This document shows positions 1 through 24,000 of a stretch of DNA of 24,000 nt, in pieces. The notes below the pieces were generated by a model, which was given only the letters and a program-made list of their open reading frames with translations, ran no database searches and was not told where the DNA came from. The translations under genes and the position numbers were made by a program. Origin of the DNA: Nitrososphaeria archaeon (GTDB lineage: Archaea > Thermoproteota > Nitrososphaeria > JACIWG01); NCBI GenBank assembly GCA_963752255.1, contig CAVVXT010000006.1, forward strand, positions 13,192 to 37,191, read 5' to 3'. Numbering within the stretch: the stretch's first letter is position 1; each line of letters opens with the position of its first letter.

Positions 1-20
1 CAGTAAATAATTTCTATTGA

Positions 21-85
21 TGAACAGCTGAAATTAATTTGCTTATATCGTTCTATGCGGCACTAACGAGATTTTAGGATTCTCA
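21..85. repeat. Copy C of a ~65-nt repeat also present upstream of the AKR gene at 8203-8268
   Basis: TGAACAGCTGAAATTAATTTGCTTATATCGTTCTATGCGGCACTAACGAGATTTTAGGATTCTCA aligns by eye to 8203-8268. I count about 8 substitutions and one 1-nt indel. It contains a TATA-like TTGCTTATATC. Confidence 0.6.
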
Positions 86-162
86 GTGAAAAGCTTCACG
101 AACACCCAACTAACTGCACACCCCGTGCCAACAATGTATGCCTTGATGTCGATAATCTTCAT
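43..162 (-). pseudogene. N-terminal stub of an enolase-superfamily enzyme (mandelate racemase / D-mannonate / D-galactonate dehydratase type)
   Basis: The minus-strand ATG at 162-160 is preceded by AAAGG. The translation MKIIDIKAYIVGTGCAVSWVFVKLFTE fits the family N-terminus pattern (MKI..I....V....W.F.K..T[DE]). Similarity stops where the 65-nt repeat begins, and a stop follows at 43-45. Confidence 0.45.
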
Positions 163-377
163 CCTTTAACTACTTCTCTTTCTTTTGTCATGGATAGCGC
201 TGTGTAGTAGTTATTAATCATTCAAAACAAGCTAAACTTGTTAGAAAGTCGATGCACTATGCTTAATTGAAGCTTAAAGTCAAATTTTAAAGCTCACCCC
301 TACACTAAACCTATTAGATGAATGTGTTGGAAAGGTTCAAATGGTCGTTATTTAGTGCTTCATCCAATGAAAAATAG

Positions 378-1304
378 ATGGATTTAGACATAGCACTTAA
401 TACCACAATACCATTTCTAATTCTAATAGGATTAGGTTTCATATCAAGAAAGGTAGGCCTGCTGAAGGAAGGAGATGAACGGGTTCTTATGTCTTTCGTA
501 TTCTATTTTGCCCTTCCATCCTTTTTTGTGAGCAATCTTTCTCAGATCAATTTCACTCAAGTGAACTTCATCTTCCTATTAGCCGGAGTGATACCCATAT
601 TGATTGTATTAGTAATTTTCAGCCTTCTACGAATGCTGTTTAAATTTTCTAGGGGAACCTTCTACCTTCTCGTTCTGAGCACCGTCTTTGGTAATTTACT
701 GTTCTATGGAATACCGTTCATGGAATTCGCCTTCCCTGGGACGGAATCCCTCGCCATGCTTTCAGCGGCCTCCATTTCCATTTTAGCAATTCCTGTTACC
801 TTGGCCCTCCTAGAATCCTATAACATACAGGGATCAGACAAACTTGAAAGCTCAAGGCGGGTGTTGAAGGGTCTCTCAAAGAACCCTGTAATGGTCTCAG
901 TCCTCTTTGGCGTTATCCTTTCTGTTTCGAGGATTACGGTTCCTGTCCCCATATTGAATCCTTTAAACTTGTTAGGAGCCACCACCGTTCCTGTTGCCAC
1001 CTTCCTACTAGGAGTATTTTTTTACGGAAGAAGGTTCAGAGAACTTGCTAGTGGCTTCAAACTGAGTCTTCTTAGAATGGCCCTTCTGCCCACTATAGCC
1101 TTGATAATCGCTACTCTGGCCAATTTAAGTAGGATAGAAGTGACTGCGATCGTAATAATGCACGGTACACCGCTGGCAATACCTATGATCGTCTTCTGCG
1201 AACACTACAATTTTTACAAAGATAAGATGGCCTCTTTGCTTCTGATTTCGTCCCTTTTAGCGGGAATATATCTGAATGTTTGGCTTTTAATTCTCGGATA
1301 TTAA
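378..1304 (+). CDS. AEC (auxin efflux carrier) family membrane transporter
   Basis: This is a 308-aa polytopic hydrophobic ORF. Its N-terminus (TIPFLILIGLGFISRKVGLL..GDERVLMSFVFYFALPSFF) is typical of the AEC/malate-permease-like family. Confidence 0.8.
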   Translation: MDLDIALNTTIPFLILIGLGFISRKVGLLKEGDERVLMSFVFYFALPSFFVSNLSQINFTQVNFIFLLAGVIPILIVLVIFSLLRMLFKFSRGTFYLLVLSTVFGNLLFYGIPFMEFAFPGTESLAMLSAASISILAIPVTLALLESYNIQGSDKLESSRRVLKGLSKNPVMVSVLFGVILSVSRITVPVPILNPLNLLGATTVPVATFLLGVFFYGRRFRELASGFKLSLLRMALLPTIALIIATLANLSRIEVTAIVIMHGTPLAIPMIVFCEHYNFYKDKMASLLLISSLLAGIYLNVWLLILGY

Positions 1305-1407
1305 CCTATCAGAAACAATATGTGGATGAAACATGTGAACTACCTTACGGCATTCTCAAGAGGATTGTTCGGAGGCTTTAAATATGTCTTCGACTATATA
1401 TGTAAAA

Positions 1408-2392
1408 ATGAAATATCGTATTCTTGGAAGGACGGGGTTAATTTTCTGAGTTAGGGTTAGGAGCCCACGAATATAGACGTTGGCTCAATAGGATACACTT
1501 TAAGAATGATTGGGAACCTAAGTGGTTCTTGGAGACACAGCCTCAGAGGAATAAAATTATAGAGAAAGCCATCAATTCTGGGATTAACTTTTTTGAGTCA
1601 ACGCTAAAGGAGGAAGCGGAGTCTCTGGGTCTGGCTTTGAAGGCTCTTGGGCGAAGAAATGAGGTGTATTTGTCAGCTATGCTAGTTTTTCCATTCAAGA
1701 TGTTGAAGGACGACCCTTCTTCTAGATGGCGTGATATCCTCTTGGAGGAGTTGGAGGGAAGATTCCGCTTACTACAAACCAATCATATAGACCTTTTCCA
1801 CGTCCATATGCCCGAGGACAATTACTTACCTGACAGGCTGAAGGCATTTTTGGAGATCTTAGAAGAGTTGAAGGCTCAGGGGAGGATAGGTTTCATAGGA
1901 GCCTCCAGTCACGAGCTGCCGTTCTTATCCGAGTTGATTAGAAAGTATGACTGCTTCGATGAGGTGATGGTCAGGTACAACTATCATCTCCAAGAGGCTA
2001 AAGACGTTATTTTCCCATTGTGTAAAGCTTTGAACATTGGAGTTGTCGTGATGAAACCGCTCTCCTGGCCCTACTATGGGATCCCGTTCACCTACTTTTG
2101 CAGTGATAAGGTCAAGCCGAACTCCTATACACCAGCTCAGACGAGCATCCATTGGATTCTAAGAGCTCCTGAAGTTACTACGTTAGTTCCAAGCGTCAAT
2201 GACATGACAGAGTTAGATGAGAACCTGTCCGCCTTTGCTTCAGAATATGAGGTAGATGAAAAAGTATTGAAGAGAAGCCTTAAAACCGCTCAAGGCCCAA
2301 AAGCAAGAGAAATACTTCGAAGGCTGGTCGAACATCCAGCAAAGGATATACGAAACTACGCCAAAGAAGCCCTAGAATGTACGACATTCTAA
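1408..2392 (+). pseudogene. Aldo/keto reductase interrupted by a frameshift at a T-run
   Basis: ATG 1408 encodes MKYRILGRTGLIF then a stop at 1447-1449. The next frame continues SELGLGAHEY... directly into ORF 1529-2392 (GINFFESTLKEE, IGFIGASSHE). Together these make a canonical AKR N-terminus split at TTAATTTTCTGAG (1438-1450). Confidence 0.8.
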
Positions 2393-2486
2393 CGGGAAAC
2401 GAGAGGCATTTACAAATAAATGAGCAAGAAAGCTCCCATTTTTATTCTATAAAAAAGATTTAGTATAGGAGTAATGCGAGTTCTGT

Positions 2487-3248
2487 ATGAATATGGAAAC
2501 AGAGGTTCTTCTTTATCAAGAATTGTTGACGAATGCTTGGCCGGCTAAAACCATCATTTTTCAGAATGGATGGATAGTGAAATTGTCTGAAGGAGTGACA
2601 AAACGAGTGAATGCTGTTCTCCCGATCAGATATGTTGGAGACAATTTATTTGACGATATCAGCGTCGTCGAGAGTATTTACAGAGAGAGGAATATGCCAG
2701 TTATATTTCAAGTTCCCGATTATTTTGAACCTCCCAACTTGAAGGAAACGCTCCTCTCGTTAGGATATGGGAGTATCGATGAAACCTTGATTATGACCTC
2801 TAGCATAAAAGAGATTTCGAAAATTGAAGAGAATAGGAATTTGAATTTTTTCATTGAGCAGGAATTATCAGATAAATGGTTGGCAGCCCTCGGAAATCTT
2901 CATAATTACAGTCAAGCTACAATTGATGGGCAAGAACAGATCATTAAGAGAATTCCTTTTAGGACGAAGGCCTTTTTCTATGGTGAGTTGGACAATCAAA
3001 TTGTTGCCGTAGGACTTGCCATTATTGAAAGAGAATACTTGGGAATCTACGACCTTGTTGTTCATCCAAACTGTCGACTGCGGGGAATTGCTCAATCATT
3101 AATTGCAAAGATGCTCCAGTGGGGAATAGGGAACTTGGCTAAGCACGTCTATTTGGCAGCTCAAGGAGATAACTTTGGGGCAATAGCACTATACAATAAA
3201 ATTGGCCTAAAAGACCGCTATCATTATCGCTATCTGACAAAAATTTAG
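2487..3248 (+). CDS. GNAT family N-acetyltransferase (two-lobed, 253 aa)
   Basis: The C-terminal acetyl-CoA motif is LVVHPNCRLRGIAQSLIAKML...GAIALYNKIGL. The N-terminal W-P...GW.V..SEG.T.R.N motif is seen in long GNATs. Confidence 0.8.
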   Translation: MNMETEVLLYQELLTNAWPAKTIIFQNGWIVKLSEGVTKRVNAVLPIRYVGDNLFDDISVVESIYRERNMPVIFQVPDYFEPPNLKETLLSLGYGSIDETLIMTSSIKEISKIEENRNLNFFIEQELSDKWLAALGNLHNYSQATIDGQEQIIKRIPFRTKAFFYGELDNQIVAVGLAIIEREYLGIYDLVVHPNCRLRGIAQSLIAKMLQWGIGNLAKHVYLAAQGDNFGAIALYNKIGLKDRYHYRYLTKI

Positions 3249-3444
3249 ATCTTTGCTAGCTGGAAATGACTAAAGATCTTTCCTAAAGCTTCCATTTTCT
3301 ATTTTACTCCTTCCAGAATATTTCCAACACCCAATACTTTACTAAAACCAGCGAAATTATGATAGTACCATTTGTGATGTTATAAAATTTGAACCCATAA
3401 GAGTAAAGAAATAAATAGAATAATGCGGTAGATTACTTTAGAAA

Positions 3445-3759
3445 ATGGAGTCAGAAAAAATAAAAGCAAGACAAGAGAGGCTGCAAGGAAGGGTTACAAA
3501 CATAGAAAAGACAGACGAAAAGAAGAAGGATGAACAAGGAAACCTTTGGGAGAAATGTATCATAACTGTAGAATTAATAGGATTTTCAAAAAGAACACCA
3601 AAAAAGATTTTACCTATGAAATTAAAAGGAAAGCAAATCAAACTCCTCAGATGGTGCTGTTTTGACTGGCACTACAAAATCAGTACCCGAAAAACACTTG
3701 AACCAAATGAAACCAAAGCAATTCTCCTAGAAAAACCTACCATTACAACATATTGGTAA
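3445..3759 (+). CDS. Hypothetical protein (104 aa, lysine-rich N-terminus)
   Basis: The ORF has an ATG start and no competing ORF except an antisense one. I recognise no family. Confidence 0.4.
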   Translation: MESEKIKARQERLQGRVTNIEKTDEKKKDEQGNLWEKCIITVELIGFSKRTPKKILPMKLKGKQIKLLRWCCFDWHYKISTRKTLEPNETKAILLEKPTITTYW

Positions 3760-3800
3760 AGATCATTTATGAATCGGAGCTGAATTACAGAATGGAAAAT

Positions 3801-3810
3801 TTTTTATATT
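3801..3810 (+). promoter_or_regulatory. TATA-like box upstream of the UroD-family gene
   Basis: TTTTTATATT is centred about 24 nt upstream of ATG 3829 (MAPRERLL...). That spacing is expected for an archaeal leaderless or short-leader transcript. Confidence 0.35.
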
Positions 3811-3828
3811 TTGGAGATGATTAGTTCA

Positions 3829-4875
3829 ATGGCCCCTCGCGAAAGATTGCTTGAAGCGCTATACGGAGAGGAGCCGGATATCGTTCCTCTTTTTGAAATC
3901 GAAATAAACAAACCTGTAGTAAAAGAAATACTTGGTAGAGATCCTAATGGTGCTATGGACTTTTATGAAGTTTACAGCAAATTTGGGTTAGATGGAATAA
4001 ACTTTTGGGATATTCCTGTACCCGTAAAGTATCTTGACGCTAAAAGCTTCATCGATGATTGGGCTAGAATTTGGAAAACCAGTACAAACGATGTTACTTA
4101 TTACGTTAATGGTGCAATAAATTCTATCGAAGATTTTGAAAAATTTTCTCCACCTAATCCATATGATTATAGTCGACTGGATAGACTACACAAAGTGATA
4201 AGTAACAATAAGAATCAACTTGCGGTTGTTGGTGGCATTCATGATGGCTATGAAATCCCTTCACAAATGAGAGGTGTAAGTAACTTTCTTATAGACTTGT
4301 ACAGGAATCCGAGCTTTGTAAAAAAACTAATAGAAGCTTCTGTAAATTTTAATATAGAATTAGCTAAAGCGATGATTGATATTGGAGTAGATGCGATAAT
4401 ATCAGGCGATGACTATGCCTACAAGCAAGGGCCAATGATGTCACCTAAACACTTTAGAGAATTAATAGCACCCGGTTTGAAAAAGATTGTTGATGCTGTA
4501 CATAAAAAAGGAATACCTTTCATCAAACATACAGACGGTTACATTTACCCTATCATGGAAGACTTGATTAGTGCAGGAATAGACGCTTTACATCCAATAG
4601 AGCCCCGAGCAAATATGAGCCTTAAAGATGTCAAAGACAAATATGGTGAAGTCATATGTATAATCGGTAACGTGGATGTTACTTATGTTCTACCATTTGG
4701 CACAATCGAGGAAACAGTTAACGAAGTTAAAAGATGTATAGGTGAAGCAGCAAGTGGTGGCGGATATATACTCAGCTCCAGTAACTCAATCCACAACGCA
4801 GTTAAAGTTGACAACTTCAAAGCGATGATCGATGCCACAAGAAAATATGGCAGATACCCTCACATCGTTAAATAA
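3829..4875 (+). CDS. Uroporphyrinogen decarboxylase (URO-D) family protein, MtaA/CmuA-like methyltransferase type
   Basis: The N-terminus MAPRERLLEALYGEEPDIVPLFE and the C-terminal GGGYILSSSNSIH are typical of the URO-D/methylcobamide methyltransferase-like family. The ORF track starts it at TTG 3811, and ATG 3817 is also possible. Confidence 0.8.
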   Translation: MAPRERLLEALYGEEPDIVPLFEIEINKPVVKEILGRDPNGAMDFYEVYSKFGLDGINFWDIPVPVKYLDAKSFIDDWARIWKTSTNDVTYYVNGAINSIEDFEKFSPPNPYDYSRLDRLHKVISNNKNQLAVVGGIHDGYEIPSQMRGVSNFLIDLYRNPSFVKKLIEASVNFNIELAKAMIDIGVDAIISGDDYAYKQGPMMSPKHFRELIAPGLKKIVDAVHKKGIPFIKHTDGYIYPIMEDLISAGIDALHPIEPRANMSLKDVKDKYGEVICIIGNVDVTYVLPFGTIEETVNEVKRCIGEAASGGGYILSSSNSIHNAVKVDNFKAMIDATRKYGRYPHIVK

Positions 4876-5120
4876 TAGCTAAAAGTTGCGTTATATCGAG
4901 CCGTCATCTAACCCGTAGAAGAAGAATTATTGTAAACTAAAAAAAGAAAAAGCAAATATAATATAATCAAATTATATATGAAAAGCCAGGATAACATGAG
5001 AGGGCCAAGAGAAGAAATTTTGAAGGTCCCAAGGTTTTACTCTAACCCGAGAGTATTCTTAAAATCGTCGGGGCAAAAAAGTGGAACAATAACTCCAATC
5101 CCTCCATCAAGTGATCAAAT

Positions 5121-5627
5121 ATGGATCGTTTAGCCGCAGGCACACCTGTACCGGCTAGCAGGCAATCCCACATCAGGATTAGGCAAGCATCACCGAAGGA
5201 CCTTCGCAGCATCATGTTCCTTGCCAAAGCGTGTATTTTGGATCTGGCTGGAACTAAAGACAAGAGGATTGTTCAGGCGATATCGGAGAGAATCAAGATT
5301 GACCTAGAGTTGTATCCCAGAACTTGCTTGGTTGTCCATGACGGCGAAGGGCTGGTGGGTTTCTCGCTGACCGAGGTCACTGGTTCTTGCGCCTCTATAT
5401 TCCTGCTAGCCGTGGACTCACGGCACCGAAGGAGTGGTATAGGGTCGACGCTAGTCGTCGACACGCTCAACAGACTGAAGGATAAAGGGGTCAAGTACGT
5501 CGAACTCGCGACTCCTTCGGAAAACGAATCGTCCCAAACCTTCTGGATCAGCAAAAGCTTCACAGATGCCAAGATGAGAGTCTTTTCAAGATTTTTGAGT
5601 CGGCGCAATATTCATCAGCGAAGGTAG
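5121..5627 (+). CDS. GNAT family N-acetyltransferase (168 aa)
   Basis: IRIRQASPKDL (beta1), LVGFSLTEV, and LAVDSRHRRSGIGSTLV (the Q/RxxGxG/A CoA-binding motif) are present, followed by VELATPSENESSQTFWISKSF. Confidence 0.75.
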   Translation: MDRLAAGTPVPASRQSHIRIRQASPKDLRSIMFLAKACILDLAGTKDKRIVQAISERIKIDLELYPRTCLVVHDGEGLVGFSLTEVTGSCASIFLLAVDSRHRRSGIGSTLVVDTLNRLKDKGVKYVELATPSENESSQTFWISKSFTDAKMRVFSRFLSRRNIHQRR

Positions 5628-5982
5628 GCTTGCGAGTTGTAGCAATACGTTTACTACGGTTGATAAGAATGAAAAACTCTAACAGCGTTTCCATTTAAAT
5701 TCAACCTGTAGGAAAATAAAGTTTACATTCACAGTTACATACGCGACACTTGGTAAGCCGAAAAGAAAAACGAGAATGTTGGAGAAGGAATAGGAACAAC
5801 TTTTCAAACTTGGGCACAACGATAGGTCTCAACAAAGAATGATTATTGAAAGAGAAAAGCAGCTAGAACATCAATTATTTAAAATATACCAATTAAAAAA
5901 ATTAGAGGATATATAGATTAGGCACCTTCCTTTTTATCAGAATCCTTTAACCTTTAACGGAGAGGAGGTTTAATACTAACTG

Positions 5983-6135
5983 ATGGATAGCGACCATGAA
6001 TTTAATTTTGAAGAAGACGAGCCAGCGTATACTTATTCGCTCACAGTAGAGGAAGAAGGGCTGGGATATCTACCAACTGTACCTCAAGTCTTAAAATTGT
6101 TCAGTAAGATAGAAGAAATAGTATCATCACAGTAA
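5983..6135 (+). CDS. Small acidic hypothetical protein (50 aa, below the ORF-track cutoff)
   Basis: ATG 5983 follows GGAGAGGAGGT (5960-5970). The translation is MDSDHEFNFEEDEPAYTYSLTVEEEGLGYLPTVPQVLKLFSKIEEIVSSQ, with a stop at 6133-6135. Confidence 0.3.
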   Translation: MDSDHEFNFEEDEPAYTYSLTVEEEGLGYLPTVPQVLKLFSKIEEIVSSQ

Positions 6136-6333
6136 ATTGGAGTCAAATTAACTATACAAAAGGCAAATATTAAAAGCTGTAATTACAAATTGTTCTTATA
6201 TACGTAAATATGTTTATAAAATAAAAAAAACCCACAAATTTGATAAATAAGTTATTAAAAATCTTTGAAATATGTAAATTAGAAACGTTTAAATAACTTT
6301 TCTCCAACGATTTTCTTTGGCTGGTGAAGAAGT

Positions 6334-6687
6334 TTGTCAGAGCCTACTAAGCGAAAGAAATCATCGACGCGAAGGGAGGGGAAACTCGCAACGGATAAGA
6401 TAAGCAAAAAGCCTGAAAAGATAAGGGTCTCCTCGAAGGCCGTCAGAAAAAAGATGACAAGAAGGGAGACTAAGAAGAAACCAAAGAGAGCGAAGATAGA
6501 GCTGGAAAAACACCCCACCGTAGCGCAGGAACAGACCATTCTTACAAGCTTCTTTCGAGGGGAGACCGTAGGGAGTGTCCAAAGTAGATATAGAAAGAGT
6601 CTGCGAGATGAGATACGCAACCTTAAAAATGCATTCGAGGCTGGAGAGTTCTTCCTCAAGGACGATGTATGGCAGCTGGTCTCCTAA
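6334..6687 (+). CDS. Highly basic K/R-rich hypothetical protein (117 aa from TTG, 77 aa from ATG 6454)
   Basis: The K/R-rich composition is uniform across the ORF (KRKKSSTRREGK...KKKPKRAK), with a more ordinary C-terminal third. The frame opens at 6328, so the start is TTG 6334 or ATG 6454. Confidence 0.5.
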   Translation: MSEPTKRKKSSTRREGKLATDKISKKPEKIRVSSKAVRKKMTRRETKKKPKRAKIELEKHPTVAQEQTILTSFFRGETVGSVQSRYRKSLRDEIRNLKNAFEAGEFFLKDDVWQLVS

Positions 6688-7754
6688 CTGGCTCGTTTGA
6701 TGATGGGGGGGCTGTGAGCATGACCAAAGACAACTATAAGGAACGGCGGAGTTATGTCCATTTGGGGCATAACAAACTTTTGTTGAGTCATCCCGTGGCT
6801 GACGCTTCCGGTCTAAGGGTCGCCTGCTTTTCGTATCCCGCAGACTTGGGCTCTTGGAACTTTACGAAAGCTTTAGAGCTTGTGAATGTGGACGCGGTGA
6901 ACTGTGTCACCTCACATCATTACTTTGATTATCCCTATTGGTTCGACGTCTCGACCACGAAGGGACAGGTGGGATTTCAAAATTGGCTGGACAAAGGCAA
7001 GCCCGATGTGGTCATAGCGAACAAACATCCCTTATGGGATAGACCTTACCCCATCCGTATCCCCTGCGACGAGTCCAAGCGTCGCGTTATATGGCATCGT
7101 GGCAGCATCTACAGAAGGAACTACGAGAAGATCAACGCGCAGGACAGGTCCGCCAGGCTTATTCGCATGGCCAGCACCTTAGATCTGCTGCAATATGGTA
7201 AATCCGACCTTCATTGGTTTCCCTTACCTCTGCCCGTGAACGAATATGCGACCTTCAGGAGGAGGCGCAGGGGAAGGAAGGTAAGGTTCTTTCACTCACC
7301 GACCGTTCGCGAGGTTAAGGGCACACAAAAGTTCGTCGAGTGCATCGATGAGCTAAAGCACGAATCTTCAGACTACGATGACTTGCAGCTGGTCATCGCA
7401 GAGAGGTCGACTCACAATGAATGCATGAAAATTAGGAGGACCTGCGACGTGGCACTAGACCAGATCAGCAACTTATGCTATGGCAGCAGCGGATTGGAGG
7501 CCTCCTGTATGAAGATGCCTGTCGTAGCCAACGTGCATCCGACGGTCTACGACGAGCTCAAAGATCGAGGGATAGAGCCTTGGTTCATTGACCCGGGGTT
7601 CAATGAGAAAGAGAGGCTCAAGGACTGTATTAAGGAGCTCTACAGCGACGCTTCCTTCAGAAAGGAAGTGGGGATGAAGGGTTACAAGTATGTGAGGGAA
7701 TGGCACGACCTAGCTGTCTGTGCGAGGCGCTTCCTTTCAATGATCGATGTCTAA
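6669..7754 (+). CDS. GT-B fold glycosyltransferase-like protein (GT1/GT4-type C-terminal domain) with an unrecognised N-terminal half
   Basis: The C-terminal half (KGTQKFVECIDELK...LQLVIAERS...DVALDQ...YGSSGLEASCMKMPVVAN...) follows the GT-B donor-domain pattern. An alternative start is ATG 6718. Confidence 0.6.
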   Translation: MAAGLLTGSFDDGGAVSMTKDNYKERRSYVHLGHNKLLLSHPVADASGLRVACFSYPADLGSWNFTKALELVNVDAVNCVTSHHYFDYPYWFDVSTTKGQVGFQNWLDKGKPDVVIANKHPLWDRPYPIRIPCDESKRRVIWHRGSIYRRNYEKINAQDRSARLIRMASTLDLLQYGKSDLHWFPLPLPVNEYATFRRRRRGRKVRFFHSPTVREVKGTQKFVECIDELKHESSDYDDLQLVIAERSTHNECMKIRRTCDVALDQISNLCYGSSGLEASCMKMPVVANVHPTVYDELKDRGIEPWFIDPGFNEKERLKDCIKELYSDASFRKEVGMKGYKYVREWHDLAVCARRFLSMIDV

Positions 7755-7820
7755 ATGCCGTAGTGTGAAATGAATCAACTGGTTCCATAAAGCAAACAAG
7801 AAGATGTGAAAAAATTGTGT

Positions 7821-8030
7821 CTAATTACTTTCGAACTTAACCTTCCTTAGAATTCGTCTTGCTTCTTCCTCTCCTAAGAGTCCTACAAGCCTCTTTTCAG
7901 ATTCTTCACCCTTCCAAGATCCAAGTATCTCTTTCACTGTTTCTCCGATTCCTGGAGACAGGTCTCGAACAGCCTCGTCGATCATGTTTTTTCGCTTAAC
8001 TACACCTTTCGGTTTGAACACTTTCCCCAT
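7821..8030 (-). CDS. Hypothetical small protein (69 aa)
   Basis: The ORF has an ATG start, lies in an otherwise non-coding AT-rich spacer, and has a charged composition. I recognise no family. Confidence 0.35.
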   Translation of the reverse strand: MGKVFKPKGVVKRKNMIDEAVRDLSPGIGETVKEILGSWKGEESEKRLVGLLGEEEARRILRKVKFESN

Positions 8031-8122
8031 AGAATAGTTACCCCATACTTACTAAATAATCCCTAGAACGTATTAAGGATTCTTTAAGGCAATCTTTACA
8101 AGAGGAATACTATATTATTATA

Positions 8123-8162
8123 GTTGAAAATTGTATAATACGTTGAAAATTTCAGCCAAGTT
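8123..8162 (+). promoter_or_regulatory. Direct-repeat / palindromic TATA-like motif conserved upstream of both AKR paralogues
   Basis: The motif reads GTTGAAAATT-GTATAATAC-GTTGAAAATT-TCAGCCAAGTT. It is a perfect 10-nt direct repeat flanking the palindrome GTAT-A-ATAC. The same 40 nt recur at 19595-19634 with one change. Confidence 0.4.
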
Positions 8163-8202
8163 GCGCTTTTAATAGCCACACAGAGCTATCTAAATGGAAC
8201 CA

Positions 8203-8268
8203 TGGACAGCTGAAATTAATTTGCTTATATCATTCTCTACGACTCTAACGACGATTTTATGATTCTCA
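8203..8268. repeat. Copy A of the ~65-nt repeat (see 21-85), inside the AKR leader
   Basis: TGGACAGCTGAAATTAATTTGCTTATATCATTCTCTACGACTCTAACGACGATTTTATGATTCTCA is only partly retained in the paralogous leader at about 19690-19720. Confidence 0.6.
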
Positions 8269-8337
8269 ATTGTATCATAGAAAAAGTTCAGCAAATATTT
8301 TTAAGAAAGAACACGGTTGACAGGCTTGTTGAACGAT

Positions 8338-9333
8338 ATGAAGTACGTCAGATTAGGCCGGTCAGGATTGAAAGTATCTCCGATAGCGATTGGTTGCATG
8401 TCCTTTGGAAACGCAGAGCCATGGATGGTCGAATTAGAGGACGCAAGGAAGGTTGTACGCAAAGCGCTCGACCTGGGGGTCAACTTCTTCGACACGGCGA
8501 ACGTCTACTCCTTAGGCAGGTCTGAGGAGGTAACAGGAGAACTTCTCAAAGACGTCCGAGAAGATGTGATAATTGCTACAAAGGTCTACAGTGTGATGGG
8601 GGAGAAGCCGAACCAGAGGGGTCTCTCACGTAAGCACATAATGAAACAGGTGAGAGATTCTCTGAGGAGGCTTAAAACGGATTACATCGACCTCTACCAG
8701 ACACACAGGTGGGACTACGAGACACCGATAGAGGAGACGCTGTCGACTTTAAACGACCTTGTGAGAAGTGGAACAGTTAGGTACATTGGGGCATCGAGCA
8801 TGTGGGCGTGGCAGCTTTCAAAAGCGCTGTACACAAGCGAAATCAAAGGCTACGAGAAGTTCACGAGCATGCAGAACAAGTGGAACCTGCTATACAGGGA
8901 AGAGGAAAGGGAGATGATACCGCTGTGCAAGGACCAGAACATAGGGGTTATCCCGTACAACCCCGTCGCAGCCGGCCTGCTGTCCGGACGCTATACGAAA
9001 GGTGGAAGAATTGAGATCGGCAGGAACGATTTGATGAGGCTTCAGCCGGACTATAGACTTGCCGCGTTATATCGAAAACCTTACGTTGATCCTCCTGAAA
9101 ACTCTGAAATCGTCAGAAGGGTTGCGGAAGTAGCGCAGAATAGGGGAGTGAAGCCGGTTCAGATCGCATTGGCATGGTTGCACCAGAAGGGGGCCACAGC
9201 GCCTATCATAGGGACTTCGAAGCCCGAGCACGTGCAAGAAGCGTTCGAATCGATGGAGATCAGCCTCTCCGACAAAGACATCACCTACATAGAAGAACCA
9301 TACGTGCCAAAAAAGATCGTAGGGCACGCATGA
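8338..9333 (+). CDS. Aldo/keto reductase (paralogue A)
   Basis: MKYVRLGRSGLKVSPIAIGCMSFG, GVNFFDTANVYSLGRSEE, IDLYQTHRWD and RYIGASSMWAWQ are canonical AKR motifs. The ORF track extends it to TTG 8317, but ATG 8338 gives the family-typical MKY start. Confidence 0.9.
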   Translation: MKYVRLGRSGLKVSPIAIGCMSFGNAEPWMVELEDARKVVRKALDLGVNFFDTANVYSLGRSEEVTGELLKDVREDVIIATKVYSVMGEKPNQRGLSRKHIMKQVRDSLRRLKTDYIDLYQTHRWDYETPIEETLSTLNDLVRSGTVRYIGASSMWAWQLSKALYTSEIKGYEKFTSMQNKWNLLYREEEREMIPLCKDQNIGVIPYNPVAAGLLSGRYTKGGRIEIGRNDLMRLQPDYRLAALYRKPYVDPPENSEIVRRVAEVAQNRGVKPVQIALAWLHQKGATAPIIGTSKPEHVQEAFESMEISLSDKDITYIEEPYVPKKIVGHA

Positions 9334-9433
9334 TCAATCGTAGTTCTCAAGACACAACAAGGTCTATTACATTTCTGAGGTATACGAATCGAAGGTTTGT
9401 ATCAGAGAGGAAGCAATTGATCCAAGATTCTTG

Positions 9434-9613
9434 TTATGGTGGCGCTTTAGTTTCCTGCCTAGCTGCTTTTTTTCTTCTTGTACCCCCAGCTCTCCGTCTA
9501 CCGGTGCTTTTTGCTCGTACCTCACTGGCTATGTTCTCGTCTTTGGCTTCAGGTGCCTTAGCTATTTCATGAACATTTTCAGGCACCTTTGCAGGCTCTG
9601 ATTCTTTTCCCAT
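9434..9613 (-). CDS. Small basic hypothetical protein (59 aa, below the ORF-track cutoff) downstream of the aRF1-like gene
   Basis: The minus-strand ATG is at 9613 and the stop at 9434-9436. The translation is MGKESEPAKVPENVHEIAKAPEAKDENIASEVRAKSTGRRRAGGTRRKKAARQETKAPP. It is co-oriented with, and 76 nt downstream of, the aRF1-like stop. A weak AAGGT lies upstream. Confidence 0.3.
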   Translation of the reverse strand: MGKESEPAKVPENVHEIAKAPEAKDENIASEVRAKSTGRRRAGGTRRKKAARQETKAPP

Positions 9614-9689
9614 AATAGGCTCTACCTTAACGGTCGCTCGTGAACATGTTCCTACGGGAGCAGTGGATGGCTGCTACAAGCTACCTCTC

Positions 9690-10949
9690 TCAAGGGGTAG
9701 TAGTTGACCTAGGTTTGTATCTCAAGAGAGCGGCAAAGCCTCCCAAAGCTGTGAGCTTTGCTTTTTCTTCCGACTCTGGAGATATCACCTCAACCCTTGC
9801 GTCTGTCTGTGAAGCCACATCCTCTAAGACATCTATTATGTCCTTCTCCTCCACCTCGTATTCAACCGCGTTGCACTTCTCGCATGGGCTCGATATCATT
9901 TCCTGTACAGTTTGAACCTTCTTCTCCTTATCCACTATCTTCGCCCTTGATAGTTCGCATCTTTTGCACATTACAACAATTTCAATCATATCTGTACTAT
10001 CTGTCACTAGTGCAACTTCCACTTCACCGTTCTTAAGCGCGTTCAACACTGAATCTAGGCCGCTAATAGCCAAACCGTCTTGCTTGCCCATATCTGCCAG
10101 AAGGCGCTGCACAGTCCTCTTCTCCTCTGGCGCACACATATTCTTCAGTGCCTCAGATGATTTGTCAAGCACCTCTCTCACTCCTTCTCTGCCGGCGGAT
10201 TGCGTATCAACTCTGCCCAGAAGCATATTCTTTAGCTCATAATGAAGGTAATCACCCTTTAAGAAATCCTCTTTCGTTGGTCCCGGTCCTCCAACTATCA
10301 ACGCCGTAACTTTATGGTTCTCGAGAAATGCCTTTGTTGCATGCTCCGCAACCCTGTGGAAATAGTATGTGAGTTCCATGTCGCGTTCTCTCTCGTACCT
10401 CCTCTGGCTCTCCCCGCCCTTTCCAGACTTCCCTGGAATCCCCGACGTGATATTTTCGATTAATTCGAGGCTTTCACCATTTAGTATCCCAAAGCTAGCC
10501 TCCTTTGAATCCATGGCGATAAGCCCCACAACTCTTTGGTCTCTCAGCATTTCCCTTAGCGGCTCTAACTGGAAATGGTCGTCAACCTCGTAAAGATAGG
10601 CGGTAATCGGCTCTGGTGGGACGACCTCTTCGACGTTCAAAACTTCGCTTTCCGGATCGTTCGCGACGAAAGTTCCAGCAAATATCGCGAGCCCATTCTC
10701 TGGAATTTCCTTCTGCAGCTTTAGACGCTGGATTACATTCTTGAGGGCGTCTTGAAGGCGATCCCTAACGCTCTCAGATTTCATGACAGCAGAATCAGAC
10801 TCCTCCTTGAGGATTGCGACTATCTCATCTATTGATTTCTCCCGAGGTATGTAGAGCGAGATGAACTCCATTCCCCTTCCCTCTTTGTCTGATAGCCACG
10901 CTATGAGCTTCCTCAGTTTGTGCTGTTTCACAGAATTAGTGGTTGCCAT
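9690..10949 (-). CDS. aRF1/eRF1-fold protein with non-canonical motifs (GGE instead of GGQ), a probable aRF1 paralogue
   Basis: All three aRF1 domains are recognisable: GRGMEFISLYIP, PPEPITAYLYEVDDHFQLEPL, IPGKSGKGGESQRRYERERD, LIVGGPGPTKEDF, a CxxC...CxxC minidomain, and C-terminal LGGFAALLRY. ATG 10949 gives the family-typical N-terminal length. The open frame continues up to GTG 10997. Confidence 0.85.
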   Translation of the reverse strand: MATTNSVKQHKLRKLIAWLSDKEGRGMEFISLYIPREKSIDEIVAILKEESDSAVMKSESVRDRLQDALKNVIQRLKLQKEIPENGLAIFAGTFVANDPESEVLNVEEVVPPEPITAYLYEVDDHFQLEPLREMLRDQRVVGLIAMDSKEASFGILNGESLELIENITSGIPGKSGKGGESQRRYERERDMELTYYFHRVAEHATKAFLENHKVTALIVGGPGPTKEDFLKGDYLHYELKNMLLGRVDTQSAGREGVREVLDKSSEALKNMCAPEEKRTVQRLLADMGKQDGLAISGLDSVLNALKNGEVEVALVTDSTDMIEIVVMCKRCELSRAKIVDKEKKVQTVQEMISSPCEKCNAVEYEVEEKDIIDVLEDVASQTDARVEVISPESEEKAKLTALGGFAALLRYKPRSTTTP

Positions 10950-11278
10950 CTGGCATCCGTGAAAATGCATTACTTTTTCAGTAACCAAATTTGACACCCC
11001 AACATTCAGTTACGGTAGAGACTAATTTATTAGTTTCCCAGAATTAGAGCCAATTGGTTCCACTTTCAAAGTTTGGTTTCAGACTACTTATTGCGCGCAT
11101 GTGGAAAGATCCGTCACTTAAAATATGCGACATAGAAGATCTATCTATTACAGAGCACCAACGGACTAAAGGTATCTGCATTTAATTAGGGTCAGAAACG
11201 CAAAATGTTGTTTCTTAATCGTGAACTTGACAAAATACTTAAACGGAAGCGCGGGCGATTTCATTTGATCATCAATAT

Positions 11279-12084
11279 TTACAAAGGCAAAGCTCCTATG
11301 AAGTGACCGATCAAGAATCCGGCAAGACCTGCGGTCAGCCCGATTGCCGCCATCTGCAAGCCGATCCTCCATAGAGAGCCCACGGTGGTCTTCGCTTCGT
11401 AGACCCCGATGAAGAAGAGGGCGACGCCGCTTAAAATCACTGATGCTTCCGTTCCGGTGAGAATATTTGTTCCAACGAAAAGGTATGGTATCAGAGGTAT
11501 GAAAGACCCAAATACGGTGGAAGATCCGACAACTAAGGCACTGCGCCTCGCTTCAGACTTGTCAACAGGCGCAAGATCGAGTTCGTACACATCATGAATT
11601 CAAGCATCGCCTTTGGGTTCTTAGCTATACGTTCCGTCAAATCTTCAAGTTCTTTCCCTTCATAGCCCCAACCTCTGAAGATCTGCCTCACCTCTTCCAG
11701 TTCGATTTCGGGGACATCTTTCATCTCTTGACTTTCTCTATCCGCTTCCTTTAGATAGACTCGTCGCCTCGCCGCGGTGGAGGTGTAGGCGACAGCTCCC
11801 ATCGAAATGGACTCGGCTCCAAGAGCGGCCAGAGCTGCAACGAAGAAAATTCGGACATCGGTTGTTGCCGCAGTCAACCCCAGGAGAATACCCAGTACGT
11901 TTACCAGACCATCCTGACTCCCAAGGATAAAGTTGGAGAGGAGAGTGGGGCGCGAGTGTCTTTCACTCTTGACTTTGGCACGTACAGTCTTCGTTGGATT
12001 TGCGTTTCCTGCGTTCCTTTCAATGCTTTTCAGATATTCGTCAACTGAATTCAACCGTGTTTCCTCCAATAGTTTCTTGGCCAA
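11279..12084 (-). pseudogene. VIT1/CCC1 family iron/manganese transporter split by a frameshift
   Basis: The N-terminal ORF 11533-12084 (GSQDGLVNVLGILLG, ESISMGAVAY, KNPKAMLEFMM) and the C-terminal ORF 11279-11590 (YELDLAPVDKSEARRSALVVGSS...IPLIPYLF...) are contiguous parts of one VIT1 protein. The frame changes at about 11588-11591. Confidence 0.8.
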
Positions 12085-12470
12085 GAATTACTTAAGATTT
12101 GCTGAAATAGAGGTTACATCCACGTCCATTTTCATCACTTGATAGAATATAATGATGAGTTCAGGTCTTAAGACTTTAGCGCGCTGCATTTTAGAGGCAG
12201 TTTTTAGAATAATCCCAGGATGTGTATTAAGGCCCCGTTGATCAGGGAAACCATCCAAACAACGACCCAGCCACAAAGCCTCAGCCGTATCCTTACAACG
12301 AGAAGAACTACTATGTAAATGTATTCAACAACGTGTGGCAAGCTTAGATTTGGCGTTATGCTGGTCTATGGGACGATAGTTCTATTCTATCTGTTCAAAA
12401 AGATCTTCCAAGGAACTTTTCACTAATAACATAAGATACACAAAGAACGTTTATGAAATAACTTTGTGAA

Positions 12471-13629
12471 CTACCTATGAGTAAACTCGTAGGCTTCTTG
12501 CTTCACAGGAACAAACTTGCTTATCCGCCTGCGTTGGACAAGTAGAGGCAGTTCCTCCACACGGGCCTGTTCCAGACCCGCAGCCAGAATATTGCGTGCC
12601 GCATTCACGTCCCTGTCGAGGACGAGACTGCAGTTCGGGCACGAGTGCGTCCGTTCTTCCAGTCCTTTCGGAACCAGCTCTCCGCATCCAGAGCATTTCT
12701 GCGATGTCCCACTTGGGTTGACGAGTATCACTCGTCCACCACGCCTTTCTGCCTTGTAGGCAGTTAGTCGGCGTAGTTGACCCCAAGAGGCATCCATTAT
12801 TGCCGATGCCAGATTGTGGTTCTTCACCATGTTCGGAATCTTCAGGTCTTCGAAGACGATGGTCGAGTATTCAGATGCCAGATTAGCAGAGACTTTATGT
12901 GCGACATCAAGACGTTGGTTCCGCACCTTTCTCCAAGCCTTGGCGAGCAAGACCTTGGCCTTTTCTCTGTTGAGCCGAGCCTTTCTTCTTCCTTGACAGG
13001 CGCCTTTGAAGCGACGTGATTCTGAGTGACGGAGTTGTCGAGATGTCGTGGATTCTCGAAGACTCTGCCGTTACTCAGAGTCGCAAGATTCACTACCCCA
13101 AGGTCTACTCCGACTGGTTTGCCCTCTTCTGTGGCTCGAATCGGTTTGGAGATTCTGTTTCAGCCGAGATGCAGGCATACCACTGGTCGATATCCCTGAT
13201 GATGGTGCAAGTCTTCGGCGTTCCTTCAATCGGCTCGGTGCATTTTCGCTTTGACCAGACCTATCTTTGAAAGCCGGAGTCTGTCTCGCCAACAATTTTA
13301 AACCCACCGAGTTGAGGATACTTGAACGAGTTGTATCTGTCTTTCCGTTTGAACTTGGGGTATCTTGAAAGCCCGCGTAGAACGCCCCATATGCTTTGTC
13401 CAATCTGAAGCACGACGTCTTGCAAGACCTGGGAGTGAACTCCCATCAAGAACTTGTTACCACGGCGGAACGCAGTGAGGGCCCTCTTCTGTTCGAACGC
13501 CTTGGCACTTGGTATCGAATCCTATCATCCAGCAAGGTCGTTGTAGAGGAGCCTGCAAGTCTCAAGAGTCTCTATCATCAATCTGTTCTGAGTCTTGGTT
13601 GGATAGAGCCTGAACTTGTAGGTAATCAA
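12471..13629 (-). pseudogene. tnpB: tnpB (IS605 OrfB / RuvC-like RNA-guided nuclease family), inactivated
   Basis: Homologous pieces lie in three frames:
- ITYKFRLYPTKTQ...LYNDLAG, then TGA TAG (13522-13527)
- HSQVLQDV...YPKFKRKDRYNSF
- LRLSKIGLVKAKMHR
- PIEGTPKTCTIIRDIDQWYA
- VGVDLGVVNLATLSNGRVFENPRHL
- RRKARLNREKAKVLLAKAW...IVFEDL...CSGCG...CPNCS...DRDVNAARNI. Confidence 0.85.
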
Positions 13630-14024
13630 ATCCCTTTCTGCCCCGCAATATATCTCTGGATGGTTTCTGAAGACACGTGCCCATACGTGGAGACAAAGTA
13701 ACTTCTTGACCAAAGTGTCGGTAGTCTTGACCGAAGATGTGGGAACTCTCTTCGTAACTCGTGGGAAGTGAATCCCTTCAAAGCAGCCACTATTCTGTTC
13801 GGGGTGGCAGTAGGTTTGGCTTTGACGAAGATGTGGACGTGGTCTGACATCGTCTCCAAAGAGATTATTTCGCAGTCTATTGATTTGGACTTCTGTTCGA
13901 GTAACGCACGAAGTCTGGTTTCCACTCCGCCAACCAGCACTGGCCTGCGATATTTCGTACACCACACGAAGTGGTAGTTCATGAAATGAACTGAAGTCTG
14001 CGAAGCGTCGTATCCCTTTGGCAT
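13626..14024 (-). CDS. tnpA: IS200/IS605 family Y1 (HUH) transposase TnpA
   Basis: At 132 aa the ORF is intact. It has NYHFVWCTKYRRPVL, the HUH motif in SDHVHIFV, and the catalytic-Tyr region SETIQRYIAGQ. Confidence 0.9.
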   Translation of the reverse strand: MPKGYDASQTSVHFMNYHFVWCTKYRRPVLVGGVETRLRALLEQKSKSIDCEIISLETMSDHVHIFVKAKPTATPNRIVAALKGFTSHELRREFPHLRSRLPTLWSRSYFVSTYGHVSSETIQRYIAGQKGI

Positions 14025-14082
14025 ATTATATGTATGCTATTCACATACTACTAGTAATATAAGCATTACGGGCTCGCTTTCA

Positions 14083-14103
14083 TCCCACCCCTGAAGGGTG
14101 TGA
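14083..14103. repeat. Subterminal imperfect hairpin of the IS left end
   Basis: TCCCACCC-CTGAA-GGGTGTGA is an 8-bp stem with one mismatch. A related hairpin in the same flanking context occurs at 22790-22809. Confidence 0.6.
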
Positions 14104-14124
14104 GGTTTCTCGCTCGCAACGGCT

Positions 14125-14144
14125 AATTCTCAGGATTGAGAATT
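14125..14144. repeat. Perfect 8-bp inverted repeat at or just outside the IS left end
   Basis: The sequence is AATTCTCA-GGAT-TGAGAATT. Confidence 0.5.
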
Positions 14145-14273
14145 GTCCCCAATGCATAAATCGGCGTCTTTTGCTTATATCAGGTAAAGGAGGAGTTGAT
14201 CGTCAATGTCCCAATCGAATGTTAAAGAAAGACAACAACGAGCTCACGAACCAGAGTTAGCGCACGAACCCAG

Positions 14274-14483
14274 TTGGAGAGGGTTTTATCGCGTAAGCGT
14301 AATCTTACTAATGTTGGGTGGCTTGCGTTTGGCATCTTCCAGTTCCTGGCCGTGCCTGCCATCGCATTCTGGTTCATCTTCTTGGGTGTCCAGTTGTTTC
14401 ACCATGGTACCCGCCTCGTTACCGATGCTGTCAGTCGCTCCAACCCATCCAAATCTACCGCCATGCCTCCTATGTTCAACTAG
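14274..14483 (+). CDS. Small two-helix membrane protein (69 aa from TTG), possibly the frameshifted continuation of an ORF starting at ATG 14206
   Basis: VGWLAFGIFQFLAVPAIAFWFIFLGVQLF is clearly hydrophobic. The stop lies 13 nt before the next gene. The only good start signal (AAGGAGGAG at 14187-14195 plus ATG 14206) is in a different frame. Confidence 0.45.
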   Translation: MERVLSRKRNLTNVGWLAFGIFQFLAVPAIAFWFIFLGVQLFHHGTRLVTDAVSRSNPSKSTAMPPMFN

Positions 14484-14495
14484 GTGTGAACGTAG

Positions 14496-15197
14496 ATGAA
14501 GTCACGCGTGGCACTTGGAAAGACCAAGGCGATGGCACTCCTCACGATACTTCTCGTCGTAGCAGCGTTTGTTGCGGGGCTCTACCTAGATGTTGCGGGA
14601 TACTTAGAGACTCGGACCACACAGACCACTTCTCCGCTTCCGACGCCTGCGACGGTCAATGTCTTCGGGCTCGTATCCACCGTGGGTCAGGGAACCCACT
14701 TGGTTGCCTTGATGTTCACAAACGTCCACACCGGCGTGAATCTTACCGCCCCCGTCTCGAACGGGAAGTTCTCCATTGACCTCCCCAACAGAGCGGTCTA
14801 CGATGTCGTCGCGCGATGGGCGGGGAACTACTCGTGGCAGACAGGCGACGTTGACAGAGGAGACCTTACGGTCAACATGTCGGCAGGCTCGATGGGCGCC
14901 ATGTCGTACAACCTCCAGGTCGAGACCCCGCCCACCATCCTTGCAGTCCAGGGGACGATTCTGCAGTCGATTACTTCAGCGACCCCGGTCAAGGTCGTGT
15001 ACACGGCCTCAGATGGCGAAACATTCGAGGCCGCAGTGCAGAACACCACTTTCTCCATAAGACTTCCTAACATGATGGATTACCAAGTCAAGGTCTTCTG
15101 GCAGTACGCTGACGGCACGACAGACTATTACTTCGCCAACAACCAGACCGTCCGTGAGGGGGTCGGGGTGACCGGACTGGACCTTGTTATTGGGTAG
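14496..15197 (+). CDS. N-terminally membrane-anchored secreted protein with two beta-sandwich-like repeats
   Basis: A signal/anchor (MALLTILLVVAAFVAGLYL) is followed by a T/P linker and then two similar modules (VNVFGLVST...GKFSIDLPNRAVYDVVARW and ILAVQGTILQS...TTFSIRLPNMMDYQVKVFW). These resemble carboxypeptidase-regulatory / Ig-like folds. Confidence 0.65.
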   Translation: MKSRVALGKTKAMALLTILLVVAAFVAGLYLDVAGYLETRTTQTTSPLPTPATVNVFGLVSTVGQGTHLVALMFTNVHTGVNLTAPVSNGKFSIDLPNRAVYDVVARWAGNYSWQTGDVDRGDLTVNMSAGSMGAMSYNLQVETPPTILAVQGTILQSITSATPVKVVYTASDGETFEAAVQNTTFSIRLPNMMDYQVKVFWQYADGTTDYYFANNQTVREGVGVTGLDLVIG

Positions 15198-15390
15198 GTG
15201 TGCCACTGGTTGGAGAAGTCCGAGATCTATGAAGGTAATAATTCTAACTAGGCAGACGACCTTTCCAGGTGTTTGAAGGAAATAAAATTAGCTACTAAGG
15301 GCAAGGACATGGCTGGAAGGGAACCAAGTAATGGATTGATTGAAGTCTAATATTCTAGACAGATCAAGATAATTGGTCTAGGAAAGAAGA

Positions 15391-15400
15391 TTTAAATAAA
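15391..15400 (+). promoter_or_regulatory. TATA-like box upstream of the 15422 gene
   Basis: TTTAAATAAA ends about 21 nt before ATG 15422, which is consistent with a leaderless transcript. Confidence 0.3.
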
Positions 15401-15421
15401 ATCGAGCTCTGATTATTTATT

Positions 15422-15625
15422 ATGGTAAAACTTGACAGACGATTGGTTAATTCACGAACCGCAATACTATGGGTCATGACTGCTCTTGCTGTGGGTAGTC
15501 TTGGGGCATCATTAAGCGACATAATTAGACAAAACTCTTGGTTTATAATTTATTTGGGCTTGATATATTGTTGGCTTTTCTTGCTTACAGGGATCTCTAC
15601 GGTGCATCTAAACGAAAAGAAGTGA
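15422..15625 (+). CDS. Small membrane protein (67 aa, two predicted helices)
   Basis: The ORF has an ATG start. The hydrophobic segments are AILWVMTALAVGSLGASL and WFIIYLGLIYCWLFLLTGI. Confidence 0.5.
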   Translation: MVKLDRRLVNSRTAILWVMTALAVGSLGASLSDIIRQNSWFIIYLGLIYCWLFLLTGISTVHLNEKK

Positions 15626-15870
15626 CCTCTCTAAGCTAGAGCATTGTGGGTTTGATGTCTTTCTATTTATCTTTATGTGGTGAATCTAAGTAGTGGGAAG
15701 GAAAGGAAATTAAAATTTAATCCCAAAACTAAACACACCGGGAGCAAGCTTTGAATTCGAATGTGAATGTAAATGTGGATAAGTCAGGTGGATTTGAATG
15801 TGGACCAAATTAACTTTTAATAAAAGGTTAGCGGGATTAAAATGGCAATTAAAAGAGGTGTAAAAAGTAG

Positions 15871-16185
15871 ATGAGCGTAACAAGTTTAGCTTTAAGGCTT
15901 GTTGGTGTTTACTTTATGGTTTCCGGTGCCTTTGGAGTGATTTTTATTCTCTCTTTTTTTGCCGAAAGACAAATATGGTATCCTTTTATGCAAAATAGCT
16001 TATTAGATATATTTCTTCTATTACCATTTTTAGTTCTCCTTATTTTTACTGTATCTAGGCAAATAACGGCTTTGATAGCAATTTTTTTTCCATTCGTTGG
16101 TATGCTGTATGTGGTTTTAGGATATTGGTTGCTTCTTAACGGGAGCAGAATTGCAGAATTACACCGGCCTCCCCACGCACCATGA
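15871..16185 (+). CDS. Small membrane protein (104 aa, about three helices)
   Basis: ATG is preceded by GAGGTG about 10 nt upstream. The sequence is strongly hydrophobic. The antisense ORF 15909-16199 is judged spurious. Confidence 0.55.
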   Translation: MSVTSLALRLVGVYFMVSGAFGVIFILSFFAERQIWYPFMQNSLLDIFLLLPFLVLLIFTVSRQITALIAIFFPFVGMLYVVLGYWLLLNGSRIAELHRPPHAP

Positions 16186-16403
16186 TCGCCCTCTGACAAG
16201 TCTAGAAATAAAAGTTGAAAAGCTCCATAACCCCAATATCAATAAAGAGAACGTAATGGATGGTTGCTATGTTCGCAATTTTCTCCTGCAGCAACAGATA
16301 TTCGAAACTCCAAACGATCCCAATCACTCGTCTCGAACTGTTGACTTCTGGTCAAGGATAGAGGAATTAAATAGCTTCGAACCGTAGAGCACCCTGAGAG
16401 ACA

Positions 16404-16904
16404 ATGTCCAGCTCAGCCGAGCTCTTTGAGAAGATCGCCCATCCTACGCGAATCAGGGTTCTGGAAGTTCTCGAGTCCACTCCCCTGAGCTTTGGAAAGC
16501 TGAAGAATGAGCTGGGAATCTCCAGCAGCGGCAACTTGGACTACCACCTGAAGAAACTGGAAGGGTTGATTGTCCTCGATCCTGAAGGGAACTATCGGCT
16601 TTCCGATGAAGGGAAGGAAGCCTTGGTGGCGGTCCGAATCATAGAGTCAAGTGCAGCTGCTAGAGACCAAGCGGGTCAGAGGAAGACTGGGGTCGCCGAC
16701 TCCATCTCCAACGTGTTCATCCTGATCTGGATGATATCTGCCTTCATTTCTTTCGGAGTGGTTTCATACCTTGCGCTTGGCCAGCCTCTTGGCTACTCCA
16801 TAGGGCAGGGGTCTTTCATTTCGTTGTTCATGGGAGCGTCCATGCTACTCATTAGGTGGATCGCCAGGAGGATGTCATCGCGGCGCAACGTTGGCAATCC
16901 TTGA
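16404..16904 (+). CDS. ArsR-type winged-helix transcription regulator fused to a C-terminal two-helix membrane domain
   Basis: HPTRIRVLEVLESTPLSFGKLKNELGISSSGNLDYHLKKLEGLIV is an ArsR/wHTH signature. The C-terminal hydrophobic segments are VFILIWMISAFISFGVVSYLAL and FISLFMGASMLLIRWIA. Confidence 0.8.
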   Translation: MSSSAELFEKIAHPTRIRVLEVLESTPLSFGKLKNELGISSSGNLDYHLKKLEGLIVLDPEGNYRLSDEGKEALVAVRIIESSAAARDQAGQRKTGVADSISNVFILIWMISAFISFGVVSYLALGQPLGYSIGQGSFISLFMGASMLLIRWIARRMSSRRNVGNP

Positions 16905-17207
16905 GTTAACCTTCCGCATCCCTCAATCGTCCCGCTTTTTCCTGCATCGGTTAGGTTTCTTTTAGGATTTAATTGTCGAACAACAAATTTAACGTTTCAT
17001 TTCCTTTTAAAAACACTGCGATTAAATGTATTTTCATTTGTCTTACAAGATTTAAAAACAATTTGTTTCCATATGTTCTCTAAATGTCACATCATATTTC
17101 AAAAATATCGTATCTCTACCAAGCACAGCATAAGATATTCCGTCTGATGCACAAGATGAGTGGAAGTTCATTAGGTTGCATTCACGCGATTTAAATTGCA
17201 GGCTTCT

Positions 17208-17681
17208 CTATGGAGGCAGTTCTTTTCCACAGTAGGCGCAATATTTTGTGTTAGGGGCTACTACAGCTCTGCCGCAGTTGACGCAGAATCTCTGTGGTAA
17301 AGGTTGGACCGCCATCGGCGGTGTCATCGATTCACCTAGGTTTGCGTAGGCGAGAAGGAAGAAGATGCCGCCGATTATGGCGCCGAAGAATAGACCTATT
17401 ATTCCAAGTATTAGGCTGTAAGTGCGCGCTTGAGCATATTTTCCCATCTCAATATTTCTTACCGTCATCCATGCAAAAATCGTCAGTACTATTCCTGGGA
17501 TGAACAGCAGCAAGAAGACTATAGCTATTAGGATGAAGGGGAAGGCGGAACCTATATTAGCTACGTAGATAAACGGGGTAATGACGAATAAGCCTATGAA
17601 ACCAGCTGCGGTAGCTAGCAGGTAAAATATGAACCCGATGAAAGCATAAGTTCTGGCACTTCCTAATATTTGATTGTTCAA
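17208..17681 (-). CDS. Polytopic membrane protein with a C-terminal zinc ribbon
   Basis: There are four hydrophobic helices, then RFCVNCGRAVVAPNTKYCAYCGKELPP (CxxC-x10-CxxC). The start is TTG at 17681. Confidence 0.7.
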   Translation of the reverse strand: MNNQILGSARTYAFIGFIFYLLATAAGFIGLFVITPFIYVANIGSAFPFILIAIVFLLLFIPGIVLTIFAWMTVRNIEMGKYAQARTYSLILGIIGLFFGAIIGGIFFLLAYANLGESMTPPMAVQPLPQRFCVNCGRAVVAPNTKYCAYCGKELPP

Positions 17682-18073
17682 TTAAACCATATTAAGTATG
17701 GGTAGAAAGCTATTAAGCTTCCTGGTTCTGTTAACATAACTAACATTCACAAAACTCAGATATATTGTTATTAATATCGAGCTTTTAGATATTTAATAAA
17801 TTATTAAAAGAAATGTTTTAAAAATAATAATTATCCATCTTATTAATAAATGCATTTAGCTTAGTTCTAAATCTTTTTTATTGTTTTGACAATTTCCAAG
17901 ATTAGTAGCATGATAACATGTATTATTTTTGGCATGCTCCCGAAAAAAGGGAGTTAGATTAGTTTTTAATTGGAAACCTTTAGTCTCTGTTCGTGTCGCA
18001 TCTTTAGAAGGGTGTAAAAATGGAGGCAGAAAGAAGTACTTTTTTCTATCCTTTATCTTCGATTACATTTATA

Positions 18074-18697
18074 CTACGGGACCGGACCTTTCGAATACGC
18101 TATTGTGGCGTTAACGGCGTCTACCCAGAAGTTGTAATATACACCTGCCTCTGGAAAGTTGCCTGGTGCAACTGTTTTTACATCTGCGTTAATGTCTATG
18201 AACCAATAGTACCCCAGCAGTTTTACTGTGGGGTCAGGAATCTGTAGAGATTCGCTCGCTTCCAAACTCAATATCTTAGTCCTATTGGGGTCGACCGTGT
18301 ATATGTTGAACCATCCATTTTCTTCTTTCAGGAATCTAAGTTGTGTATAAACTAAATAGGACGCTATTACGGTAGCGTTCCATCCCTGGAACTTCATCAC
18401 CGCGTTTAACGCCTCATCAAATGAGATTAAGTTTGACACATTCAGCACTGAAATTACGGTTGTCGTAGTATTGGTTCCAGAAGTAATAGTAGAAGTAGTT
18501 ATTCCTGTTTTAGTTGTTATCGGAGTGGAATATATAGTAGTTGTTGATAGCGATTTAATCCAAATAACGATCTTTGGCTCTGGAGAAGATGTTAAGAAGC
18601 TGAGAGAGGAAATAAGCGAGAAAAACAAAGAACTACAAACCCTAGTTAATTCTCTAGCTACTGAAAATATTAGCTTAAGAAATGAGAATATCAGCAT
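18074..18697 (-). CDS. Secreted or membrane protein with a Thr-rich linker and a PepSY-like C-terminal domain
   Basis: The C-terminus ISFDEALNAVMKF...NGWFNIYTV...YYNFWVDAVNATIAYS follows the PepSY pattern (..VDA.TG.I). The linker is STTTIYSTPITTKTGITTSTITSGTNTTTT. The N-terminal 75 codons overlap an opposite-strand ORF, so the start is uncertain. Confidence 0.55.
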   Translation of the reverse strand: MLIFSFLKLIFSVARELTRVCSSLFFSLISSLSFLTSSPEPKIVIWIKSLSTTTIYSTPITTKTGITTSTITSGTNTTTTVISVLNVSNLISFDEALNAVMKFQGWNATVIASYLVYTQLRFLKEENGWFNIYTVDPNRTKILSLEASESLQIPDPTVKLLGYYWFIDINADVKTVAPGNFPEAGVYYNFWVDAVNATIAYSKGPVP

Positions 18698-18797
18698 AAA
18701 GAACCGCTTAAATGAAATTGAAAAGGATATTTCTAAGGTTTCAGAAATAGAGAAGATAGTTAAAGAACTTCAACAGAAAAGGCTAGGGATAAACTAA
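18471..18797 (+). CDS. Possible small membrane-anchored coiled-coil protein (108 aa from TTG)
   Basis: The coiled-coil-like sequence EDVKKLREEISEKNKELQTLVNSLATENISLRNENISIKNRLNEIEKDISKVSEIEKIVKELQQKR continues 100 nt beyond the overlap with the minus-strand ORF. The 5' part is antisense to the Thr-rich linker. Confidence 0.4.
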   Translation: MVPEVIVEVVIPVLVVIGVEYIVVVDSDLIQITIFGSGEDVKKLREEISEKNKELQTLVNSLATENISLRNENISIKNRLNEIEKDISKVSEIEKIVKELQQKRLGIN

Positions 18798-18856
18798 CTC
18801 AAAAAATATCCTATGTTTTATAATATATAAAAAAATGTTGTGAAGGTGTGTCTTGA

Positions 18857-19123
18857 TTATTCGATGAGTTTTCTGGCTTCTTCTGCGGGTACTGCGACGA
18901 GTGTCTCAGTTGCGATATATTCTCCTCTTCTCATCGCGACTTTCATAGCTGTTTTTTCATCAGGCGCTTCAATTATTGCGACTAGGTCGTATCTGCCTAG
19001 TGTATAATAAAATCCAAGATACTTTACTCCTTCTTTCTTGTCTTTTTCTAAGAGCTTCGAGCTTTCAGCTAAACATTCCTTTGTTAGCTTCTGCCTGTTC
19101 TTCATTAAACTGATAAATATCAT
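18857..19123 (-). CDS. GYD domain protein
   Basis: At 88 aa, FYYTLGRYDLVAIIEAPDEKTAMKVAM...ATETLVAVPAEEARKLI matches the GYD-family pattern (G.YD.v.i.EAPD...a). Confidence 0.8.
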   Translation of the reverse strand: MIFISLMKNRQKLTKECLAESSKLLEKDKKEGVKYLGFYYTLGRYDLVAIIEAPDEKTAMKVAMRRGEYIATETLVAVPAEEARKLIE

Positions 19124-19225
19124 TTTATCACTTATGTATTAGAAAGAACCTTCTTCCTTATAAGAGTATTTAATCTTCACAACTAGCCACTATCTTATTT
19201 TTATTTTAATGACCAATTTTGATTT

Positions 19226-19420
19226 TTATATAAGATTTAACTCCTTAGCACATGGGAGACAGTGATATTTTCTTGGAGCACCTTTTGAGATGATTGTCTC
19301 ACCTATGTTGAAATCTCTTTTACATTTGTAGCATTTTAGACCATATTCCTTTGCATAGTGACGATGCGAAAGCTTCGACATTATTGTCGCCGTTAATTTG
19401 ATCTTGATAGTTCCTGTCAT
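19226..19420 (-). CDS. Small zinc-ribbon protein (64 aa; 51 aa if started at ATG 19381)
   Basis: The motif is CYKCKRDF...x18...CLPCAKE (CxxC...CxxC). I recognise no family. Confidence 0.45.
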   Translation of the reverse strand: MTGTIKIKLTATIMSKLSHRHYAKEYGLKCYKCKRDFNIGETIISKGAPRKYHCLPCAKELNLI

Positions 19421-19594
19421 TTAGCTCAGAGATTTCGTGAAGAATGCTTTATCGCTGTACTTATACTTATAATTATTTTATCGCCAACTCTGGCGGTGTT
19501 GTCCAATGATCGAAGGTGCTAGGGTCTATTTCAAAAGACATTATCTTACTTTTATCAAGGATATGAAGAGAGAATAGTTCCCCCATTTATTATG

Positions 19595-19634
19595 GTTGGA
19601 AATTGTATAATACGTTGAAAATTTCAGCCAAGTT
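19595..19634 (+). promoter_or_regulatory. Second copy of the direct-repeat / TATA-like motif
   Basis: GTTGGAAATT-GTATAATAC-GTTGAAAATT-TCAGCCAAGTT has one substitution relative to 8123-8162. Confidence 0.4.
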
Positions 19635-19783
19635 CCGTTTGGAGGATTTATCGAAGGACTTCAGTTTTGGCGCATGAGCATAATATGCGATCAGCTATGA
19701 CGATTTTAAGACTCTCAGTTGTACCATAGAAGTTCAGCTAATTCTTTTAAGGAAGAACAAAGTTGGCATGCTTGTTGAACGAT

Positions 19784-20779
19784 ATGAAGTATGTCAGATT
19801 AGGCTGGTCAGGATTGAAAGTGTCACCGATCGCGATTGGATGCTGGCATTTTGGAAACGCTGAGCCATGGATGGTCGAAAAAGAGGACGCAAGGAAGGTT
19901 GTACGTAAGGCGCTCGACCTGGGGGTAAACTTCTTCGATACCGCGAACGTCTACTCCTTAGGTAGGTCTGAGGAGATCACAGGAGAGCTTCTCAAAGACG
20001 TCCGAGAGGATGTAATAATTGCTACAAAGGTCTTCAACCCGATGGGGGAGAAGCCGAACCAGAGGGGTCTTTCAAGGAAGCACATAATGGGACAGGTGAA
20101 GGGTTCTCTGAAAAGGCTTCAAACGGATTACATCGACCTCTACCAGACGCATAGGTGGGACTATGAAACATCAATTGATGAAACTCTTTCAACCCTGAAC
20201 GATCTTGTTAGAAGTGGTTTAGTCCGATATATTGGGGGTTCTAGTATGTGGGCTTGGCAGTTTTCTAAGGCTTTGTATGCGAGTGAAATCAAGGGTTATG
20301 AGAAATTTACAAGCATGCAGGACAAGTGGAATCTGCTGTACAGGGAAGAGGAAAGGGAGATGATACCGCTGTGCAAGGACCAGAAGATAGGAATAATACC
20401 TTACAATCCCACCGCAGTCGGCCTGCTGTCAGGACGCTATATGAAAGGTGGAAGAATTGAGATCGGTAGGAACGATATGACGAGGCTTCAACCGGACTCT
20501 AAACTTGCCGGTTTAGTCTATAAACCTTACGTCGAACCTCCTGAAAACTCTGAAATCGTCAGAAGGGTTGCGGAAGTAGCGCAGGACAGGGGGGTGAAGC
20601 CGGTTCAGATCGCGTTGGCATGGCTGTTCCAGAAGGGGGCCACAGCGCCTATCATAGGGACTTCGAAGCCCGAGCACGTGCAGGAAGCGGTCGAATCGAT
20701 GGATATCAGCCTCTCCGACAAAGACATCGCCTACATGGAAGAATCATACGTGCCAAAACCGATCGTAGGGCATGCATGA
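19784..20779 (+). CDS. Aldo/keto reductase (paralogue B)
   Basis: MKYVRLGWSGLKVSPIAIGCWHFG... is collinear with paralogue A over its full length. The ORF track extends it to TTG 19763. Confidence 0.9.
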   Translation: MKYVRLGWSGLKVSPIAIGCWHFGNAEPWMVEKEDARKVVRKALDLGVNFFDTANVYSLGRSEEITGELLKDVREDVIIATKVFNPMGEKPNQRGLSRKHIMGQVKGSLKRLQTDYIDLYQTHRWDYETSIDETLSTLNDLVRSGLVRYIGGSSMWAWQFSKALYASEIKGYEKFTSMQDKWNLLYREEEREMIPLCKDQKIGIIPYNPTAVGLLSGRYMKGGRIEIGRNDMTRLQPDSKLAGLVYKPYVEPPENSEIVRRVAEVAQDRGVKPVQIALAWLFQKGATAPIIGTSKPEHVQEAVESMDISLSDKDIAYMEESYVPKPIVGHA

Positions 20780-20902
20780 TCAATCGTAGTTCTCAAGACA
20801 CAACAAGGTCTATTATAGTGCTAAGCCAATACGATGAATAGTTTAGAGTGTAGATCAACGATTTGTTTTTACTAAACTTATTTTTGCATAGAAAGCAATT
20901 TA

Positions 20903-21601
20903 TCAAAGTGATATGTGATGCCATCCATATTCTTCATAAATCTTTTTGCCTTTTTCGGATACTAGAAAGTCAATGAATTTTGTGGCTAATTCTTTGTTCT
21001 TGGAGAAGGTTATTACACCTATCGCTGTGCTTCTTTGCACTTGAAGGTCTTTCGGTAACTCTATAATATCCATGGTTTGCATGTTCAAGTTCTTGAAGGC
21101 ATCCCATCCTAAGATTGCATCCGCTTTCTTCTCGTTGATAAAAGACATTAGTTCCCCGCATCCATCGGCCAAAGCAACGGTATTCTTTCTAATTTGCTCG
21201 ACGAATCCCGCTTTAGTTGCTAAATCATCCCAGACCCCAGTCAAACAGCCACCTACAGAAACACCAACACGTATTCCATCTTTTGCTAAATCAGATATTG
21301 ACCTTATCTTTTTCGGATTTCCTGTTTGCACAAGAATAGCAGACGTTCTTGAGCCAAGGCTTCTTCTTGTTTCTTTAAGAACTAAACCCTTCAGCTGTGC
21401 ATCATCAAGTATGTATTCTGAACCGCAGGTTAACAAGTCGCCCTCTTTAGTTTCTGTGATTTCTTCTATGAGGTCTTCACCTTTTCCGACAGTAAACTTA
21501 AATTCTGTTCCAGATTTCGCTTTGAACTCTGCAGCACACTTCTTTATGGGGAGTGCTACTGCACCAGCTGAAAAAACATGGAGACTGTTTTGTTTCGACA
21601 T
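20903..21601 (-). CDS. Periplasmic-binding-protein type 2 fold, ModA/WtpA-like (molybdate/tungstate/sulfate-type) domain protein without a signal peptide
   Basis: LHVFSAGAVALPIKKCAAEFKAKSGTEFKFTVGKGEDLIEEI...GDLLTCGS...ILGWDAF follows the ModA-like pattern. There is no hydrophobic N-terminus. Confidence 0.6.
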   Translation of the reverse strand: MSKQNSLHVFSAGAVALPIKKCAAEFKAKSGTEFKFTVGKGEDLIEEITETKEGDLLTCGSEYILDDAQLKGLVLKETRRSLGSRTSAILVQTGNPKKIRSISDLAKDGIRVGVSVGGCLTGVWDDLATKAGFVEQIRKNTVALADGCGELMSFINEKKADAILGWDAFKNLNMQTMDIIELPKDLQVQRSTAIGVITFSKNKELATKFIDFLVSEKGKKIYEEYGWHHISL

Positions 21602-21906
21602 ATTCTTTCTCTTATCTTGTATGAATGTTAAGCAGACTTAAAGGTTTTAATCTATTATCTAAGTTTGCAAGAAGACCCCAACATTGTTAGATCACATTGG
21701 CATGTATTTGGTGTCAAGAAGCTCGTCTATCATTTCCTTTTTCAACCCGAAACCATCTACAAGGCTTCTCAAAAACTTCTTTTTCAGGAAGCTTTACGAT
21801 CTTCATTTGTCCCAGAGGTATCTATGAAGTTTCAGCAACTTTAACAAGAGTCGATTTTCCACCTCAACTCTTTATCCTTTTTCTCTCCTTACTCATCTAT
21901 CGAATG

Positions 21907-22539
21907 CTAATTGCTTATTGCTGGTGTTTGCCGCAAGTATTCTGTGTGCTCTACCTGCTTGAGCATGAAATCAGCGACGTCTGCGCGGGAAATCCATGTT
22001 CCTACTTCGCCATTACCCACGTAGCCCGCCTTGACCTTTCCAGATTTGGGATTATTGTTAAGCATTGTCAAGCGCACGATCGTCCAGTCAAGATCGGAGT
22101 TGCGTACCGTTTCCGCCGCACCAACTATGTCTTCGTATGCGCCGTGCATCGTGAACTTAACAAGGTTAACTAGAGCCTTGGCCTTGAAGTTCAGCGGGTC
22201 GTTTGGATCCTTAGCGCTAAGTGTTGACGTAATGATTAGCCTGCGTACGCCCTGTTTCCTCATGGCGGCGATGATGTTTTGCATGCCCTGTGTGATCGGT
22301 TTATTTTTTGAACCGCCCCGTGGACCCAGAGCGCTAATTACGGCGTCTGCCCCGCTCACTGCACTCTCAATCAACGGTTCATCGGCCAATTCGCCTTGGA
22401 TGACCTTTAAGTGTTCATGGTTAATGTTGAGCTTGGATGGATTGCGAATATATGCCACAACTTCGTGTCCTGCTGCAAGAGCTTGTTGGACAAGTTGTCT
22501 GCCAGTTTCACCTGTTGCCCCAAAAATAGTAATTTTCAT
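21907..22539 (-). CDS. NAD(P)H-binding atypical SDR (NmrA / flavin reductase-like) oxidoreductase
   Basis: MKITIFGATGETGRQLVQQALAAGHEVVAYIRNPSKL is a Rossmann GxxGxxG N-terminus. The 210-aa length is typical. Confidence 0.85.
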   Translation of the reverse strand: MKITIFGATGETGRQLVQQALAAGHEVVAYIRNPSKLNINHEHLKVIQGELADEPLIESAVSGADAVISALGPRGGSKNKPITQGMQNIIAAMRKQGVRRLIITSTLSAKDPNDPLNFKAKALVNLVKFTMHGAYEDIVGAAETVRNSDLDWTIVRLTMLNNNPKSGKVKAGYVGNGEVGTWISRADVADFMLKQVEHTEYLRQTPAISN

Positions 22540-22554
22540 GGTATCGCCTAAACC

Positions 22555-22830
22555 TTAAACGTTAACAGATACGCTGCTACCCTCTACCTCTACGGGATAG
22601 GTGGGCTGATTGAGATACACTTCTACCCATTCTTTTCTCTGGGGATGATGGAATAGAGGTGTTCTCAACTTCCCTGCGGGAGATTTCAAGTGGGAGTATA
22701 ACATGTGCTTCTTGCGAAGGCTTATCCATGAGACTTTCCACAATCCAATAGCATCGAGGCTATTATATAATAATTCTTCATGTATTCATCCCACGACTAA
22801 AGTTGTGGGCTTTCTGTGCAACGCATCGTA
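22555..22830 (-). mobile_element. Remnant of a second, related IS200/IS605 left end with a degenerate tnpA 5' fragment
   Basis: The hairpin CCCACGAC-TAAA-GTTGTGGG (22790-22809) sits in the same context as the IS hairpin at 14083-14103. On the minus strand that context is GTTGC..AGAAA..hairpin..GGGATGAA, then TATATAAT. The following ORF (KKHMLYSHLKSPAGKLRTPLF...) aligns weakly by eye to TnpA VHFMNYHFVWCTKYRRPVL. It ends 16 nt before the oxidoreductase start. Confidence 0.4.
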
Positions 22831-23088
22831 ACTAAATAGCCTTGCACTTATCGTACTGCAACCGTCTCCACATTTAGTCGGGTACGCAACTACTGCTTTC
22901 TCATTTTGGAATGTAAAAACATCGTCAGGGTAGAATTCAACGTAGCGTGGTTTTCAAGTTTTAGCGTAGCCATCGTATTTATCAGAGAAAATTATGGGAA
23001 ATCAAGGGGCCGTCTAAGTTAGCTAAGAGCATTCACCTTTGAATTTTGCAAATTTTTTGATGCAATAAGTGACTGTAAGATTTGAAGA

Positions 23089-24000
23089 TTACCCTCTAGT
23101 CTTAAATTTGCGTATTAAATATACCTTGATTGGATCGTTGATTAGGAAGGTCACTAACAGCGTATAACCGAGGATTGCAAGCACAGGCATATAGCCAAGT
23201 GGAGCAAGCTCTAAGACACCTAAGATGGAGATAGCAATCACCAACAAGACTTCCGTTAAAACTGTAATACTCAATATCTTACTAGGCCGAGACTTCCAGA
23301 AATGATTCCGCTCACGAACAATCATAAGAGTGAATACACCTTCAAGATTCAGATAAGCAAACCCGAAAGTATAGATCTTATCCACGTTCCCGATCAGCCC
23401 AAAATACGATAAACCAGCCACAGCAAAGATCACGCTTTCAATCGTCATCAGTATGCTCAGTGATCCGCTGACTCCGAACAGCCGTGAGACATCGAAGGTA
23501 TCAGGCTTCAGAGAAGATCGCACGTTGTCTGTAGATATAGACATCGAGACAAAGTCGCCTAGGAAAATCAGCAGCACCGATCCCGTTATTGATAACATAA
23601 ATGAGTGAGTAAGAAACAGCATCACAACTATGAACCCGACGTTAAACAACTTTCGGGCAACCATCATCAACGCCCAACTATAGATTCTCTGGTAAATCGT
23701 CCTGGACGTCTTGATCATAGCTATTATTCCGCCAAGCCCCTCAACAGTGAGCACGGCACTTGCAGAATCTTTAGCGATGTCTGTCGCATTTTTCACCGCG
23801 ATTCCCACTTCCGCCTGTCCCAAAGCTGGGGCGTCGTTTACGCCGTCTCCGGTCATTCCGACCACATGTCCTATGTGTTGAAGGGTCTTGACTATAGTGA
23901 ACTTGTCTTCAGGATAAATCTGGGCGATGCCGTTACTGTCTTCGATTGTTGAGTCAAGAGGTTTCACTTTGGTTTCAGCTTCCTGAATCTTTGACATCGT
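23089..24000 (-). CDS. P-type ATPase, C-terminal part (type III/II-like cation or proton pump), running off the window edge
   Basis: VGMTGDGVNDAPALGQAEVGIAV is the hinge motif. It is followed by TSRTIYQRIYSW and four C-terminal transmembrane helices. The frame is open to the window end. Confidence 0.9.
   Translation of the reverse strand, partial: TMSKIQEAETKVKPLDSTIEDSNGIAQIYPEDKFTIVKTLQHIGHVVGMTGDGVNDAPALGQAEVGIAVKNATDIAKDSASAVLTVEGLGGIIAMIKTSRTIYQRIYSWALMMVARKLFNVGFIVVMLFLTHSFMLSITGSVLLIFLGDFVSMSISTDNVRSSLKPDTFDVSRLFGVSGSLSILMTIESVIFAVAGLSYFGLIGNVDKIYTFGFAYLNLEGVFTLMIVRERNHFWKSRPSKILSITVLTEVLLVIAISILGVLELAPLGYMPVLAILGYTLLVTFLINDPIKVYLIRKFKTRG

What the first reader, a model, noticed from the sequence alone, without database searches (positions are those of the whole stretch)
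9690..10949. aRF1-fold factor with GGQ replaced by GGE and all three stop-codon-reading motifs substituted
**Architecture.** The protein is collinear with archaeal release factor aRF1 over all three domains. It has ISLYIP, PPEPI...LEPL, GGPGPTK, a CxxC...CxxC minidomain, and C-terminal GGFAALLRY.

**Motifs at the four functional positions:**
- The GGQ loop reads G-G-E-S-Q (ggc ggg gag on the minus strand, + coordinates 10410-10418). A Gln would need cag.
- The NIKS position reads V-M-K-S (10776-10787).
- The YxCxxxF position reads Y-E-V-D-D-H-F (10572-10592).
- The GT[S/E] element before ISLYIP reads G-M-E (10866-10874).

**Why this is unlikely to be an error.** Four independent substitutions at four functional sites, inside an otherwise intact long ORF, argue against a base-call error or a decaying pseudogene.

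**Interpretation.** In the eRF1/aRF1 family, GGQ drives peptidyl-tRNA hydrolysis and the other motifs read the stop codon. Pelota/Dom34 is the known family member that lost both functions, but this sequence is aRF1-like rather than Pelota-like. It is therefore a candidate A-site-binding factor that neither decodes stops canonically nor releases peptide. Possible roles are ribosome rescue or quality control, antagonism of termination (readthrough), or a conflict-system component. I cannot tell from the window whether this lineage is already described.
Basis: partly seen in the sequence, partly recalled or inferred. Interest (0 to 1): 0.8.

Follow-up and report, generated by a model that had tools for sequence, protein, structure and literature searches.

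The report
Divergent extra release-factor copy in Bathyarchaeia
This gene encodes a real, widespread variant of the archaeal protein-synthesis termination factor that no longer looks able to read stop codons, but it seems to have moved its catalytic glutamine two residues along rather than lost it, so it is more likely a stop-independent ribosome-rescue enzyme than a dead factor.

Summary
**Observation: confirmed.** ORF 9690-10949 (-) is a 419-aa, three-domain aRF1 homologue (TIGR03676 382 bits, cutoff 234.7). It reads GGE, VMKS, YEVDDHF and GME at exactly the stated coordinates. These are family traits, not errors. More than 200 homologues from peat and soil Bathyarchaeia lack NIKS, the Cys of YxCxxxF, and GTx.

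**Interpretation: only partly supported.**
- The "Q" position varies across the family (S, Q, E, W, M, A).
- The next two residues, Ser181-Gln182, are essentially invariant. In canonical relatives residue 182 is Ala.
- The loop is therefore GGxSQ. This motif is already described for the VLRF-1-type (Vms1-like) release-factor relatives, where that Gln is taken as catalytic.
- The loop is the most conserved stretch of the protein, while the decoding positions drift almost neutrally.

**What the clade looks like.**
- It is monophyletic on a long stem and groups with Nitrososphaeria aRF1, not with the canonical Bathyarchaeia aRF1.
- It evolves about 3.6 times faster than the canonical copy.
- It lies in variable genomic contexts and occurs in one or two copies, with some pseudogenes.

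**Best reading (about 0.4):** an accessory, horizontally acquired aRF1 paralogue that acts on ribosomes independently of stop codons.

**Not shown:** that a canonical aRF1 sits in the same genome.

The parts
9690..10949 (-). Coding sequence of the variant aRF1 (419 aa plus TGA stop at 9690-9692). An alternative GTG start lies at 10997.
   Evidence: TIGR03676 382 bits and Pfam eRF1_1/2/3. Most homologues are 414 aa and start at MATTNS.
10545..10949 (-). N domain (residues 1-135), the former stop-codon-reading domain.
   Evidence: Pfam eRF1_1 scores 50.8 bits here and 41-46 in two other variant proteins, against 69-79 in canonical relatives. It has the highest mean number of changes per column of the three domains.
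10866..10874 (-). G26-M27-E28 at the GT[S/E] position.
   Evidence: Residue 27 changes 16 times on the 48-sequence tree (M, K, T, R, L, A, I). The position reads GTE in 239 of 240 canonical relatives.
10776..10787 (-). V55-M56-K57-S58 at the NIKS position. The loop is one residue shorter than in canonical aRF1.
   Evidence: Residues 55 and 56 change 20 and 21 times, among the seven most variable columns. NIKS is present in 0 of 120 variant proteins and in 240 of 240 canonical ones.
10572..10592 (-). Y120-E-V122-D-D-H-F126 at the YxCxxxF position, with Cys replaced by Val.
   Evidence: V122 is present in 46 of 48 sequences, and H125 and F126 are conserved. Nitrososphaerales relatives read Y-x-C-D-D-H-F/Y.
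10140..10544 (-). M domain (residues 136-270), which reaches the peptidyl-transferase centre.
   Evidence: Pfam eRF1_2 scores 120.7 bits, as high as in canonical aRF1 (119-126). It has the lowest mean number of changes and the most invariant columns.
10380..10433 (-). Catalytic-type loop G173-K-S-G-K-G-G-E-S-Q-R-R-Y-E-R-E-R-D190.
   Evidence: This is the most conserved stretch of the family. Only residue 180 varies notably (8 changes); all other positions show 0-3 changes.
10404..10418 (-). G178-G179-E180-S181-Q182, the GGxSQ motif. The E180 codon is gag at 10410-10412 and the Q182 codon is cag at 10404-10406.
   Evidence: Residue 180 takes S, Q, E, W, M or A. S181-Q182 is present in all 120 listed proteins, in all 48 aligned variant genes and in 61 of 62 JGI variant loci. 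Canonical relatives read GGQ-S-A in 240 of 240. The motif is named in PMC6514570.
9693..10139 (-). C domain (residues 271-419), which binds aEF1-alpha in aRF1 and Pelota.
   Evidence: Pfam eRF1_3 scores 53.9 bits, against 78-88 in canonical aRF1. The fold model is confident here, with pLDDT of about 77-90 over most of the domain.
9873..9968 (-). CxxC...CxxC zinc-ribbon insert (C328, C331, C356, C359).
   Evidence: The cysteines are invariant in A3. The insert is absent from a few family members (L065, L176, L178, L179).
9717..9743 (-). C-terminal G-G-F-A-A-L-L-R-Y motif.
   Evidence: PMC2613156 describes the corresponding aRF1 motif (AFGGIAAILRY) as part of the GTPase-partner contact region.

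Best explanation
**What it is.** The gene encodes an accessory aRF1 paralogue confined to peat and soil Bathyarchaeia. It descends from a Nitrososphaeria-type aRF1, most likely by horizontal transfer, and diverged fast after acquisition.

**What changed and what stayed.**
- It kept the three-domain, tRNA-shaped body and the C domain that docks on aEF1-alpha.
- It kept, under the strongest constraint of the whole protein, the loop that enters the peptidyl-transferase centre.
- The elements that read the stop codon (GTx, NIKS, the Cys of YxCxxxF) were lost and now drift.
- The catalytic glutamine is not missing but displaced by two residues. The ancestral state was GGQSQ, the first Gln became dispensable, and the loop is now GGxSQ, the motif of VLRF-1/Vms1-type enzymes.

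**Proposed mechanism (inferred, not shown).** aEF1-alpha-GTP delivers the protein to the A site of ribosomes whatever codon is there, for example ribosomes stalled on truncated or damaged mRNA. Gln182 then promotes release of the nascent chain, either by hydrolysis of peptidyl-tRNA or, as for Vms1/ANKZF1, by cutting the tRNA 3' end. Functionally this would resemble bacterial ArfB.

**Shown versus inferred.**
- Shown: family-wide motif pattern, selection pattern, phylogenetic position, fold, genomic context.
- Inferred: ribosome binding, catalysis by Gln182, rescue role, and coexistence with a canonical aRF1.
For: **1. It belongs to the aRF1 family and has the aRF1 fold.** TIGR03676 scores 382 bits. 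The AlphaFold model has TM 0.72-0.73 to Halobacterium aRF1 and human eRF1.

**2. The loop follows the GGxSQ pattern.**
- Residue 180 varies: Q47 S38 E14 W13 M7 A1 in the 120 closest proteins; S34 Q8 E3 W1 A1 M1 in 48 aligned variant genes (GTDB loci, two metagenome loci and the window); S40 Q14 W4 A2 M1 in JGI loci.
- S181-Q182 is essentially invariant, and G173-D190 is otherwise invariant.
- Canonical Bathyarchaeia and Nitrososphaerales aRF1 read GGQ-S-A in 240 of 240.
- Deep-branching members (L063, L048, P0127, P0150) read GGQSQ.

**3. [quoted passage not shown] Vms1p has GGSQ, and both G292 and Q295 are required there (PMC6514570; bioRxiv 10.1101/301341).

**4. Losing the classical Gln goes with having Gln at +2.** Across 141 aRF1 cluster representatives, 22 of 26 without the classical Gln have Gln at +2, against 24 of 115 with it (Fisher p = 1.6e-9, not corrected for relatedness). 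Several of these keep NIKS and YxCxxxF and score 433-482 bits on TIGR03676.

**5. Decoding positions are unconstrained.** The N and I positions of NIKS change 20-21 times and the T of GTx 16 times. Fourfold-degenerate third positions average 11.4 nucleotide changes.

**6. It behaves like an accessory gene.**
- The clade is monophyletic (bootstrap 100) on a long stem. It sits beside Nitrososphaerales plus the P0124 group (74; 99 with P0138) and apart from the canonical Bathyarchaeia clade.
- dN/dS is 0.167, and 0.22-0.44 near the window, against 0.042-0.048 for three of the four measurable canonical pairs (0.11 for a near-identical fourth).
- Five assemblies carry two loci, and some copies are pseudogenes.
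- Neighbours are variable and non-housekeeping. The canonical gene always sits in an AA-kinase / aRF1 / rpS11 block.
Against: - No same-genome proof. No contig or assembly was found that carries both the variant and a canonical aRF1, among roughly 60 variant-bearing and 25 canonical-bearing records.
- Gln182 aligns with Ala187 of eRF1, at the start of the helix that follows the loop. Using it would need the loop to re-register, and there is no insertion that lengthens the loop.
- GGQSQ also occurs in ordinary aRF1, so Gln at +2 is not diagnostic on its own.
- Three aRF1 clusters lack both glutamines (P0139, P0162, P0228).
- No conserved neighbour gene points to a rescue pathway.
Confidence: 0.4

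Rival explanations
1. **Non-catalytic A-site factor.** The protein binds the A site like Pelota or the bacterial hibernation factor Balon. It blocks the site or recruits splitting factors but does not release the peptide. The conserved loop only anchors it at the peptidyl-transferase centre.
For: - The classical Gln is absent in this gene and in most of the family.
- Decoding motifs are lost.
- Balon is a precedent: an aeRF1 homologue without NIKS or GGQ that occupies the A site together with the EF-Tu-type GTPase (PMC10901736).
- The Balon-family model NF052289 is weakly hit (35.5 bits), and Balon structures are found by fold search (TM 0.44-0.46).
Against: - The loop is the most conserved segment and carries an invariant Ser-Gln that fits the GGxSQ motif. 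Balon and Pelota have replaced or truncated this loop (PMC2613156).
- NF052289 scores far below its cutoff of 320, and canonical aRF1 hit it equally (26-31 bits).
- A mere plug would not be expected to keep G-G, S-Q and R-R-Y-E-R invariant while letting only residue 180 vary.
Confidence: 0.25
2. **Sole working release factor.** Variant-bearing Bathyarchaeia have no other aRF1. This protein terminates translation at all three stop codons, using a GGxSQ loop and a decoding surface that does not need NIKS, YxCxxxF or GTx.
For: - No canonical aRF1 was found on any variant-bearing contig or assembly, including lists that contain 2.3-2.5 Mb contigs.
- Complete or near-complete genomes seen with a canonical copy (contigs of 2,363,725, 2,386,621 and 3,074,791 bp) do not appear in the variant lists.
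- The window uses TAA, TAG and TGA as stops, so some release factor must read all three.
- Other aRF1 with GG[W/M/F]SQ look like bona fide release factors.
Against: - Near-neutral drift at the decoding positions, including Asp, Glu, Gly and Thr at the 'N' position.
- dN/dS is about 3.6 times that of canonical aRF1.
- Gene duplicates, pseudogene copies and members lacking the zinc ribbon exist.
- The gene is not in the conserved aRF1 neighbourhood.
- Its xenologous origin and long stem suggest it was redundant when the motifs were lost.
- The negative co-occurrence result is weak. Only the top 120 clusters and at most 15 members per cluster could be seen, and the genome scan used patterns that the canonical Bathyarchaeia gene does not match.
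Confidence: 0.12
3. **Release factor with altered or narrowed codon specificity.** It works beside the canonical aRF1. For example, it might terminate at only one stop codon or in a special context, or compete with the canonical factor to tune readthrough.
For: - Changes near NIKS, YxCxxxF and GTx accompany altered stop specificity in variant-code eRF1 (PMC2613156).
- K57 and S58 of the NIKS position, Y120, H125 and F126 are still largely conserved.
- A 2025 PNAS paper reports that 4.3% of sampled archaeal genomes (n = 81) have two aRF1. It cites an earlier in vitro study of Methanosarcina barkeri in which one of the two copies recognised all three stop codons (PMC12626013).
Against: - A new specificity should fix particular residues at the contact positions. 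Instead they vary between close relatives whose genomes use the same stop codons.
- There is no tRNA, Pyl or Sec machinery in the window.
Confidence: 0.1
4. **Functionless relic.** The gene is a decaying duplicate on its way to loss.
For: Some copies are pseudogenes (L081, L069), and dN/dS is raised to 0.22-0.44 in the clade around the window.
Against: - Intact ORFs occur in about 50 species-level genomes and in hundreds of metagenome contigs.
- dN/dS is well below 1 at dS of about 1.
- 62 invariant columns include the whole loop.
- Ser at residue 180 is retained across TCN and AGY codons.
Confidence: 0.03

Closest known systems
Classical archaeal release factor aRF1 (closest: Nitrososphaerales aRF1, e.g. 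P0123/P0276)
   Same: Same three domains, same length, zinc-ribbon insert and C-terminal GG-x-A-A-L-L-R-Y. It is 49-54% identical and passes the TIGR03676 cutoff. Derived residues shared with Nitrososphaerales include C/V-D-D-H-F, RRYER, MELTYYF and GREGVRE.
   Different: It has no NIKS (the loop is one residue shorter), Cys replaced by Val in YxCxxxF, no GTx Thr, a variable residue where the catalytic Gln should be, and Gln instead of Ala two residues later. It evolves about 3.6 times faster. It is not in the AA-kinase/aRF1/rpS11 neighbourhood.
VLRF-1 clade: Vms1/ANKZF1, aVLRF-1, acVLRF-1
   Same: The catalytic-loop pattern matches: GGxSQ in aVLRF-1 and acVLRF-1, and GGSQ (GxxQ) in Vms1p with the Gln required. 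Both lack stop-codon reading (PMC6514570; bioRxiv 10.1101/301341).
   Different: The architecture differs. aVLRF-1 lacks the C-terminal domain and has an N-terminal coiled coil, acVLRF-1 lacks the N domain, and Vms1 acts on split 60S subunits. The window protein keeps all three aRF1 domains. Its acVLRF1 model scores (34-35 bits) are no higher than those of canonical aRF1 (32-42). The resemblance is therefore convergent, not membership.
Pelota / Dom34
   Same: Both are members of the aRF1 superfamily that enter the A site without reading a stop codon, delivered by the EF1-alpha-type GTPase.
   Different: Pelota has an Sm-like N domain and a truncated M-domain tip without any GGQ-like loop (PMC2613156, PMC6514570). 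Here the N domain is eRF1-type and the loop is full length and highly conserved. TIGR00111 scores 74 bits against a cutoff of 177.65, and fold TM is 0.26-0.42.
Balon / Rv2629 bacterial hibernation factors
   Same: Both are aeRF1 homologues that have lost NIKS and the classical GGQ and bind the A site independently of the codon (PMC10901736).
   Different: Balon is bacterial and about 10% identical to aeRF1. It has a lasso loop, an HP motif and a beta-hairpin in place of the aRF1 elements. NF052289 scores 35.5 bits against a cutoff of 320, and fold TM is 0.44-0.46 against 0.72 to aRF1.
Second aRF1 copies in other archaea (Methanosarcina aRF1-2)
   Same: Both are an extra, full-length aRF1-family gene of unknown role. 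Two copies are reported in 4.3% of sampled archaeal genomes (PMC12626013).
   Different: The motif state of aRF1-2 was not examined here. The Bathyarchaeia clade is unrelated to it, because it derives from Nitrososphaeria-type aRF1. Coexistence with a canonical copy is not yet shown for the Bathyarchaeia clade.
Bacterial ArfB / mitochondrial ICT1 (functional analogue only)
   Same: Both would be stop-codon-independent release of the nascent chain from stalled ribosomes by a release-factor-type Gln loop.
   Different: ArfB and ICT1 have the unrelated bacterial RF fold and a true GGQ (PMC6514570).

Membership tests
Classical aRF1/eRF1 (TIGR03676 equivalog) | Whole-protein HMM score above the curated cutoff, with N, M and C domains all present. 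| tested here: met
   TIGR03676 scores 382.3 bits (cutoff 234.7) over model positions 2-402. Pfam eRF1_1, eRF1_2 and eRF1_3 score 50.8, 120.7 and 53.9 bits. Fold TM is 0.72-0.73 to aRF1 and eRF1.
Classical aRF1/eRF1 (TIGR03676 equivalog) | GGQ tripeptide with Gln at the classical position. | tested here: not met
   The window reads GGE. The family shows S, Q, E, W, M or A there, while canonical relatives have Gln in 240 of 240.
Classical aRF1/eRF1 (TIGR03676 equivalog) | Stop-codon-reading motifs NIKS, YxCxxxF and GT[S/E/x]. | tested here: not met
   The window reads VMKS, YEVDDHF and GME. NIKS is present in 0 of 120 family proteins. Contact positions change at a near-neutral rate.
Classical aRF1/eRF1 (TIGR03676 equivalog) | Vertical inheritance: groups with the host lineage's aRF1 and sits in the conserved housekeeping neighbourhood. 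| tested here: not met
   The NJ tree places the clade with Nitrososphaeria aRF1, apart from canonical Bathyarchaeia aRF1. Canonical copies lie next to AA-kinase and rpS11 genes, and the variant does not.
Classical aRF1/eRF1 (TIGR03676 equivalog) | Stop-codon-dependent peptidyl-tRNA hydrolysis. | not testable with these tools
   This needs a reconstituted termination assay.
Pelota / Dom34 | Pelota HMM above cutoff, Sm-like N domain, and an M domain without a GGQ-type loop. | tested here: not met
   TIGR00111 scores 74.1 bits (cutoff 177.65) and covers only residues 125-412. The N domain matches eRF1_1. The loop is full length.
VLRF-1 clade (Vms1, aVLRF-1, acVLRF-1) | Catalytic loop of GxuQ / GGxSQ type. 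| tested here: met
   G178-G179-x-S181-Q182 is invariant across the family apart from x. The motif definition is in PMC6514570.
VLRF-1 clade (Vms1, aVLRF-1, acVLRF-1) | Family architecture (no C-terminal pelota-like domain plus an N-terminal coiled coil, or no N domain) and family HMM above cutoff. | tested here: not met
   All three aRF1 domains are present. NF041024 acVLRF1 scores 33.9 bits (cutoff 125). Pfam acVLRF1 scores 35.2 bits, but canonical aRF1 score 41-42.
Balon / Rv2629 hibernation factors | Family HMM above cutoff, with a lasso loop, HP motif and beta-hairpin replacing the aRF1 elements. | tested here: not met
   NF052289 scores 35.5 bits (cutoff 320). Fold TM is 0.44-0.46 to 8v9j, 8v9k and 8v9l. 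The features are described in PMC10901736.
Extra aRF1 paralogue beside a canonical copy (as in Methanosarcina) | A second, canonical aRF1 gene in the same genome. | tested here: inconclusive
   Canonical P0129-type aRF1 exists in peat Bathyarchaeia MAGs from the same studies and samples.

The most novel reading that the evidence does not exclude
Variant-bearing Bathyarchaeia have no canonical aRF1, and this protein is their only class-I release factor. Translation would then be terminated at TAA, TAG and TGA by a factor without NIKS, YxCxxxF, GTx or the classical GGQ glutamine. It would use a displaced Gln (GGxSQ) and an unknown way of recognising stop codons.
Probability: 0.12. Interest if true: 0.9.

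Novelty: new variant of a known kind. Interest (0 to 1): 0.62.

Why it matters
**The motif question.** GGQ is treated as universal in class-I release factors (for example PMC2613156). This clade shows a full-length, three-domain aRF1 in which the classical Gln is dispensable and a Gln two residues on is invariant. The same GGxSQ pattern turned up in other aRF1 that keep all their decoding motifs. If Gln182 is catalytic, the register of the catalytic loop is more plastic than assumed. The VLRF-1/Vms1-type loop would then have arisen more than once.

**The biology.** The clade would be a candidate for a missing activity in archaea: a stop-codon-independent peptide-release or rescue factor acting on whole ribosomes, alongside Pelota.

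**Evolution.** The clade is a natural experiment in how a release factor is repurposed after horizontal transfer.

**Annotation.** These genes are currently annotated as ordinary "peptide chain release factor aRF-1". That can mislead marker-gene and genetic-code analyses.

Tried and rejected
**Sequencing error or private pseudogene: rejected.** The motif states are shared by hundreds of homologues under purifying selection.

**Stop-codon reassignment in the host: no sign.** TAA, TAG and TGA all end ORFs in the window, and there are no tRNA genes or Rfam hits.

**A TAG (pyrrolysine) codon history at residue 180: not supported.** Ser codons TCA, TCG, TCT, TCC and AGT dominate, and no in-frame stop was seen there.

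**Positive selection at residue 180: not supported family-wide.** There are 7-9 nucleotide changes per codon position, against 11.4 at fourfold sites, so the site is near neutral. The burst of changes in the shallow clade around the window stays unexplained.

**Intein scar or immunity to a homing endonuclease as the cause of the substitutions: left as speculation.** The closest canonical relatives carry inteins exactly at YM|C and GGQ|S. Inteins target conserved motifs anyway, so the coincidence carries no independent weight.

**Proving or refuting a second aRF1 in the same genome: inconclusive.**
- I compared contig lengths as fingerprints across three homologue searches and three cluster listings.
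- I used 12 contig look-ups, one genome scan with a concatenated variant-plus-canonical query, and one metagenome scan.
- The genome scan picked patterns only from the variant half.

**Conserved gene neighbours as a clue to function: none found**.

**Literature: nothing describing this clade.** Searches for a Bathyarchaeia aRF1 variant, aRF1 inteins or GGxSQ in classical aRF1 returned nothing relevant.
Full report
**1.

- The minus-strand ORF 9690-10949 encodes 419 aa.
  - GGE at 10410-10418 (gag at 10410-12)
  - VMKS at 10776-10787
  - YEVDDHF at 10572-10592
  - GME at 10866-10874
- The pairwise HMMER alignment to Halobacterium aRF1 (4af1) puts these four elements opposite GTQ, NIKS, YHCDSAF and GGQ.
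- The protein passes the aRF1 equivalog model: TIGR03676 scores 382 bits against a cutoff of 234.7. It has all three Pfam eRF1 domains. The Pelota model scores 74 bits against a cutoff of 178.
- An AlphaFold model (pLDDT 79) superposes best on Halobacterium aRF1 and human eRF1 (TM 0.72-0.73). Balon gives TM 0.44-0.46 and Pelota 0.26-0.42.

**2. The substitutions are a family trait, not an error**

- A search of 5.8 billion proteins returned more than 3,000 relatives. The best 120 are 84-95% identical, and those with NCBI names are labelled Candidatus Bathyarchaeia.
- None of the 120 has NIKS, and 113 of the 120 have Val, Ile or Ala where YxCxxxF has Cys.
- A scan of one genome per GTDB species found the family in about 50 assemblies. 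Nearly all are peat or soil Bathyarchaeia MAGs (SPRUCE, Microflora Danica, Stordalen, SMAG). One is a complete 2.35-Mb chromosome, OY970176.1.
- A JGI scan found about 60 more loci, including a 2.46-Mb contig.
- Median dN/dS is 0.167 at dS of about 1.

**3. The 'GGE' is the x of a GGxSQ loop**

| Dataset | Residue 180 | S181-Q182 |
|---|---|---|
| 120 closest proteins | Q47 S38 E14 W13 M7 A1 | all 120 |
| 48 aligned variant genes: GTDB loci, two metagenome loci and the window | S34 Q8 E3 W1 A1 M1 | all 48 |
| JGI loci | S40 Q14 W4 A2 M1 | 61 of 62 |

- Codons at residue 180 are TCA/TCG/TCT/TCC/AGT, CAG/CAA, GAG, TGG, ATG and GCG.
- The surrounding residues G173-K-S-G-K-G-G and S-Q-R-R-Y-E-R-E-R-D are the most conserved stretch of the whole protein.
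- Canonical Bathyarchaeia and Nitrososphaerales aRF1 read GGQ-S-A in 240 of 240.
- Deep-branching members of the variant clade read GGQSQ (L063, L048, P0127, P0150). The likely path is therefore GGQSA to GGQSQ to GGxSQ.
- In yeast Vms1p the motif is GGSQ, and G292 and Q295 are needed for function (bioRxiv 10.1101/301341).
- Activity is not proven either. Gln182 aligns with eRF1 Ala187 at the start of the following helix, and there is no loop insertion.

**4. Independent support for a displaced Gln**

- I examined 141 aRF1 cluster representatives (50% identity clusters).
- Of the 26 that lack the classical Gln, 22 have Gln at +2. Of the 115 that keep it, 24 do (Fisher p = 1.6e-9, not corrected for relatedness).
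- Many of the 22 keep NIKS and YxCxxxF. They read GGW, GGM or GGF followed by S-Q and score 433-482 bits on TIGR03676, the same range as canonical factors (473-527).
- Several carry an intein exactly between x and S. That is the same site as the GGQ|S intein of Nitrososphaerota aRF1.
- Their taxa could not be determined.

**5. Stop-codon reading looks lost**

- On a 48-sequence tree, fourfold-degenerate third positions average 11.4 changes.
- The positions equivalent to N and I of NIKS change 20 and 21 times, among the seven most variable columns. They take residues as different as Asp, Glu, Gly and Thr.
- The T of GTx changes 16 times.
- The NIKS loop is one residue shorter than in canonical aRF1.
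- The window itself ends ORFs with TAA, TAG and TGA.

**6. Origin and status of the clade**

- *Tree.* In an NJ tree with bootstrap the variant clade is monophyletic (100) on a long stem. It lies beside Nitrososphaerales plus the P0124 group (74; 99 when P0138 is included). It is separate from the clade of canonical Bathyarchaeia aRF1.
- *Identities.* The window protein is 53% identical to Nitrososphaerales aRF1 and 41% to canonical Bathyarchaeia aRF1. Shared derived residues agree with the tree.
- *Canonical copy.* Canonical Bathyarchaeia aRF1 (P0129 type; GGQ, NIKS, YRCDARF) is present in peat MAGs from the same projects. It always lies in a housekeeping block: M50 peptidase, AA kinase, aRF1, rpS11, DnaG, GAPDH. 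Three of its four measurable gene pairs give dN/dS of 0.042-0.048 (0.11 for a near-identical fourth).
- *Variant copy.* The variant lies in changing, non-housekeeping contexts. In the window it sits between an aldo/keto reductase gene and a split VIT1 gene, 1.5 kb from a degraded TnpB.
- *Copy number and decay.* Five assemblies carry two loci, some copies are pseudogenes, and some lack the zinc ribbon.
- All of this fits a horizontally acquired, accessory paralogue.

**7. What could not be settled**

- I could not show a canonical and a variant aRF1 in one genome.
- No contig length or WGS prefix is shared between about 60 variant-bearing and about 25 canonical-bearing records.
- No fetched locus holds two aRF1 genes.
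- The negative result is weak:
  - Only the top 120 clusters per search were visible.
  - At most 15 members per cluster were visible.
  - The genome scan used peptide patterns that the canonical Bathyarchaeia gene does not match.
- The sole-release-factor reading therefore stays open at roughly 0.12.

**8. Comparison with known systems**

- *By membership.* The protein is a divergent member of the classical aRF1 clade. It fails that family's functional motifs.
- *By loop chemistry.* It resembles the VLRF-1/Vms1 group but fails that group's architecture and models.
- *Not Pelota and not Balon*.
- *Second aRF1 copies* are reported in 4.3% of sampled archaeal genomes. That paper says the roles of the two Methanosarcina acetivorans copies have not been investigated (PMC12626013).
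- I found no description of this Bathyarchaeia clade or of GGxSQ in three-domain aRF1.

**9. Verdict**

- Most likely this is a new variant of a known kind: an accessory aRF1 paralogue with degenerate decoding elements and a Vms1-like GGxSQ loop. I propose it acts as a stop-independent release or rescue factor delivered by aEF1-alpha (confidence about 0.4).
- Interest is 0.62. The result challenges the assumed invariance of GGQ in aRF1-type factors and gives a testable candidate.
- Two things are missing: the biochemical role and the same-genome evidence.

Noticed in passing
Proteins P0121, P0122, P0123, P0125, P0128, P0131 (related sequences, not in the window): The closest canonical relatives (Nitrososphaerota aRF1) carry inteins at two functional motifs. 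One lies between Y-M and the Cys of YxCxxxF, with that Cys as the +1 residue. The other lies between GGQ and Ser. Some proteins have both and reach 1187-1452 aa. No paper on aRF1 inteins was found.
   Followed up: partly
Proteins P0147, P0149, P0159, P0161, P0169, P0172, P0177, P0183, P0199, P0201, P0206, P0208, P0211, P0219, P0238, P0240, P0243, P0255, P0266: These otherwise canonical-looking aRF1 read GGW, GGM, GGF or GGA followed by S-Q instead of GGQ. NIKS and YxCxxxF were confirmed intact in the members examined. The six tested score 393-482 bits on TIGR03676. Many have an intein between x and S. Loss of the classical Gln is strongly linked to Gln at +2 (22 of 26 against 24 of 115, p = 1.6e-9). 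Their taxa and gene copy number are unknown.
   Followed up: partly
Proteins P0139 (GGW-SA), P0162 (GGE-SA), P0228 (GGS-SA): Three aRF1 clusters lack Gln both at the classical position and at +2. P0139 keeps NIKS and YxCxxxF and scores 482 bits on TIGR03676.
   Followed up: no
window 11279-12084 (-): A VIT1/CCC1-family gene immediately upstream of the aRF1 variant is split into two overlapping ORFs: 11533-12084 (profile positions 1-119) and 11279-11590 (positions 121-214). This is a frameshift, either a pseudogene or a sequencing error.
   Followed up: partly
window 12471-13965 (-): A degraded IS605-type TnpB lies here. Its Cas12f1-like TNB, OrfB_IS605 and HTH_OrfB_IS605 domains fall in separate broken ORFs. 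It marks this stretch as flexible genome.
   Followed up: partly
window 8317-9333 (+) and 19763-20779 (+): Two aldo/keto reductase paralogues are 87% identical over all 338 residues and lie 10 kb apart, bracketing the aRF1 variant region.
   Followed up: partly
L015+L029 (JBEKNP01), L019+L037 (PLYI01), L026+L049 (CAWGZR01), L035+L072 (CAVTBV01), L020+L081 (DATIXS01): Five assemblies hold two loci of the variant family (71-91% identical to the window protein). This points to duplication within the clade.
   Followed up: partly
L081 1265-2492; L069 3001-4236; L055, L062, L066, L067: L081 (Illumina MAG) has an in-frame stop and frameshifts. Its 95% identical relative L069 is also frameshifted. 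Single-base frameshifts in four nanopore MAG loci could be either errors or decay.
   Followed up: partly
Residue 296 of the window protein (Ser in GLAISGLD; window 10062-10064): This is the most variable column among the 121 closest proteins (Y39 S25 A20 C18 T6 K5 W5 R1). The frameshifts of L062 and L067 fall next to it. It is unexplained.
   Followed up: no
L012-L018, L042, L076 and the window (crown clade of the family): Gene pairs in this clade differ from the window by dS of only 0.07-0.19. Yet residue 180 switches among A (GCG), E (GAG), M (ATG), S (TCG) and Q (CAG). The rest of the family keeps Ser through synonymous turnover. dN/dS in these pairs is 0.22-0.44.
   Followed up: partly
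L014 (JBEKIG01), L054 (DATBXD01), L020/L024/L048/L081 (SMAG bins), P0027: Several records carrying the variant are labelled Nitrososphaeria, Acidoferrum, Sulfotelmatobacter or Zixibacteria. This is most likely mis-binning or mislabelling of Bathyarchaeia contigs.
   Followed up: no
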